Below, piece after piece: positions 1 through 64,000 of a stretch of 64,000 bases of DNA. Source of the stretch: a virus (lineage: Duplodnaviria; Caudoviricetes); the IMG/VR virus record IMGVR_UViG_2923519811_000002, positions 43,026 to 107,025 of that record; one strand, given 5' to 3'. Both the position numbers and the translations under genes were made by a program. Positions within the stretch are counted from its first letter, which is position 1. The number at the start of each line of letters is the position of its first letter. A model generated the notes under the pieces. The model saw only the letters and a list, made by a program, of their open reading frames with translations. It had not been told where the DNA came from and made no database searches.

Positions 1-6
1 GACCCG

Positions 7-675
7 ATGAAGGCAGCCAAGAAGGCAGTAGACGATCGCGTAGAGCGCGAGCGCCAGGAACGTGTCGCCCGCCTGCAGGTGAAAGTGGACGCCATCAAGT
101 CAATGCCTGGCCTGGTCCGTGGCAAGTCCAGCGCCGAGATCAGCGACATGATCGACCGCTGCGGAGAGATCGACACTTCGCACGACTTCTTTGACCTGAC
201 CAAGGAGGCAACCGCTGCGCAGCAGGCTGCCCTGGATGAACTGACCCAAATGCTGACCGACCGCCTCGCTTTCGAGGCCTCGGAAAAGCAGCGTGAGGAG
301 CTGGAGGCACAACAAGCAGAGCTCCAGCGCAAGATGGACGAGCAACGCGCCGAGCTTGAGCGCCAGCGCCAGGAACTGGAGCAGCAACGTCGAGAGCTGG
401 CGGCCGCACGCGAGGCCACGGCGCCGGCCGAGGACGTCGAGAAGATCGAGCTGCTGCAGGAGTCCCCTCCCTGCAAGGGCTTCACCACCGCATCCAGCTG
501 GCGCGCCCGCGTCACCGATAAGTCCGCGCTGATCGCCGCGATCGCTGCCGGCTACGGCACCGAAGATCTGCTGATCATCGACCAGGCCGCACTCGATAGC
601 CTGGCCAACGACAAAGGCCCCAGCCTCCAACTGGCCGGCGTCACCGTCGAGAAGATCCCGGCGAAAGCCGCCTGA
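7..675 (+). CDS. Phage coiled-coil protein (possibly 5'-truncated by the window edge)
   Basis: 222-aa E/Q/R-rich ORF with phage-like codon usage. Confidence 0.7.
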   Translation: MKAAKKAVDDRVERERQERVARLQVKVDAIKSMPGLVRGKSSAEISDMIDRCGEIDTSHDFFDLTKEATAAQQAALDELTQMLTDRLAFEASEKQREELEAQQAELQRKMDEQRAELERQRQELEQQRRELAAAREATAPAEDVEKIELLQESPPCKGFTTASSWRARVTDKSALIAAIAAGYGTEDLLIIDQAALDSLANDKGPSLQLAGVTVEKIPAKAA

Positions 676-755
676 CCCACCCTCCTCCCTCCAAACCATG
701 GCCCTAAGCGGCGCCACACGGTGCCGCTGACGGCCTCCCCATGCCGAGAGAAACC

Positions 756-1406
756 ATGACCGCACTTCAGCTGCTCTACACCTTCGACACCGAAACCACC
801 GGCTTCCCCGACTGGAAATCGCCCAGCGAGGCGCCGCACCAGCCGCACCTGGTGGACATCGCTGCACGCCTCTACACCCCGGAGGGCGGCCTGGTCGACT
901 CCTTTGAGGCCCTCATCAGACCCGATGGCTGGGTGATCCCCGATGCAGCAGCGAACGTGCACGGCATCACCACCGAACGCGCCATGGATGAAGGCATTCC
1001 CGAAGCGGATGCCCTCGAACAGTTCCTGACCTTCCATCTCCGCGCGCAGATGCGGGTCGCGCACAACCTCAGCTTCGACGACCGCATCCTCCGGATCGCG
1101 CTGAAGCGCTACCAGGGTGACGAAGCGGCCGACTCGTTCGCCAATGGCCCCAGCTACTGCACCATGCGCAACAGCACCGACATCGTGCGCATCCCGCCCA
1201 CCCCGGCCATGCGCGCCGCCAAGCGCTTCCACTTCAAGAGCCCGAGCCTGGGTGAGGCCTACACGCATTTCTTCCAGGAGGAGATGACCGGCGCCCACCG
1301 CGCCATGGCGGATGCCGCCGCTTGCGCCCGCGTCTACTTCGCCCTGCAGGGCGTGACGCTGGATGCCCCGCAGGCAGAGGCTCCAGCCCAACCGGTGGAG
1401 GCGTAG
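756..1406 (+). CDS. DnaQ-like DEDDh 3'-5' exonuclease
   Basis: Exo motifs FDTETTG, AHNLSFD, HRAMADA. Confidence 0.9.
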   Translation: MTALQLLYTFDTETTGFPDWKSPSEAPHQPHLVDIAARLYTPEGGLVDSFEALIRPDGWVIPDAAANVHGITTERAMDEGIPEADALEQFLTFHLRAQMRVAHNLSFDDRILRIALKRYQGDEAADSFANGPSYCTMRNSTDIVRIPPTPAMRAAKRFHFKSPSLGEAYTHFFQEEMTGAHRAMADAAACARVYFALQGVTLDAPQAEAPAQPVEA

Positions 1407-1409
1407 GCC

Positions 1410-1868
1410 ATGGCACGCGGTGTCAACAAGGTGATCCTCGTCGGCAACGTCGGCGGCGACCCGGAAGTTCGCTACATGCCGAACGGCAACGCTGTCACCA
1501 CCCTCAACCTCGCCACCGGCGACGTGTGGAAGGACAAGCAGACCGGCCAGCAGAAGGAGCGCACCGAGTGGCACCGCGTGGTGTTCTTCGGCCGCCTCGC
1601 CGAGATCGCTGGCGAATACCTGCGCAAGGGCTCCCAGGTCTACGTCGAAGGCAGCCTGCGCACCCGCAAATGGCAGGGTCAGGACGGCCAGGACCGCTAC
1701 ACCACCGAAGTCGTCGTGGACATCACCGGCCAGATGCAGCTGCTCGGCAGCCGGCCGGAGGGCAGCGAGACGCGGCGCCCGCCGCGTGAACAGACCCGGC
1801 CAACGACCCACCACCCGCAGCAACCGGCGCCGGACTACGACAGCTTCGACGACGACATCCCCTTCTGA
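1410..1868 (+). CDS. ssb: Single-stranded DNA-binding protein
   Basis: [13 protein letters not shown] start and DDDIPF tail. Confidence 0.97.
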
Positions 1869-1889
1869 CGACCCCGGGAGACCCATCCA

Positions 1890-2810
1890 ATGTGGTTTCG
1901 CAACCTGCTGATCTACCGCCTCACCCAAGACGTCCCCTTCGACCCCCAGGCTCTGGAGGCAGCCCTTGCCAGCAAGCCGGCGCGCGCCTGTGAAAGCCAG
2001 GAGTGGACGACCTTCGGCTTCGCGCCGCCCCTGGGAAAGGGCACCGACGCCCTGGTCCAAGCCAGTGCCGGCTTCCTGCTGATCTGCGTCCGGCGAGAAG
2101 AGCGCATCCTGCCCACCTCCGTAATCAACGAGGAGCTGCGCAAGAAGGTCGACGCGATCGAGGAAAGCCAGCAGCGCAAGGTCTACAAAAAGGAACGCGA
2201 CCTGCTGAAGGACGAGATCGTCCAGACCCTGCTGCCCCGTGCCTTCACGCGCAAGTCGGCCACCTACGCGGCGATCGCGCCGGCCGAGGGCCTGGTCCTG
2301 GTGGACCACACCAGCCCGAAGCGGGCCGAGGACCTGCTCTCGACGCTGCGCGAGGCACTCGGCTCCCTTCCCGTCCGCCCGGTGTCCGTGAAGGTGGCGG
2401 CCACCGCCACCCTCACCGACTGGGTGCGCAACCAGAAGGCCGGGACCGACTTCTGGCTCAGCGACGATGCGCTGCTGCGCGACACCGACGAGGTCGGCAG
2501 CATCAACGTCAAGCACCAGGACCTGACCAGCGACGAGATCCAGCTGCACATCTCCTCCGGCAAGGCCGTCACCCGCCTGTCCCTCGCCTGGAAGGACAAG
2601 CTCTCCTTCGTCCTCGATGAGGGCCTGGTCATTCGCAAGCTCCGCTTCGACGACCTCCTGCAGGAGAAGGCACTCGACGACGCGGGCAAGGACGCCGACG
2701 CCCTGTCCCAGCAGATAGCCAGCTTCACGCTGATGATGCTGACCCTCCGCGAATTCATCCCCGCCCTCCTCGACGCCCTGGGCGGTGAGGAAGTGCCCAC
2801 CGGCATCTGA
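1890..2810 (+). CDS. rdgC: Recombination-associated protein RdgC (phage copy)
   Basis: [11 protein letters not shown] start, LLPRAF motif, 306 aa. Confidence 0.95.
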
Positions 2811-2824
2811 GCCAGGAGCAGACC

Positions 2825-4072
2825 ATGCCCATCATCAACGGCATCATCCACCACATCGACAAGAAGCCCGACGGTAGCCCCTCCGTGCTGCATCTGGCCG
2901 AAACCCCGCTGGGCCCGACTGAAGCCGCCAGCAACCTGCTCACCGACCTGAACGAGGCCTACAACGCCAAGCCCGGCAAGGCCTGGGGTCTGTTCCACGA
3001 GGAGTCCGGCGCCTACCCGCTGAGCAGATGGCTGAAGGAGTACCTGGTCGGTGGCCGTGACTTCACCGAATTCAGCCGCGACGCGGCCGAGCACCTCCAG
3101 CGCCTGCTGGAAGAGGCGAACCTGGCCACCGGCGGCCACCTCTTCATCGCCCACTACCAGCAGGGCATGACCGACTACCTGCAGGTGGCGGTGCTCCGCT
3201 ACACCGAGGCCGTGGCCATCGACGCATCGCTGCAGGCGGTACCCGTGCGCTACCTGGACCTGAGCCAGCTCCACATGGCAGCGCGGATCAACCTGTCGGA
3301 GTGGCGCAACAACCCGAAGTCCCGCCAGTACATCTCCTTCATCAAGGCGAAGACCGGACGCAAGGCCACCGACTACTTCCGCGACTTCATCGGCTGCCAG
3401 GAAGGCGTCGACGCCCCGGGCGAGACCCGCACCCTGCTCAAGGCCTTCAGCGACTTCGTCGAGCAGGGAGACCTGGCCGAAGAACAGGCCCGCGAGAAGA
3501 CCAAGACCCTGGTGGACTACGCCACCACCCAGGCCAAGCTGGGGAGCGCGATCACCTTGGAGGAGCTGTCTGGCCTGATCGACGAGGACCAGCCCCGGGC
3601 CTTCTTCGAGTTCATCCGTAACCGGGACTACGGCCTGTCGCCCGAGATCCCGCCGGACAAGCGCACCCTGAACCAGTTCAAGCGCTTCACCGGCCGCGCC
3701 GAAGGGCTCTCGATCAGCTTCGAGGCGCGCTTGCTGGGCTCGTCGGTGGAGTTCGACCAGGGCCGCGACGTGCTGGTGATCCGCAACCTGCCGACCCAGT
3801 TGAAAACTCAGCTGCGCAAGGCGGCACCTGACGCACAGTCAGAGCAGCACAGCGCCGAATTGGACTCCTACGCAGGCGTAGGTGACGACCCGCTGCTGAA
3901 TGAGGCGATCGACTTCGTCCGCGAGACCCGTCGCGCCTCGATCTCGGCCGTGCAACGCAAGCTCGCCATCGGCTACAACCGAGCGGCACGCCTCATCGAG
4001 GACATGGAACGCCTGAAGGTGATCAGCCCCATAAGAACCGACGGCTTCCGTGAGGTGCTGGCCCATGCATAG
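2825..4072 (+). CDS. YejK/NdpA nucleoid-associated protein fused to a C-terminal FtsK-gamma winged helix
   Basis: [18 protein letters not shown] and YFRDFIGC match YejK; [25 protein letters not shown] matches FtsK gamma. Confidence 0.9.
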
Positions 4073-4280
4073 CCGCCATTGCCAACCTGCCCCGCTGAGC
4101 GTGGACCCGATCAAGCACCCTCGGCGTGCCGCCGAACAGCACGAGCGCCAGCAGGCCGAGCGCGCACAGGCCCTGTTCAACGCTCGCCTCGCACCTGAGC
4201 AGATCCGCCGGCGCCTGCGCATGGGGCCGGTGACCTTCGAGCAGTTCGTGGCCCGCAACGGGCTCCGCGCCAAGGCGTGA
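4065..4280 (+). CDS. Small hypothetical phage protein
   Basis: ATG overlaps the end of the upstream gene; 71 aa. Confidence 0.6.
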
Positions 4281-4388
4281 ACGCTCCCGCATGACCCTGG
4301 CCGCCCATGCGGCGGCCTCCTCCCTTCCTTTATCGCGCCGCGTCGGCGGCTCTGGCGTGCGTGCACGCCCATGAGACTGGGGACCCCC

Positions 4389-6938
4389 ATGAACTACAAC
4401 GACTTCCTGAAGCGCAAGGTATGCGTAGCCCCTTCGCTTGGCTTCGAGGTCGACCAGGCCCTGGTCAACCCTCGCATGAAGCCGCACTGCCAGGCGATCG
4501 TGCCCTGGCTCCTGGCTGGCGGGCGGCGCGCGCTGTTCGCGTCCTTCGGCCTGCACAAGACGGTGATCCAGCTCGAAGCGGTTCGCCTGGCGGCCGAGCA
4601 CGCTGGAGGCCGCGGCCTGATCACCATCCCTCTCGGCGTGCGCCAGGAATTCCGCCGCGACGCTGTCGAGCGCCTGGGATGGGCAGAGCCGCCGCGCTTT
4701 ATCCGCAGCATCGAGGAAGCCGACGCCACCGGCGTCTACCTGACCAACTACGAGACCGTGCGCGACGGCAAGCTGGACCCCCGCCACTTCGTGGCCACCA
4801 GCCTTGACGAAGCGGATTGCCTGCGCGGCTTCGGCGGCAGCAAGACGTTCCGCGAGTTCATGCGCCTGTTCGCTGGCGACGATCGCCAGGCAGGCGTTCG
4901 CACCGAGGGCGTCCGGTACCGGTTCGTGGCCACCGCCACGCCGTCACCCAACGACTACATCGAGCTACTTGCCTATGCCGCCTACCTGGGCGTGATGGAC
5001 GTCGGCGCCGCCAAGACTCGCTTCTTCAAGCGCAACAGCGAGAAGGCCGACCAGCTCACCATCCACCCGCACAAGGAGGAGGAGTTCTGGCTGTGGGTCG
5101 CCAGCTGGGCGCTGTTCATCCAGAAGCCCAGCGATCTCGGTTTCAGCGATGACGGGTACCAGTTGCCGGAGCTGGACCTGCACTGGCACGAGCTGCCCAG
5201 TGATCACAGCCAGGCCGGTACCGAGAAGGATGGCCAGGGGCGCCTGTTCCGCAACGCGGCGATCGGCGTACAGGACGCATCCAAGGTGAAGCGCGACAGC
5301 CTGCCGGATCGAATCGAGCGCCTGCAGCAGATCCGCGCCGAGGCGCCGGCCGCCCACCGGATCATCTGGCACGACCTTGAAGCAGAGCGCCACGCCATCG
5401 AGGCCGCGATCCCGGGCGTCGTCAGCGTCTACGGCTCCCAGGTCCTGGACGAGCGCGAGCAGCTGATCGTCGACTTCAGCGACGGAAAATTCCCCGAGCT
5501 GGCCGCCAAGCCCGTCATCGCCGGCGCCGGCTGCAACTTCCAGCGGCACTGCCACCAGGCCGTCTTCCTCGGCATCGGCTTCAAGTTCCGCGACTTCATC
5601 CAGGCCGTGCACCGTATCCAGCGGTTCGGCCAGCAGCACCGCGTGCGCATCGACCTCATCTACACCGAGGCCGAGCGCGACATCCGCCGCCAGCTCGAAC
5701 GCAAGTGGCAGCAGCACAACCTGCAGGCAGAACGTATGACCAAGATCATCCGCGACTTCGGCCTGGCGCATGCCGCCATGGCCCAGCAGTTGGCCCGCTC
5801 TCTCGGCGTCGAGCGCGTCGAGGCGAAGGGCGAGCACTACACCGTGGTGAACAACGACTGTGTGCTGGAGACCCAGCGCATGCAGAGCGACAGCGTGCAC
5901 CTGGTCCTGACCAGCATCCCCTTCGGCAACCAGTACGAGTACTCGCCCAGCTACAACGACTTCGGCCACACCGACGACAGCGAGCACTTCTGGTCCCAGA
6001 TGGACTACCTGATCCCCGAGCTGTACCGAGTACTTCAACCCGGGCGCGTCGCCGCGATCCACGTGAAGGACAGGATCACCCCCAGCGGGATCTCGGGCAT
6101 GGGCTTCCAGGTGGTGCAGCCCTTCAGCGATGAGTGCGTGGCCGCCTTCCGCAAGCACGGCTTCGGCTTCCTGGCACGCAAGACCATCGTCACCGACGTG
6201 GTGCGCGAGAACGCGCAGACCTATCGCCTGGGCTGGACCGAGCAGTGCAAGGACGGCAGCCGCCAGGGCGCGGGCATGCCGGAGTACCTGCTGATCTTCC
6301 GCAAGCCCCCGACCGACCGCAGCAACGGCTACGCCGACGTGCCCGTGGTGAAGAGCAAGGAGGCGTATACGCGCCCGCGCTGGCAGTTCGACGCCCACGG
6401 GTTCACCCGCTCCAGCGGCAACCGCCCGCTGATGCCGCAGGATCTCGACGGCCTGGACCAGGCCGCGATCTTCCAGCGCTTCAAGGCCCACAGCCTGCAG
6501 GAGGTCTACGACTTCCGCCACGACGTGACCATCGCCGAGCACGTGGCCGACTCCGGCTGGCTGCCCAGCAGCTTCATGCTCCTGCAACCGCAGAGCTGGC
6601 ATCCCGATGTCTGGACCGACATCACTCGAATGCTGACGCTGAACAGCACTCAGGCCGCCAAGGGCCGCGAGCAGCACATCTGCCCGCTCCAGTTCGACAT
6701 CGTCGACCGCGCGATCGAGCAGTACACGATGCGCGGCGAAGTGGTCTACGACCCCTTCGGCGGCATCGGCACCACCCCCTACCGCGCCGTAAAGCTCGGC
6801 CGCTATGGCCGCGCCTGCGAGCTGTCCCCGGCCTACTTCCTGGACATGGCGGCCTACTGCGCCGCGATCTCTCGGGAAATGGCCATGCCTGACCTCTTCT
6901 CTTTCCTCGACGCTGAGCAGAAGGAATCCGCTGCATGA
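4389..6938 (+). CDS. SF2/SNF2-like helicase fused to an N4/N6 DNA methyltransferase
   Basis: GLHKT, LDEAD, ATATPSPND, QAVHRIQRFGQ; then TSIPF (motif IV) and YDPFGGIGTT (motif I). Confidence 0.9.
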   Translation: MNYNDFLKRKVCVAPSLGFEVDQALVNPRMKPHCQAIVPWLLAGGRRALFASFGLHKTVIQLEAVRLAAEHAGGRGLITIPLGVRQEFRRDAVERLGWAEPPRFIRSIEEADATGVYLTNYETVRDGKLDPRHFVATSLDEADCLRGFGGSKTFREFMRLFAGDDRQAGVRTEGVRYRFVATATPSPNDYIELLAYAAYLGVMDVGAAKTRFFKRNSEKADQLTIHPHKEEEFWLWVASWALFIQKPSDLGFSDDGYQLPELDLHWHELPSDHSQAGTEKDGQGRLFRNAAIGVQDASKVKRDSLPDRIERLQQIRAEAPAAHRIIWHDLEAERHAIEAAIPGVVSVYGSQVLDEREQLIVDFSDGKFPELAAKPVIAGAGCNFQRHCHQAVFLGIGFKFRDFIQAVHRIQRFGQQHRVRIDLIYTEAERDIRRQLERKWQQHNLQAERMTKIIRDFGLAHAAMAQQLARSLGVERVEAKGEHYTVVNNDCVLETQRMQSDSVHLVLTSIPFGNQYEYSPSYNDFGHTDDSEHFWSQMDYLIPELYRVLQPGRVAAIHVKDRITPSGISGMGFQVVQPFSDECVAAFRKHGFGFLARKTIVTDVVRENAQTYRLGWTEQCKDGSRQGAGMPEYLLIFRKPPTDRSNGYADVPVVKSKEAYTRPRWQFDAHGFTRSSGNRPLMPQDLDGLDQAAIFQRFKAHSLQEVYDFRHDVTIAEHVADSGWLPSSFMLLQPQSWHPDVWTDITRMLTLNSTQAAKGREQHICPLQFDIVDRAIEQYTMRGEVVYDPFGGIGTTPYRAVKLGRYGRACELSPAYFLDMAAYCAAISREMAMPDLFSFLDAEQKESAA

Positions 6939-8851
6939 TCAAGCGCACCCTCTACCACTTCCACTTCTGCTGCGGCCTGGGCGGCGGCGCCAAAGGGTTC
7001 AACCGCGCCAAGCCTGTCGTGGGCAACCTGCAGGCGAACTGGGAATGCCTGGGCGGAATCGACGTCGACCTCGCTGGACTGCGCGACTTCGAGCGGCTGG
7101 CCGGCGTGCCCGGGACGCTGATGGACCTCTTCACCCGCGACCAGTATGTGCGGTTCCACGGGAATGAGCCGCCGCCCGGCTGGCGCGAAGCGACGCCTGA
7201 CGACATCCGCCGGGCCGCGCGTGGCCGCCGCCCTGACGCGGTCTTCATCTCCAGCCCCTGCAAGGGCGCCAGCGGGCTGCTGTCGGAGAAGATGAGCCTG
7301 ACACCTCGCTACCAGGCGTTGAACGAGCTGACGCTGCGATGCGTCTGGCTGATGGGCGAGGCCTGGGCGGATGATCCGGTGCCGCTGATCGTGTTCGAGA
7401 ACGTCCCGCGCCTGGCCACCCGTGGCCGACACCTGCTGGACCAGATCAACAGCCTGCTGGGCGGGTTCGGCTACGCCGTGGCCGAGACCACCCACGACTG
7501 CGGCGAGTTGGGCGGCCTGGCACAGTCCCGGAAAAGGTTCCTGCTGGTGGCACGCCACGTCGAGAAGGTCCCGCCCTTCCTCTACGAGCCGCAGAAGAAG
7601 AGCCTGCGCGCCGTGGGCGACATCCTCGGCCGCATGCCTCTGGCGGGTGACATCGCCGCGGCCGGGCCGATGCATCGCGTTCCGTCGCTCCAGTGGAAGA
7701 CCTGGGTGCGCCTTGCTCTGGTGCGCGCCGGCAGCGACTGGCGCAGCCTCAACGAGCTGGCGATCGAGGATGGCTACCTGCGCGACCTGGTGATTGTGCC
7801 GGAGTACCGCAGCGGCTACATGGGCGTGCATGGCTGGGATGACAGCATGGGCACCATTGCCGGCCGCAGCAGCCCTACCAATGGGGCGTTTTCCGTTGCA
7901 GATCCGCGCTACGAGGCGTCGGCCCGCTGGAACTACGGCCAGCAGTACGGCGTTCTGAACTGGCGCGAGACCTCCGGCACCATCACCGGGCAGAAGTCGC
8001 CTGGGCAAGGGAAGTTCGCGGTGGCCGACCCGCGCGGCCAGAGCTTCGGGAAGTACCCGGTCACCGAGTGGAACGACCACGCCGGCACCGTCATCGCTGC
8101 CAGCACCACTGGGCAAGGCGCCTTTGCTGTCGCAGATCCGCGCCCTACCGGGGTGCGCCACAACAACGTGTTCCGCGTCGTCAGCATGGACCAGCACGCG
8201 GGCACGGTCACCAGCGGACACGGCCCCAGCTCGGGCGGCCAGGCGGTGGCCGATCCCCGGTACCACAACTGGCACCCCGGCGCGTCGAGCCGGAAGCTGA
8301 ACGTGGTGCCGTGGACTGGCACCGCCGGTACCGTCACCGGCTCCCAGCAGGTGGCCAGCGGTGCGCTGTCGATCGCTGACCCGCGTGCACTGCATCGCAA
8401 GGAGGGCGACGCCTGGGTCGGGGGAGGCCATTACGGCGTGGTGGGCTTCGACCAGTCGGCCGGCGCCGTCTCCGCCAGCGCGCGCTACGACAATGGCCGC
8501 TGGAGCGTTGCTGATCCGCGCATGCCGGCGGCGGACGAGCGCCTGACCTGCATCATCCAGTCGCTCGACGGCACCTGGCACCGCCCCTTCACCACCCTGG
8601 AGCTGGCCGCCCTGCAGAGCCTGGTGGACCCCGAGGAGCAACTGGTCCTGGACGGGCTCAGCGACAGCGACTGGCGCGAGCGCATCGGCAACGCCGTTCC
8701 GCCGGCGGCGGCCGAGGCGATCGCCCACGTCATGGGGACCACCCTGCTGCTGGCCGAGCTGGGCGAGACGTTCATGCTCAGCAGCATGCCGATCTGGGTG
8801 CGGCCGGTGGCCGTCGGTCTGAGCGTCGCCTCGCAGGACTCGACGCTGTGA
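6935..8851 (+). CDS. DNA cytosine-5 methyltransferase with a repeat-expanded variable region
   Basis: FCCGLGG, SPCKG, ENV, QSRKR, IGNAV motifs. Confidence 0.93.
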   Translation: MIKRTLYHFHFCCGLGGGAKGFNRAKPVVGNLQANWECLGGIDVDLAGLRDFERLAGVPGTLMDLFTRDQYVRFHGNEPPPGWREATPDDIRRAARGRRPDAVFISSPCKGASGLLSEKMSLTPRYQALNELTLRCVWLMGEAWADDPVPLIVFENVPRLATRGRHLLDQINSLLGGFGYAVAETTHDCGELGGLAQSRKRFLLVARHVEKVPPFLYEPQKKSLRAVGDILGRMPLAGDIAAAGPMHRVPSLQWKTWVRLALVRAGSDWRSLNELAIEDGYLRDLVIVPEYRSGYMGVHGWDDSMGTIAGRSSPTNGAFSVADPRYEASARWNYGQQYGVLNWRETSGTITGQKSPGQGKFAVADPRGQSFGKYPVTEWNDHAGTVIAASTTGQGAFAVADPRPTGVRHNNVFRVVSMDQHAGTVTSGHGPSSGGQAVADPRYHNWHPGASSRKLNVVPWTGTAGTVTGSQQVASGALSIADPRALHRKEGDAWVGGGHYGVVGFDQSAGAVSASARYDNGRWSVADPRMPAADERLTCIIQSLDGTWHRPFTTLELAALQSLVDPEEQLVLDGLSDSDWRERIGNAVPPAAAEAIAHVMGTTLLLAELGETFMLSSMPIWVRPVAVGLSVASQDSTL

Positions 8852-9081
8852 GCTGGTACGAGAGAGCCTGGCAGCACATGCACCAGGTGCACCAGCAGGC
8901 CCTGGCCGAAGGCTTGGATGCCATCGCCAGGGCCAGGGCCATCGACGACAGCTACCCGTGGCAGAAGCGCTCAGGCTGGCCCTACAAGGCCTGGCTGAGG
9001 GCTCGCCGCGATTTCTTCCCCCGCCACCAACTGCCGACGCCCCGGGCAACGCGCCCAGGGCCTGACCTCTTTTCGGAGTGA
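8848..9081 (+). CDS. Hypothetical phage protein
   Basis: GTGA overlap with the MTase stop; YPW...WPYKAWL motif. Confidence 0.7.
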   Translation: MSWYERAWQHMHQVHQQALAEGLDAIARARAIDDSYPWQKRSGWPYKAWLRARRDFFPRHQLPTPRATRPGPDLFSE

Positions 9082-9084
9082 GAA

Positions 9085-9474
9085 ATGAGCCGCACGCCTG
9101 ACATTCTCGAAATTGCCGGGGTTCAGGCCTCGGCCTGCCCCACCCCCGAATTCCGCTTCTTCATCTACGACCCCTCGGGCTACGACTTCATCTACTTCCG
9201 GAGCCCCGAGGACCGAGCCACCGCAATCCGTACCATCATCGGCAGCTACAGCGCCGATGATGGCTGGGACGATGAGGTGGAGAACGTCTTTGCCGGAGAG
9301 ATAACGCATACCTGCGAGAAGACTGCCCTTCAGTTGCGCCCCGACCAGGTAGATGAGGACGGCCTCGACGAAGAGGGCAACTACTGGGCCGAGAGCTGGG
9401 CCTATCGATGCGACTATGACTTGTTCGACCTGCTGCCGCAGCAGGCGAAGGATGGTAGCGAGGTGCAGCCATGA
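9085..9474 (+). CDS. Acidic hypothetical phage protein
   Basis: Operon packing, 129 aa. Confidence 0.7.
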   Translation: MSRTPDILEIAGVQASACPTPEFRFFIYDPSGYDFIYFRSPEDRATAIRTIIGSYSADDGWDDEVENVFAGEITHTCEKTALQLRPDQVDEDGLDEEGNYWAESWAYRCDYDLFDLLPQQAKDGSEVQP

Positions 9475-9827
9475 AAATGGCCAAGGCAAGCGAGAGCGAC
9501 ATTGAAGCCGCAGGCGAACTGCTGCAGCTGCTCGACGTAATTGACCGGCGCTGGGGTGGCCCCTGCCCCATTGACGCTCCTGACAACCTCTTCGAGTTCC
9601 TGGGATACAGCGACTTCGACGCTGATGATCCTGAGCACCTGCAGGTGCTCTACAACCACTTAGCCCGGCTGCTTTGCCGGGCTCCGAATTTTCACGGACG
9701 AATCATCGGCGGCATGTGCTACGTCATCCACAACCCGTGCAACGAGATCATCGATCCGGATCTCGACTACCTGGAGCTGCACCCAGTGCTCCGGGGGCTA
9801 CTGAACAACCTTGCCCCAACGCCCTGA
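9471..9827 (+). CDS. Hypothetical phage protein
   Basis: ATGA overlap, 118 aa. Confidence 0.7.
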   Translation: MKMAKASESDIEAAGELLQLLDVIDRRWGGPCPIDAPDNLFEFLGYSDFDADDPEHLQVLYNHLARLLCRAPNFHGRIIGGMCYVIHNPCNEIIDPDLDYLELHPVLRGLLNNLAPTP

Positions 9828-9952
9828 AAGCTCCCGCCTCCTGCAGCAATGTCGGCCACGGCGGGCCGCCCGCTCCGCGACAACTTCCATCCCATGCCAA
9901 TCCGCCACACCGGGCAGAACGTCCGGGGCGGACCTATTCCGGAGAACGATGA

Positions 9953-10357
9953 ATGAAAACCGCAACCCTGGACGAGTACCGCGACCTGATGAAGGCGCAG
10001 GGTGTTCCGCGCGAACACACGGCATTCCGCTGCCCGATGTGCAGCACGGTCCAGTCCGCTGCCGATCTGCTTGCAGCCGGTGCGGGCGACAATCTCGCAG
10101 CTGTCGAGCCCTACCTGGCCTTCTCCTGCGTAGGCCGCTTCACCGGCGCCGGCAGCCCCTCGGCGATGAAGGGCCTGGGCAAGGGCTGCAACTGGACTCT
10201 CGGGGGTCTCTTCCAGACGCACCAGTTTGAGGTCGTGACGGACGACGGCCGGCACCACCCCATGTTCGAGCCGGTCACCGCTGCAGAAGCGCAGGCCCAC
10301 ATGGAAGCGAAGGGGCTGACCGAGGGCGTCGACAGCGAGGGCGGCAGCTGTGACTAA
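9953..10357 (+). CDS. VVA0879-like Cys-rich phage protein
   Basis: FRCPMC...CVGRF...GCNWTLGGLF pattern; GGAG RBS. Confidence 0.75.
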   Translation: MKTATLDEYRDLMKAQGVPREHTAFRCPMCSTVQSAADLLAAGAGDNLAAVEPYLAFSCVGRFTGAGSPSAMKGLGKGCNWTLGGLFQTHQFEVVTDDGRHHPMFEPVTAAEAQAHMEAKGLTEGVDSEGGSCD

Positions 10358-10562
10358 GTCCGGAATCACATACTACCCCCGCCGGGCGCGCTGCCAGAAC
10401 TGCACGGAATGCCACAACGACTGCAGCGCGCTGCCCTTCAGCACCATGCCGGTCTACCGGCAGGATGGAACCGATACCATCGTGACCTGCACCGAGTTCC
10501 GCCAGGCCAACTACTGCGGATCTCTCCGCAGCGACGTACGGCGAGGCGGCCAGCACCAATGA
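10350..10562 (+). CDS. Small Cys-rich hypothetical protein
   Basis: CxxC..C..C pattern; overlaps upstream gene. Confidence 0.6.
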   Translation: MTKSGITYYPRRARCQNCTECHNDCSALPFSTMPVYRQDGTDTIVTCTEFRQANYCGSLRSDVRRGGQHQ

Positions 10563-10654
10563 ACGCCCCGATCTACTGCCGCTCCACCGGCCTGCGGGTT
10601 GGCACCTGCACCTGCCTCCGCTGTCGCCCGCCGGCTCCTGCGCCGGCCCAGTAA
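10559..10654 (+). CDS. 31-aa Cys-rich peptide
   Basis: ATGA overlap; MNAPIYCRSTGLRVGTCTCLRC. Confidence 0.5.
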   Translation: MNAPIYCRSTGLRVGTCTCLRCRPPAPAPAQ

Positions 10655-10710
10655 CACCGATCCCCTACCCCCATCACCTGACTCTGCGCACTGCGCCGGA
10701 GGGAACAACC

Positions 10711-11355
10711 GTGTCCACGCATAACCACCCCGAAGATCAGGACGCCATCGAGAAGCTGCACTCCTCCTACATGGACGCCCTCTTCGACGCTGCCAACGAT
10801 CGCCTTATCGAGTTCCAGGACAAGGCCTACCAGATGGGCCGCGCCCGTGGCCGCCTGGATACCTTCGACTTCGCCGCCCACCTGCAGCGCCAGCGCGAAT
10901 TCAGCGAGCGCACTTTCGGCCCCGGCAGCCGCGCCAAAGGCGTGGTCGACCACATCCGCAAGGAACTCAAGGAGATCGAGGCCAGCCCGGGCGACCTGTC
11001 CGAATGGATCGATGTCGTCATCCTGGCCCTGGACGGCGCCTGGCGCTCCGGTGCCACGCCCGCGCAGATCATCGACGCCTTGGTCGCCAAGCAGACGAGG
11101 AACGAGGCTCGCACCTGGCCGGACTGGCGCTCTGTACCCCTCGACAAAGCGATCGAGCATGACCGAGCCGAGGATCCCATCGACGACGAGACGTACTTCG
11201 TTCACCGCAATGCCGGTAGGAAAGTGTTTGCGAAGCACGGCGAAGTCTTCGTCGATCAGGGAGGGCTGACCAGGGGCTGGGGGAATGGTTGGACCCGCAT
11301 CAAGGCGACCTCTATCGAACATGCCCTGCAGATCGCTGAGGAGGTGTTGCCGTAA
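10711..11355 (+). CDS. DUF550 (MazG-like dATP/dGTP pyrophosphohydrolase) domain protein
   Basis: FSERTFGP...DHIRKELKEIE...LSEWIDVVILALDGAWR. Confidence 0.85.
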   Translation: MSTHNHPEDQDAIEKLHSSYMDALFDAANDRLIEFQDKAYQMGRARGRLDTFDFAAHLQRQREFSERTFGPGSRAKGVVDHIRKELKEIEASPGDLSEWIDVVILALDGAWRSGATPAQIIDALVAKQTRNEARTWPDWRSVPLDKAIEHDRAEDPIDDETYFVHRNAGRKVFAKHGEVFVDQGGLTRGWGNGWTRIKATSIEHALQIAEEVLP

Positions 11356-11690
11356 TGAAGCGCATCTACCTCTCAGGCCCGATGTCCGGCCTGCCCGACG
11401 AGAACCGTCCGGCCTTCAACGCCGAGGCCACTCGCCTGCGCGCCCTGGGCTACCAGGTCGAGAACCCCGCCGAGCTGAACCCGCCCGGCACGCCCCGCCA
11501 CATCTGCATGAAGGTGGACATCCAGGCGCTGCTGGGCTGCGACACCATCGCCCTGCTCCCTGGTTGGATCGACTCCGCCGGCGCAACTCTGGAGCGTGCC
11601 TGCGCCGTCCAGTGCGGCATCCGGACAATCGCCGCCAAGACCATCGCCGAGCCCTGCCAAGCGCCGGCCGAAGCCGCCCTGGAGCAATGA
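11355..11690 (+). CDS. DUF4406 (nucleoside deoxyribosyltransferase-like) protein
   Basis: IYLSGPMSG...NPAE...CDTIALLPGW..SAGATLE. Confidence 0.88.
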   Translation: MKRIYLSGPMSGLPDENRPAFNAEATRLRALGYQVENPAELNPPGTPRHICMKVDIQALLGCDTIALLPGWIDSAGATLERACAVQCGIRTIAAKTIAEPCQAPAEAALEQ

Positions 11691-12730
11691 CCGTGAACAA
11701 GGACCAACACCCAAACGCCGACGATGCATTCGAACCCGAGTTCATGACCTGGTGGGAAAAACACGGCCAGTACTGCCGCTCTGGCGGTGGAGATTACGAG
11801 CGGTCGTTTGCGTTCGAGGCCTGGCGCCACCTCTATCCGAAGCTGATGCAGGCCCGCGCCGCGCGCTCCGCCCCGCATGCTGACGGTATGGCCGATGCTT
11901 ACGTCGGCGCGCGTGAGGACCTGGCTATCTGGAAGCACCGCGCATTGGAGGCCGAACAGAAGGTGCGCGTGCTGGATCAACGTATCGATCAGCTCGTGCT
12001 GGAAGCCCAGGGCGAAACCCGCATGGGCGAGCCGCACATAGCCCCGCCTGCTGCTGTGCCGGCCGAGTTGACCAACGTCCGTTGCATGTGCGGCGACGAG
12101 TACCCGCACGACAGCTACGGCGCTGGGTTCATTGCGGGCTCTGGCATGTGCGAGAACTGCGATGCAGCTATCCCGGCAAAAGAGCCGCCTGCTGCTGGGG
12201 TGCCGGAGGGGTGGCAGCCGATGGAGACCGCACCCAAGGACGGAACGCTGCTGCGCCTGCTGGTCGAGTTCGAAGATCACCCCATCGACGATGGAGCTGG
12301 GCCGTTCGCCACTGTCGGCACCAACTACCGGGACAACACGGGCGAAGACGCCTGGCAGATCGTGGGATGGTGCTGGGAACAGGATCGATTCATCGACGGC
12401 GTTGGCACGCCTATCGGGTGGCTTCCGATGCTCGCCGCCACCCCCACCCCGCCTGCATCCGAACAGCAGAGGGCTGTCTTCGCCATCCCAGACATGGATG
12501 AGCACCTGCTCCAGATACTGGGCCGTCCCAATTTCCGGTGCGCCCATATCGCGCAGGTTCTGCGGCTCGACGGTGCGGAGATCAGGAGGAAGGCCGAGGA
12601 CGAGCAGGCAGTCGTTATTCACTGGATGCTGACCCTATACCTGGCCCATGGAGCCAAATGGTGGGAAGTCGCGACCGAGGAGGTCAAACGCATCCAGTCC
12701 GAGCATATGGCCAAGGGCGAGGGGGTGTGA
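11687..12730 (+). CDS. Mosaic phage accessory protein with a DUF551-like segment
   Basis: WQPMETAPKDGT...GWLPM segment; Ala/Pro linkers between modules. Confidence 0.7.
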   Translation: MTVNKDQHPNADDAFEPEFMTWWEKHGQYCRSGGGDYERSFAFEAWRHLYPKLMQARAARSAPHADGMADAYVGAREDLAIWKHRALEAEQKVRVLDQRIDQLVLEAQGETRMGEPHIAPPAAVPAELTNVRCMCGDEYPHDSYGAGFIAGSGMCENCDAAIPAKEPPAAGVPEGWQPMETAPKDGTLLRLLVEFEDHPIDDGAGPFATVGTNYRDNTGEDAWQIVGWCWEQDRFIDGVGTPIGWLPMLAATPTPPASEQQRAVFAIPDMDEHLLQILGRPNFRCAHIAQVLRLDGAEIRRKAEDEQAVVIHWMLTLYLAHGAKWWEVATEEVKRIQSEHMAKGEGV

Positions 12731-12731
12731 G

Positions 12732-13181
12732 ATGGCCGGACCACCGATTGAACCCCAGGAATACCTCTACGGCCCGACGGTCGTGCAGATCGAGGATCTT
12801 CGCGTCGCCCGAGGTCTGACCAGGCGCCCGCTGTCGTCATGCCGGCATCGCCAGCTGGTCTACGACGACAAAGAGCGCCGCGTCTGGTGCCAGGACTGCG
12901 AGCAGGAAGTGGAAAGCTTCGACGCGTTCCTGTCCGTGGTTGGCGTATTCCAGCGGGCGAAAGCCGAGATTGATCGCCGCCGACGGGAGCTGGAAGAGGT
13001 CGAGAAGTTCAGGATCGTCAGCCGGGCCGCGAAGGCCATGGATGCAGCATGGCGCAAGCGTGACACAGCGCCGCTCTGCCCTCACTGCATGACGGCAATC
13101 CTCCCCGAAGACGTGGCAAAGGGTGTTGCCGAGTGCTCCCGGAGCCTCGCACAGGCGCGCCGCAAGAAGCCCACCAAGTAA
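12732..13181 (+). CDS. Zn-finger-like hypothetical phage protein
   Basis: WCQDC and LCPHC pairs. Confidence 0.7.
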   Translation: MAGPPIEPQEYLYGPTVVQIEDLRVARGLTRRPLSSCRHRQLVYDDKERRVWCQDCEQEVESFDAFLSVVGVFQRAKAEIDRRRRELEEVEKFRIVSRAAKAMDAAWRKRDTAPLCPHCMTAILPEDVAKGVAECSRSLAQARRKKPTK

Positions 13182-13231
13182 CCCCCATCCCATAGCAACC
13201 CGCCGGCCATGCCGGCGGGATGGAGGCATTC

Positions 13232-13468
13232 ATGTCCGAGGTATCCGAGTTCCTCACGGAGGACGAAATGCGCGCCATGATCGGCGCAACCTGGCCCAGC
13301 CGGCAGATCCAGTGGCTGGAGCGCCACCAGTGGAGGTTCGAAGTGAACGCCGCTGGCCGCCCCATTGTGGGGCGCGTCTACGCGCGCCTGCGCCTGGCCG
13401 GCGTGAAGCCGGACCAGAAGAACATCACGGCAGATCCGTGGGTGCTTGACATGTCAAACGTGAATTGA
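13232..13468 (+). CDS. DUF4224-family excisionase-like protein
   Basis: FLTEDEM...QIQWL...NAAGRPIVGR; directly upstream of int; GGAGG RBS. Confidence 0.85.
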   Translation: MSEVSEFLTEDEMRAMIGATWPSRQIQWLERHQWRFEVNAAGRPIVGRVYARLRLAGVKPDQKNITADPWVLDMSNVN

Positions 13469-13469
13469 A

Positions 13470-14537
13470 ATGCGACCGAAAGATCCGACGAACCGAGACC
13501 TGCCACCACGGATGGTGCGCAGGGTCCGAAAGCTGAAAAGCGGGAAAGTGTGGGTTGGCTACTACTACAACGGGAGGGACGAGAACGGCAGGCGGAAAGA
13601 GATCCCGCTGGGGAGTGATCTGGACGAGGCAAGGGTCGAATGGGCGCGGCTGTCGCGCCAGGCAGCGCCTAAGCCGAAGCACCTCATGGGGGCCATGTTC
13701 GACCGGTACGAGCGGGAAATCATCCCTACCAAGGCGCCCAGGACCCAGAGCGACAACCTGAAAGAGCTGGTGCGCCTACGCGCCGCTTTCGAGAATGCGC
13801 CGATCGACGCGATTACGCCGGCGATTGTCGCCCAGTACCGAGACGGCAGGACGGCCAAAACACGGGCCAACCGCGAGATCGCCCTGCTCTCCCATGTGTT
13901 CACGATTGCCCGGGAATGGGGGCTCACGGATCGTGAAAACCCCTGCTCCAGGGTGCGACGGAACAAGGAAAAGGTCCGCGACTACTATGCCACCGACCAG
14001 GTGTGGGACGCCGTCTACGCCCTCGCGGTGCAGGAGCTGCGCGACGCCATGGACCTCGCCTACTTGACCGGCCAGCGCCCGGCCGACTCCATCAAGCCAA
14101 CGAAATTCGACATCACCGACGACTACATGCTGGTGGCCCAGGGGAAAACCGGGAAAAAACTGCGTATCAAGCTGCGGGACGGCGAGGAGTTGACGGGGCT
14201 GGGGCGCTTCTTGGAGGGGCTGATGGCCAGGCGCGAGCAGGCCGGCATCCGTAACAGCACGCTGATCACCAACCCTGCAGGTCTGCGCTTGAGCTACGCG
14301 ATGTTGCGGAATCGCTGGGACGAGGCGCGGGCGAAGGCTGCCAAGGCCGCCGAGGAAAAGGGAGACCGGGCGCTTGCAGCTCGGATCCGGGAATTCCAGT
14401 TCCGAGACATCCGGCCGAAGGCGGCAACGGAAATTGAGGACATCGGCGAGGCCAGCAAGCTGCTGGGCCACTCGAAAGAGGAGACGACAAAGCGCGTATA
14501 TCGCCGCGTTGGTGAGGTGGTGAAGCCCACCAAGTGA
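13470..14537 (+). CDS. int: Tyrosine integrase of the lambdoid prophage
   Basis: TGQR, QGKTG, FRDIRPKA, LLGH and VY catalytic boxes. Confidence 0.95.
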   Translation: MRPKDPTNRDLPPRMVRRVRKLKSGKVWVGYYYNGRDENGRRKEIPLGSDLDEARVEWARLSRQAAPKPKHLMGAMFDRYEREIIPTKAPRTQSDNLKELVRLRAAFENAPIDAITPAIVAQYRDGRTAKTRANREIALLSHVFTIAREWGLTDRENPCSRVRRNKEKVRDYYATDQVWDAVYALAVQELRDAMDLAYLTGQRPADSIKPTKFDITDDYMLVAQGKTGKKLRIKLRDGEELTGLGRFLEGLMARREQAGIRNSTLITNPAGLRLSYAMLRNRWDEARAKAAKAAEEKGDRALAARIREFQFRDIRPKAATEIEDIGEASKLLGHSKEETTKRVYRRVGEVVKPTK

Positions 14538-14542
14538 CGCTT

Positions 14543-14576
14543 GGTTGCGGAAATGATCCGTTGTAGTTGCGGAAAC
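14543..14576 (+). repeat. Tandem GTTGCGGAAA repeats, putative integrase arm-binding sites
   Basis: GGTTGCGGAAAT 14543-14554 and AGTTGCGGAAAC 14565-14576, between int and the att core. Confidence 0.7.
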
Positions 14577-14597
14577 TATTACGCGCGCCCGGAAATG

Positions 14598-14630
14598 AAA
14601 AAGCCCCGTAGACGTGAATCTACGGGGCTT
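14598..14630 (-). terminator. Rho-independent terminator downstream of tRNA-Cys
   Basis: 12-bp stem AAGCCCCGTAGA/TCTACGGGGCTT followed by a U run on the minus strand. Confidence 0.85.
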
Positions 14631-14636
14631 CTCATA

Positions 14637-14710
14637 TGGAGGCCGAAGTCGGAATCGAACCGGCGTACACGGATTTGCAATCCGCTGCATGACCACTCTG
14701 CCATCCGGCC
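14637..14710 (-). tRNA. tRNA-Cys(GCA); its 3' end is the prophage attachment site
   Basis: 74-nt cloverleaf, anticodon loop TTGCAAA, GGTTCGATTCC, CCA end. Confidence 0.97.
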
Positions 14711-14714
14711 TTAA

Positions 14715-14746
14715 ATGAAGACGCCGCTTTGAGGCGGCGTCTTCAT
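14715..14746. repeat. Perfect 13-bp inverted repeat in the tRNA spacer
   Basis: ATGAAGACGCCGC-N6-GCGGCGTCTTCAT. Confidence 0.8.
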
Positions 14747-14753
14747 GACAATC

Positions 14754-14829
<76 letters not shown>

Positions 14830-14850
14830 TTTGTCTTGGTGACGGGCGCC

Positions 14851-14878
14851 ATTCTATAGGATCATTAGCAGCCGTCAA
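14851..14878 (-). promoter_or_regulatory. sigma70 promoter of the tRNA operon
   Basis: TTGACG-N16-TAGAAT with GC-rich discriminator GGCGCCC. Confidence 0.8.
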
Positions 14879-14897
14879 CCCCTTGATTCAAAAAAGT

Positions 14898-15458
14898 TTA
14901 TTTATCTTTCGGCTCGGTGCTCAGGTGCGGCCAGGCGGCCAACAGGTAATGCAGCATCGACCACAGCGTCAGCGCGGCGGCGATGATCAACAGCAGGAAG
15001 CCGAGCACCACCCAGAAGCTCACCACCGGCGGATTGGCCAGCAGGATGACCAGCGCCAGCATCTGCGCCGCCGTCTTCCACTTGCCGAGATTGGAGACTG
15101 CGACCTGGGCACGCGCGCCCAGCTCCGCCATCCATTCCCGCAGTGCCGAGACCACGATCTCGCGACCGATAATGATGGCCGCCGGCAAGGTCAGCCACAG
15201 CGTATGGTGCTCCTCGACCAGCAGCACCAGCGCCACCGCCACCATCAGCTTGTCCGCCACCGGGTCGAGGAAGGCCCCGAACGGGGTGCTCTGCTCCCAG
15301 CGACGCGCCAGGTAGCCATCGAACCAGTCGGTGACCGCCGCGATGGCGAACACCGCGCTTGCGGCCATGTGGCTCCCCGAAAACGGAAGATAGAACAGCA
15401 GGATGAAGACGGGGATCAGCAGAACACGCAGAACGGTGAGCAGGTTTGGAATATTCAT
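14898..15458 (-). CDS. pgsA: CDP-diacylglycerol--glycerol-3-phosphate 3-phosphatidyltransferase
   Basis: [25 protein letters not shown]; conserved uvrC-pgsA-tRNA synteny. Confidence 0.98.
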
Positions 15459-15490
15459 CGTCACAGCAAGACCGAAAAAGAGGGGGCATT

Positions 15491-17314
15491 CTACTCGCTG
15501 TGCAGGGCCGCATAAATCGACTCGGCGAGCTTTTTGCTGATGCCAGGTGCCTTGGCGATCTCCTCGATACTGGCGCGACTCAATTCCTGCAACCCACCGA
15601 AATGCTTGAGCAGCTCGCGCCGACGCTTCGGCCCTACTCCCGCCACCTCTTCCAGGCTGGAGGTCCGACGGGCCTTGCCGCGTCGTGCACGGTGGCCGGT
15701 GATGGCAAAGCGGTGTGCCTCGTCGCGAATCTGCTGGATCAGGTGCAGCGCAGGCGCGTCGGCCGGCAGGGTGAACTCGTTCTCCGGGCCATTGAGGTAA
15801 AGCGTCTCGAAGCCCGGCTTGCGGGTCACGCCCTTGGCCACGCCGAGCAGGATGAGTTCCGGCACTGCCAGCTCCTGCAGCACCTCCCGCGCCATGGCCA
15901 GCTGGCCTTTACCGCCGTCCACCAGCAGCACGTCCGGCAGCTTGCCCTCTCCATCCTTCAACTTGCTGAAGCGTCGGGTCAGCGCCTGGTGCATCGCCGC
16001 ATAGTCGTCGCCGGCGGTCACGCCCTCGATGTTGTAGCGGCGGTAGTCGGACTTGAGCGCCCCTTCCGGGCCAAACACCACGCAGGACGCCACGGTCGCC
16101 TCACCGCTGGAATGGCTGATGTCGTAGCACTCCAGCCGCTGCGGCGGCTCGGCCAGGCCGAGCACCTCGCCGAGCGCTTCGAACTTGTCCGCCATGTGCT
16201 GGCGGTTGGCCAAGCGCGCAGCAAGGGCCTGCTCGGCGTTGGTGACCGCCAGTTGCTGCCAGCGAGCGCGGTTGGTCCGCACCCGGTGGCTGATGCTGAG
16301 TTCACGCCCACGCGACTCGGCGATGGCTTCGATCAGCGTCGGGAAATCCTCGTGGACGGTATTGACGATCAGCTCCTGCGGCAGATCGCGCTCATGGCTG
16401 CCCAGGTAGTACTGCGCAATGAAGGCCACCAGCACGTCGCCCACCTCTTCCTCGATCGCCACCTGGGGGAAGAAGTTCTTGCTGCCCAGCACGCGCCCAC
16501 CCCGGACGCTGATGAGGTGCACACAGGCGCCGCCCGGGTTGACGATGGCGGCAACCACATCGACGTCGCCAGTGCCCCCCTCGATGCTCTGCTGGTCCTG
16601 CACGCGCCGCAGCATCGACACCTGGTCGCGCAACTCGGCAGCCCGCTCGAACTCCAGGTTCATCGCCGCCTGCTCCATGCTGTTGGTCAGCTCGGCTGCC
16701 AGGGCATTGCTCCGCCCTTCCAGGAACATCACGGAGTGGCGCACGTCCTCGGCGTACTCGTTCGCCTCCACCAGGCCGACACACGGTCCTTTGCAGCGCT
16801 TGATCTGGTATTGCAGGCATGGCCGGGTGCGGTTGCGGAAGTAGCTGTCCTCGCACTGGCGCACGAGAAACGCCTTCTGCAGCAGGTTCAGGCTTTCACG
16901 GATGGCCCCCGCACTGGGGTAAGGCCCGAAGTAGCGCCCCTTCTGCTTCTTCGCCCCGCGATGGATGCTCAGCCGCGGGAACTCGCCATCGGAGAGGTGC
17001 ACATAGGGATAGGACTTATCGTCCCGCAGCAGGATGTTGTAAGGCGGCCGCCATTCCTTGATGAGCGTCTGCTCAAGCAGCAGCGCTTCCGTCTCGTTGG
17101 CGGTGATGGTGGTCTCGACCTGCGCGATGCGGGCCACCAGGGCAGCCGTCTTGGGCGCCAGACCGGTCTTGCGGAAGTAGCTGGCGAGGCGCTTCTTGAG
17201 GTTCTTGGCCTTGCCGACATAAAGCAGCTTGCCGCCCTCGTCGAACATCCGGTAAACGCCCGGACGCCCACTGCAGGCGGCAAGAAAATCACTTGCATCG
17301 AATGTGGGTTGCAT
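15491..17314 (-). CDS. uvrC: Excinuclease ABC subunit C
   Basis: GIY-YIG (PGVY...YVGKAKNL), YDISH, DGGKGQ, C-terminal HhH. Confidence 0.99.
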
Positions 17315-17958
17315 CAGCTGACGGCGTCCACCATGCCGTGGCGAACCGCCAGCAGAGCCAGCTCGACATCGCTGGAGATGGAGAGCTTGTCGAAGATCCG
17401 GTAGCGGTAGGTGTTCACCGTCTTCGGCGACAGGCACAGCTTGTCGGAAATGGTCTGGACCTTCTGGCAGTTGGCGATCATCAACGCGATCTGGATTTCC
17501 CGCTCCGACAACAGGTCGAACGGCGAACCACTCGTCTGCGGCTGGAAGGACTTCAGCGCCAACTGCTGGGCAATCTGCGGGCAGATGTAGCGCTGCCCGG
17601 CGAAGACCTGGCGAATCGCCTGGACCATCTCTTCAAGCGCAGCGCCCTTGGTGAGGTAGCCCGCCGCACCGGCCTGCAGCAGCCGGGTCGGAAACGGATC
17701 CTCTTCGCACACCGTCACCGCCACCACCTTCAGATCGGGGTAGCTGCGCAGCAGCTTGCGGGTCGCTTCGAGACCGCCGATGCCGGGCATCTTCACATCC
17801 ATCAGCACCACGTCGGGCTTGAGCTCGCGCGCCTTCTTCAGCGCTTCCTCGCCGCTCTCGGCCTGCCCCACCACCTGCAGCCCATCGATGTCCGAGAGCA
17901 TGCGGCTGATGCCTGTTCTAACCAGATCGTGGTCATCGACCACCAGTACCCTAATCAA
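17314..17958 (-). CDS. gacA: Response regulator GacA/UvrY
   Basis: REC plus LuxR HTH; TTG start; coupled to uvrC. Confidence 0.98.
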
Positions 17959-18564
17959 GCGACACCTCGCAGTGCACCGCCCGCCAAACTGGGGAGCGTC
18001 ACATGGAAAGGCCGATACATTAGCAAGTCGGAGCGCTCAGACCTAGCGCGACCGCCACCGTCAAATCACAAGCGCCAGGAAAACATAAGCAGCAAGGACT
18101 GACAATCGAGTCCGCCTATCACCACCGGAGGAGTCCGCCGCAGCGGGCGCCCTCACCAAAGGGAAAATCGCCTCCGGAACTTCAGCGTAGGACGCCCTGA
18201 CAGGGCGAGTCAGGCGCCTTGACGACCGGCTACGGGCAGACCGGAAACTGCCGAAGCGCCAGGTACAGAAATCGCCTATCGCGATGCCATCGCGCTTTAG
18301 GAAATAAAGAGACCGACGCACCCCCCCAAAAATCACGGCCGTCAAAAAGCAGTGCAAATCCATTGGAAGCGCAGCCACAAAAGAGCCAGCGGTGCCCAGC
18401 CGGCAAGCGTCAGCGCCGCACGGTACTGGTGGAGCCGCAGCCTGGAGAACGCCACCGAAAAGCCAGGACGCAGTAACTGAAAGGGCTGGAAGCACATCGA
18501 GAGCTACGTCATCGACGCCTGAAAAGAAAACCCGCAATGCCCCGATGGGCCCGAGCACTGTCGA

Positions 18565-18593
18565 TTGACACCCTCTTCCCCACGCCCTAACGT
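18565..18593 (+). promoter_or_regulatory. sigma70 promoter of the relic C4 module
   Basis: TTGACA-N17-TAACGT. Confidence 0.7.
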
Positions 18594-18691
18594 TGCCGCG
18601 CTGCCCAACCTGGGCAGTCGGGATTGGCGTCCCGAACGAGGACAGGTGCATGAACGTTGTTCAGGCACCTTGCATGGTTGCACCCGCGTTA

Positions 18692-18768
18692 TGGGGCGTG
18701 CCGTGCAGGGCATCTTCGGATGCACCGTTCGTTCTCGACGGTTACGCCAACCTGCATGGCCCGCTCCA
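18692..18768 (+). ncRNA. C4-type antisense RNA (relic module)
   Basis: Closing stem, TTCG hairpin, and GTTCTCG/ACGCCAA segments complementary to flanking CGAG(A/G)AC and TTGGCGT repeats. Confidence 0.75.
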
Positions 18769-18815
18769 CCCTGATTGGCGTCAGGAGGCGGTCAGTCGAC
18801 CCATCGAGAACAACC

Positions 18816-19064
18816 ATGACCTCTGCAAACCTCAGTTCGCTCTACAAAAACGATCTCCATCACCTGACCCTCTACGAAGCGGCCTACGTGCGCCAACGCG
18901 CGTTGCTCGGCATGCTCGGCTTCCTGTCCAACATTCCCGACCACGGCACGCCATCCCCCGAACTGCTGGGCGGCGCATTCGCCTGCCTGGAGTACCTCGC
19001 CGAAGATGCCGCCCGGCTCTACGAGGCCGCTCAGGACGAAGCGAAAAATCACCCGACAGGCTGA
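18816..19064 (+). CDS. Small protein downstream of the C4 RNA (icd position); resembles 33819-34034
   Basis: Shares the PELLG motif and the same position. Confidence 0.65.
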   Translation: MTSANLSSLYKNDLHHLTLYEAAYVRQRALLGMLGFLSNIPDHGTPSPELLGGAFACLEYLAEDAARLYEAAQDEAKNHPTG

Positions 19065-19083
19065 CCAAGTCAGCCTCATCTGG

Positions 19084-19560
19084 CACCCGCGCCGACGGCG
19101 ACCAGCACCGCGACCTGGTGGCCGACGGCGGCGACAACCTCAAAGACCGAAGCACTGCGCCGCCCGCAACGAGTGGAACCGCCTGCATCGCGGCAGCGCC
19201 AGCCTCAGCTACAGACTGGCCAAGGACTGGCCAGACCCATCCCAGAACTCACCTACACCCTGCAGGACGTGAAAGACGCGATCGACACCATCGCCTGGCA
19301 CGGCGGCAACATGCAGCACAGCCTCACCGCCAGTGGCGGCTACATCACTAGCCTGGAGCCGGAGAGCAAACTGCCCCGAAGACCTGGGGGACGCGCTGTA
19401 CGAGGAAATGCCCGGCGACTACACCGGCGTGATCGCCTACTGCCAGGGCAAGAGACGGGGAAGGAGGAAAGCCTTTCCGCTGACGACCCGAGCAAGCCCA
19501 AACGCCTGCGGCATCTATATGCGAGCCAGGCGAATACGGAGCGGGCGATGGATAGAGAAT
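19084..19560 (+). pseudogene. Degenerate 3' part of P2-type gpD
   Basis: Collinear with about 47586-48165 but with internal deletions and frameshifts. Confidence 0.9.
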
Positions 19561-19621
19561 ATAGACATATTCACATCAAGAAAGGATGATTAGTCAGTCC
19601 ATTAAGTGAATAGGACTCAAA

Positions 19622-20995
19622 ATGAATTTAGACAAAGAAATCAATTCCCCCGGACTCTTTTGGACCCCTGGAAACGAAGACGCAAAAATCCCTGGAATAC
19701 TAAAAATATCGGACGGCGGCGAAATAACAGTAGAAACAACCTCTGACAAGGATATTTCCTCAAGCGACTTGCATGTCGATAGAATCCTTGGCCACATTGA
19801 GACACTTGGATACGTAACACTTGACGACTGTTTTTACTGGGTAAAAAACTCAATCTTTGGCCTTAACCAACTATCTACCTCAAAAATAAAAGCAAGCCGC
19901 GCGTACATAGGCGCAATCTCGGATGACGACAGCCCTTTACTTTTCACAAAATTCATATTTGACATTGAGCTACTTAATGACTGGCTGAGATTAACAGGCA
20001 TAAAAGTAGACATAGACTATGCAAGAGGCACCGGCACAGTAACCTACGAACCACAACCCCCTATACATATAGAGCTTGATGAAATAAAAATTTCAATCAA
20101 ATTCCGCCACAGCATTCCGAGCCCCAATCAGCTAACTGAAGCCAAGATAACTCACAGCGCATATTTTGAAATCTCAACAGCCCACCCAAAAAATATTGAC
20201 TTCTTCGTATCTCAAGCAAGAAAGACAGCTTCATTTTTCTGCATTGCCACAGACCAAGTTGTGGGAATAAAGAATGTAGAAGCAATTATTCCAGCAACCG
20301 AAACAACAAATGGGCGAGACATAAAAGTAGGCGTGTTCTACCGAAGCCTTCCATTCTCAACAACTCGCCCAACCCTGAGATCAAGACATGACTTCCCATT
20401 TACCTTTCCACAAATCTCAAGCCATTTTCAAGAAATAATAAAGTGCTGGATGAATAACTTTGACTCACTATACCCTTCCATCAATACATACATATCTACA
20501 AAAGATGGCACACACAAATATCTCGAAAACAAATTCCTATCACTAGCGCAAGCTCTAGAGACTTTTAGCAGAAGCACAAATACGGAAACCCAGTTTGAGG
20601 AAGAAGAATTTTCCAAATTATGTGAAACCCTTATCAGGGCCTGCCCTGAAGGGCATAAAGAATGGCTAGCAAGGCGCTTAACCCACGCAAATGAACCAAA
20701 CCTAAGCAAGAGACTAAAAACTCTCTTTCAGCCATTTAATGAACAGATATCCATTGAAACAAGAAAAGTAAAATCCACCATAAGAAAAATCGTTGACTCA
20801 AGAAACTATCTGACCCACCTAGACAATGCCTCTAAAGACAAATGCGCCTCCCCTAAAGAAATGGTCGAACTGACCCATATAATGGACGCAGTATTCATCC
20901 TGACATTATTAAGACATACAGGAATACACGAGGAAGTAATTGAATACATAATACAGAGCCCAAATATCAAGCGCAGATTCACTCCATTTTATTAG
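19622..20995 (+). CDS. ApeA-like HEPN protein (putative anti-phage RNase)
   Basis: GLFWTP...GYVTLDDC N-terminus, LAQALE, RNYLTH RxxxxH motif at 20801-20818; low GC. Confidence 0.8.
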   Translation: MNLDKEINSPGLFWTPGNEDAKIPGILKISDGGEITVETTSDKDISSSDLHVDRILGHIETLGYVTLDDCFYWVKNSIFGLNQLSTSKIKASRAYIGAISDDDSPLLFTKFIFDIELLNDWLRLTGIKVDIDYARGTGTVTYEPQPPIHIELDEIKISIKFRHSIPSPNQLTEAKITHSAYFEISTAHPKNIDFFVSQARKTASFFCIATDQVVGIKNVEAIIPATETTNGRDIKVGVFYRSLPFSTTRPTLRSRHDFPFTFPQISSHFQEIIKCWMNNFDSLYPSINTYISTKDGTHKYLENKFLSLAQALETFSRSTNTETQFEEEEFSKLCETLIRACPEGHKEWLARRLTHANEPNLSKRLKTLFQPFNEQISIETRKVKSTIRKIVDSRNYLTHLDNASKDKCASPKEMVELTHIMDAVFILTLLRHTGIHEEVIEYIIQSPNIKRRFTPFY

Positions 20996-21176
20996 CCATG
21001 ATCAGTCCTAGTGGATTAACTGCACGGCAATTTGAACCCAGCCTGTCTAATACAGCATCGCTGCCAGCCATCCATTGCCACACTCCGTGCACTTAGCAAG
21101 TGCTCAATGCAGGTAGCGTTGCACGAAGCGGCCTCTATAATCGGGCGCCCCTGCGTTCTGGCATCAAGGATGATCG

Positions 21177-22145
21177 ATGGTTGCTTTCTACTGGCTGACT
21201 CTGGGCTACGTCGTTGCGCCTGTTTTGCTCGGCCTGCTGTGCCGCTCCCTGGTCAAACACCAACTCGTGCCGGACTTTTTCAACCGTGCCCCTGCTCGCT
21301 TCAGGGCGCTGGATCAGAAGGTGCTGCTCGCCGGGGGTATCGTCGTCTTCCTGGGGCTGACAGGCATCGTGGCCGGACACAAGGCACTGGGAGGGGATGC
21401 GCCGTTCTGGGTGATGACAATAGCCCCCTTGGCCATGTACATCTGCACGGCCCGCCTGTTCTACCTCCGCTTCAAGCCGCAGATTCTCAAGTTCTCGGCT
21501 ACACGGTTGGCCAAGTGGCTTTTTGCCCTGCTGGTGTTCATTGCAGTGTGGGTCTCCAACGTCTACACCGACAGCATCTTCCTTCACTACACGCGCATCG
21601 CCCCGTCCGATCTGCCTGCAGCGAAGACGGGTGTACTGGCCATCGTGACGGTGTTTGTCTGGGTCACCCTGATCAGCCTTCTGACATTGGTTCCTTACCT
21701 TCTGATTGCACTCGCTCTGGGCGCAATGACGCCCAAGAAAGCGGCGGCGGAAGCGGTCATGTGCCTAAGCCCCGCCAGCCGACAGAGTCCGCCCTCTCCG
21801 CCGTTTGCCGTCACGCTCATCCTATTCGGCGGCCTGGCCTTCAGCAGCATCACCCCGCTCAACCTGTTGGACTACACAAGCAGAAACCCGGAGCTTGAGC
21901 CGTTCGTGCGCAAGCTCATCGTGTTCGCCTCGTTCCACCTGAAAGACAGCCAGTGCACCAACAATCAGCCCGAGGGCAGCCGTTTTGCGCCCCTCGGCTA
22001 CGAGCGCCTGGCCGTCGCCATTCCGGATGAGGAGAAGGGCTACCTGTTCAAGACCCTCAAGTGCCCGAACGGCGACGCGGCCAAGGCGCCAGAGAAGAAG
22101 CCGCAGGTCTCGGTACCCTTGGAGTTCGATCAGCAGGCGCTGTAG
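21177..22145 (+). CDS. Multi-pass membrane protein with a soluble Cys-pair C-terminal domain
   Basis: About six hydrophobic segments; its 3' end is repeated at 49548-49776. Confidence 0.8.
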   Translation: MVAFYWLTLGYVVAPVLLGLLCRSLVKHQLVPDFFNRAPARFRALDQKVLLAGGIVVFLGLTGIVAGHKALGGDAPFWVMTIAPLAMYICTARLFYLRFKPQILKFSATRLAKWLFALLVFIAVWVSNVYTDSIFLHYTRIAPSDLPAAKTGVLAIVTVFVWVTLISLLTLVPYLLIALALGAMTPKKAAAEAVMCLSPASRQSPPSPPFAVTLILFGGLAFSSITPLNLLDYTSRNPELEPFVRKLIVFASFHLKDSQCTNNQPEGSRFAPLGYERLAVAIPDEEKGYLFKTLKCPNGDAAKAPEKKPQVSVPLEFDQQAL

Positions 22146-22181
22146 GTTCGCTTTTTACACCCGAGGGGACGAAGGAACGCC

Positions 22182-22586
22182 ATGATCCCAACCCATAGCA
22201 AGGAGCGGCTGCCGCAGGGGTTTACCTATCCCCTGGGGGCCCAGGTGATAAACGAACTGATCGGCGACGTGCCCCAGTTCGGCAAGATCGAGCTGTGCTT
22301 CAACTGGAAGGACGACTTCCGCGCTTCACGCTGGCGCAAGCGCATCCAGGAGCGCGGGTTAGTTCGGCTCGCCGCGATCAACTACCTGTCCATCTGGGAC
22401 GAATGGCGAATCTACTTCTATTCCGTACCCTCCGACTGCAGCGTGGCGGCCAGAGACTTTCTGCTTGCCGGAGCCCTAGCGCAGGTGGGAGACACCCTGC
22501 GTGGCCTGGTCAACTCGCCCCGACACTTTCACCATGATGTAACGTGGCAACTACCCCCTGTCGCCAACAAACAGAGCACCTCATAG
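22182..22586 (+). CDS. Hypothetical protein
   Basis: 134-aa ORF with AAGGA RBS. Confidence 0.65.
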   Translation: MIPTHSKERLPQGFTYPLGAQVINELIGDVPQFGKIELCFNWKDDFRASRWRKRIQERGLVRLAAINYLSIWDEWRIYFYSVPSDCSVAARDFLLAGALAQVGDTLRGLVNSPRHFHHDVTWQLPPVANKQSTS

Positions 22587-22671
22587 CCCTGTCGATCAGT
22601 CTCACCCTCGAGTACCACGCGCGTACTCGCAGCAAAGCGGCGACTGTAGCTAAGCCTGAACCCACCCTGGC

Positions 22672-22795
22672 CGCATGAAGTCCGCCAGCGAAAGCGACGA
22701 TCCTGGGCGCGCGTCGAAGCTGTTGGGCACACCGACAGCGCATCACGGAGACCGTATATCGCCGCGTCGGCGGGGTCGTCGCCCCTACCCACTGA
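22672..22795 (+). pseudogene. Frameshifted integrase C-terminal remnant of the same family as 13470-14537
   Basis: Reads KSASE...ASKLLG and ITETVYRRVGGVVAPTH* versus KAATE...ASKLLGH...KRVYRRVGEVVKPTK*. Confidence 0.8.
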
Positions 22796-22872
22796 CCTGA
22801 AGTTGCGGAAACGGCCTATCAAGCTGCGGAAACGATCGCTGACGACATCCGCTGGAATTGCGACCTGCAAAA

Positions 22873-22905
22873 ACGCCAAAGCCCCGAATATCGGGGCTTT
22901 GGCGT
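22873..22905. terminator. Hairpin/terminator beside the att copy
   Basis: ACGCCAAAGCCCCGA-ATA-TCGGGGCTTTGGCGT perfect 15-bp stem. Confidence 0.75.
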
Positions 22906-22914
22906 CTATGTATA

Positions 22915-22941
22915 TGGCGGAAGCGGTGAGATTCGAACTCA
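22915..22941 (-). repeat. Duplicated tRNA-Ser 3' end = att core of the phiCTX-like prophage
   Basis: Reverse complement TGAGTTCGAATCTCACCGCTTCCGCCA (T loop plus acceptor and CCA only). Confidence 0.88.
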
Positions 22942-23010
22942 TACGCGCGGCGTTAGCATGGCTGTAACCCACATGAATCGGGGCCTCTGGCGCAGAGAGT
23001 GCCATCTTTT

Positions 23011-23029
23011 TGTTCCCAGACTGTTCCCA
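23011..23029 (+). repeat. TGTTCCCA direct repeat, putative arm sites
   Basis: Copies at 23011-23018 and 23022-23029, about 70 bp inside att. Confidence 0.55.
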
Positions 23030-23104
23030 AGCGCCATCCATGCATCGGGACCGTGAACCGCGTTCCCCATGGATTCGGCTCATTTCGGTTGACCCAACCG
23101 AATC

Positions 23105-23425
23105 GGGTAATAAAGGTTAGCGACACCCCTGAACAATGCTTAAACCCCTCTGGAGCGGGGCTTTCAAGAGTTTGAAGAAAGGTAATTTCTTGGTAATCAA
23201 TTGGTTAGCTGATTACCCGTACTGGCAGTCAGCTGAAACTTCTTACAAATCCTTTAAAATCAATAGATTAGAGAAAAACAACCTTTCTACTTACTTGTCA
23301 TTACCCGCTGAGGTTATGCCCGAAACCCAGCAGCCACACCTCTTCCGGGCATGCCAGACGTAGCACCTAACCGAAATTACCCAGTTTTGGCGGCGCCCCT
23401 GAAAAAGGTCGCTTGAGAACTAACC
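23105..23425. other. Putative replication origin (convergent iterons, AT-rich core, IHF sites)
   Basis: GGTAAT/GGTTAG repeats in both orientations; WATCAANNNNTTR at 23195-23207 and 23258-23270. Confidence 0.55.
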
Positions 23426-23551
23426 CATTAAGTCCGTGGAGCGCAGGGAAATGAAGGGTGATTCTGGCGCTACGACAGGCAAGAAGCGCAGTTACTGGAC
23501 TGCCTGGCGCCGTATGCAGGGCTGCAGAAAAAGCGACCTATTTAGACCGCA

Positions 23552-23570
23552 GGCGTGGCGGGGGGACGAC
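23552..23570 (+). other. cos (cohesive end) site
   Basis: GGCGTGGCGGGGGGACGAC resembles the P2 19-nt cos GGCGAGGCGGGGAAAGCAC; lies between att and portal. Confidence 0.85.
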
Positions 23571-23723
23571 TGCGCGCGCCAACTACGCCGCAAGGACTCA
23601 GGCGCCTAAATTTTGACGAATTTATGTGAATTCCAGGCGAAAGACGGAAAGCCGTCATCCCGACGAACGGCAATGTCAGCGAAACCACTGAATCTGTAAG
23701 GGTTTTCTGCGACAACCGAATGG

Positions 23724-23732
23724 TTATCCACA
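23724..23732 (+). promoter_or_regulatory. DnaA box
   Basis: Exact TTATCCACA. Confidence 0.65.
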
Positions 23733-23802
23733 GATTGTTCAGTTCTTCTCGCCTTGCAAAGGCAAATCGGAACTATAAGATGGGGTTCGTAGGCCGAAAC
23801 CA

Positions 23803-23818
23803 CCACTACATGTTGTGT
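23803..23818. promoter_or_regulatory. NrdR-box-like operator
   Basis: CCACTACATGTTGTGT versus consensus acaCwAtATaTwGtg; follows candidate promoter TTGCAA-N16-TAAGAT (23754-23781). Confidence 0.55.
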
Positions 23819-24041
23819 TTTCTAACTACGACTGCGTAGCGGGAAGACTACGAACGGGAGCGCTTCCGTCGACCAAAACCTGGCGACCCCGTCCGTACCA
23901 CCTGACCCCATACGACAGAAACGACGCTGGCTCAGATAGGGGTGTCAATTAAGCGTGTAGGTGGCGACTCCGTCAATCCACCACTGCCGAACGGCATCTC
24001 CTCCGGGCCAGCACCTTCCTCTGCCCACCCGGAGAAATCCA

Positions 24042-24287
24042 ATGGCAAATCGCAAACAAACTTCCGGCGACGTTTCCAAGCTCGCCTCTGAAACTCTCCG
24101 CAATCCCAACGCCTCCGCCACTGCTAAGAGCCTGGCGGCTTCTGCCTTGGCGCAAACCTCCACAACCAAGGAGACCGGCAAGGATATGGAAGCCAAAGCC
24201 TCCAAGGTTCTGCAATCCGAGAAGTACAGCGATGAGACCAAAACCCTTGCGGCTTCGGTGCTCTCGCAATCGGATAAGAAGCGATGA
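24042..24287 (+). CDS. 81-aa protein made of two helical repeats
   Basis: KQTSGDVSKLASETL...AKSLAASALAQ and KETGKDMEAKASKVL...TKTLAASVLSQ; GGAG RBS. Confidence 0.8.
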   Translation: MANRKQTSGDVSKLASETLRNPNASATAKSLAASALAQTSTTKETGKDMEAKASKVLQSEKYSDETKTLAASVLSQSDKKR

Positions 24288-24299
24288 GTGGTGAAGAAA

Positions 24300-24551
24300 A
24301 TGGCTATCTTCTTCATTGAGTACGATCTGCGCAGGAAGCGGGACTACAAAGCCCTTACTGAAGAACTGGCACGATTCGGTGCCATCCGCGTCCTCGAGTC
24401 CCTCTGGTGCTTTCAGCGTGTAAACGCGAGTGCTACGGGACTGCGAGACCACTTCAGGAACTTCATGGATGCGGACGACGGCATAATCGTCTCCGAAGTT
24501 GGCGAATGGGCAAGCTACAACACCAATGGCAACCCGAACCAACTCAGGTAG
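24300..24551 (+). CDS. Cas2/VapD-like ferredoxin-fold small protein
   Basis: FFIEYDL...Y..L...L...RVLESLW...DDGIIV pattern. Confidence 0.65.
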   Translation: MAIFFIEYDLRRKRDYKALTEELARFGAIRVLESLWCFQRVNASATGLRDHFRNFMDADDGIIVSEVGEWASYNTNGNPNQLR

Positions 24552-24553
24552 CC

Positions 24554-24580
24554 ACTAAGGGCCCCATCGGGGCCCTTAGT
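24554..24580. terminator. Hairpin between the convergent moron and portal genes
   Basis: ACTAAGGGCCCC-ATC-GGGGCCCTTAGT. Confidence 0.75.
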
Positions 24581-24604
24581 CCGTCAAGTCAGCCCGTGAC
24601 CAGC

Positions 24605-25624
24605 CTATTGAGAGGCAGCGGCCTCTGCCCTAAACCCTAGTTCCCACTCAAACCTCACCACCTCCTCCCCCGCCCACTCATTAACCTCCTGGAGCCGCGC
24701 CTGTAGCGGCTCCAGTTCGTTCTGCACCCATACCTCCGTCGCGTCCTTGATCGAGCCGAAGCCGCCGGCGTTCTGCGGGACGATACCCATCAGCTGTGGA
24801 GGGATCCGCAGGCCGGCCAGCATGTCGTCGCGGGTGATGTTCTTTATCGAACCGAACTCATCCTTGGCCGCCACTTCGCTGACGGGGATCAGCTGCAGCC
24901 CCTCCTTCTTGCCGTTCGGGGCATAGACGAACAGGTTGCGGAAGTTGCCTGGGCCCTTGGCGTTCTTCAGCGCGTTGCGCAGGGCATCGATGTCCTCCTC
25001 CTTCTGCGCCGCATCGGTCATGTAGAGGATGAAGCCCGCGTGCGACCCGTTGTTGTAGTACTTGCGGCGGAACAGCGTGGCCGACTCATTGAGCAGGCCG
25101 GACTGGAGGGCCGCCAGCCACTCGGGCATGCCGTACACCTCCTGGTGGATGTCCGCCTCGCGCAGGTGGCAGATGGTCCCCTTCTCGAACTCGTGCTCAT
25201 CCTTCCAGCCGCGCACCAGGTAGTAGCGGTCGAGATCCTCGCCCCGCCGCATGTACTTAGCCAGGCAGGGCTGCAGGGCCACGGACGTGCCGAGCATGGA
25301 CCGGCGGCGCTCCAGGTAGGCATTGCCGGACCAGAGCCAGTCCAGGGCGAACTGCTCGAAGGCCGTCCGGGACAGCAGCCGGTGGGGGACGAACGCCCGG
25401 GCCAGCATGTTGCGCTTGAAGGTCAGCCCCGACTGCAGGTACACGCTCGCCGAGATCGACCGGGACAGACCGTCCAGCGACAACGGCGGCTCGTACCAGC
25501 GCCCGTTGAAGGCGCATTCCAGGTAGTCGAAGATCTCGCGCCCGCTGAGGACCGGCGTCGGGTCGCCAAAGGTGAAGGCCTCGACGCCTGCAGGCGCGGC
25601 GGCTGGGGTTTGGGTGGTCATCAT
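24605..25624 (-). CDS. Portal protein (P2 gpQ)
   Basis: AFTFGDP, WYEPP, YYNNGSHAGFI, KGPGNF. Confidence 0.96.
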   Translation of the reverse strand: MMTTQTPAAAPAGVEAFTFGDPTPVLSGREIFDYLECAFNGRWYEPPLSLDGLSRSISASVYLQSGLTFKRNMLARAFVPHRLLSRTAFEQFALDWLWSGNAYLERRRSMLGTSVALQPCLAKYMRRGEDLDRYYLVRGWKDEHEFEKGTICHLREADIHQEVYGMPEWLAALQSGLLNESATLFRRKYYNNGSHAGFILYMTDAAQKEEDIDALRNALKNAKGPGNFRNLFVYAPNGKKEGLQLIPVSEVAAKDEFGSIKNITRDDMLAGLRIPPQLMGIVPQNAGGFGSIKDATEVWVQNELEPLQARLQEVNEWAGEEVVRFEWELGFRAEAAASQ

Positions 25625-27378
25625 TGCAGCTCCATAAAGCCGGTGTTGGATGTCGTCTGCCCTTCGAGTGGCTCGTTCTGCAGGGCATGGAACAGGGCCC
25701 AGGCCAGATCGGCATGGCCCGTGGTTTCGGTGCGGCCGGCGGTGTAGGTCATGTGGCGACCGCTGGCGGTCATGGTCTTGCGGATGGCCATCAGCGCCTG
25801 GGCGAAGTCGGTCCAGCCGGCGTCGAACTCCAGCCGCCCCTTGTGGATCACGTCGTAGGCCTTCAGCACCAGGCGCGTCTTCACCTCGGGCGAGTAGCTG
25901 AAGGTCACCAGGTTGGGGAAGAACTGCTTAACCAGCTGCGCCACGCCCGAGCCCATGCCCGTGGTATCGATGCCGATGTAGGTGACCCAGAAGCGCTCGG
26001 TGATTTCCTTGATCACCTTGGCCTGGGCCGCGAAATCCATGCCCCTGAACTGGTGCTTCTCCAGCACCCGGAAGGCCCCGCCCGGCACCTGCGGCGGCGC
26101 CACCACCACCAGGCCGGCGGTATCCCCGGTCTCGGCCGGGTCGTAGCCCACCCACACCGGCCAGCTGGCGTAGGGGCGCTTGGCGAAGGGCTTGTACTCC
26201 CCTTCCCACTTCACCCAGCTGTCCACCATGCAAGGCTGCAGCATGGCCAGGGGGAAGACCGACGCCCCGTCGTCCACGAACTCGCACATCAGCAGGTTGG
26301 CGAAGGCCTCGGGCGAGTACTCGAAGCGCAGCTCATCGATATCGAACAGGTCGCAGCCCCGGTCCGCCGCGTCCAGGATGGTGACGATCTGCCGCCAGAT
26401 CTTGTCCTCGCACAGGCGTCCCTGCTGCAGCGCGCCGTGGCTCACGTCCACCTTCAGGTGCTGCGCCGCCGGCTTGCCCCGGTTGAACACCTCCCCGGTC
26501 CAGAACGTGTACGCCTCGTGGGCCATGCTCGACGGCGTCGAGAAGTACGTCTTGCGCCACCTCTTGTGCATCGCCATGCCGCTGGCGACCTTGTTCAGCT
26601 CCTGGAACTTGAAGGTCCAGAAGAACTCGTCGAAATAGAAATTCCCGTGATAGCCCTGGGCCGTGCGCGCGTTGGTACCGAGGAAGTGCAGCTCGGCGCC
26701 ATTGGGCAGGATGATCGGGTCGCCGGTGAGATCGACGCCCGTCACCTCGCGGGCAAAGGCCTGGATATAGGCCTTGAAGATGTGCGCCTGATTCTTCGAG
26801 GCGGACAGGAAGATCTGGTTTCGGCCCGTGCTAAGCGCATCGATCAGCGCCTCCCGGGCGAAGTAGTAGGTCGCGCCGATCTGGCGTGACTTCAGGATCA
26901 CCCGGGTGCGCTGGTTGCCGGCCCGGTACCAATCCTTCTGGTAGTCGAAGCAGCCATCGAGGAAGGCCTCGACCAGCCGCTCCACCTGGTCCTCGCTGAA
27001 CTCGTTGCGCCGAGGCTTCGCCTTCGGCCCCGCATTGCGCTTGGCCAGCTCCGGGTTGAGGTCCGTTTCGGTACCGCCGCCCTGGTAACGCTGAATCCTC
27101 GCCTGCCGCTCCAGCTGCCGGTGCAGCAGATCGATCTCCTTGAAATCGCCGCCGGTCTTGCCGTCCTTGAGGATCAGCTGCACGAGCCGCGCCTCCAGCG
27201 CACCCCCGATGCGCTCGACGTTGCCCGCCCGGTCCCACTCATCCCGGGCCTTCCAGCTGTGCAGGGTCTTTTCCTTCTCGCCCAAGAGATCGGCGATATC
27301 GGTGACGCGCCACCCCATCCAGTACAGGTGCTTGGCGTGGCGTCGAGGGTCGGTCGGGAGGCTGGCGATAGCGTTCAT
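25621..27378 (-). CDS. Terminase ATPase subunit (gpP)
   Basis: KSRQIGAT, YFDEFFW, GYDPA, GHADLAWA. Confidence 0.97.
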   Translation of the reverse strand: MNAIASLPTDPRRHAKHLYWMGWRVTDIADLLGEKEKTLHSWKARDEWDRAGNVERIGGALEARLVQLILKDGKTGGDFKEIDLLHRQLERQARIQRYQGGGTETDLNPELAKRNAGPKAKPRRNEFSEDQVERLVEAFLDGCFDYQKDWYRAGNQRTRVILKSRQIGATYYFAREALIDALSTGRNQIFLSASKNQAHIFKAYIQAFAREVTGVDLTGDPIILPNGAELHFLGTNARTAQGYHGNFYFDEFFWTFKFQELNKVASGMAMHKRWRKTYFSTPSSMAHEAYTFWTGEVFNRGKPAAQHLKVDVSHGALQQGRLCEDKIWRQIVTILDAADRGCDLFDIDELRFEYSPEAFANLLMCEFVDDGASVFPLAMLQPCMVDSWVKWEGEYKPFAKRPYASWPVWVGYDPAETGDTAGLVVVAPPQVPGGAFRVLEKHQFRGMDFAAQAKVIKEITERFWVTYIGIDTTGMGSGVAQLVKQFFPNLVTFSYSPEVKTRLVLKAYDVIHKGRLEFDAGWTDFAQALMAIRKTMTASGRHMTYTAGRTETTGHADLAWALFHALQNEPLEGQTTSNTGFMELQ

Positions 27379-27425
27379 GGCGCCGATGCTGCCGCCCGCG
27401 CGCGAAGCACACCCGCACCGCCCCT

Positions 27426-27445
27426 TGTATCCCCTGCCCCTACAA
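27426..27445. promoter_or_regulatory. Ogr-type late activator site between the divergent P and O genes
   Basis: TGTA-N11-TACAA, also found before V and FI. Confidence 0.7.
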
Positions 27446-27532
27446 AGCCCGCGCGTTGCCCGCCCAGGGCCGTCTGCCGACCATGCCCCTCAACGCCGAC
27501 TGCGGCAAAGCAGCTGAAACCGAGGACACCCC

Positions 27533-28372
27533 ATGAAGAAATTCCGCTCGAAGTGGCTCCGCGTTGCCGTGGAAGGCGCCACTACCGACAAGCGCGTGAT
27601 CAAGCGCAGCTGGCTGGAGCAGGCCGCCAAGAACTTCAGCCAGAACACCTACGGCGCCCGCATCTGGCTGGAGCACTTCCGCAGCCTGCTGCCCGACGGC
27701 CCCTTCAAGGCCTACGGCGACGTCGTCGCCCTCAAGACCGAAGAGGTGGAGATCTCCGGCCAGAAGAAGCTCGCCCTCTACGCCCAACTGGAGCCCACCA
27801 GCGAACTGCTCGCCCTCAACAAGGCCAAGCAGAAGATCTACACCTCCATCGAGCTCGACGAGAACTTCGCCGACAGCGGCGAGGCCTACATGGTCGGCCT
27901 CGCCGTCACCGACTCCCCGGCCAGCCTGGGGACCGACGTCCTCGCCTTCTCCGCGCAGAAGCCCGAAGCAAGCCCCTTCCGCGGCCGCCACTACTCCGAG
28001 ACCTCCATGTTCTCCGAGGCCATCGAAGCCGATCTCGAATTCGAAGAAGTCACCGACCAGGTGGGGCTGTTCGGCAGCCTCAAGACCGCCATCAGCGACC
28101 TCATCAGCAAGGGCAAGGACAGGGAAGGCCGGGACGCCGCCACCTTCAACGAGCTGGGCGAAACCCTCGAAGGCCTCGTCACCTTCGCCACCCAGCAGCA
28201 GGCGCACGCAGCCAGGGCCGACACCGCCATCGCCAACCTCACGAAGGCGGTAGAGACCATCACCACCGACTTCGCCGCCCTGAAGGAGCAGCTCGGCAAG
28301 ACCCAGGACCTCAGCCAGAAGCAACGCCCGCCGGTCACCGGTGACAAGCAGCGCGTCGTAACCGACTGCTGA
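27533..28372 (+). CDS. Capsid scaffolding protein (gpO)
   Basis: VAVEGATTDKR, GLAVTDSPASLGT, VTDC end. Confidence 0.95.
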   Translation: MKKFRSKWLRVAVEGATTDKRVIKRSWLEQAAKNFSQNTYGARIWLEHFRSLLPDGPFKAYGDVVALKTEEVEISGQKKLALYAQLEPTSELLALNKAKQKIYTSIELDENFADSGEAYMVGLAVTDSPASLGTDVLAFSAQKPEASPFRGRHYSETSMFSEAIEADLEFEEVTDQVGLFGSLKTAISDLISKGKDREGRDAATFNELGETLEGLVTFATQQQAHAARADTAIANLTKAVETITTDFAALKEQLGKTQDLSQKQRPPVTGDKQRVVTDC

Positions 28373-28415
28373 TCCCCACGGACAGCCAGCAGCCAAGGAA
28401 CAACCGGAGAGCCCC

Positions 28416-29435
28416 ATGCGCAACGAAACCCGCAAAGCCTTCAACGCCTACCTGGACCAGGTGGCCAAACTCAACGGCGTCGACAGCGCCACCACCAAGT
28501 TCGCCATCGAGCCCAGCGTCCAGCAGAAGCTGGAGCAGCGCATGCAGGAATCCAGCGAGTTCCTCGGCCAGATCGGCATGATCGGCGTCGACGAACTGAT
28601 CGGCGAAAAAGTCGGCATCGGCGTCAGCGGCACCATCGCCAGCCGTACCGACACCACCGGCGACGGCGTGCGTACCCCGCGCGAAGTGCAGGCCCTGGAC
28701 AACCAGAAGTACGAGGCCAAGCAGACGGATTTCGACACCGCCATCCGCTACTCCCTGCTCGACGCCTGGGCCAAATTCCCGGAGTTCCAGGCCCTGCTGC
28801 GCGACGCCATCATCAAGCGCCAGGCCCTGGACCGCATCATGATCGGCTTCAACGGAACCAGCGCCGCCGCCACCACCAACCGCAGCACCAACCCCCTCCT
28901 GCAGGACGTCAACATCGGCTGGCTGCAGCAGTACCGCAACAACGCCCCGCAGCGCGTCCTCAAGGATGGCAAGGCCGACGGCAAGATCGTCATCGGCAAC
29001 GGCGCCGCCGCCGACTACAACAACCTCGACGCCCTGGTGTTCGACGCCGTGGCCAACCTGCTGGACCCCTGGCACCGCAAGGACCCCGGCCTGGTGGTGA
29101 TCCTCGGCAGCAACCTGGTTCACGACAAGTACTTCCCGCTGGTGAACAAGGAGCAGCCCGCGTCCGAGAAGCTCGCCACCGACATGATCCTCTCGCAGAA
29201 GCGCATGGGCGGTAAGCAGCCGATCGAGGTCCCCTACGTGCCCGACGGCGCCATGCTCATCACCACCCTGCCCAACCTGGCCATCTACTGGCAGCTCGGC
29301 GGCCGGCGCCGCTACATCCAGGAGAACCCGGCCAAGAACCGCATCGACAACTTCGAATCGAGCAACGACGCCTACGTCGTCGAGGACTACGGCCTCGGCT
29401 GCCTGGTCGAGAACATCGAGCTGCTGGAGGCCTGA
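28416..29435 (+). CDS. Major capsid protein (gpN)
   Basis: MRNETR, ALDRIMIGFNG, LQDVNIGWL. Confidence 0.97.
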   Translation: MRNETRKAFNAYLDQVAKLNGVDSATTKFAIEPSVQQKLEQRMQESSEFLGQIGMIGVDELIGEKVGIGVSGTIASRTDTTGDGVRTPREVQALDNQKYEAKQTDFDTAIRYSLLDAWAKFPEFQALLRDAIIKRQALDRIMIGFNGTSAAATTNRSTNPLLQDVNIGWLQQYRNNAPQRVLKDGKADGKIVIGNGAAADYNNLDALVFDAVANLLDPWHRKDPGLVVILGSNLVHDKYFPLVNKEQPASEKLATDMILSQKRMGGKQPIEVPYVPDGAMLITTLPNLAIYWQLGGRRRYIQENPAKNRIDNFESSNDAYVVEDYGLGCLVENIELLEA

Positions 29436-29440
29436 CCGCC

Positions 29441-30145
29441 ATGGCCCTGAGCCCCGCCAAACGCCACTTCATCAAGACCTCAGCCGCCATGGCGGCCGAG
29501 GCCACCCCCCACGGCGCCACCGTCGAAGGCCTGCAGGCCTACGAACAGCAGCTCGCCCAGCTGCACCAGGACCGCCTGCGCCTCAGCCAGGTCCAGGGCA
29601 ACGAGCGCAAGGCCGAACTCAAGCGCCAACTGGTCCCCGCCTACGCCCCGTACATCGAAGGCGTGCTGGAGGCAGGGCAAGGCGCCCAGGACGACGTGCT
29701 CGGCTACCTCATGGTCTGGCGCATCGACATCGGCGACTACCAGGGCGCCCTCGACATCGCCGAGTACGTCCTGCAGCACGGGCTCGCCCTGCCGGATCGC
29801 TTCGAACGCTCCAGCGGCTGCCTGGTCGCCGAAGAGATTGCCGAAGCCGCCCTCAAGGCGCAGAAGACCAAGGACAGCTTCGACCTCGACGTGCTGCACC
29901 GCACCCTCGCCCTCACCGACGACCAGGACATGCCCGACGAGGCCCGCGCCAAGCTCTACCTCGCCGCCGGCCGCGCCACCCTCGAAGGGCTCACCCAGGA
30001 CAACCCAGGCCCGCCCGGCAAGCTCCAGGCCGGCGCCGACCTGCTCAAGCGCGCCATCGAGCTGCACAGCATGTGCGGCGGCAAGCAAGCCTTCGACGCA
30101 GCCACCAAGCTGCTCAACAAACTCGCCGCCAAACCAGGCGGCTAA
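29441..30145 (+). CDS. Terminase endonuclease subunit (gpM)
   Basis: LSPAKRH, VWRIDIGDY, DMPDEARAKL. Confidence 0.93.
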   Translation: MALSPAKRHFIKTSAAMAAEATPHGATVEGLQAYEQQLAQLHQDRLRLSQVQGNERKAELKRQLVPAYAPYIEGVLEAGQGAQDDVLGYLMVWRIDIGDYQGALDIAEYVLQHGLALPDRFERSSGCLVAEEIAEAALKAQKTKDSFDLDVLHRTLALTDDQDMPDEARAKLYLAAGRATLEGLTQDNPGPPGKLQAGADLLKRAIELHSMCGGKQAFDAATKLLNKLAAKPGG

Positions 30146-30245
30146 CCGAGCGGTCCCCCGCAACCCGGGCGGCTCGGGGCCGATCAGCAGGACCTCCTCC
30201 CTTGCTGTGACGCCCCGACCACCGCCCTCCACGCGAGAGCAGCAC

Positions 30246-30710
30246 ATGAGCGGTTTCGTCGGCGGCGACACCACCCCCGCGAGCTTCACCCTGGCCAATG
30301 ACGGCTTCTGGCCGGACATCGACGCCGACCACCTGCGCGAAGCCCAGCGCATCGCCGGCACCATCACCAACGCCCGCCTGGAGCTGGCCACCGTCAACGC
30401 CATGCTCAGCGTCAACAGCGACCTGGTCACCCGCCGGGCCGAATGGACTGCCAAGGGCCACGCCACCCTCGCCGACGTCCCCAGCCCGAGGATCAACGGC
30501 GTCAGCGCCCTGGTCCACGCCTACCAGCGCGCCGTGTACTGCGCCACCAGCGCCGAGATCGCCGAGCGGTACCGCAGCTACGACGCCACCAACAGCGGCG
30601 AACAGAAGGCCGCCGACGAGGTGGACAGCATCGCCGAGTACCGCCGCGACCAGCGCTGGGCCATCCGCGACCTGCTGGGCATCGGCCGCACCACCGTGGA
30701 GCTGATCTGA
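30246..30710 (+). CDS. Head completion protein (gpL)
   Basis: NDGFWPDI, YQRAVYC, TTVELI. Confidence 0.93.
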   Translation: MSGFVGGDTTPASFTLANDGFWPDIDADHLREAQRIAGTITNARLELATVNAMLSVNSDLVTRRAEWTAKGHATLADVPSPRINGVSALVHAYQRAVYCATSAEIAERYRSYDATNSGEQKAADEVDSIAEYRRDQRWAIRDLLGIGRTTVELI

Positions 30711-30916
30711 TGAACAGCGTCCGCGCGCTCCAGGGCGACACCGTCGACGCCATCTGCTGGCGGGTCTACGGGCGCACCGCCGGCCTCACCGAAGCGGTGC
30801 TGGAGGCCAACCCCGGCCTGGCCGACCTCGGCCCGGTCATCCCCCAGGGCCACCGGGTCACCCTCCCCGCCCAGGCACCCCAACCCCAACGGCCAACGGT
30901 GAACCTATGGGACTGA
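30710..30916 (+). CDS. Tail protein X
   Basis: ALQGDTVDAICWRVYG...ANPGLA...NLWD. Confidence 0.93.
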   Translation: MNSVRALQGDTVDAICWRVYGRTAGLTEAVLEANPGLADLGPVIPQGHRVTLPAQAPQPQRPTVNLWD

Positions 30917-30951
30917 AACCCACCCCCACCCCACCCACAGGAACGACGCGC

Positions 30952-31266
30952 ATGCCTGACCGTCCCGAAACCTGGGCCTGGCTCGCCGCCTGGCTGGAAC
31001 ACAACTGGCCCGGCGTCTACGCCGGCCTGCTCGCCGCCCTCATCGCCGGCCTGCGCGTCATCTACGGCGGCGGCACCCTGCGCCGGGTGCTGCTGGAATC
31101 CCCGCTGTGCGGCCTGCTGGCCCTGTCCGTGAGCCACGGCCTGGGCCTGGTGGGCATCCCGCCCGGATCCGCGCCCTTCTTCGGCGGCGCCATCGGCCTG
31201 CTGGGGGTCGAAGGCGTCCGCGCCCTCGCCCGCCGCTTCTTCAACCGCAAGGTGGACTCCCTATGA
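30952..31266 (+). CDS. Holin (lambda-family-like)
   Basis: Three hydrophobic segments, GGAIGLLGVE, basic tail; precedes the endolysin. Confidence 0.88.
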   Translation: MPDRPETWAWLAAWLEHNWPGVYAGLLAALIAGLRVIYGGGTLRRVLLESPLCGLLALSVSHGLGLVGIPPGSAPFFGGAIGLLGVEGVRALARRFFNRKVDSL

Positions 31267-32087
31267 CCCCGCTCAAACACGGCGACCGCTCCCAGGCCGT
31301 CGCCCAGCTGCAGAAAGCCCTCGTCGCCCAAGGCGCCACCCTCGCCGTGGATGGCGACTACGGCGACGCCACCGAGCAGGCCGTGCGCACCTACCAGGCC
31401 CGCATCGGCCTGGTAGCCGATGGCATCGCCGGCGACAAGACCCTCGCCGCCCTCGCCGGGCAGGACACCGGCCGCCTGCTCAGGCACGCCGACCTGGTGG
31501 CCGCCGCCAAACGCCTCGGCATCGAGCTGGCCGCGCTCTACGCCGTCAACGAGGTGGAGAGCCGAGGCCAGGGCTTCCTCGCCAACGGCCGCCCGGTGAT
31601 CCTCTTCGAGCGCCACGTCATGCTCGCCCGCCTCAAGCTGACCCGCGCCCCGGACGACGACGTACAGCAGCGGGAGCAGCGCGCCCTGGAGCTGGCCGCC
31701 AAGTTCCCCAACCTGGTCAACGCCGCACCCGGTGGCTACGCCGGCGGCACCGCCGAACACCAGCGCCTGGCCAGCGCCCGCCAGCTCGACGACACCTGCG
31801 CCCTGGAGTCCGCCAGCTGGGGCCTGTTCCAGATCATGGGCTACCACGCCACCGCCCTCGACTACCCCAGCGTCCAGGCCTTCGCCGATGCCATGCAGCG
31901 CAGCGAAGCCGAGCAGCTCGACGCCTTCGTCCGCTTCATCGAAGCCGACCCGGCCCTGCACAAGGCCCTCAAGGGGAAGAAGTGGGCCGAGTTCGCCCGC
32001 CGCTACAACGGCCCCGCCTACGCCCGCAACCTCTACGACGTGAAGCTGGAGCGCGCCTACGCCCGGCACACCGAGGCCGCCGCGTGA
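31263..32087 (+). CDS. Endolysin (PG-binding domain plus DUF3380 muramidase)
   Basis: VDGDYG/ADGIAG; VESRG, ILFERH, SWGLFQIMG, FARRYNGP. Confidence 0.93.
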   Translation: MTPLKHGDRSQAVAQLQKALVAQGATLAVDGDYGDATEQAVRTYQARIGLVADGIAGDKTLAALAGQDTGRLLRHADLVAAAKRLGIELAALYAVNEVESRGQGFLANGRPVILFERHVMLARLKLTRAPDDDVQQREQRALELAAKFPNLVNAAPGGYAGGTAEHQRLASARQLDDTCALESASWGLFQIMGYHATALDYPSVQAFADAMQRSEAEQLDAFVRFIEADPALHKALKGKKWAEFARRYNGPAYARNLYDVKLERAYARHTEAAA

Positions 32088-32527
32088 GCCCCCTGCGCCA
32101 GGCCCTCTACGGCCTCGCCCTGCTGGCCACCCTGGCCCTGCTGCTGTGGACCCAGCAGCTGCGCAGCCAGGCCGAAAGCGCCCGCGCCGAGCGCGACGAC
32201 CAGGCCCTGCAGCAGGCCCGCGAGCGCATCGAGCGCCAGGCGCAGGCCATCACCCAGCTGGACCAGGCCCTGCAGGCCGAACGCACCGCCCAGGCACAGC
32301 TGCGCACCCTCCAGGCCCAACTGCGCCAGGGCCTGGCCCAGCGCGAGCGCACCCTCAAGGAGCTGACCCATGCCGACCCCGACCTGCGGACCTGGTCCGC
32401 TCTGCCTCTGCCTGCTGCTGCTCGCCGGCTGCGCGAGCGCCCCGCCCTCAGCGGAGCGGACGCTTACCGTGACTGGCTGTCCCGCAGTGGTGCCGTGCCA
32501 GCTGCCGGCGACGGCGCCGAGCGCTAA
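32084..32527 (+). CDS. i-spanin (LysB/Rz-like)
   Basis: N-terminal TM plus coiled coil, W...LP motif. Confidence 0.88.
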   Translation: MSPLRQALYGLALLATLALLLWTQQLRSQAESARAERDDQALQQARERIERQAQAITQLDQALQAERTAQAQLRTLQAQLRQGLAQRERTLKELTHADPDLRTWSALPLPAAARRLRERPALSGADAYRDWLSRSGAVPAAGDGAER

Positions 32528-32627
32528 CGGCGACCTGCTCAGCGACAGCGAGCGCCTCGAAGCCGCCTGGGCCGACTGCGCCGCCCAGGTCGATATGGTC
32601 TACCGCCACCAACAGGGCCAGCCATGA
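32370..32627 (+). CDS. o-spanin (LysC/Rz1-like lipoprotein)
   Basis: Lipobox LLAGC, CPAVVPC, WADCAAQVD; overlaps the i-spanin. Confidence 0.88.
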   Translation: MPTPTCGPGPLCLCLLLLAGCASAPPSAERTLTVTGCPAVVPCQLPATAPSANGDLLSDSERLEAAWADCAAQVDMVYRHQQGQP

Positions 32628-33103
32628 ACAAACCCACCAGCCTGCGCCGGCACCTGCTGGCCAGCGTCCCCGACCTGCAACGCAACCCCGACCGCCTGCT
32701 GGTGTTCATCGATAACGGCACCCTGCGCTGCACCGCAGCCAGGTCCCTATCCTGGGAGTACAACTACGACCTGCAGGTGATCCTCACCGACTACGCCGGC
32801 GACCCGGACCTGATCATGCTGCCGCTGCTCGGCTGGCTGCGGGTCAACCAGCCCGAGCTGCTCGCCAACCTCGACCGTGCCCGCGAGGCCGTCCGCTTCG
32901 AGGTGGACATCCTCGACAACGACAAGGCCGACGTCGCCTGCACCCTGCGCCTCACCGAGCGCGTGGTGGTGAGCCACGACGCCAACGGCCAGGTGCAGCT
33001 CAGCCACCCCGGCGAACCCCAGCCCAGCGAGGCCCTGCTGGATCCCGACTGGCCCGCCCCGGGCCAAGGCAACCAGGACCTGTGGTACGTGCCCCATGGC
33101 TGA
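32624..33103 (+). CDS. Tail completion protein R
   Basis: MNKPTSLR, NPDRLLVFIDNG, LTERV. Confidence 0.93.
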   Translation: MNKPTSLRRHLLASVPDLQRNPDRLLVFIDNGTLRCTAARSLSWEYNYDLQVILTDYAGDPDLIMLPLLGWLRVNQPELLANLDRAREAVRFEVDILDNDKADVACTLRLTERVVVSHDANGQVQLSHPGEPQPSEALLDPDWPAPGQGNQDLWYVPHG

Positions 33104-33563
33104 CCAACTCGACGACCTGAGCGACTGGCTCACCCCGCTCATCACCCGCCTGCAACCCACCGAGCGCACCCGCCTCGCCCGCCAGGTCGCCCAGGCCCTG
33201 CGCCGCAGCCAGCAGCAACGCATCGCAGCCCAGCGCAACCCGGACGGCAGCGCCTACGCCCCGCGCAAGCCCCGCGAGCTGCGCGCCAAGGCCGGGCGCA
33301 TCAAGCGCAAGGCCAGGATGTTCACCAAGCTGCGCACCGCCCGCTACCTCAAGGCCCAGGGCCGCGCCGACGGCGCCGTGGTCGGCTTCACCGGCCGCAT
33401 CGCCCGCATCGCCCGCGTGCACCAGTACGGCCTGCGCGACCGCCCCGCCCCCGGCGCCCGCGACGTGCAGTACGCCAAGCGCGAGCTGCTCGGCCTCACC
33501 GATGCCGAGCGGGACCTGGTGCGTGACCAGGTGCTGGCCCACCTCACCGGCACAGTCCCTTGA
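33096..33563 (+). CDS. Virion morphogenesis protein S
   Basis: QRNPDGS, ARVHQYG, RELLG. Confidence 0.93.
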   Translation: MADQLDDLSDWLTPLITRLQPTERTRLARQVAQALRRSQQQRIAAQRNPDGSAYAPRKPRELRAKAGRIKRKARMFTKLRTARYLKAQGRADGAVVGFTGRIARIARVHQYGLRDRPAPGARDVQYAKRELLGLTDAERDLVRDQVLAHLTGTVP

Positions 33564-33588
33564 CGGTCCACAACCCCGGCGCTATCGT
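33560..33588 (+). promoter_or_regulatory. sigma70 promoter of the C4-antirepressor module
   Basis: TTGACG-N17-TATCGT. Confidence 0.75.
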
Positions 33589-33683
33589 CGGCCCGTCGTT
33601 GTAAATCCAGCGACACGAGCTTGGCCGCTCGTTCTTAGTACAGGCGCACGGCGCCGTAACGGCGTTTTTTTGTGCCCGCGTTA

Positions 33684-33761
33684 TGGCGGGCCGTGCGTGG
33701 GACACCTTCGGGTGTGCCGGGACCCTGTACCCCGGTCGGCCAACCCGCGTACGGTTCGTCA
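33684..33761 (+). ncRNA. C4-type antisense RNA
   Basis: 17-bp closing stem (with G-U pairs), CTTCGG hairpin, CCTGTAC and CGGCCAA complementary to upstream and downstream GTACAGG/TTGGCCG targets. Confidence 0.82.
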
Positions 33762-33818
33762 CCCTCCCCTGCTTGGCCGCAGGCGGTGGCGAACTCCAAC
33801 CAGTACAGGAGTTCCACC

Positions 33819-34034
33819 ATGTCCGAGAAGCGCCCCTACGGCCTCACCGAAGACGATCAGTTCAAGCTCCACCGCGCCCGCAACGTTCTGCGCCTCCTCC
33901 AGTACCTCTCCGAAGCCGACAAGCAAGGCCCCCTTGAGCCCGAACTGCTGGGCAGCGCCTATGGCCTGCTGGCCGAACAGCTCGATGCGGTGATCGCCAG
34001 CAGCGAGCACCGGACCGGGAGGGCACGCGCATGA
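33819..34034 (+). CDS. Small protein in the icd position of the C4 module
   Basis: AGGAG RBS overlaps the C4 target AGTACAGG. Confidence 0.75.
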   Translation: MSEKRPYGLTEDDQFKLHRARNVLRLLQYLSEADKQGPLEPELLGSAYGLLAEQLDAVIASSEHRTGRARA

Positions 34035-34177
34035 GCCGCCTCCGCCACCTGCTCGCCCTCTGCCTGCTGCCCCGAGACGAGCGCGCCCTGTTGCAGCACC
34101 TGCGCCATCTGGCCGAAGCTGACCGCCGCTTCATCCTGCGTGCCGTGGCAGCCCTGGCCCAGCACCCCGCCGCCTGA
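34031..34177 (+). CDS. 48-aa hypothetical protein
   Basis: ATGA overlap; DERALLQHLRHLAEADRRFILR. Confidence 0.55.
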   Translation: MSRLRHLLALCLLPRDERALLQHLRHLAEADRRFILRAVAALAQHPAA

Positions 34178-34190
34178 CAAGGAGACCGTC

Positions 34191-35018
34191 ATGAGCACCG
34201 CGCAGCAACTGATCCCGGTTCCGTTCTATGAAGACACCGTCGTGCTGATCGGGCAGGACAACGAGCCCTATGTGGCGATGCGGGCCATCGTCGAAAACAT
34301 GGGCCTCAACTGGGCCAGCCAGTACACCAAGCTGAAGTCCAATCCAGAGCGCTGGGGTGTTGTGATCATCGCAACACCTTCACTGGGCGGGATGCAGGAG
34401 GCTGTGTGCCTTCCGTTGCGCAAACTGGCAGCTTGGCTCATGGGGATCGCTCCCAGCAGGGTAAGCCCCGAGCTACGCGACAAGATCGTCCGCTACCAGA
34501 ACGAATGCGACGACGCCCTGTGGGACTACTGGACCAAGGGCAGCGCCACCCGCCCAGGGACACAGCCGGCCACCCAGCGCATCGCCCTCTCCCGCCACCG
34601 CCTCGCCCTGGGCAAGGAACTGCTGCGCACCCGCGATGCCGGCATGCGGCAGATGATCCACCAGCAGCTCGACGAAGTGTCCCGCGCCATGGGGCTGCCC
34701 ACCCCGCCCATCGACAGCATCGGCCAGGCCACCCCGGCCGTGCCCGACCTGCTCGCCCCCTTCTGGGCTGCCCTCGCGGCCCTGGACGCCAAAGGCGTGG
34801 CCTACAACCACGCCCGCACGCCCGACCTGCTGGCCGTCAACCTCCCCGAGCTGGCCCGCCTGTTCCTCGAGCACGGCCAACCCCTGCGCCTGGACAACGC
34901 CCTGCGCACCGCGCTCTGGCACAGCCCGACGCCCCGCTGCCTGCACAAGAACCACCCCCTGGCCAGCCGGCTCACGGGCAAGACACTGCGGTGCTGGGTG
35001 TTTGAGAGTCCGAATTGA
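34191..35018 (+). CDS. Phage antirepressor (P22 Ant N-terminal domain)
   Basis: VPFY...PYVAMRAIVENMGLNW..Q...LPLRKLAAWL...YQNECDDALWDYW. Confidence 0.9.
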   Translation: MSTAQQLIPVPFYEDTVVLIGQDNEPYVAMRAIVENMGLNWASQYTKLKSNPERWGVVIIATPSLGGMQEAVCLPLRKLAAWLMGIAPSRVSPELRDKIVRYQNECDDALWDYWTKGSATRPGTQPATQRIALSRHRLALGKELLRTRDAGMRQMIHQQLDEVSRAMGLPTPPIDSIGQATPAVPDLLAPFWAALAALDAKGVAYNHARTPDLLAVNLPELARLFLEHGQPLRLDNALRTALWHSPTPRCLHKNHPLASRLTGKTLRCWVFESPN

Positions 35019-35170
35019 AGTAGAGGCGCCATTTGGGCAAACAAAAAGTGCTGCGCTACACGCTAACAGCCTGCTCTTAAAGCGAGCATGATAAAAAGCA
35101 TACCTATTTAAATTGCCTCACCTTACAACTGCCCACCATTGAAAAACCCAAGCACAACAAGGAGAGAGTT

Positions 35171-36196
35171 ATGCAATACAAGCCTTACAGTGACTTTGAG
35201 AATCTAGTGGGGCGAATGCTACATAAACTAGGATTTACGGTCACTCCAGTTAGCAACTCAGGAACTCCAGACACCGGACTGGATATGATTGCCGCTCAGG
35301 GGCAAGAAAAGATTGGAATTCAAATTAGGTTTTATCGTGCCCCCAGAGTCTCCGAAAGCATCTTAAAGAATGCCATACGCACCCTGAGAAACGGCATGGC
35401 CCATGCGGGATTGGAAAGGGGCGTACTTGTAACCACGAGCCATATTGGAAACTCAACTCCGTCCCACCCACCGTTCCTTATCACTGTTTGGGACAGGACA
35501 AAGCTTCTTAAAGTCGCAACTGAACACCCTGAATTTTATGATGAATTAATATCGCTACTTGAGATCGGAGCCAGCGAACTACCCGAAACTCTCGCATCCT
35601 CTGGAGTTGCTTCAGGGCCTATCTCGCTAGAGCCATTTTTCGAGCCTGACCCTGAGCCCACCTCGAGAGCCAAAGAGCTTTCGGAAGACTTAAGAAAACT
35701 CCCTTTTGGCAGAGAGTCCGCCCAAGCCTTTGAGGATCTGGGAACAGAAATATTCAAATATCTATTTGAAAATGACTTAGCCGGCTGGCTGACTCAAGCA
35801 ACTACTTCTGACGACCTGAATAGATATGACTGCGTCTGCCGAATAAAGGGCGTCTCGCTATTTTGGGAATTCATTCTTCACAACATCAACAGCCGCTATC
35901 TTGTTTTAGAATTCAAAAACTATTCGAGCGAAATTGATCAAGGACAAGTCTTAACGACCGAAAAATATCTTTATCGAAACGGACTACGAACTTTTGCAAT
36001 AATCTGCGCGCGAAAAGGGGCTTCCAGCAGCGCAATAAAAATGGCACAGGGCGCGATGAGAGAGAATGGAAAACTGATTTTGATTTTGAGTGACGAAAAC
36101 CTCCAAGAGATGCTCAAATTAAAGGAGACTGGGCGCGAGCCTTCGGACTATCTATTTGACCTGGTAGATGAATTCCTAATGAAGCTCCCTCGCTGA
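35171..36196 (+). CDS. Mrr-like restriction endonuclease with two PD-(D/E)xK domains
   Basis: FENLV..DTGLD..IQIRFY and FEDLG..RYD..LEFKNY; low GC. Confidence 0.82.
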   Translation: MQYKPYSDFENLVGRMLHKLGFTVTPVSNSGTPDTGLDMIAAQGQEKIGIQIRFYRAPRVSESILKNAIRTLRNGMAHAGLERGVLVTTSHIGNSTPSHPPFLITVWDRTKLLKVATEHPEFYDELISLLEIGASELPETLASSGVASGPISLEPFFEPDPEPTSRAKELSEDLRKLPFGRESAQAFEDLGTEIFKYLFENDLAGWLTQATTSDDLNRYDCVCRIKGVSLFWEFILHNINSRYLVLEFKNYSSEIDQGQVLTTEKYLYRNGLRTFAIICARKGASSSAIKMAQGAMRENGKLILILSDENLQEMLKLKETGREPSDYLFDLVDEFLMKLPR

Positions 36197-36225
36197 CACT
36201 ACTAGCCTCATCTATTAACTCTGTA

Positions 36226-36245
36226 TGTAAAGCGAGTCGCTACAA
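36226..36245 (+). promoter_or_regulatory. Ogr-type late activator site before V
   Basis: TGTA-N11-TACAA. Confidence 0.7.
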
Positions 36246-36291
36246 TTTGGCTTAGCTGTTCAAAGCTGACGATGCCGCCATCCTAGGCGGC

Positions 36292-36876
36292 ATGAACAAC
36301 TTCGCCACCCTCGCCCGCCTGCTGGAAAACCTCATCCGCCTCGGCACCGTCGCCGAGGTGGACCATGCCGCTGCGCGGGTGCGGGTGCAGAGCGGGCAAC
36401 TGCTCACCGGCTGGCTGCCCTGGCTGGCCCCTCGCGCCGGGGCCGACCGGGAGTGGAACCCGCCCACCCCGGGCGAGCAGGTCCTGGTGCTCAGCCCCTC
36501 GGGGCAGACGGCCCAGGGCGTGGTGCTCTGCGGCCTGTTCAGTACGGCCATGCCCGCCAATGGCGACCGCCCCGCCCTGCAGCGCATCACCTACCGCGAC
36601 GGCGCGGTGATCGAGTACGACAGCGCCGCCCACCACCTGCGCGCCATCCTGCCGGCTGGCGGCAGCACCGAGCTGGTGAGCACCGGCGGCATCAGCATCA
36701 CCGGCGACATCACCCACCAGGGCAACTACACCCAGACCGGGGACTACACCCAGGCCGGCAGCCAGAACGTTGCCGGCACCGTCACCGTGAGCGCCGACGT
36801 GGTCGCCGCCGGCGTGAGCCTGGTCAACCACGTGCACCTGGGCAACCTGGGCGCCCCCACGAGCCCGCCGCTATGA
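36292..36876 (+). CDS. Baseplate spike gpV
   Basis: LENLIRLGTV, GEQV, YRDGAVIEYD, HVH tip. Confidence 0.95.
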   Translation: MNNFATLARLLENLIRLGTVAEVDHAAARVRVQSGQLLTGWLPWLAPRAGADREWNPPTPGEQVLVLSPSGQTAQGVVLCGLFSTAMPANGDRPALQRITYRDGAVIEYDSAAHHLRAILPAGGSTELVSTGGISITGDITHQGNYTQTGDYTQAGSQNVAGTVTVSADVVAAGVSLVNHVHLGNLGAPTSPPL

Positions 36877-37217
36877 ACCGCCACACCGGGGCCGCCATCA
36901 GCCGGCGCGAGCACATCCGCCAGAGCATCGGCGACATCGTCACCACCCGCATCGGCAGCCGCGTGCAGCGCCGGGAGTACGGCTGCCTGCTGGTGGACCT
37001 GATCGACCAGCCCGGCAACGCCGCCACCCTGCTGCGCTGCTACGCCGCCATCGCCATGGCCCTCATGCGCTGGGAGCCGCGCGTGCGCGTGGACCGCGTG
37101 CAGCTCACCCAGCTCAGCCAGGCCGGGCAGTACGTGCTGGAACTGGAGATCACCGACCGGGAAAGCCTGGACGCCGGCAGCCTGAGCGTGCCGCTCAACC
37201 TGGGGGCCGTGGCATGA
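36873..37217 (+). CDS. Baseplate gpW
   Basis: HIRQSI..I..T..GSRV.RREYG, WEPR. Confidence 0.93.
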   Translation: MNRHTGAAISRREHIRQSIGDIVTTRIGSRVQRREYGCLLVDLIDQPGNAATLLRCYAAIAMALMRWEPRVRVDRVQLTQLSQAGQYVLELEITDRESLDAGSLSVPLNLGAVA

Positions 37218-38113
37218 AGACCTTTACCCCCATCGACCTGGCCCAACTGCCCGACCCCAAGGTGGTGGAGCAGCTGGACTACGAGCAGATCCTGGAGCAG
37301 CGCAAGGCCGCGCTGCTGGCCCTGTGGCCCGAGGCCGAGCGCGCGGAGATCGCCGCGCGCATGGCGCTGGAGTCCGACCCGCTCAACAAGCTGCTGCAGG
37401 AGAACGCCTACCGCGAACTGGTCTGGCGGCAGCGGGTCAACGAGGCCGCCCTGGCCACCCTGCTGGCCAAGGCCCGGGGCGCCGACCTGGACCAGGTGGC
37501 CGCCAACTACAACGTGCGCCGCCTGGTGGTGACGCCCGCCACCGACCAGGCCCCGGCGGTGATGGAGGGTGACGACGCCCTGCGCGAGCGCGCGCAGATG
37601 GCCTTCGAGGGCCTGAGCACCGCCGGCCCGCGCAACGCCTACGTCTACCACGCCCGCAGCGCCGACGGCCGGGTGGCCGATGCCACCGCCGTGAGCCCGG
37701 CCCCGGCCGAGGTGGTGGTCACCGTGCAGGCCCTGGCCGGCGACGGCAGCGCCCCGGCGGACCTGCTGGCGGGGGTGCTCGCCGCCCTCTCCGACGAGGA
37801 CGTGCGCCCGGTGGCCGACCGCGTCACCGTGCAAGGCGCGCAGATCCTCCCCTACAGCGTCACCGCCACCCTCTACCTGGCCAGCACCGGCCCCGAGGCC
37901 GAGCCCATCCTGGCGGCGGCCGAGGCCCGTTGCCGGGCCCTGGTCAACGCCCGCCGGCGCCTGGGGGTGGAGGTTTCCGCCTCGGCCGTGCATGCCGCGT
38001 TGCACGTGGAGGGGGTGCGCAAGGTGCAGCTCAACGGCTGGGCCGACATCGTGCCCATGGCCTACCAGGCCGGGTACTGCACCGGCATCCACCTCAGCCT
38101 GGCGTCACTGTGA
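37214..38113 (+). CDS. Baseplate gpJ
   Basis: IDLAQLPDP, STAGP, VRPVADRV. Confidence 0.95.
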   Translation: MKTFTPIDLAQLPDPKVVEQLDYEQILEQRKAALLALWPEAERAEIAARMALESDPLNKLLQENAYRELVWRQRVNEAALATLLAKARGADLDQVAANYNVRRLVVTPATDQAPAVMEGDDALRERAQMAFEGLSTAGPRNAYVYHARSADGRVADATAVSPAPAEVVVTVQALAGDGSAPADLLAGVLAALSDEDVRPVADRVTVQGAQILPYSVTATLYLASTGPEAEPILAAAEARCRALVNARRRLGVEVSASAVHAALHVEGVRKVQLNGWADIVPMAYQAGYCTGIHLSLASL

Positions 38114-38730
38114 TGGCCCGCCCGCTGCTGCCCGGCAACGCCACCGCCCTGGAGCGCCTCGCCACCCAGGCCCTGGCCGAGATCGAGCGGGTCCCGGTGC
38201 CCATCCGCGACCTGGTGAGCCCCGAGCGCTGCCCGGTGGCCTTGCTGCCCTACCTGGCCTGGGCGTTCTCCGTGGACCGCTGGGAAGCCGGCTGGAGCGA
38301 GGCCACCAAGCGCCAGGTGATCCGCTCCGCGTGGTTCGTGCACGCCCACAAGGGCACCATCGGTGCCCTGCGCCGGGTGGTGGAGCCGCTGGGCTACCTG
38401 ATCCGCGTCACCGAGTGGTGGCAGACCACGCCAGCAGGCCCGCGCGGCACCTTCGCGCTGGACATCGGCGTGCTGGACTCCGGCATCACCGAGGCCATGT
38501 ACGAATCCCTCACGCTGCTGATCGACGACGCCAAGCCCCTGAGCCGGCACCTCACCGGCCTGGCCATCAGCCTGGAAGCACGCGGCGCCGTTGCCCTTGG
38601 CGCGGCGGTGCTGGATGGCGAAACCCTCACCGTCTACCCCTACGCCCCCGGCCCCATCGAGGTCAGCAGCCCCACGCTGGTGGCCGGCGGGACCTCCCAC
38701 CTCATCGACACCCTGAGCGTATACCCATGA
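38113..38730 (+). CDS. Tail protein gpI
   Basis: LLPYLAWAFSVDRW, HKGT, AKPLSRH. Confidence 0.95.
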   Translation: MARPLLPGNATALERLATQALAEIERVPVPIRDLVSPERCPVALLPYLAWAFSVDRWEAGWSEATKRQVIRSAWFVHAHKGTIGALRRVVEPLGYLIRVTEWWQTTPAGPRGTFALDIGVLDSGITEAMYESLTLLIDDAKPLSRHLTGLAISLEARGAVALGAAVLDGETLTVYPYAPGPIEVSSPTLVAGGTSHLIDTLSVYP

Positions 38731-40130
38731 GCCAGACCTACTACGCCATCCTCACCGCCCTCGGCGAGGCCAAGCTGGCCAACGCCGCCGCCCTCAACCA
38801 GCCCCTGCAGATCAGCGACATGGCCGTCGGCGACGGCAACGGCAGCCTGCCTAACCCGGACCGCACCCAGACGGCCCTGGCGCGCGAGACCTACCGGGCC
38901 AACCTCAACACCCTGCAGGTGGACCCGGCCAACGCCAGCCAGGTCATCGCCGAGCTGGTCATCCCCGAGACGGTCGGCGGCTGGTGGATCCGCGAGCTGG
39001 GCCTGTACGACGCCGCCGGCGCCCTGGTGGCCGTGGCCAACTGCCCGCCCAGCTACAAGCCGCAGCTGGCCGAGGGCAGCGGTCGCACCCAGGTGCTGCG
39101 CATGGTGCTGGTGGTGAGCAGTACCAGCGCCGTGGAGCTGAAGATCGACCCCAGCGTGGTGCTGGCGACACGGGCCTACGTGGATACCGCCGTCACCAGC
39201 CACCAGGGTGCCGCCGACCCGCACCCGCAGTACACCACCGAGTCAGAGGTCGCGGCGATGATCGCCGCCGAAATGAACAGCCGCGACAGCAAGCAGAGCG
39301 CGCTGTACACCACCACCGCCGCCATCAACCTCAACGGGCTCGCGACCCAGGCCGGTGGCGACTGGGCCACCGCGCTGATCGCGGGGGATCGGATACTGGT
39401 GAAGGACCAGGCAGCCGGCGCCAGCAACGGCCTGTATGTGGCAGCCGCCGGCGCCTGGGCCCGGGCGACCGATGCCGACGCCTCCAGCATGGTGACGCCT
39501 GGGATGCTGGTCACCATCGAGGCCGGAACCGTGCTGGCGGACACCGTGTGGGAACTCACCACCAACGGCCCCATCGTGCTCGGCTCCACCGCGCTCACCT
39601 TCGAGCTGACGGCCGCCCTGAACGCCACTCAGGCCGACGCCGAGACCGGCACCAACAACGTCCGCCGCATGACGGCCCTGCGTGTGTTCCAGGCCATGCG
39701 CTCTGCTGCAGCTTCGGCCACCGAGCTGCTGCGCGGCGTGCTGCGGGTCGGCACTCAGGCCGAAGTGAACGCCGGCGCCCTGGACGACGTGGCCGTCACC
39801 CCGAAGAAACTGCGCTGGGGATTCGCCATCAGCCTCGCAGCCAATGGCTACGTCATGTTCCCTTCGTGGCTGGGCGGCCTCGTCCTGCAGTGGGGGCTCT
39901 CTTCGGTGATTACCTATGACAGCCGCGTCACTGTCAGCTATCCGATTGAGTTCCCGACGGCTTGCCTGGTCGCACTCGCAAACTACAAGAGCAACGACAC
40001 AACACTCGACCACTGCCAATCATATGGAGTGGCAAAGCTCACGAAGTCGAATTTCATGATCGAAAACCAGTGGGTCTACAACGGCGGCGCCGCAAATTTC
40101 CCTGCCACCTGGATCGCCATCGGCTATTAA
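38727..40130 (+). CDS. Tail fibre gpH
   Basis: MAVGDGNG, GGWWIRELGL, IDPSVVLATR, HPQY, C-terminal GLVLQWG. Confidence 0.95.
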   Translation: MSQTYYAILTALGEAKLANAAALNQPLQISDMAVGDGNGSLPNPDRTQTALARETYRANLNTLQVDPANASQVIAELVIPETVGGWWIRELGLYDAAGALVAVANCPPSYKPQLAEGSGRTQVLRMVLVVSSTSAVELKIDPSVVLATRAYVDTAVTSHQGAADPHPQYTTESEVAAMIAAEMNSRDSKQSALYTTTAAINLNGLATQAGGDWATALIAGDRILVKDQAAGASNGLYVAAAGAWARATDADASSMVTPGMLVTIEAGTVLADTVWELTTNGPIVLGSTALTFELTAALNATQADAETGTNNVRRMTALRVFQAMRSAAASATELLRGVLRVGTQAEVNAGALDDVAVTPKKLRWGFAISLAANGYVMFPSWLGGLVLQWGLSSVITYDSRVTVSYPIEFPTACLVALANYKSNDTTLDHCQSYGVAKLTKSNFMIENQWVYNGGAANFPATWIAIGY

Positions 40131-40141
40131 CGGAGAGCACC

Positions 40142-40729
40142 ATGCAACGCTTCTACAGCCAGGAAACCGGAAACACCTACCTGCAGGGAGTTCACCAAAT
40201 CCCCGCCGGGGCCGTCCCGATCCCCGAAGACCGTTACCTCGCCGTCATCGCCAACCCGCAGCCCGGCATGGTGAGGTCACATGACGCCGAAGGACTCCCT
40301 ATCCTGGTCGTTCCGCCTGCCCTTCAGCCCAGTGCCGGCGCTTTGTGCGCCCGCATCGACACCGCCGCCGACGCGGCCCGCCGCACCGTGGCCGGCGACC
40401 CCCTGCGCGCCGTGGAGTACGAGCGCGCCGCCGCCGAGGCCGAGGCCTTCGCCGCCGCCGACTACCAGGGCGAGGTACCGCGCAGCGTTGCCGCCTGGGC
40501 CATCAACGGGCGCACCCCGCGCCAGGCTGCCGACAGCATCCTGGCCGAGGCCGCCGCCTACACCGAAGCGCTGTACCAGATCCGCGAGACACGCCTGCAG
40601 GCCAAGGAGCTGATCCGCCAGGCCATGGCGGAAGGCGACAGCGCCCAGGCCGAGGAGATTGCTGCCGAGACCGTTGCCGCCATCGAAGCCGCCGTACAGG
40701 GGAGAGGCAAAGGTACCGAGGCAACGTGA
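40142..40729 (+). CDS. Tail fibre assembly protein
   Basis: Follows H; FYS...IP..AV.I pattern. Confidence 0.85.
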   Translation: MQRFYSQETGNTYLQGVHQIPAGAVPIPEDRYLAVIANPQPGMVRSHDAEGLPILVVPPALQPSAGALCARIDTAADAARRTVAGDPLRAVEYERAAAEAEAFAAADYQGEVPRSVAAWAINGRTPRQAADSILAEAAAYTEALYQIRETRLQAKELIRQAMAEGDSAQAEEIAAETVAAIEAAVQGRGKGTEAT

Positions 40730-40797
40730 TAGCCATTTGCAGTCAATCAGTTACGGCTATTAGCATCGGCGCCGCCTCTCAACAACAAGGAGCCGTT

Positions 40798-41562
40798 ATG
40801 AGTTCACGCAAGCCCAAGAGCCGCACCAGGCTGCCCAGCAAGCAGAAGCAACCTACCCGCATGCAGGTGTTCTGCAAGAAGTACGAAGACTTTGTGCTGC
40901 TGCCCTACTTCGTGTGGTTCTTGAATGCCTTCGGCATGGGCGGGGTGGATCGCCTGATCTCCAAGCACGCCAACGACTACGCCCTTGAGCGCCTGGAACG
41001 GCTGATCGAAGAGCTGCAGCGAAAAATCGACAGCAACCTGCTCCAACCAGGCTCAGAAGAATTCGTCGCCGCGCTGCACCAGAGCATCAACGCGCTGATG
41101 GAAACCACCAGCACCGAGAAAGCCAAACTCTTTGCCGTGGTGCTGGCTGATACCTGGAACAGCGCCAACGCCAGCTGGACCGAGGTATCCCAGACGCTGA
41201 AACTGATTCGTGAGCTGGAAGACGTCCACATCATGCTGCTCAGAGAGGCGCTGAAGGTTCACAACACCCTCGGCCCGCAGGCGACATTCACCGTCAGCAA
41301 GCGCTACCCGCGCAGCACCCCGATTGATCTCCGGCTGCCCAACGTGAGCACTGAGCTGCTGGAACTCTGCGTATCCGACCTGATCGCCAAGGGGCTGATC
41401 AACGACTCATTCGTCGATAACGAGGCAATGAGTACCGCCGAGCGCTTCGCCTCAATGAGGCCGGGCCGGCTGGTCTATTGCATTTCGGAGCTGGGCATCT
41501 GGTTCCTCCAGCGCCTGCACGAAACCACCTCCGAGCCGACGACAGCGCTGGCGACCCACTGA
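40798..41562 (+). CDS. Abi-alpha/DUF4393-like protein (putative abortive infection)
   Basis: SEEF...EK..LFA.VL, C-terminal wHTH-like LIAKGLI...ISELG..FL; AAGGAG RBS; P2 Z/fun slot. Confidence 0.6.
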   Translation: MSSRKPKSRTRLPSKQKQPTRMQVFCKKYEDFVLLPYFVWFLNAFGMGGVDRLISKHANDYALERLERLIEELQRKIDSNLLQPGSEEFVAALHQSINALMETTSTEKAKLFAVVLADTWNSANASWTEVSQTLKLIRELEDVHIMLLREALKVHNTLGPQATFTVSKRYPRSTPIDLRLPNVSTELLELCVSDLIAKGLINDSFVDNEAMSTAERFASMRPGRLVYCISELGIWFLQRLHETTSEPTTALATH

Positions 41563-41597
41563 CCGATACGCCCCGGCCCGCCGGGGCGTTCCCACTC

Positions 41598-41617
41598 TGT
41601 AACCCCCTCCCCTACAA
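41598..41617 (+). promoter_or_regulatory. Ogr-type late activator site before FI
   Basis: TGTA-N11-TACAA. Confidence 0.7.
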
Positions 41618-41689
41618 CCCCCGCCGCTCGCCGCGCCGTCGCGCGCGCGGCAGCCTGTGCCCTGTCATTCCACAACGCAGGCACCGACC

Positions 41690-42877
41690 ATGGCCGACTA
41701 CCTCCACGGTGTGCGCGTCCTCGAAATCAACGAGGGCACGCGCCCGATCCGCACCATCCCCACCGCCGTCATCGGCCTGGTCTGCACCGGCGCGGACGCC
41801 GACAACGCGACCTTCCCCCTCGACACCCCGGTGCTCATCACCAACGTGCAGACCGCTGTCGGCAAGGCCGGCACCCAGGGCACCCTGGCCGCCAGCCTGC
41901 AGGCCATCGCCGACCAGACCAAGCCGCTGACCATCGTGGTGCGCGTGGCGGACGGCACCGGCGAGACCGAGGCGCAGAAGGCCGCCTCGCTCAAGTCCCA
42001 CCTCATCGGCACCACCACCGCCGACGGCAAGTACACCGGCATGAAGGCATTGATGGCCGCCAAGGGAAGATTGGGCGTGGTGCCGCGCATCCTCGGGGTG
42101 CCGGGGCTGGACAGCCAGGAGGTGGCCGCCGCCCTGGTGAGCATCGCCCAGTCCCTGCGCGCCTTCGCCTACCTCAGCGCCCACGGCTGCAAGACCAAGG
42201 AAGAGGCTGTCGCCTACCGCAACAACTTCGGCGCCCGCGAGTGCATGGTGATCTGGCCCGACTTCCAGCGCTGGAGCACCACCGAGAGCGCCACCGTCAC
42301 CGCCCCGGCGGTGGCCATCGCCCTGGGCCTGCGGGCCAAGATCGACCAGGAGATCGGCTGGCACAAGACGCTCTCCAACGTTGCCGTGGACGGCGTCACC
42401 GGCATCAGCGCCGACGTCTGGTGGGACCTGCAGAACCCCGCCACCGACGCCAACTACCTCAACAGCAACGAGGTCACCACCCTCATCCAGGAGGCCGGCT
42501 TCCGCTTCTGGGGCTCGCGCACCTGCTCCGCAGACCCGCTCTTCGCCTTCGAGAACTACACCCGCACCGCCCAGGTGCTGGCCGACACCATGGCCGAGGC
42601 GCACTTCTGGGCCGTGGACAAGCCCATGACCCCGGGCCTGATCAAGGACATCATCGCCGGCATCAACGCCAAGCTCCGCGAGCTGAAGGCCGCCGGCTAC
42701 ATCATTGACGGCCAGGCCTGGTACGACCCCGAGGCCAACGACAAGGACACCCTCAAGGCCGGCAAGCTGTTCATCGACTACGACTACACCCCCGTGCCGC
42801 CGCTGGAGGACCTCACCTTCAAGCAGCGCATCACCGACCGCTACCTGGTCGACTACGCCGCCCAGATCAACGCCTGA
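41690..42877 (+). CDS. Tail sheath FI
   Basis: YLHGVRV, GWHKTLSN, GFRFWGSRT, PVPPLEDL. Confidence 0.97.
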   Translation: MADYLHGVRVLEINEGTRPIRTIPTAVIGLVCTGADADNATFPLDTPVLITNVQTAVGKAGTQGTLAASLQAIADQTKPLTIVVRVADGTGETEAQKAASLKSHLIGTTTADGKYTGMKALMAAKGRLGVVPRILGVPGLDSQEVAAALVSIAQSLRAFAYLSAHGCKTKEEAVAYRNNFGARECMVIWPDFQRWSTTESATVTAPAVAIALGLRAKIDQEIGWHKTLSNVAVDGVTGISADVWWDLQNPATDANYLNSNEVTTLIQEAGFRFWGSRTCSADPLFAFENYTRTAQVLADTMAEAHFWAVDKPMTPGLIKDIIAGINAKLRELKAAGYIIDGQAWYDPEANDKDTLKAGKLFIDYDYTPVPPLEDLTFKQRITDRYLVDYAAQINA

Positions 42878-42922
42878 CCCACGTCCGGCGCGGATCTGGC
42901 CGCGCCGTAGGAGAGCGCCCCC

Positions 42923-43438
42923 ATGGCCCTGCCCAGCAAACTCAAGAACATGATGCTGTACGTCGACGGCAACTCGTACGGCGGCGTCTGCAAATCCGTC
43001 ACCGTGCCGGTGCTCGCCCGCAAGATGGAGGCCTTCCGGGGCGGCGGCATGAACGGCCCGGTCAAGGTGGACCTCGGCTTCAGCGACGACGGCCTGCAGA
43101 TCGAATGGACCCTCGGCGGCCTCGACGTAGCGGTGCTGAAGCAATACGGCGCCGTGGGCGCCGCCGCGATCCCCCTGCGCTGGGCCGGCGCCTACCAGCG
43201 CGACGACACCGGCCAGGTCATGGCGGTGGAGATCCAGGTGCGCGGCCGGCACGAGACCATCGACAGCGGCGAGGCCACCCCGGGCGAAGACACCGAGGTG
43301 AAGATCACCAGCGCCCTCAGCTACTACAAGCTCACCATCGACAACGCCGAAGTGGTCGAGATCGACCTGCTCAATTTCATCGAGAAGGTGGACGGCAAGG
43401 ACCTGCTCGAAGCCCAGCGCCAGGCCCTGGGCCTGTAA
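42923..43438 (+). CDS. Tail tube FII
   Basis: MALPSKLK, RGGGMNG, YYKL. Confidence 0.96.
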   Translation: MALPSKLKNMMLYVDGNSYGGVCKSVTVPVLARKMEAFRGGGMNGPVKVDLGFSDDGLQIEWTLGGLDVAVLKQYGAVGAAAIPLRWAGAYQRDDTGQVMAVEIQVRGRHETIDSGEATPGEDTEVKITSALSYYKLTIDNAEVVEIDLLNFIEKVDGKDLLEAQRQALGL

Positions 43439-43482
43439 CCCCCGCGCCCCGCGCGGGGCGCCCCGACCCCGAGGAATCCCCC

Positions 43483-43779
43483 ATGAGCACGAACCCCAAC
43501 AGCGTCGAGCTGGAAACCCCCATCAAGCGTGGCGAGCACACCTTCGCCAGGATCGAGCTGCGCAAACCCACCGCCGGCGAGCTGCGCGGCGTGCACCTGG
43601 CCGAGCTGGTCCAGCTCGACGTGGACAGCCTGATCAAGGTCATCCCGCGCGTCAGCGTACCCACCCTTACCGACCACGAGGTGCGCGGCCTGGACCCGGC
43701 CGACCTGCTCGCCCTGGGCGCCAAGGTGGTGGCTTTTTTGCTGCCGAAGGCGGCGATGGACAGCTCCCCCGCCGCGTAG
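43483..43779 (+). CDS. Tail assembly chaperone gpE
   Basis: LETPIKRG, LRKP..GELRG, LDPADL; slippery TTTTTTG at 43734-43740. Confidence 0.92.
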   Translation: MSTNPNSVELETPIKRGEHTFARIELRKPTAGELRGVHLAELVQLDVDSLIKVIPRVSVPTLTDHEVRGLDPADLLALGAKVVAFLLPKAAMDSSPAA

Positions 43780-43787
43780 AGGACGCC

Positions 43788-43907
43788 ATGGCGGACATCG
43801 CCGTGGTGTTCCACTGGGCCCCGGCCGACATGGACGGGCTCACCCTCACCGAACTGACCGAATGGCGCGAGCGCGCCCGGCTACGGAGCCAGCCAGATGG
43901 CCGCTGA
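43788..43907 (+). CDS. gpE' segment (-1 frameshift extension of E)
   Basis: MADIAVVFHWAP...WRERA in the -1 frame. Confidence 0.88.
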   Translation: MADIAVVFHWAPADMDGLTLTELTEWRERARLRSQPDGR

Positions 43908-46479
43908 CCAGTTGCAACTCCAGGTCATTCTCTCCGCGCTGGACCGCGTCACCGCACCGCTCAAGCGCATCCAGGGCGGCTCCGTCGGCGTCGCCCGCGA
44001 GCTGAAGGCCGCCCGCGACCGCCTCAAGGAACTCAACGCCCAGCAGCGCGACGTCTCCGCCTGGCGCGCCCAGTTCAGCGCCGCCCAGGACACCGAGCAC
44101 GCCCTGGGCGCCGCCCGCGCCCGCGTGCAGGCCCTGAGCCGGGAGATGGCCAACACCACCGTGCCCACCCGGCAGATGACCCGCGACCTGCGCAGCGCCA
44201 TCCGCGAGGCCACCGCCCTCAAACGCCAGCACGGCGAGAACCAGGTGCAGCTCCAGGGCCTGCGCAGCAAACTGGCCGCCGCCGGCATCGACACCCGCAA
44301 GCTGGGCAGCGCCGAGCGCGACCTGCGCGGGCAGATCAGCGCCACCACCCGCGCCATCGGCCAGCAGGAGGAGCGGCTCAAGCGCATCACCACCCAGCAG
44401 AAGCGCCTGGCCGCCGCACGTGGCCAGTACGACGCCTCCCAGGCCCTGGCCGGCAGCATGGCCGGCGTGGGTGCCGGCTCCGCCGCTGCAGGTGCCGCCC
44501 TGGGCGCCCCGGTGCTGGGGGTGGCCAAGACGTACATCGCCTTCGAGGACGCCATGCTCGGCGTCGCCAAGCAGGTGGACGGCGCGCGAGACGACTCCGG
44601 CCAGCTCACCAGGACCTACTACGAAATGGGCGATGCGCTGAAGGCGATGTCCGAGCGCATCCCCATGGCATCGACGGAGCTGGCCGCCCTGGTGGAAGGC
44701 GGGGCGCGCATGGGCATCCAGGGCAAGGATGAGCTGCTGAAGTTCGCAGGTGTGGCCGCCAACGCCGCCACCGCTTTCGAGCTGCCGGCGGACCAGATCG
44801 GCGAGGACCTGGCGCGCATCGCCAACCTCTACAAGCTGCCCATCAAGAACATCGACCAGCTGGGCGACGCCATCAACTACCTGGACGACAACGCCCAGTC
44901 GAAGGGCGGCGACATCATCGACGTGCTGCAGCGCGCCGCCGGCGCCACCGCCACGGCGGGCATGAGCTTCAAGGACGCGGCAGCCCTGGGCAGCACCTTC
45001 CTCAGCCTGGGCGCCACGGCTGAAACGGCCGGTACCGCCACCAACGCCATGATCCGCGAGCTTTCCAACGCCAGCATCCAGCCCAAGCGCTTCAAGGACG
45101 GCCTCAAGGCCCTGGGCCTGGAGGCCAAGAAGGTGCAGGCGGACATGTCCCGCGATGCCACCGGCACCATCCTCAAGGTGCTCGATGCCCTCAACAAACT
45201 GCCCAAGGAGCAGCAGAGCACCGTCACCACCCAGCTCTTCCTCAAGGAGCACGGCAAGGACGCCGCCAAGCTCGCCGCCAACGTCGGCGAGTACCGCCGC
45301 CAGCTCGCCCTGGCCAACTCGGAGAAGGCCAAGGGCTCCATGCAGCGCGAGGCGGACATCCGCGCCGAATCTCTCTCGGCCCGCCTGCAGATGGCGCAGA
45401 ACCGCGCCTTCAACCTCTCCGCCACCCTGGGCGAAACGCTGCGGCCTTCGATCATCCGCCTGATCGAAGGCTTCAACCGCATCCTCGAGCGCGTCACCAC
45501 CTGGGTGAAGGCCAACCCCGAGCTGGCCTTCACCATCCTCAAGGTGGTGGCGGGCCTGGCGGGCCTGGCCACGGTGTTCGGCACCCTCACCCTGGGCATC
45601 GCCTCCCTGCTGGGGCCGTTCGCCATGTTCCGCTACGCCATGATGCTGGTGGGCATCAAGGGCGGCGGCCTGGCCAGCGTGCTGTTCAACCTCGGCCGCA
45701 CCGTACTGCCCATCGTCGGCCAGGCCATCCTGTGGATCGGCCGCGCGCTGATGATGAACCCCATCGGCCTGGCCATCACCGCCATCGCCGTGGCGGCACT
45801 GCTGATCTACAAGTACTGGGACCCGATCAAGGCCTACGTGATGAGCCTGTGGGCCGAGATCAAGGCCGGCTTCGACGGCGGCATCGGCGGCATCACCCAG
45901 CTCATCATCAACTTCAGCCCCCTGGGCCTGTTCTACCGGGCCTTCGCCGCCGTGATGAACTACTTCGGCGTGGAGATGCCGGGCAAATTCACCGAGTTCG
46001 GCAGCATGCTCATGCAGGGCATGGTCAACGGCATCACCAGCGGCCTGGCCGCCGTGAAGGACAGCATCACCGGCGCCGCCGACAGCACCATCACCTGGTT
46101 CAAGGAGAAGCTCGGCATTCACAGCCCCTCGCGGGTGTTCGCCAGCCTGGGCGGCTTCACCATGGCCGGCCTGGTGCAGGGCCTGGCCGGTGGCGAGGGC
46201 GACGTGCTGGGGCAGATCAGCAGCACCGCCCGGCGCCTCACCGACGCCGGTGCCGGCATGCTGGGCATGGGCAGCGGCATCCGCCTGGACACCCGTGCCC
46301 CGGTCCAGGCTGCCGGGGGCGGCGGCACCGTCGTCCAGGGCGACACCATCCACATCACCATCCACGCTGCCCCCGGAACCGATGTGGCCGGCCTGCGGCA
46401 GCAGATCAACCAACTGCTCGACGAGCGCGAGCGCAGCAAGGCCGCCCGGGTGCGCTCCCGCCTGAGCGACCGGGAGTAA
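43897..46479 (+). CDS. Tape measure protein gpT
   Basis: 860 aa, helical; NPIGL, LGIHSPSRVF. Confidence 0.95.
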   Translation: MAADQLQLQVILSALDRVTAPLKRIQGGSVGVARELKAARDRLKELNAQQRDVSAWRAQFSAAQDTEHALGAARARVQALSREMANTTVPTRQMTRDLRSAIREATALKRQHGENQVQLQGLRSKLAAAGIDTRKLGSAERDLRGQISATTRAIGQQEERLKRITTQQKRLAAARGQYDASQALAGSMAGVGAGSAAAGAALGAPVLGVAKTYIAFEDAMLGVAKQVDGARDDSGQLTRTYYEMGDALKAMSERIPMASTELAALVEGGARMGIQGKDELLKFAGVAANAATAFELPADQIGEDLARIANLYKLPIKNIDQLGDAINYLDDNAQSKGGDIIDVLQRAAGATATAGMSFKDAAALGSTFLSLGATAETAGTATNAMIRELSNASIQPKRFKDGLKALGLEAKKVQADMSRDATGTILKVLDALNKLPKEQQSTVTTQLFLKEHGKDAAKLAANVGEYRRQLALANSEKAKGSMQREADIRAESLSARLQMAQNRAFNLSATLGETLRPSIIRLIEGFNRILERVTTWVKANPELAFTILKVVAGLAGLATVFGTLTLGIASLLGPFAMFRYAMMLVGIKGGGLASVLFNLGRTVLPIVGQAILWIGRALMMNPIGLAITAIAVAALLIYKYWDPIKAYVMSLWAEIKAGFDGGIGGITQLIINFSPLGLFYRAFAAVMNYFGVEMPGKFTEFGSMLMQGMVNGITSGLAAVKDSITGAADSTITWFKEKLGIHSPSRVFASLGGFTMAGLVQGLAGGEGDVLGQISSTARRLTDAGAGMLGMGSGIRLDTRAPVQAAGGGGTVVQGDTIHITIHAAPGTDVAGLRQQINQLLDERERSKAARVRSRLSDRE

Positions 46480-46486
46480 ACGCACC

Positions 46487-46930
46487 ATGATGATGGCCCT
46501 CGGCATGTTCGTGTTCGGCCTGCCCACCCTCGCCTACCAGGAGCTGCAGCGGCAGACCGAATGGCGCCACCCCAGCAGCAGCCGGGTGGGCACAAACCCG
46601 GCCCGGCAGTTCGCCGGCCGGGGCGACGACACCCTCACCCTGCCCGGCATCCTGCTGCCCGAGCTGGCCGGCAGCCTGCTCAGCCTCGACGCCCTGCGGG
46701 AGATGGCCAACACCGGCAAGGCCTACCCCATGGTGGAGGGCAGCGGGCGGATCCTTGGGCTGTGGGTGATCGAGCGGGTGAGCGAAACGCGCAGCCTCTT
46801 TTTCCCCGACGGCACCCCGCGCCGCATCGAGTTCAGCCTGGGCCTGACGCGGGTGGACGACGGCCGCACCGACCTGCTCGGCGCCGCCAGCGCCACGGGC
46901 GTGAACATCCTGCGGAGGATCCTGCTGTGA
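46487..46930 (+). CDS. Tail protein gpU
   Basis: MMMALGMFVF, WRH, DGTPRRIEF. Confidence 0.95.
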   Translation: MMMALGMFVFGLPTLAYQELQRQTEWRHPSSSRVGTNPARQFAGRGDDTLTLPGILLPELAGSLLSLDALREMANTGKAYPMVEGSGRILGLWVIERVSETRSLFFPDGTPRRIEFSLGLTRVDDGRTDLLGAASATGVNILRRILL

Positions 46931-48192
46931 TCGAGGGCCTGGTGGATGCCGCCCTGGGCATCCTGCGGGACGCCGCCCGCAGCGCCCTGGGCGACAACGA
47001 CTACCCCGCGCCCATCTTCCGCCTGAGCGTGGACGGCCTCGACATCGCCCAGCAGGTGAGCCCGCGCCTGATCAGCCTCAGCCTCACCGACAATCGGGGC
47101 CTGGAGGCGGACCAGCTGGACATCAGCCTCAGCGACCACGACGGCCTGCTGGCCATCCCGCCCAAGGGCGCCGTGCTGCGCCTGTGGCTGGGCTGGACCG
47201 ATACCGGCCTGGTGGACAAGGGCACCTTCACCGTGGACGAGACCGAGCACAGCGGCATGCCCGACGTGCTCAACATCCGCGGCCGCAGCGCGGATCTGCG
47301 CAAGCAGCTCAAGGTCAAGCGCGAGCTGAGCTACAGCGGCACCACCCTGGGCGAGGTGATCCGCCAGATCGCCCAGCGCCAGGGCCTGGTGCCCGTGGTG
47401 GCCGAGGCCCTGGACGCCCAGCCGGTGCTGCAGCTGGACCAGGCCAACGAGTCCGACGCCAACCTCCTCACCCGCCTGGGCGAGGACTATGACGCCGTGG
47501 CCACGGTGAAGGCGGGCAGGCTGCTGTTCCTCGGCGGCAACGGTGGCAAGACCGCCAGCGGCGCCGAGCTGCCCCACATCACCCTCACCCGCGCCGACGG
47601 CGACCAGCACCGCTACCTGGTGGCCGACCGCGAGGCCTACGACGGCGTGCGCGCCTACTACTACAACGTCAACAGCGCCAGGAAGGAGGAGGCCATCGCC
47701 GGCGGCGGCGACAACCTCAAGGACCTGCGCCACACCTACAGCGACCAGGCCAGCGCCCTGCGCGCCGCCCGCAGCGAGTGGAACCGCCTGCAACGCGGCA
47801 GCGCCACCCTCAGCTACAGCCTGGCCAAGGGCCGCCCGGACCTCATCCCCGAACTCACCTACACCCTGCAGGGCGTGAAGGACGAGATCGACGCCATCGT
47901 CTGGCACGGCGGCAACGTGCAGCACAGCCTCACCGCCGACGGCGGCTACACCACCAGCCTGGAGCTGGAGAGCAAACTGCCCGAAGACCTGGTGGACGCG
48001 CTGTACGAGGAAGTGCCCGGCGACTACAGCGGCGTGATCGCCTACTACCGGGACAAGAAGACGGGGAAGGAGGCCAGCGTCACCGCTGGCGACCAGAGCA
48101 AGCCCAAACGCCTGCGGCACCTGTATGCGAGCAAGGCGAATGCGAAGCGGGCGGTGGAGAGGGAGTGGAACAAGTTGCAGCAGAGTTATTGA
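46927..48192 (+). CDS. Late control/baseplate hub gpD
   Basis: LTDNRGLEADQL, DQANESD..LLTRL. Confidence 0.95.
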   Translation: MIEGLVDAALGILRDAARSALGDNDYPAPIFRLSVDGLDIAQQVSPRLISLSLTDNRGLEADQLDISLSDHDGLLAIPPKGAVLRLWLGWTDTGLVDKGTFTVDETEHSGMPDVLNIRGRSADLRKQLKVKRELSYSGTTLGEVIRQIAQRQGLVPVVAEALDAQPVLQLDQANESDANLLTRLGEDYDAVATVKAGRLLFLGGNGGKTASGAELPHITLTRADGDQHRYLVADREAYDGVRAYYYNVNSARKEEAIAGGGDNLKDLRHTYSDQASALRAARSEWNRLQRGSATLSYSLAKGRPDLIPELTYTLQGVKDEIDAIVWHGGNVQHSLTADGGYTTSLELESKLPEDLVDALYEEVPGDYSGVIAYYRDKKTGKEASVTAGDQSKPKRLRHLYASKANAKRAVEREWNKLQQSY

Positions 48193-48236
48193 TCTCTATC
48201 GTGAACTCACCGAGTTGGCTGACAAGGTCTTTGTCG

Positions 48237-49376
48237 TTATTCACTTTCCAAAGAATGCCTTAGCTGTCGCATGAATTCATGTACGTGAGCTTCAACCTCT
48301 TCCCTGAATGTATCCGAATAGGTGATCCGCACATTGCCCTCATGCACACTGGCACAGAAGGCTTTGCACAAAAAACCTATATGCTTGTCGTACTTCCTAA
48401 TGAATGGAGTCGTAAAGACTCCGGACGGCGTATTAACCCTGATCAGATAACAGAGAAACTCCCCCAAAAAATTGATGTCATCACAACATTCTTCTACATA
48501 GGTATCACGATAGCGAGTGACCGGAGCAATGGTGAATGTCCGATCATTTCGAGCCACATAATCCTCTTCATCCTCGTCGCAGTGGATTTCCAAACTTCGG
48601 ATTTTTAGGTCATCGCCCTCATAGGTGGACTTGAGCAGGAACTGAGGGAAGTCGATTTGAAGTATGCCTTTGGAGTCGAGCTTTGCCTCCGCAAAGGCGT
48701 AAACCACATCTGAAATCTTGTGAAACTGGCCTCCGTGATATGCTACTACCTCGAACCCGCCTCCAAACAGATTTGCAATAGTCTCGGACTCGAACTTGTT
48801 TTCAAATTCGTCAACTAGGTGATTTGCGAACTGATGAAGGGCCATACAGGTGCCATGCACCACGATGTCCTCCTCAGGGACATCAAATGCAGCCAGAAGG
48901 TAACTTTCATGGTGCTCAATGGCATGAGCTGCTCCCGATCCACCGACGTACAGCTCGAAATGCTCGTTGGAACATCCAAAATCCGCACAGTAACTTGTGA
49001 TCTGGATTTCATCGTCCTCAACACTCAGTGCGATAGCTTTAAGATTTGCTTTTTTGAGCCGCTCGTCAGCAACGAGGGCGTTCAGAAAACGCTTACCTGT
49101 CAGCTCAGAGTCTTCCGCTAAGAGCTTATCAAGCTGTCGTATCGCGTCCTGAATATCAGGAACGTCGCCGGCAAAAGCGACAGCGAAGTGATCGTTCACC
49201 ACCAAAATTTTTTGGCAAAGCCCGACTACGGTGTGAGCTGCTAGGGTAGAGCCTTCAGTGTCGGACTGAAACGACGGGATCTGAGAGGGGCTCATCCAAG
49301 TATTGGGGCTGGTGAGCAGAATGTCAGCTTGAAGGAAGCCACCTCTCTTCAAGTGATAGCCTGTAATCATGGTCAT
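48237..49376 (-). CDS. Proteasome-beta-like Ntn-hydrolase protein
   Basis: AAGGA RBS then M-T; Asp at mature position 17, QKI, AFAGD, GGSG, FGGG; about 379 aa, low GC. Confidence 0.72.
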   Translation of the reverse strand: MTMITGYHLKRGGFLQADILLTSPNTWMSPSQIPSFQSDTEGSTLAAHTVVGLCQKILVVNDHFAVAFAGDVPDIQDAIRQLDKLLAEDSELTGKRFLNALVADERLKKANLKAIALSVEDDEIQITSYCADFGCSNEHFELYVGGSGAAHAIEHHESYLLAAFDVPEEDIVVHGTCMALHQFANHLVDEFENKFESETIANLFGGGFEVVAYHGGQFHKISDVVYAFAEAKLDSKGILQIDFPQFLLKSTYEGDDLKIRSLEIHCDEDEEDYVARNDRTFTIAPVTRYRDTYVEECCDDINFLGEFLCYLIRVNTPSGVFTTPFIRKYDKHIGFLCKAFCASVHEGNVRITYSDTFREEVEAHVHEFMRQLRHSLESE

Positions 49377-49547
49377 GTGCAATTCCTTTGGCGTTAGAGC
49401 TACAGCGAGGTACATGGCTGCGCGCCTGAACTGTAACTCACTCCTGACGCTGAGTGTTCCGTCCTCGACAAATACCTAGGTACTCAACGTCGGCGGAAGA
49501 TCATCTGCTTTATCGAAAAATCTCGTGGGTAGTGTCCAAGCTTTGCA

Positions 49548-49776
49548 CATCGTGTTCGCCTCACTCCACCTGAAAGACAGCCAGTGCACCAAAAACCAGC
49601 CCGAGGGCAGCCGGTTTGCCCCCCTCGGCTACGAGCGCCTGGCCATCGCCATTCCGGATGCGGATAAGGGCTACCTGTTCAAGACCCTCAAGTGCCCGAA
49701 CGGCGACGCGGACAAGGCGCCGGAGACGAAGCTGCAGGTCTCCGTGCCTTTGGAGTTCGATCAGCAAGAGATCTAG
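49548..49776 (+). pseudogene. 3' fragment of the membrane protein gene at 21177-22145
   Basis: Collinear and roughly 90% identical by eye to 21917-22145. Confidence 0.92.
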
Positions 49777-49802
49777 GGCTGACTACATTCGCCCTGGACC
49801 AA

Positions 49803-49943
49803 AGCGGCGTGATCGCCTGCTACCGGGACAAGAAGACGGGGAAGGAGGCCAGCGTCACCGCTGGCGACCAGAGCAAGCCGAAGCGCCTGCGGCACCTGTA
49901 TGCGAGCAAGGCGAATGCGAAGCGGGCGGTGGAGAGGGAGTGG
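49803..49943 (+). repeat. Direct repeat of the gpD 3' end
   Basis: 141 bp matching 48028-48168 with 3 mismatches. Confidence 0.95.
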
Positions 49944-50021
49944 GGAAAACTGAAGCAAGCGTTATCAACTTCAGCCTAAGCACTTGTAAGATGATGCGAA
50001 TATCACCCAAGGAGCGGCGTC

Positions 50022-50696
50022 ATGAGCGAAGTAGCAGCACAGCTAACAAGTGGAGACACAAATCAAATAATCACCATCGCAATTACGGCAGCAATTGCAA
50101 TAGTTTCACAATACATCATTACCAAGACAACAAAAAAAGCAGAATACGAATCCATCAAAGAAAACTTCAAGCACACACTAGAACAACACGAACAGCTTAC
50201 AGAAAAGAGCGGAAAGATAAACCATCATTTCAACCGCGAAGCTCTTGCCTACCAAATTAAGCTGAGCCACTATGAGTCAAAATCAACCGAAGCCATTGTT
50301 GCCTGCTACGAAAAATTAGTATCTCTTCAACAAGTAATGATGGACTTTCTTGCGTCCGACAATAGAGAGAGTGAAATCGAGGGCGTAATTGACAGCCTAA
50401 CGGAATATAGAAATTTAGTAATAGCCAAGAAAATATGGATTCCACCACAAACACTGGATCTTTTTGTTGGGATACAGAAAGAGCTTCAATATGAAGTAAC
50501 TCGCTACATTAAGGCACTTAGAAGCCTGCAAAAAACCGCTCAGAAAGATGACAAAGAGCTGGATATAATTTACCAAGCTCAAGGAAATTTTTATGATTAC
50601 ATTGTTCAGTTATCTAATCGTCTTTCTGATTTTGGCGATCACCTTGCGGAAGTTATCCGAAAAACAGTCCACTCACACTCTAGTTCACCTCTCTAA
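50022..50696 (+). CDS. N-terminally anchored helical/coiled-coil protein
   Basis: IITIAITAAIAIVS TM segment; AAGGAG RBS; low GC. Confidence 0.8.
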   Translation: MSEVAAQLTSGDTNQIITIAITAAIAIVSQYIITKTTKKAEYESIKENFKHTLEQHEQLTEKSGKINHHFNREALAYQIKLSHYESKSTEAIVACYEKLVSLQQVMMDFLASDNRESEIEGVIDSLTEYRNLVIAKKIWIPPQTLDLFVGIQKELQYEVTRYIKALRSLQKTAQKDDKELDIIYQAQGNFYDYIVQLSNRLSDFGDHLAEVIRKTVHSHSSSPL

Positions 50697-51942
50697 TCTC
50701 CCCCCACCGACTCACATACCCCGGCGATTTGAGCGCCTGTTTCATCGCCCACCCCGCCTCGTAGGGCACCGCTGCTAGCCGCACGGTGCCGCGCCCCATG
50801 CGCTGGTTGATCCGGTCCAGCGTTGCCATCAGCTCCGCGCTGCGCGGCCGGGGGCTGGGGGCGAACAGGTCGGCCTGGATCTGCCCGGGCCGCACGAAGT
50901 CCATCAGCAGCACCCCCGCCTTCTGGTACCGGTAGCCGGGCTGGTAGATCGCCTCCAGCCCGGCCAGGGCGGCGCGCACCAAGTCGCGGGTGTCGTGGGT
51001 GGGGTACGGCAGCGGCACGCTGGCGGTGCGTGCGTACTGGCGTTCGGTGGGGTTGAACACGCCGGTGCGGATGTACACCTGCAGGCGCTGGCAGTAGTCG
51101 CCCTGGCTGCGCAGCTTCTCGCCGGCGCGGCTGGCGTAGGTGGCCACCGCCTCGCGCAGCGGCACCAGGGCGGTGAGGCGTTCGGAGAACGAACGGCTGC
51201 AAGCGATCATCTGTTTCGGCTCGGGGCCGTCGTCCAGGGCGTAGCAGGCCTCCCCGCGCAGCTCGCGGATGGTTTTCTCCACCACCGCGCTGAACAGCTT
51301 GCGCATCGTCGTGGCGTCCTGCTGGGCCAGGTCCCAGGCGGTGCGGATGCCCATGGCCTCGAAGTGCCCGAGCAACTTGCGCCCCACCCCCCACACCTCG
51401 CTCACCGGCGCATCGCGCAGCAGGGCCTCGCGCTGTTCCGGCCGGGTGGCCACCACCACGCCGCTGCGCGACCGCCTCTTCGCGGCCCAGTTGGCCAACT
51501 TGGCGAGAGTCTTGGTGGTGGAGATGCCGATGCCCACAGGCATGCCCACCAGGCGCGCCATCTCGGCCTTGATGTGGCGGCCGTAGGCGGCCAGGGGCTG
51601 GTTGAGGCCGGTGAGGTCCAGGAAGGCCTCATCGATGCTGTACACCTCCACGCGCGGCGCCAGGCCGCGCAGCACGTGCACCACCCGCGCGGAGATGTTG
51701 CCGTACAGGGCGTAGTTGGAGCTGAACACCTCAATGCCGTGCAGGGCGATGCGCTCGCGCAGCTTGAAGTAAGGCTCGCCCATGGCGATGCCCAGCGCCT
51801 TGGCCTCGTTGCTGCGGCTGATCACGCAGCCGTCGTTGTTGGACAGCACCACCACCGGCAGGCCGCGCAGATCGGGGCGGAACAGCCGCTCGCAACTGAC
51901 GTAGAAGTTGTTGCAGTCCACCAGGGCGAAGACGCGGGGCAT
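50680..51942 (-). CDS. umuC: Y-family DNA polymerase V catalytic subunit (UmuC/RulB-like)
   Basis: LVDCNNFYVSCE, LSNNDGC, YSIDE. Confidence 0.95.
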   Translation of the reverse strand: MPRVFALVDCNNFYVSCERLFRPDLRGLPVVVLSNNDGCVISRSNEAKALGIAMGEPYFKLRERIALHGIEVFSSNYALYGNISARVVHVLRGLAPRVEVYSIDEAFLDLTGLNQPLAAYGRHIKAEMARLVGMPVGIGISTTKTLAKLANWAAKRRSRSGVVVATRPEQREALLRDAPVSEVWGVGRKLLGHFEAMGIRTAWDLAQQDATTMRKLFSAVVEKTIRELRGEACYALDDGPEPKQMIACSRSFSERLTALVPLREAVATYASRAGEKLRSQGDYCQRLQVYIRTGVFNPTERQYARTASVPLPYPTHDTRDLVRAALAGLEAIYQPGYRYQKAGVLLMDFVRPGQIQADLFAPSPRPRSAELMATLDRINQRMGRGTVRLAAVPYEAGWAMKQALKSPGYVSRWGEIREVN

Positions 51943-51943
51943 G

Positions 51944-52375
51944 TCAGGCGCTGGCGAGGGCGTGGATGTTGTGGGTGACCACGCCGAACACCTCCAGCTC
52001 GTCCTCGGCGGCGAGGCGGATGTCCGGGTAGGCGGGGTTGGCCGAGCGCAGCACGGGCAGGCCGTTCTCCAGCTCCAGGCGCTTGCAGGTGAAGTCGCCG
52101 CGCACGATGGCCACCACCACCTGGCCCGGGCGCGGGGTGAGGGAGCGGTCCACCACCAGGGTATCGCCCCGGTAGATGCCGGCGCCGGTCATGCTGTCGC
52201 CGCCTACGCGCAGGTAGAACGTCGCCGCGGGGTGACGCACGAACAGATCGAGCACGTCCAGCTCGGCCTCGATGTGGTCATCCGCCGGCGAGGGGAAGCC
52301 GGCTGACACCAGGCAGGAGAACAGGGGCAAGCGCACGTGGCCGCTTTTGTAGCGGCCAAGCAAGGTCAGGGGCAT
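51944..52375 (-). CDS. umuD: UmuD/RulA-like S24 autopeptidase
   Basis: AGFPSPA, GDSM, CKRL. Confidence 0.95.
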   Translation of the reverse strand: MPLTLLGRYKSGHVRLPLFSCLVSAGFPSPADDHIEAELDVLDLFVRHPAATFYLRVGGDSMTGAGIYRGDTLVVDRSLTPRPGQVVVAIVRGDFTCKRLELENGLPVLRSANPAYPDIRLAAEDELEVFGVVTHNIHALASA

Positions 52376-52393
52376 GGGGGCATTCCGATAATA

Positions 52394-52409
52394 CTGGATA
52401 GATATACAG
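52394..52409. promoter_or_regulatory. LexA (SOS) box upstream of umuDC
   Basis: CTGGATAGATATACAG (CTG-N10-CAG). Confidence 0.88.
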
Positions 52410-52534
52410 ATAGCAGGCTGTAGGAAAGCTCGCAACTTGACCAGACAAACGCCACCTTCGCCGACCACGGCGTTGCCTGGCACCCTCCTCCGCACTAGCC
52501 TCCCAGCCCTCTACCCCGCACAGGAAAGGACTCC

Positions 52535-53017
52535 ATGCACGCCCTGCGTACCGCCTGCCTCGCCCTTGCCGCCGCCCTGGCGGCTACCTACGCCACCCTC
52601 GCCCTCACCGAGCGCCCCGCTCGCACGCAGCCGATCACCCGGCCGCCGCTGCAGTTCCAGGAGCAGGACGGCGAGCTGAGGGTGTGGGGCGCCTGGGAGC
52701 TGGTGAAGGGCGACAGCCCCTACGACGTGCGCGCGGTGGAGATCCGCTGCTACAAGGCCCAGGGCCAGTGCATCAGCGCCACCGCCCTGGTGCTGAACCA
52801 CAACGAAGGCCAGGACGTGGAAGCCCAGGCCCACCTGTTCACCATCAGCAAATGGACGGCCCAGCGCCTGGAGGCCAAGGCCGGGCCCGGGAAGGAGGAC
52901 TGCAGCGAATGGACCCTCGCCCTGTACCCGGCCGACCGCAGCGGGAAGCTGAACTGGAAGGGGTCGGCCGGGTGCGAGGTGGATGCCGGGGAGGCGGTGT
53001 TGGTGGGGGATGACTAG
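52535..53017 (+). CDS. Exported/anchored beta-rich protein with Cys pairs
   Basis: Signal-like N-terminus; AAGGA RBS. Confidence 0.75.
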   Translation: MHALRTACLALAAALAATYATLALTERPARTQPITRPPLQFQEQDGELRVWGAWELVKGDSPYDVRAVEIRCYKAQGQCISATALVLNHNEGQDVEAQAHLFTISKWTAQRLEAKAGPGKEDCSEWTLALYPADRSGKLNWKGSAGCEVDAGEAVLVGDD

Positions 53018-54066
53018 CCCGGACCGCCGGCCTTCCCAGCCCGGCCCGCGAAGATTTTCTGGATAGGCTCAAGTCCATCGAACGTCGAAGGCAGTTTGTC
53101 GTCTTGCATCACCAAACCACTGAAAATCAGTGTTTCGAATTTTTCGAGAGCGTTGGGATTACCGTCCTTCATGTCTTTGGAACACTTCGAATACTTCTGG
53201 ATGAACCGGCATAGCGTGCGTCTAAGGTCAATCTGTAACAGCTGGGCCTTAGTGGAGTTAACGCTATGCAACATGATCCGGAAGAAGTAAATCAGGACCA
53301 ACTCAAGGGCGCCCAAGGTAACCAGAAGCGTAATATTCTGCTCACTGAGCATGTCAATTGCCCCGTTGGTTTTTTCACCGCCGAGTACGACAAGCGTGTA
53401 GATCAGTTTGATGACGAGTGGCGCGACAACGCAACAGCCAAGGGTAATAAGCCAAGCCTTCTGCCAGCAGAGCTCTCTTCTTTTTTGGACCCAAAGACTG
53501 TGAAAGCCTTTATAAAGCCCGACAAAATTAAAAGCGATCTCTTGTTTATCCAACTGCTTACTCAGCTCCAAAGTGCGCGCTTCTGCACCCTCGATCTCCT
53601 TGAGTCGCGCATCAACCTTATCAATTCCTGCAATATACCGACTTAGACAGTCAAAATCACTCGAAGCTTTTATACCATTAAGAACATTGGATACGAGCAC
53701 CATCTCCGCTTGCAGCAAAATCTTTACGTAACCTGCAGGCAAACTTTCTCTCATCTCAACAAAACGACTATCAAATAAGCCTGTTTCTTCATTTTCAAAT
53801 TCAAAGCTAGAAACCAAAAGATACACACAACAGTAAAGCTGTGCTGCATCTTCATCTTTGACACTCTCGCCATTATTCAAAATACTCAAAATCCTTCTCA
53901 ACTCATACAACCAGTGATTAGAAAAGGACTTTGGAAAACTGGATGAAGGAAAACGAGAAACCAGCCTTTTAAGTAAAATTAATGCTCCACCCAAAAGTCC
54001 ATCACTAGGTATTGTTTTGGCAGCCCAATCTCCAGACAGATCGAATAAATTTTCATCTGAGCTCAT
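53014..54066 (-). CDS. Coiled-coil plus 2-TM membrane protein
   Basis: FNFVGLYKGF, two hydrophobic helices, PSTFDG tail; low GC. Confidence 0.8.
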   Translation of the reverse strand: MSSDENLFDLSGDWAAKTIPSDGLLGGALILLKRLVSRFPSSSFPKSFSNHWLYELRRILSILNNGESVKDEDAAQLYCCVYLLVSSFEFENEETGLFDSRFVEMRESLPAGYVKILLQAEMVLVSNVLNGIKASSDFDCLSRYIAGIDKVDARLKEIEGAEARTLELSKQLDKQEIAFNFVGLYKGFHSLWVQKRRELCWQKAWLITLGCCVVAPLVIKLIYTLVVLGGEKTNGAIDMLSEQNITLLVTLGALELVLIYFFRIMLHSVNSTKAQLLQIDLRRTLCRFIQKYSKCSKDMKDGNPNALEKFETLIFSGLVMQDDKLPSTFDGLEPIQKIFAGRAGKAGGPG

Positions 54067-54276
54067 TCTCATCCCTTCTCAGTTGCAGTGAAGTAAAAAT
54101 CCCTTGCGAGAAGACTGCGCCTCGCAGAACTGGACCCGCGCGTAAAGGCAAAGAAGGAATGCGGTCCACCATCCTTGGCCAATACCCACCGGCAAGATAT
54201 TGCCATCAATTCGCCATCCTCTCCAAGGACACAAACGCCGACTTGTAGCCGGCGTCTGTAGAGGGTTTCAGGCGGC

Positions 54277-54498
54277 TCAGCGGCGGGGATCATCCCTGCA
54301 CAGCCACTCCTCCCGGATGATGCTGACATCAGCAGGTGCGCGGATGCCGAGGCGGGTGGTGCGGGAGGTGGTGCTGTGCACCTCGATCACGATGCCTTCG
54401 CTCTGCAGCTGCGCCACGATGGTGGCCGGGTCGGCGTCGGGGTGAACGTGGAGGTAGAGGCGCTGGCCTTCGCCGCGCGTGACGATCAGGTGGGGCAT
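54277..54498 (-). CDS. CsrA-family regulator of RsmN/RsmF type
   Basis: LIVTRGEGQ...inserted helix...RLGIRAPADVSIIREE. Confidence 0.85.
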   Translation of the reverse strand: MPHLIVTRGEGQRLYLHVHPDADPATIVAQLQSEGIVIEVHSTTSRTTRLGIRAPADVSIIREEWLCRDDPRR

Positions 54499-54656
54499 GG
54501 GGTGTCTCCTTCCTTGGCGGCCTCGATCTAAGGCCCACGGCCCATCCTAACTGCCTTGTCGCGTCCTACAGGGCGGCTCGGCTTGCGCCGGAAAAGGCCC
54601 TTGCCAAACAAGTGCCATGACGGAGGATGAAGCTCATCGCCATGGCACAGCGCCGA

Positions 54657-55223
54657 CTATTCATGCAGCTTATAGCCTAGGTAATAAAGTCCCCAAAAAG
54701 TCGCCAGTATCATTTGGTGTAACAACAGGAAGTAAACGAAGACGGAGAGCCACCCCACATAAAAGCCCACTTCGATCGTACCAATGCTCAGCGAAACGAT
54801 GCTTGTGCCATATCCAACTGAAAATATTGAAATCATGATGAGCACGATGCTCTCAGCCGTAAGGAACGAAAAAAGCATCGCAAGAAATCGGCGGCGCGTT
54901 AGCGATATGAGATTCTCTGTATCTCTAAATCTAACTTTTATCCTTGGAGTAGGCTCAGGTAAGACACTGTCAATATCAGACTTCCCGAAAGTAGCGATAG
55001 CGGCCAAAGCCGCAATATAAAAACCGGGAAGCGACTGAACAAAACCCAACACAAGAGAAATAACACCACCACCCTTTACAACATCATTCAAATTTCCCAA
55101 GCACGCCAGCAAGGCAACTGTTAAGAGCGCTAATACAACAGGGTAGAGCCAATCAATTCGCCATTTATATGGGTGCCTGATAGCAAGATACCCAAAGGGG
55201 CGCAATAACTGCTCTAGTAGCAT
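54657..55223 (-). CDS. 4-TM membrane protein (putative defence effector)
   Basis: Four hydrophobic helices, LPGFYIAALAAIATF, LTRRRFL; 3 nt from the upstream gene. Confidence 0.85.
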   Translation of the reverse strand: MLLEQLLRPFGYLAIRHPYKWRIDWLYPVVLALLTVALLACLGNLNDVVKGGGVISLVLGFVQSLPGFYIAALAAIATFGKSDIDSVLPEPTPRIKVRFRDTENLISLTRRRFLAMLFSFLTAESIVLIMISIFSVGYGTSIVSLSIGTIEVGFYVGWLSVFVYFLLLHQMILATFWGLYYLGYKLHE

Positions 55224-55226
55224 GTT

Positions 55227-56216
55227 CTACTCCATAAGCTCTAGCATTTCCTTGATAATACCATTGTTAATTTGATTAAGACTCGCAACATTGACCAATG
55301 GCGCCTGAATTATGTGACGCTTGATGTATTTATTTATATCCACAAGATTACCAGTATCGGTATCAATAGTAGCGTCTCGTGGTTCACCTTTTTCATTTTT
55401 GAAGCGAATACGCATCTGAGCATACTCACGTTGCTCCGCAGCTTTATTCCGGACCTGACGAACCATAGCGGCAAGGCTTCCTGCAAGAGAGCGCTGAGGC
55501 CTCAATTTTACGAATTTAGCATCCTCAAATACGGCCCCCCTGTCATCCCAGACAGCTCCGCGCTCGGTGAAGTCTAGTAGTTCAATACCTGTCAGCACGC
55601 CTGTCTCAAGCTCTTCTTGAAACTCCGACGAGGGATGACCAAGCAACTCTACAGTGTGGATATGCCGCACCATCAAGGGGTTCCCATCGGCATCGCGGGC
55701 ACCATTAATGTTGGGAATTAAAAACCGCTCTGGGAAATGTTTTCGGCAATATGCAAAAATAAATCTCATGTAGTCTTTTATGCTGCTCGCATGGAGACCA
55801 GAGCCAAACACCGTTTCAACCACGCACAGATAATAGTTATCCCCTCTGGTCGGTTGAAGCGGGATAATCACGTGCGCTGAGTAGTCACCGCCATGTCCCG
55901 GCGGCTTGGTGTGGACAACTCGGCTTTTATTCTCCGGATCGGAGGAAACAGCGTCAGGTGCGTTCGGATCACATCGATTGATAAGAAAGATCAGGCGATC
56001 ATTTCTTAATTCAAGATCAGAAATGTAATACCTTGCCGATTTCTCGCTTCGCCCCTTCTTAAGAATCGGATCACCGCCCTTAAATAGTTGATCAATGAGC
56101 GCATACATCTCCCTCAATGATAGCGGATCAGTCTCGAAATTTGCTTCATTCTCACTGGCTTGGGAAACGCCCCTAGCGGTGATCTTCAAATCATAGAAAG
56201 TTGCAGTACGATGCAC
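55227..56216 (-). CDS. 329-aa soluble protein (putative defence sensor)
   Basis: Low-GC ORF with GAGGTG RBS, coupled to the 4-TM gene. Confidence 0.85.
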   Translation of the reverse strand: MHRTATFYDLKITARGVSQASENEANFETDPLSLREMYALIDQLFKGGDPILKKGRSEKSARYYISDLELRNDRLIFLINRCDPNAPDAVSSDPENKSRVVHTKPPGHGGDYSAHVIIPLQPTRGDNYYLCVVETVFGSGLHASSIKDYMRFIFAYCRKHFPERFLIPNINGARDADGNPLMVRHIHTVELLGHPSSEFQEELETGVLTGIELLDFTERGAVWDDRGAVFEDAKFVKLRPQRSLAGSLAAMVRQVRNKAAEQREYAQMRIRFKNEKGEPRDATIDTDTGNLVDINKYIKRHIIQAPLVNVASLNQINNGIIKEMLELME

Positions 56217-56224
56217 TTATCACC

Positions 56225-56632
56225 TCAACTATCAACTACTGTGAAAACATGTTGCTTCATATAGTTCAACGCCTTCGCTTGCCTAATAGTGGGCGTCAAC
56301 AGGTTGGTAACCGCTGTCACAACTCGAAACCCATACCCCATAGCCATAACCGCCAGATACGCACAATCCGCCGCTTTGAAGCCGGGAAAGAATCGGAGGC
56401 CGGGTGTCGAGTTGCGCTTTGAGGGCCGGCCCGGGGCCGGTGGGGCTTGGTCCAAAAGCAGGTGATCGTAGCCTTCGAGATAGGCCTGGATTCGATCCTT
56501 GCGGAAGGTACGGGGCGGGCTGTCGGTTACCGTTCGCCCCTGGATATAGCGAGTGTTCTCAAACCGGCGAATCAACATCCAATCGCGTGATTCACCTTTG
56601 GCGTCTTGGTAGACGAAACGCAGGGGAAGCAT
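56225..56632 (-). CDS. WYL-like domain plus truncated BRCT-like domain protein (possible pseudogene)
   Basis: FVYQDAKG...RTFRKDRI; F.GFKAAD...G.RVV..VT, then the pattern is lost. Confidence 0.6.
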   Translation of the reverse strand: MLPLRFVYQDAKGESRDWMLIRRFENTRYIQGRTVTDSPPRTFRKDRIQAYLEGYDHLLLDQAPPAPGRPSKRNSTPGLRFFPGFKAADCAYLAVMAMGYGFRVVTAVTNLLTPTIRQAKALNYMKQHVFTVVDS

Positions 56633-56670
56633 GAAAACCGTCCTTGGTTGCTGTTCCTAGTAGGAACAGA

Positions 56671-57087
56671 CTATGCCAGCCTTTTGCCAGCTACGACAAC
56701 GGCCTCAAGCTCCGCAACGCGTTGTTCGAGCGTGTTCAGGCGCTTCTTCTCTTCGGCATGACGCTGAATGTCTCGCTGGGCTTCTTCGTCCAGTTCACGC
56801 CACAAAGCCAACATTGCTCGCTCTCTTGGGCTATCAGCAGGTTCAGCGGGGGTATTACCGCCGTTCTCACGGTACATGCTCCCCTCCCCCGTCAGCAGCC
56901 AATCAAGGCTGACGCCTCGCTCCAGCGCCACATCTACACAAATTGTGTAAGGCACCGAGTCTCGGCTACGCCAGTTCCCCAGGGTTGATCGGTTGACCTG
57001 GAGGGCATCGCCCAGCTGATTGTCGTTTTTAACGCCAAAGACCTCATGCAGACGGTCCATGACGCTCGCCGCGCTTGTATTTCCCAA
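56671..57087 (-). CDS. CI-like prophage repressor
   Basis: HTH QLGDALQVNRSTLGNWRSR, VSLDWLLTGEG; probable TTG start after GGAGAG. Confidence 0.9.
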   Translation of the reverse strand: MGNTSAASVMDRLHEVFGVKNDNQLGDALQVNRSTLGNWRSRDSVPYTICVDVALERGVSLDWLLTGEGSMYRENGGNTPAEPADSPRERAMLALWRELDEEAQRDIQRHAEEKKRLNTLEQRVAELEAVVVAGKRLA

Positions 57088-57132
57088 AATTGGAAACTCT
57101 CCGTTGACATGCCCCAATTTGGGACATAGGCT
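57078..57132. promoter_or_regulatory. Lysis/lysogeny switch: lytic promoter and operators
   Basis: TTGACA-N17-TAGGCT (57104-57132); imperfect palindromes TTTCCCAAAATTGGAAA and ATGCCCCAATTTGGGACAT. Confidence 0.75.
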
Positions 57133-57176
57133 TACACGTATTGAGAACATCTTATCCAAGCGAGTGCTGTCAGACC

Positions 57177-57413
57177 ATGAACAAACGACAGATTCACGCC
57201 CGGCTCATCGAGCAGGGCCTCAGCTTCCGCCAGTTCGCGCTCAGCAAGGGCTATGAGCCGCGCACGGTGACGCAGACCGTTGAGCGCTGGGCAGAGTCGG
57301 CAGACCTGCCGAACGGGCGCATTGCCTTCTCCATCATGCGGGACCTCTCCCAGCTACTTGGGACGGAGCTGATTCCGGGCTTGCTGGCGCATCCCTTTGC
57401 GAAGGTGAGCTGA
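57177..57413 (+). CDS. Cro/Ner-like HTH protein
   Basis: IHARLIEQGLSFRQFALSKGY; divergent from cI. Confidence 0.85.
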   Translation: MNKRQIHARLIEQGLSFRQFALSKGYEPRTVTQTVERWAESADLPNGRIAFSIMRDLSQLLGTELIPGLLAHPFAKVS

Positions 57414-57448
57414 CCGTAGCGGTCGGCCTGGCTGGGGGAAACGAGAAC

Positions 57449-57922
57449 ATGAAGCACGCGATTCTTGATAGCCGCCGCAAGGCGGTGATGAGTGCGGTGG
57501 CGGCCTTCCCGGGGGGCCGCGAGTGCGCGGCGGCGCACCTGGGGCTGGAGCTGAAGCGGCTGGACAACCAGGTGTACGAGAACCCGGGGCACCGGCCGCT
57601 CTCGGACGAGCAGGTGCGGCAGATCGAGCTGATTGCCGGGACGCGCTTTCTGCCGGACTACCTCTGCCGGCTGTACGGCGGTGTGTTCGTGTCGATGCCG
57701 GAGGCGGAGGAGCTGGACAACATCGACCTCTACGCCCGTGCCCTGGCCACGGATGTGGCGGAGGGCAAGGTAGACCAGATCATCGCCAAGGCCCTGGACG
57801 ACGGGCGCATTACCGAGTCGGAGCTTGCGCAGATCATCGCGGCGCACCGTGCGCACATTGCGGCGCGGCATGCGGAGGTAGGGGCGGTGATCACGCTGCA
57901 CCTGCAGGCGGGTGAGCCATGA
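57449..57922 (+). CDS. YmfL/CII-like regulatory protein
   Basis: FPGGRECAAAHLG, GGVFV, ALDDGRITESE. Confidence 0.8.
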   Translation: MKHAILDSRRKAVMSAVAAFPGGRECAAAHLGLELKRLDNQVYENPGHRPLSDEQVRQIELIAGTRFLPDYLCRLYGGVFVSMPEAEELDNIDLYARALATDVAEGKVDQIIAKALDDGRITESELAQIIAAHRAHIAARHAEVGAVITLHLQAGEP

Positions 57923-57999
57923 GCGGGCCCTGCGCACGTTGCCGGCCACGCCTGGTGGCGGCCGATCCAGCCTTCACATCCATTTGCGGGAGAACACCC

Positions 58000-58191
58000 A
58001 TGGCACACCTCAGTGATGACGTCAGAGCACAGTTGATCCGCCTGCTGGACCGCGCGCAGGAGCGTCTGGACACCTTGAGGGAGGTGGTGGCGGAGGTCGA
58101 TGGGGGCGATGCCGGCAGCGAGATCCGCCTTGCGCTGGGTGATGCGCTGGTGCCGCTGAACATTGCGCTGGAAGTGGCGGAGCCCCTGTAA
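58000..58191 (+). CDS. Hypothetical protein
   Basis: GGGAG RBS, 63 aa. Confidence 0.65.
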   Translation: MAHLSDDVRAQLIRLLDRAQERLDTLREVVAEVDGGDAGSEIRLALGDALVPLNIALEVAEPL

Positions 58192-58193
58192 CG

Positions 58194-58472
58194 ATGAGCA
58201 CCTACAAGCTGGTTTGCCCGCACTGCAAGGGCCGCATGCGCATCCGCACCAGTGAGGGGACCCATGTGTTTCTGCGGGTGGCCTACCTGCAATGCACCAA
58301 CGAGGCCTGCGGCTGGTCGGCCCGGGCCGAATTCGAGATGACCCACGAGATGAGCCCCTCGGGCATGCCCAACCCGTCCGTGCGGTTGCCGGTGGCTCCG
58401 GTGGCGCTGCGGCGGGAGGCGATGCGCCAGGCGGGCGACAAGCAACTGGACCTGCTGGAGGTACCCCGATGA
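58194..58472 (+). CDS. Ogr/Delta-like zinc-finger late activator
   Basis: CPHC...YLQCTNEACG...SPSG. Confidence 0.92.
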   Translation: MSTYKLVCPHCKGRMRIRTSEGTHVFLRVAYLQCTNEACGWSARAEFEMTHEMSPSGMPNPSVRLPVAPVALRREAMRQAGDKQLDLLEVPR

Positions 58473-58819
58473 GCGCCCTGCCCCACGATGTGGACACTCA
58501 GGACTACCAGGAGCAGATGCTGCGTGCGGCGCTGGCCTATCTGCGGCGCCATGCCGATGAGCACCTGGGCGACGAGCAGCTGCTGCAGCGGGCGACGCTG
58601 CACCTGACCCTGGCGCTGGAGGTGCCGCTGTTTCTGGCCCAGCGCCTGGTGGAGCGGGCCTTTGCCCGGCTGCGGGAGGCGAACCGGGTGGAGGTGGACC
58701 TGTCGGCGGCGCCGGACCGGGATGCGATCTGCCTGATCGATTGCCGCAACGGCCAGAAGATCTTCGTGCAGCGGCGCATTCTGCCCTCTGCCTTTCTCGC
58801 GCGCTTCACCACTCCCTGA
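58469..58819 (+). CDS. Hypothetical phage protein
   Basis: ATGA overlap, GGAGG RBS. Confidence 0.7.
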   Translation: MSALPHDVDTQDYQEQMLRAALAYLRRHADEHLGDEQLLQRATLHLTLALEVPLFLAQRLVERAFARLREANRVEVDLSAAPDRDAICLIDCRNGQKIFVQRRILPSAFLARFTTP

Positions 58820-58885
58820 TCACTGACACGCCCAGCCCGCGCTGCGGGTTTGGGGTTGTTGCATCCGCAATTCGAGGGTCATGCC

Positions 58886-59131
58886 ATGTACAAGCCGGTT
58901 GCGATCCACCTGGACCTGCCCCGGACCTGGGCCGAGGCGCTGCTGAAGAGCCTGCGGGCGGAGTTGAACCGGGCCATCAACGAGCACTGGTACGACGACC
59001 GCTACCGCTCGGTGCCGGCGGCGCTGCGGGCGCGCCGCATCCTCGATGATTACCCGGCGCTGGCCGGCAACAAGCGCACCATCGGTGCGCTGATTGCTGC
59101 GCTGCGCGCCTCTGCCAAGGCCACACGATGA
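58886..59131 (+). CDS. Hypothetical phage protein
   Basis: Coupled to the primase-helicase start. Confidence 0.7.
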   Translation: MYKPVAIHLDLPRTWAEALLKSLRAELNRAINEHWYDDRYRSVPAALRARRILDDYPALAGNKRTIGALIAALRASAKATR

Positions 59132-61866
59132 AGTCGATGCCGAGAGAGATCCGCCTGGAGGTGCTGCGCCGCCTGGAGCACACCTACGGGCTGGTTCGCG
59201 CGAGCAATACGCAGTACCTGCGCAAGGGCACCTGCCCGGCCTGCGGGAGAAAGGAGCTGTACAGCCGCCATGACGAGCCGTGGTTCATCAAGTGCGGCCG
59301 GGAGAGCAAGTGCGGTGAGCAGTGGCATGTGAAGGAGCTGTTCGAGGACTTGTTCGATGACTACAGCAAGCAGCACCCGGCGACGGAGCTGGCGCCGCAC
59401 GCTTCGGCCGATGCCTATCTGCAGTTCGCCCGTGGCTTTGACCTGGGGCTGATCAAGGGCTGGTACACCCAGGAGAACTACTACAACCGGGACCTGGGCA
59501 TCGGCAGTGCGACGGTGCGCTTCGCGCTCGAGCACGGCGGCTACTGGGAGCGGCTGATCGACCGGCCGCACCGCTTCGGCAAGATGAAGGCGCGCTTTGC
59601 GCCAGGGCAGTCGCCCCGGGGCCATTGGTGGGTGCCGCCGTGTGTGGACCTGCTGGAGGCGGGCGAGCTGTGGGTGGTGGAGGGCATCTTCGATTGCATC
59701 GCTCTGCTCCACCACGGGATTGCGGCGGTGTCGGCGATGAGCAGCGCGCACTTCCCCTTCGAGTCGCTCAAGGCGCTGGCCAAGGCCCGTGCGGAGGCCG
59801 GCAAGCGGCTGCCGAGGCTGGTGTGGGCGCTGGACAACGAGCCCGGTGCGCACCGCTATACGCGCAAGCACGCGGCGATGGCCCGGGAGCTGGGCTTCCC
59901 TTGTGAGGCGGCGCAGATCCCGCAGCGCGAGCGCAAGGCGGACTGGAACGATCTGCACCAGCGCTGGCAGTTCATCGATGACCCGGCCCGACGTGCGGAG
60001 GCCATGGACCGGGACCTGAAGGCGGCCCGCTACCACGGGGCGCTGCTGCTGGCGGAGAACGCCAGCGAGAAGGCGCTGCTGATGTACAACTGGCGCGAGC
60101 AGGGGGAGTTCCACTTCGGCCATGAGAACCGCCTGTACTGGTTCAAGCTGGACATCGAGAAGTTCAACAGTGCGATGCGCGGGCTGGAGGATACGGAGGA
60201 CCAGGACGAGCAGGTGCTGAACCACAAGCAGAAGCGCGAGAAGGCGCTGCGCCAGGCGGGCTGTGTGGTGGAGATCGCCAACTGCTACCCGCAGGCTTTG
60301 TACTTCCAGCGCAACGAGATCACGGACGAGAGCTGGTACTACTTCCGGGTGGACTTCCCGCACGACGAGCCGTCGGTGCGCAACACCTTCACGGGGGGCC
60401 AGGTGGCGGCGGCCAGTGAGTTCAAGAAGCGCTTGCTGGGCATGGCGGCGGGGGCGGTGTTCACGGGGACCGGGGCGCACCTGGACAAGATCATGAAGGA
60501 GCAGCTGTACGGGCTGAAGACGGTGCGCACCATCGATTTCATCGGCTATGCGAAGGACCACGGCTGCTATGTGTTCGGGGACCTGGCGGTGCGCGGTGGG
60601 GTGGTGGAGCAGGCGAACGCGGAGGACTACTTCGAGTTCAAGGGGCTGCGCCTGAAGTCGCTGCAGAAGTCCATCAAGCTGGAGATCGCGCGCACCGATG
60701 AGGGCTACCGCCGGGAGTGGCTGGACTGGCTGTGGCTGTGCTTCAACACCCAGGGGCTGATCGCGCTGGCGTTCTGGTTCGGTTCGCTGTTTGCGGAGCA
60801 GATCCGCGCGGAGTTCCAGTCCTTCCCGTTCCTGGAGGTGACGGGCGAGGCCGGGGCGGGCAAGTCGACGTTGCTGATGTTCCTCTGGAAGCTGCTGGGC
60901 CGGCCGGATGAGGAAGGCAAGGATCCGTCGAAGATGTCCAAGGCGGGCTTGCGCCGCTGGCTCAGCCAGGTGTCGGGGATGCCACTGGTGATGCTGGAGG
61001 CCGACCGCAGCGACAGTGCGGGCAATGCGGCCAAGGCTTTCGACTGGGACGAGTTCAAGCCGATGTTCAACGGCGGCAGCCTGGGGGTGACGGGGGTGAA
61101 GACCGCCGGCAACGAGACCCATGAGCCGCCCTTCCGTGGGGCGCTGGTGATCAGCCAGAACGCGACGGTGCAGGCCTCTGAGGCGATTCTGACGCGGATC
61201 GTGCGCTTGCACTTCGTGCGGCCGGAGGTGACCAGCGCGAGCCGGGCGGCGGCGGACAACCTCAACCACCTGCAGGCGATGGAGGTGAGCCACTTTCTGC
61301 TGATGGCGGTGCGGGCGGAGCAGAAGGTGCTGCAGGTGTTCCGCGAGCGGGTGAAGGCGCACGAGCAGGCGCTGCGGGGCCTGAAGGAGATCCGCATCGA
61401 GCGGATCATCAAGAACCACGCGCAACTGATGGCGCTGACCGATGCGATGCGGGAGGTGGTGCCGCTGAGTGACCGCCAGCACGAGGCGGTGCTGCGCGAG
61501 CTGACGGCGATGGCGGTGGGCCGCCAGTACGCGGTGAACGCGGACCCGCAGGAGGTGGCGGAGTTCTGGGAGGTGTACGAGTACCTGGAGTCGCTCTACG
61601 ACGAGCCGCTGGTGAACCACAGCAAGAAGCCCGGGGTGATCGCCATCAACCTCAACGAGTTCTGCGAGCGGGCCGCGGAGCACAAGCAGAAGCTGGCCGA
61701 TGCGGCGACGCTGCGCGCGCTGCTGGTCAACAGCCGGTCCCGCCCGCTGATCGACAAGAACAAGGCCGTGGACAGTGCGGTGCGCGCGGCCTTCAACAGC
61801 CGCAACAACGCCTGCAACCAGCGCTGCACGACGGTGAAGTGCTGGACGTTCAAGGACCAGGCCTGA
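59128..61866 (+). CDS. Zn-finger/TOPRIM primase plus P-loop helicase replication protein
   Basis: CPACG...CGR..C, VEGIFD, ALDNE, DWNDL, GEAGAGKS. Confidence 0.93.
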   Translation: MKSMPREIRLEVLRRLEHTYGLVRASNTQYLRKGTCPACGRKELYSRHDEPWFIKCGRESKCGEQWHVKELFEDLFDDYSKQHPATELAPHASADAYLQFARGFDLGLIKGWYTQENYYNRDLGIGSATVRFALEHGGYWERLIDRPHRFGKMKARFAPGQSPRGHWWVPPCVDLLEAGELWVVEGIFDCIALLHHGIAAVSAMSSAHFPFESLKALAKARAEAGKRLPRLVWALDNEPGAHRYTRKHAAMARELGFPCEAAQIPQRERKADWNDLHQRWQFIDDPARRAEAMDRDLKAARYHGALLLAENASEKALLMYNWREQGEFHFGHENRLYWFKLDIEKFNSAMRGLEDTEDQDEQVLNHKQKREKALRQAGCVVEIANCYPQALYFQRNEITDESWYYFRVDFPHDEPSVRNTFTGGQVAAASEFKKRLLGMAAGAVFTGTGAHLDKIMKEQLYGLKTVRTIDFIGYAKDHGCYVFGDLAVRGGVVEQANAEDYFEFKGLRLKSLQKSIKLEIARTDEGYRREWLDWLWLCFNTQGLIALAFWFGSLFAEQIRAEFQSFPFLEVTGEAGAGKSTLLMFLWKLLGRPDEEGKDPSKMSKAGLRRWLSQVSGMPLVMLEADRSDSAGNAAKAFDWDEFKPMFNGGSLGVTGVKTAGNETHEPPFRGALVISQNATVQASEAILTRIVRLHFVRPEVTSASRAAADNLNHLQAMEVSHFLLMAVRAEQKVLQVFRERVKAHEQALRGLKEIRIERIIKNHAQLMALTDAMREVVPLSDRQHEAVLRELTAMAVGRQYAVNADPQEVAEFWEVYEYLESLYDEPLVNHSKKPGVIAINLNEFCERAAEHKQKLADAATLRALLVNSRSRPLIDKNKAVDSAVRAAFNSRNNACNQRCTTVKCWTFKDQA

Positions 61867-61918
61867 TCCCCCGCCAGGGCGCGGCAACGCTCTGGCATCA
61901 ACCCCAAGGAGAAGCACC

Positions 61919-62062
61919 ATGCAAACCCACGATAACCAACAGGAACGCCAGCACAGCCGTGCGGAGTGGATCTACACCCTGGGCAGCAGCGCGGTTGCGC
62001 TGTTCGCCATGGGTTTCATCGCCTACCAGGCGCCGGGCGTGCTGCTGGCGCTGATGCCCTGA
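61919..62062 (+). CDS. 47-aa single-TM peptide (not in the ORF track)
   Basis: AAGGAG RBS; MQTHDNQQERQHSRAEWIYTLGSSAVALFAMGFIAYQAPGVLLALMP. Confidence 0.7.
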   Translation: MQTHDNQQERQHSRAEWIYTLGSSAVALFAMGFIAYQAPGVLLALMP

Positions 62063-62112
62063 CCGGACCGCCCGGGCGCGGCAACGCCTGGGCGCGCTTG
62101 AGGAGACCCGCG

Positions 62113-62325
62113 ATGCAGCAGCTCTATGCAGAGATCAAACCCACCAGCAAGTACGCCTACCAGGCCGAGTGGTGCCGCAGCCAGGGCTACGGCTATCCGT
62201 TCAAGGTGCGGATCGCTCCGGACAAGGACGGCTACACGGTGAAGGGCGGCTACGGCGGCCGGTACCGGATGGAGGATGTCGATCTGTTCGTGTTCGACGG
62301 GGAGACGAAAGTCCGCCTCGGCTGA
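62113..62325 (+). CDS. 70-aa hypothetical protein
   Basis: GAGGAG RBS. Confidence 0.75.
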   Translation: MQQLYAEIKPTSKYAYQAEWCRSQGYGYPFKVRIAPDKDGYTVKGGYGGRYRMEDVDLFVFDGETKVRLG

Positions 62326-62395
62326 CCGCCAGAAACAAGAAGGCCCCGGCGAGCGGCAACTCACCAGGGCCTGACCAACCCCAAGGAGAAGCACC

Positions 62396-62695
62396 ATGCA
62401 AGCACAAGCCCCCGAAGTCAGTGGCGCACAGGCTACCACTGCTGACGACCGCCAGACCATGGCCACTGCGGTGTGTACCGAGCCCATCACCATCAACGTG
62501 CGCCAGAGCACCGGGACCTACATCGCCAGGGCGCGCGGCTACAAGCCCACCGCGAGCTGCACCTCCGGCGCGGCCCAGGCGGCCGAGGCGCTGGCCAGGA
62601 AGCTGGGCCTGGCTCCCGATCTGCTCCAGGAGCAGCCACGCGAGGGCCTCGACTACGGTTGCTCGCGCTTCACCCACTGCGGCTGCAAGGCTTAA
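62396..62695 (+). CDS. 99-aa hypothetical protein
   Basis: AAGGAG RBS; ASCTSG...AAEALARK. Confidence 0.75.
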   Translation: MQAQAPEVSGAQATTADDRQTMATAVCTEPITINVRQSTGTYIARARGYKPTASCTSGAAQAAEALARKLGLAPDLLQEQPREGLDYGCSRFTHCGCKA

Positions 62696-62830
62696 TGCCC
62701 CCAGGCCCGGCGCCCTTCGGCGCTGGGCCATCCAACAAGAATCGACGATGCGCAATTCTCGGCCCCTCGCGGGGCCGAGCCTTCACGGTGCCCCTAGACT
62801 GGCGCCGTTTTCTTATGTGTGGGGACACAG

Positions 62831-64000
62831 ATGGCTGATGGTGTCGAGGTGCGCGGCAGGACCGTGCGCGTGTATTTCCGCTATGACGGCGAGCTGTGCC
62901 GGGAGCCCTTTCCCGGGGAGGCCACTCCGGAGAACATCGCCCAGGCCGAGCGCCTGGTGGGGATGATCAATTACGAAATCAAGGCGGGCACCTTCAGCTA
63001 TGCCCGGCACTTCCCGGACTCCCCGAAGGTCAAGACCAACACCCTCGGCCACTACATCGATCTGTGGCTGGACATCAAGCGCAACAAGATGGCCCCCAGC
63101 GGCTTTCGCGGCTATTGCAGCCGGGTGGAGACCCACATCCGCCCGCGCTGGGGCGAATGCCAGGCGGACACCATCGACCACCTGGACGTGCAGGACTGGG
63201 TGCAGAACACGCTGATGCCCAAGCTGCACAACAAGACGGTGCGCGAGGTGGTGAGCAACCTGCGGCAGATCTTCCGCCTGTACCGCACGCGCAACCGATC
63301 TGCGCATGATCCAACCGATGGCATCGAGATCACCCTGCCGGACGCCGAGGACCCGGATCCGTTCACCCGGGAGGAGATCGAGAGCATCCTCGGCACGCCT
63401 ACCCATCGCCAGGCGGAGCTGAATCTCATCGAGTTCATGCTGTGGAGCGGCCCACGTGTGAGCGAGGCGCTTGCGCTGGCCTGGGAGGACGTCGACCTCG
63501 AGGCCGGTACGGTGACCTTCCGCCGCGCCAGGGTGCGCAGCCAGCACAAGGTGACCAAGACGCGCCGCTCAACCCGGAAGGTGCAGCTGCTCGCCCCTGC
63601 CCTGCGCGCGCTGCAGCGCCAGGCGCCGCTGACCCGGAACCTGAAGCCGGTGCCGATCGAGGTGATCGACCGCGACAACCGCACCAGGAAGGCGCAGAAG
63701 GTGCGCTTCGTCTTCCACAACACAGCCAGCGGCGAAGCCTTCTCGACCTCAGACACGCTGCGCAACGGATGGTGGAATGGGCACCTGAAGAAGGCCGGCG
63801 TCCGCCAACGCGGCCCGAACCAGTGCCGCCACACCTTCGCCAGCCAGATGCTGTCCAGCGGAATAGCCACACCGGAGTGGATCGCCGACCAGATGGGCCA
63901 CACGTCCACGGCGATGATCTTCAAGCACTACGCCAAGTGGATCAGCACGGACGGGCCAGACGTCGTCGGCCTGCTGAACCAGGCGCTCAAACTGATCTGA
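62831..64000 (+). CDS. int: Tyrosine integrase with an N-terminal arm-binding domain (phiCTX-like)
   Basis: SGPRVSE, KT, RHTFAS, QMGH, HY; stop codon at the window end. Confidence 0.96.
   Translation: MADGVEVRGRTVRVYFRYDGELCREPFPGEATPENIAQAERLVGMINYEIKAGTFSYARHFPDSPKVKTNTLGHYIDLWLDIKRNKMAPSGFRGYCSRVETHIRPRWGECQADTIDHLDVQDWVQNTLMPKLHNKTVREVVSNLRQIFRLYRTRNRSAHDPTDGIEITLPDAEDPDPFTREEIESILGTPTHRQAELNLIEFMLWSGPRVSEALALAWEDVDLEAGTVTFRRARVRSQHKVTKTRRSTRKVQLLAPALRALQRQAPLTRNLKPVPIEVIDRDNRTRKAQKVRFVFHNTASGEAFSTSDTLRNGWWNGHLKKAGVRQRGPNQCRHTFASQMLSSGIATPEWIADQMGHTSTAMIFKHYAKWISTDGPDVVGLLNQALKLI

What the first reader, a model, noticed from the sequence alone, without database searches (positions are those of the whole stretch)
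48237..49376. Prophage-encoded proteasome-beta-like (Ntn-Thr) protein as stand-alone cargo
Seen: the RBS-supported start gives M-TMITGYHLKRGGFLQAD, so Met removal exposes Thr1 with Asp at exactly position 17. It is followed by QKILVVNDHFAVAFAGD (Lys33/Gly47-like), YVGGSGAAHA (Ser129-like) and LFGGGFEV, plus a ~150-aa acidic C-terminal extension. Known: Thr1/Asp17/Lys33/Gly47/Ser129 define proteasome beta, HslV, Anbu and connectase proteins. No ATPase partner is nearby. The gene is low-GC, antisense to the late operon and in a cargo hotspot. Inference: an undescribed lysogen-expressed protease or protein ligase, plausibly anti-phage, with the extension as sensor or substrate adaptor.
Basis: partly seen in the sequence, partly recalled or inferred. 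Interest (0 to 1): 0.85.

Follow-up and report, generated by a model that had tools for sequence, protein, structure and literature searches.

The report
Stand-alone proteasome-like hydrolase, prophage cargo
A low-GC cargo gene in a P2-like prophage encodes a distant relative of the proteasome/HslV cutting subunit, with every catalytic residue conserved, an extra domain of unrecognised fold and no partner genes; its relatives sit among anti-phage genes, but its function is untested.

Summary
Window 48237-49376 (-) encodes a 379-aa protein that starts Met-Thr. Asp17, Lys33, Gly47 and Ser129 equivalents are invariant or nearly so across 50 relatives that share only about 20% identity with it. 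An AlphaFold2 model (pLDDT 83) matches 20S proteasome beta subunits (Z 13-14). Model residue 2 aligns with residue 1 of the solved HslV, BPH, connectase, Anbu and one beta-subunit chain. Residues ~234-379 form a confidently modelled domain with no match among solved structures.

The gene is single-gene cargo. It has 48% GC against 69% for its neighbours, lies antisense to the tail operon, and is bracketed by a 161-nt duplication of the gpD 3' end. Across 12 distinct contexts in other genomes, no neighbouring gene recurs in all of them. Those neighbours often include known or candidate defence genes, such as DRT UG17, PD-T7-5, GmrSD and PDC-M53.

"Undescribed" is doubtful. Fuchs, Alva and Lupas (2021) catalogued 22 uncharacterised proteasome homologues, and this family probably matches one of them. 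I could not test that. Anti-phage function and expression in the lysogen remain inference.

Notes from this scan describe comparable stand-alone proteasome-like genes on other DNA.

The parts
48237..49376 (-). CDS of the 379-aa proteasome-like protein (stop codon 48237-48239)
   Evidence: 55 protein clusters at 38-71% identity. 346 cluster representatives at E<=1e-3, mostly 355-390 aa and aligned from residue 1.
49384..49388 (-). Shine-Dalgarno-like AAGGA, 7 nt before the ATG at 49376
   Evidence: the start is supported by the conserved MT start of relatives
48678..49376 (-). Residues 1-233: proteasome-type Ntn domain. Thr2, Asp18, Thr22, Lys56, Gly70, Gly146-Ser147-Gly148, Gly205-207 and Glu209.
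   Evidence: AF2 model pLDDT 83, pTM 0.83. At least 500 Foldseek hits, and all 50 listed are 20S proteasome subunits. VIA Z 13.9-12 to 20S proteasome subunits (beta and alpha); model residue 2 aligns with residue 1 of the HslV, BPH, connectase, Anbu and one beta-subunit chain. Column counts. PHROG 1040 'peptidase HslV family' E=2e-4. hhalign to E. coli HslV E=0.008, in register.
49224..49310 (-). Residues 23-51: variable, low-confidence insertion between the Asp17 strand and the Lys33 strand, holding one invariant Pro (Pro34)
   Evidence: pLDDT below 50 for residues 22-51. Pro34 is 50/50. Mean pairwise identity 0.20 against 0.28 for the core. By my mapping, this is the S3/S4 site where PMC8665760 places the connectase lid.
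48240..48677 (-). Residues 234-379: extra mostly-beta domain plus a long terminal helix (355-378); no recognised fold
   Evidence: Modelled alone (residues 222-379): pLDDT 90.6. Best VIA Z 3.5 among 48,161 chains. No Foldseek PDB hit at E<=1e-3. No Pfam match. More divergent than the core across the family.
48022..48182 (+). True 3' end of gpD; left copy of the 161-nt direct repeat that brackets the cargo gene
   Evidence: gpD identified
49797..49957 (+). Orphan second copy of the gpD 3' end (93% identical); right border of the cassette
   Evidence: the remnant reading frame is visible (ORF 49692-49979)

Best explanation
The gene encodes a cytoplasmic N-terminal-threonine hydrolase of the proteasome/HslV lineage with no partner gene. 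Methionine aminopeptidase would remove Met1 and expose Thr as the nucleophile; Asp17 and Lys33 complete the catalytic triad and Gly47 forms the oxyanion hole. These residues and the fold are shown here; activity is inferred. There is no propeptide and no unfoldase. I therefore infer that access to the active site is controlled within the protein, by the variable 29-residue loop at the site where connectase has its lid and by the fast-evolving C-terminal domain of unrecognised fold, one or both of which would select the substrate or trigger. The gene travels alone as cargo of prophages, ICE-like islands and chromosomal defence islands. My preferred biological reading, from neighbourhood only, is a prophage-borne anti-phage or conflict protease that cleaves a specific phage or host protein during infection.
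For: Catalytic set conserved at about 20% identity to the query: Thr2 49/49, Asp18 50/50, Lys56 50/50, Gly70 48/50, Ser/Thr147 48/50. 149 of 188 relatives start MT and 142 of those 149 have Asp18. Fold: Z 13-14 to 20S proteasome subunits, with residue 2 aligned to residue 1 of the HslV, BPH, connectase, Anbu and one beta-subunit chain. Weak sequence links in register: PF00227 E=0.002, PHROG 1040 E=2e-4, hhalign to HslV E=0.008. Single-gene module: no neighbouring gene, upstream DNA or small ORF recurs across the contexts compared. Patchy distribution: 5 of 401 species genomes of one bacterial family. Defence neighbours: PDC-M53A/B in the window; DRT UG17 with SLATT, a PD-T4-6-like kinase and a PDC-M68A-like nuclease in L001; PD-T7-5 in L005; a caspase-like pair in L008-L010; GmrSD, HsdR and AAA_15/21 in L016; a DpnII/MboI-family protein in L015. 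No relatives found in INPHARED phages or in IMG/VR, which argues against a core phage function.
Against: No activity, processing, oligomer or expression data exist. PADLOC-DB v2 has no model that matches the protein. The defence association comes from about a dozen hand-picked contexts with no background control, and mobile islands carry many kinds of cargo. PF00227 stays below its gathering score, and only 1 of 50 family members hits it at all. Individual proteasome subunits are inactive outside the assembled ring (PMC8665760), so activity may depend on an assembly state I could not test. The Asp166 equivalent is not conserved.
Confidence: 0.45

Rival explanations
1. It is a sequence-specific transpeptidase or ligase, or a single-cut processing enzyme, in the manner of connectase. 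It would act as a monomer on one defined target rather than as a degradative protease.
For: An insertion sits at the S3/S4 site where connectase carries its substrate-selecting lid (PMC8665760). There is no ATPase partner. The large extra domain may be incompatible with stacked rings. Connectase appears in the structural list at Z 9.8.
Against: Helices H1 and H2, which connectase lacks, are present in the model at residues 72-88 and 94-108. Beta subunits score higher (Z 13-14) than connectase. The insertion is predicted disordered, not two-helical. No conserved neighbouring gene could serve as a substrate.
Confidence: 0.2
2. It is mobile-element cargo with a role unrelated to phage defence. 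Examples would be an addiction or toxic protease, a counter-defence factor that destroys a host immune protein, or a general stress protease that helps the host.
For: It is carried by a prophage, by ICE-like islands with an HerA/DUF87-type ATPase and by integrase islands. Fuchs et al. found no informative context for any new homologue family (PMC8665760).
Against: No relative was found in 50,697 phage records or in IMG/VR. That is unexpected for a phage counter-defence gene. No antitoxin-like partner is conserved. Many copies lie in chromosomal islands beside recognised defence genes.
Confidence: 0.25
3. It is a catalytically dead scaffold, or an Ntn amidohydrolase that acts on a non-protein amide.
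For: Other Ntn hydrolases such as penicillin acylases, ceramidase and bile-salt hydrolases appear in the structural list at Z 6-8. The Asp166 equivalent is not conserved.
Against: The full Thr1/Asp17/Lys33/Gly47/Ser129 set is invariant or nearly so at about 20% identity to the query, which indicates selection on catalysis. 20S proteasome subunits stand 5-6 Z units above the other Ntn clans.
Confidence: 0.08

Closest known systems
20S proteasome beta subunit (MEROPS T1, Pfam PF00227)
   Same: Same Ntn alpha-beta-beta-alpha core (Z 13-14, 160-190 aligned residues). Thr1, Asp17, Lys33, Gly47 and Ser129 equivalents are conserved.
   Different: No propeptide. PF00227 is below its threshold (18.2 against 22.4 bits). 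A 29-residue insertion precedes Lys33. There is an extra ~145-residue C-terminal domain, no alpha subunit and no ATPase. The Asp166 equivalent is not conserved.
HslV (ClpQ), peptidase of HslVU
   Same: Bacterial; Met-Thr start with no propeptide here; Thr1/Asp17/Lys33/Gly45 align in register by hhalign (E=0.008); Z 9.8; matches the PHROG family 'peptidase HslV family'.
   Different: HslV is about 175 aa and is encoded beside hslU. Here no AAA+ neighbour was seen in the window or in the contexts examined, and the protein is twice as long.
Uncharacterised proteasome homologues of Fuchs, Alva & Lupas 2021 (PMC8665760), especially GPH (written 'DGH' in one passage, which I take to be the same family) and RPC
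   Same: Proteobacterial, no AAA+ partner, catalytic residues kept, and an extra C-terminal domain that matches no known structure, all as that paper describes.
   Different: The paper says RPC lacks helix H2, which this model has. The paper reports no informative gene context, whereas these homologues lie in prophage and defence-island cargo.
Connectase (MJ0548; PDB 6zw0)
   Same: Proteasome-fold enzyme with no partner, and an insertion at the S3/S4 site over the active site; Z 9.8.
   Different: Connectase lacks H1/H2, is confined to methanogenic archaea and acts on MtrA (PMC7980362). Here H1/H2 are present, the hosts are Proteobacteria, and the insertion is predicted disordered.
Anbu
   Same: Bacterial proteasome homologue with no propeptide and a long C-terminal helix. 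Z 12.5 with 198 aligned residues, spanning model residues 2-379.
   Different: Anbu is about 240 aa with no extra beta domain. The Anbu operon partners I recall (own knowledge) are not among the neighbours seen here.

Membership tests
Proteasome-like Ntn hydrolases (T1 clan: 20S beta, HslV, Anbu, BPH, connectase and the 22 families of PMC8665760) | N-terminal Thr (or Ser) nucleophile directly after the initiator Met or a propeptide | tested here: met
   Thr2 49/49 in A2; 149 of 188 relatives start MT; model residue 2 aligns with residue 1 of the HslV, BPH, connectase, Anbu and one beta-subunit chain. Actual removal of Met was not tested.
Proteasome-like Ntn hydrolases (T1 clan: 20S beta, HslV, Anbu, BPH, connectase and the 22 families of PMC8665760) | Asp17 and Lys33 of the catalytic triad, and the Gly47 oxyanion hole | tested here: met
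   Asp18 50/50, Lys56 50/50, Gly70 48/50; in register with HslV by hhalign
Proteasome-like Ntn hydrolases (T1 clan: 20S beta, HslV, Anbu, BPH, connectase and the 22 families of PMC8665760) | Alpha-beta-beta-alpha Ntn core with helices H1-H4 | tested here: met
   AF2 pLDDT 83; at least 500 Foldseek matches, all 50 listed being 20S proteasome subunits; VIA Z 13.9-12
Proteasome-like Ntn hydrolases (T1 clan: 20S beta, HslV, Anbu, BPH, connectase and the 22 families of PMC8665760) | Score above the Pfam PF00227 gathering threshold | tested here: not met
   18.2 bits against a cut-off of 22.4; only 1 of 50 family members matches at E<=0.01. This is sequence divergence. PMC8665760 says many of its new homologues show only low pairwise similarity to known ones and so went undetected.
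Proteasome-like Ntn hydrolases (T1 clan: 20S beta, HslV, Anbu, BPH, connectase and the 22 families of PMC8665760) | Thr1-dependent peptidase or transpeptidase activity | not testable with these tools
   Needs biochemistry
HslV | Adjacent or co-occurring HslU AAA+ unfoldase | tested here: not met
   No AAA+ unfoldase seen among the window ORFs searched from 43.9 to 62 kb, and none recurs across the homologue contexts
HslV | Compact subunit of about 175 aa that forms stacked hexameric rings | tested here: inconclusive
   The length of 379 aa with an extra domain is unlike HslV.
Connectase | Absence of helices H1/H2, plus a two-helix lid inserted at S3/S4 | tested here: not met
   H1 (72-88) and H2 (94-108) are present; the insertion at residues 23-51 is at the same site but is modelled without helices and at low confidence
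GPH / RPC of Fuchs et al. 2021 | Proteobacterial homologue with an extra C-terminal domain that matches no known structure | tested here: met
   Named hosts are Pseudomonas, Burkholderia, Serratia, Citrobacter, Yersinia, Klebsiella, Cronobacter and Paracidovorax. The C-domain has no PDB match.
GPH / RPC of Fuchs et al. 2021 | Sequence clustering with the reference members (WP_152342571.1 for GPH, WP_140207863 for RPC) | not testable with these tools
RPC is said to lack H2, which this model has.
Known or candidate anti-phage defence proteins (PADLOC-DB v2.0.0) | Match to a defence-system profile | tested here: not met
   0 families even at E<=10

The most novel reading that the evidence does not exclude
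A one-gene, ATP-independent enzyme built on the proteasome fold is an anti-phage immune protein. Its new-fold C-terminal domain and variable lid loop would sense a phage product and release Thr1 proteolysis. That would add the proteasome fold to the protease effectors known in bacterial immunity and give a function to one of the orphan proteasome-homologue families.
Probability: 0.3. Interest if true: 0.8.

Novelty: new variant of a known kind. Interest (0 to 1): 0.55.

Why it matters
Bacterial proteasome homologues other than HslV, Anbu, BPH and connectase have no known function, and the paper that catalogued them found no informative gene context. This family has a clear context. It is single-gene cargo that moves between a P2-like prophage, ICE-like elements and defence islands, it keeps a fully conserved threonine-protease active site, and it carries a domain of unrecognised fold. 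That makes the question testable with one gene and one point mutant in laboratory strains: is it a protease, and does it protect against phage?

Tried and rejected
- Sequence search of PDB with the protein and with the family profile gave nothing relevant; the only hits were Vipp1 at E about 0.5.
- Only the query itself touches PF00227 among the 50 A2 members scanned against Pfam.
- INPHARED tblastn found no match.
- The IMG/VR pattern scan found no relative. It depends on two short peptide patterns, so this is weak evidence.
- The genome-contig scan returned only 2 loci; the first attempt with A2 failed for lack of a conserved stretch.
- A search for longer fused forms found none; the tool itself rates this as weak evidence.
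- BFVD holds only short (146-290 aa) phage HslV/proteasome-like proteins that match the N-domain.
- No RNA holder was listed for the locus.
- The promoter/terminator scan and a fold of the 44-nt gap between the convergent gpD and target stop codons showed nothing above chance.
- I looked for a small conserved partner ORF or conserved upstream DNA, a lead from earlier notes on other proteasome-like cassettes. None was found. Only L008 and L010 share about 140 nt upstream.
- The caspase-like 580-aa plus 290-aa pair is convergent with the homologue in three genera but absent from the window and from the other contexts, so I do not treat it as part of the system.
- Relatives could not be drawn for the window's own record because it is a provirus record.

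Full report
**1. What is there**

The ORF at 48237-49376 on the minus strand is open and encodes 379 residues. AAGGA lies 7 nt before the ATG at 49376. An in-frame ATG at 49415 exists. However, 16 of 20 close homologues begin at the same MT (two more are called two residues later), and 149 of 188 full-length family proteins start MT, with 5 more starting VT. The few N-terminal extensions are unrelated to each other.

The gene has 48% GC (GC3 0.52). The tape-measure gene, gpD and umuC have 69% GC (GC3 0.94-0.96).

**2. Is it a proteasome-type Ntn protein?**

Sequence methods alone are weak but consistent:
- Pfam Proteasome: E=0.002, below the gathering score, over residues 54-89.
- PHROG 1040 'peptidase HslV family': E=2e-4 over residues 1-154.
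- hhalign of the family profile against E. coli HslV: E=0.008. The Met-Thr start, the Asp17 strand, the Lys33 strand and the Gly45/47 strand are in register.
- PDB sequence searches found nothing.

The family is large. There are 55 clusters at 38-71% identity in Pseudomonas, Burkholderia, Serratia and Citrobacter. A library of 1.8 billion cluster representatives holds 346 matches at E<=1e-3, nearly all 355-390 aa and aligned from residue 1.

In an alignment of 50 members that average about 20% identity to the query, these positions survive:

| Position | Count |
|---|---|
| Thr2 | 49/49 |
| Asp18 | 50/50 |
| Thr/Ser22 | 46/50 |
| Pro34 | 50/50 |
| Lys56 | 50/50 |
| Gly70 | 48/50 |
| Gly146 | 50/50 |
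| Ser/Thr147 | 48/50 |
| Gly148 | 46/50 |
| Gly205 | 50/50 |
| Gly206 / Gly207 | 47/50, 46/50 |
| Glu209 | 46/50 |
| Lys220 | 45/50 |

Counted from Thr1, these include the Thr1, Asp17, Thr21, Lys33, Gly47 and Ser129/Gly130 positions of proteasome beta subunits and HslV.

An AlphaFold2 model built from 20 homologues has pLDDT 83 and pTM 0.83. Foldseek returns at least 500 PDB matches at E<=1e-3, and all 50 listed are 20S proteasome subunits. An independent all-against-representatives structural search gives the following:
- 20S proteasome subunits (beta and alpha): Z 13.9-12
- Anbu: Z 12.5
- HslV: Z 9.8
- connectase: Z 9.8
- BPH: Z 8.8
- other Ntn clans: Z 8 or less

Model residue 2 aligns with residue 1 of the HslV, BPH, connectase, Anbu and one beta-subunit chain.

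**3. Features that differ from characterised relatives**

(a) Residues 23-51 form a variable, low-confidence insertion between the Asp17/Thr21 strand and the Lys33 strand, with one invariant proline. By my mapping this is the S3/S4 site at which connectase carries its substrate-selecting lid, and at which PMI-5 and PMI-6 have insertions (PMC8665760).

(b) Residues ~234-379 form a mostly beta domain ending in a long helix. Modelled alone it reaches pLDDT 90.6. It has no structural match: best Z is 3.5 among 48,161 chains, and Foldseek finds nothing at E<=1e-3. It diverges faster than the core, with mean pairwise identity 0.19 against 0.28. Some whole-model alignments extend to residues 307-329, and the Anbu alignment extends to residue 379. 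The extra domain may therefore be packed against the core, with the terminal helix playing the part of H5. I could not inspect coordinates.

(c) The whole protein is acidic (pI 4.8), not only the C-terminal part.

**4. Context in the window**

The window comes from a 107-kb provirus record. The gene order is:
- tape measure (PhageMin_Tail), a 147-aa ORF I take to be gpU by its position, and gpD on the plus strand
- the target, antisense
- an orphan second copy of the last 161 nt of gpD, 93% identical
- a 224-aa ORF at 39% GC
- a umuDC-like pair at host-like GC
- more low-GC cargo, including the PADLOC candidate system PDC-M53A/B
- a CI-type repressor and a Toprim-domain protein

The target is thus one cassette in a cargo array between the late operon and the immunity region. 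The duplicated gpD end indicates that it was acquired by recombination within gpD.

**5. Context elsewhere**

I examined 12 further distinct contexts: L001, L005, L006, L008, L009, L010, L013/14, L015, L016-18, L019 and L020. For seven of these loci and the window, all-against-all protein and DNA comparisons show that only the target gene is shared by all of them. A blastp of small flanking ORFs that also included L019 and L020 found no conserved small partner. For the remaining loci I compared the called-gene tables by eye.

The neighbours include:
- a DRT UG17 reverse transcriptase with SLATT, a PD-T4-6-like kinase, a PDC-M68A-like nuclease and a second paralogue of the target, all in one P. 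aeruginosa island (L001)
- PD-T7-5 (L005)
- a caspase-like 580-aa plus 290-aa pair in Burkholderia, Serratia and P. aeruginosa (L008-L010; PADLOC results)
- GmrSD, type I HsdR, an SMC-like ATPase and an AAA_15/21 ATPase (L016)
- a DpnII/MboI-family protein (L015)
- integrases (L013)
- ICE-like genes (L019, L020)

Only 5 of 401 species genomes of one bacterial family carry a homologue. No relative was found in 50,697 phage records or in IMG/VR. The gene therefore behaves as sporadic, mobile, single-gene cargo that tends to lie among immunity genes. This is association from a small, uncontrolled sample.

**6. Mechanism**

Shown: the fold, the conserved catalytic set, the Met-Thr start, the lack of any recurring partner gene, and cargo status.

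Inferred: methionine aminopeptidase exposes Thr1; the enzyme is an active peptidase or transpeptidase; the lid-site loop and the C-domain govern access or specificity; the biological role is anti-phage or inter-element conflict.

I put about 0.9 on 'intact proteasome-type Ntn active site', about 0.7 on 'active peptidase or transpeptidase in vivo', and about 0.4-0.45 on 'defence function'. The rival explanations are listed separately: a connectase-like specific ligase or processing enzyme, non-defence cargo or counter-defence, and a dead scaffold or non-peptide amidase.

**7. Comparison with what is known**

Fuchs, Alva & Lupas 2021 (PMC8665760) describe 22 uncharacterised proteasome homologues. 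None had an AAA+ partner or an informative context. Among the ones with extra C-terminal domains matching no known structure, RPC is found only in Proteobacteria and GPH almost only there ('DGH' in one passage of the paper, which I take to be the same family). RPC is said to lack H2, which this model has, so GPH is my best guess.

The protein does not fit HslV (no HslU, twice the length). It does not fit connectase (H1/H2 present) or Anbu (an extra domain, and no Anbu operon partners that I recall among the neighbours). PADLOC-DB has no model for it. I found no paper linking proteasome homologues to phage defence.

Notes from this scan describe comparable stand-alone proteasome-like genes on other DNA, often near defence genes. 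I treated those as leads only. One lead, a tiny partner gene, was tested here and not found.

**8. Verdict**

The structural interpretation is supported. 'Undescribed' is doubtful, and the defence role is plausible but unproven. This is an uncharacterised architectural variant of a known enzyme kind, with a context that makes it testable with one gene.

Noticed in passing
window 48022-48182 and 49797-49957: The last 161 nt of gpD are duplicated (93% identity, 1775 nt apart) and bracket the target gene. The second copy is an orphan remnant ahead of the next cargo ORF. This suggests cargo cassettes are stacked by recombination within the gpD 3' end.
   Followed up: partly
window 50022-50696 (+): A 224-aa ORF at 39% GC forms the second cassette after the gpD remnant. 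It has only weak matches: DUF7018 at E=0.0045 and phrog_10149 at E=6e-4. PADLOC finds nothing.
   Followed up: partly
window 50680-52495 (-): A umuC-like gene (IMS, IMS_C, DUF4113) and a umuD-like gene (Peptidase_S24) at host-like GC sit inside the prophage cargo region, between two low-GC blocks.
   Followed up: partly
window 53014-56632 (-): A second low-GC block. It holds a 352-aa protein (phrog_9373), the PADLOC candidate defence pair PDC-M53B (E=8e-78) and PDC-M53A (E=3e-149), and a 135-aa protein with a weak match to a PHROG annotated 'DNA ligase'. A CI-type repressor follows at 56671-57159.
   Followed up: partly
L001 3385-4536 and 8001-9146: One P. aeruginosa island carries two paralogues of the family, each 56-60% identical to the window protein. 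They lie beside a PDC-M68A-like nuclease, a PD-T4-6-like kinase and a DRT UG17 reverse transcriptase with a SLATT_5 protein. Part of the flanking DNA is shared with the loci in P. proteolytica and P. gessardii, so this may be the same chromosomal hotspot.
   Followed up: partly
L008 9236-11847, L009 9631-12245, L010 9194-11802: A 290-aa protein and a 580-aa caspase-like (Peptidase_C14, PADLOC 'caspase') protein lie convergent with the homologue in Burkholderia, Serratia and P. aeruginosa, at 71-88% identity. They are absent from the window and from the other contexts. They may be a co-travelling second system.
   Followed up: partly
L016 5233-11153: In a metagenomic defence island with GmrSD and type I HsdR, a distant family member sits 48 nt after a 906-aa SMC_N/AAA_23 ATPase and 60 nt before an AAA_15/21 ATPase plus a 302-aa protein, all on one strand. 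This may be an operon particular to that subfamily.
   Followed up: no
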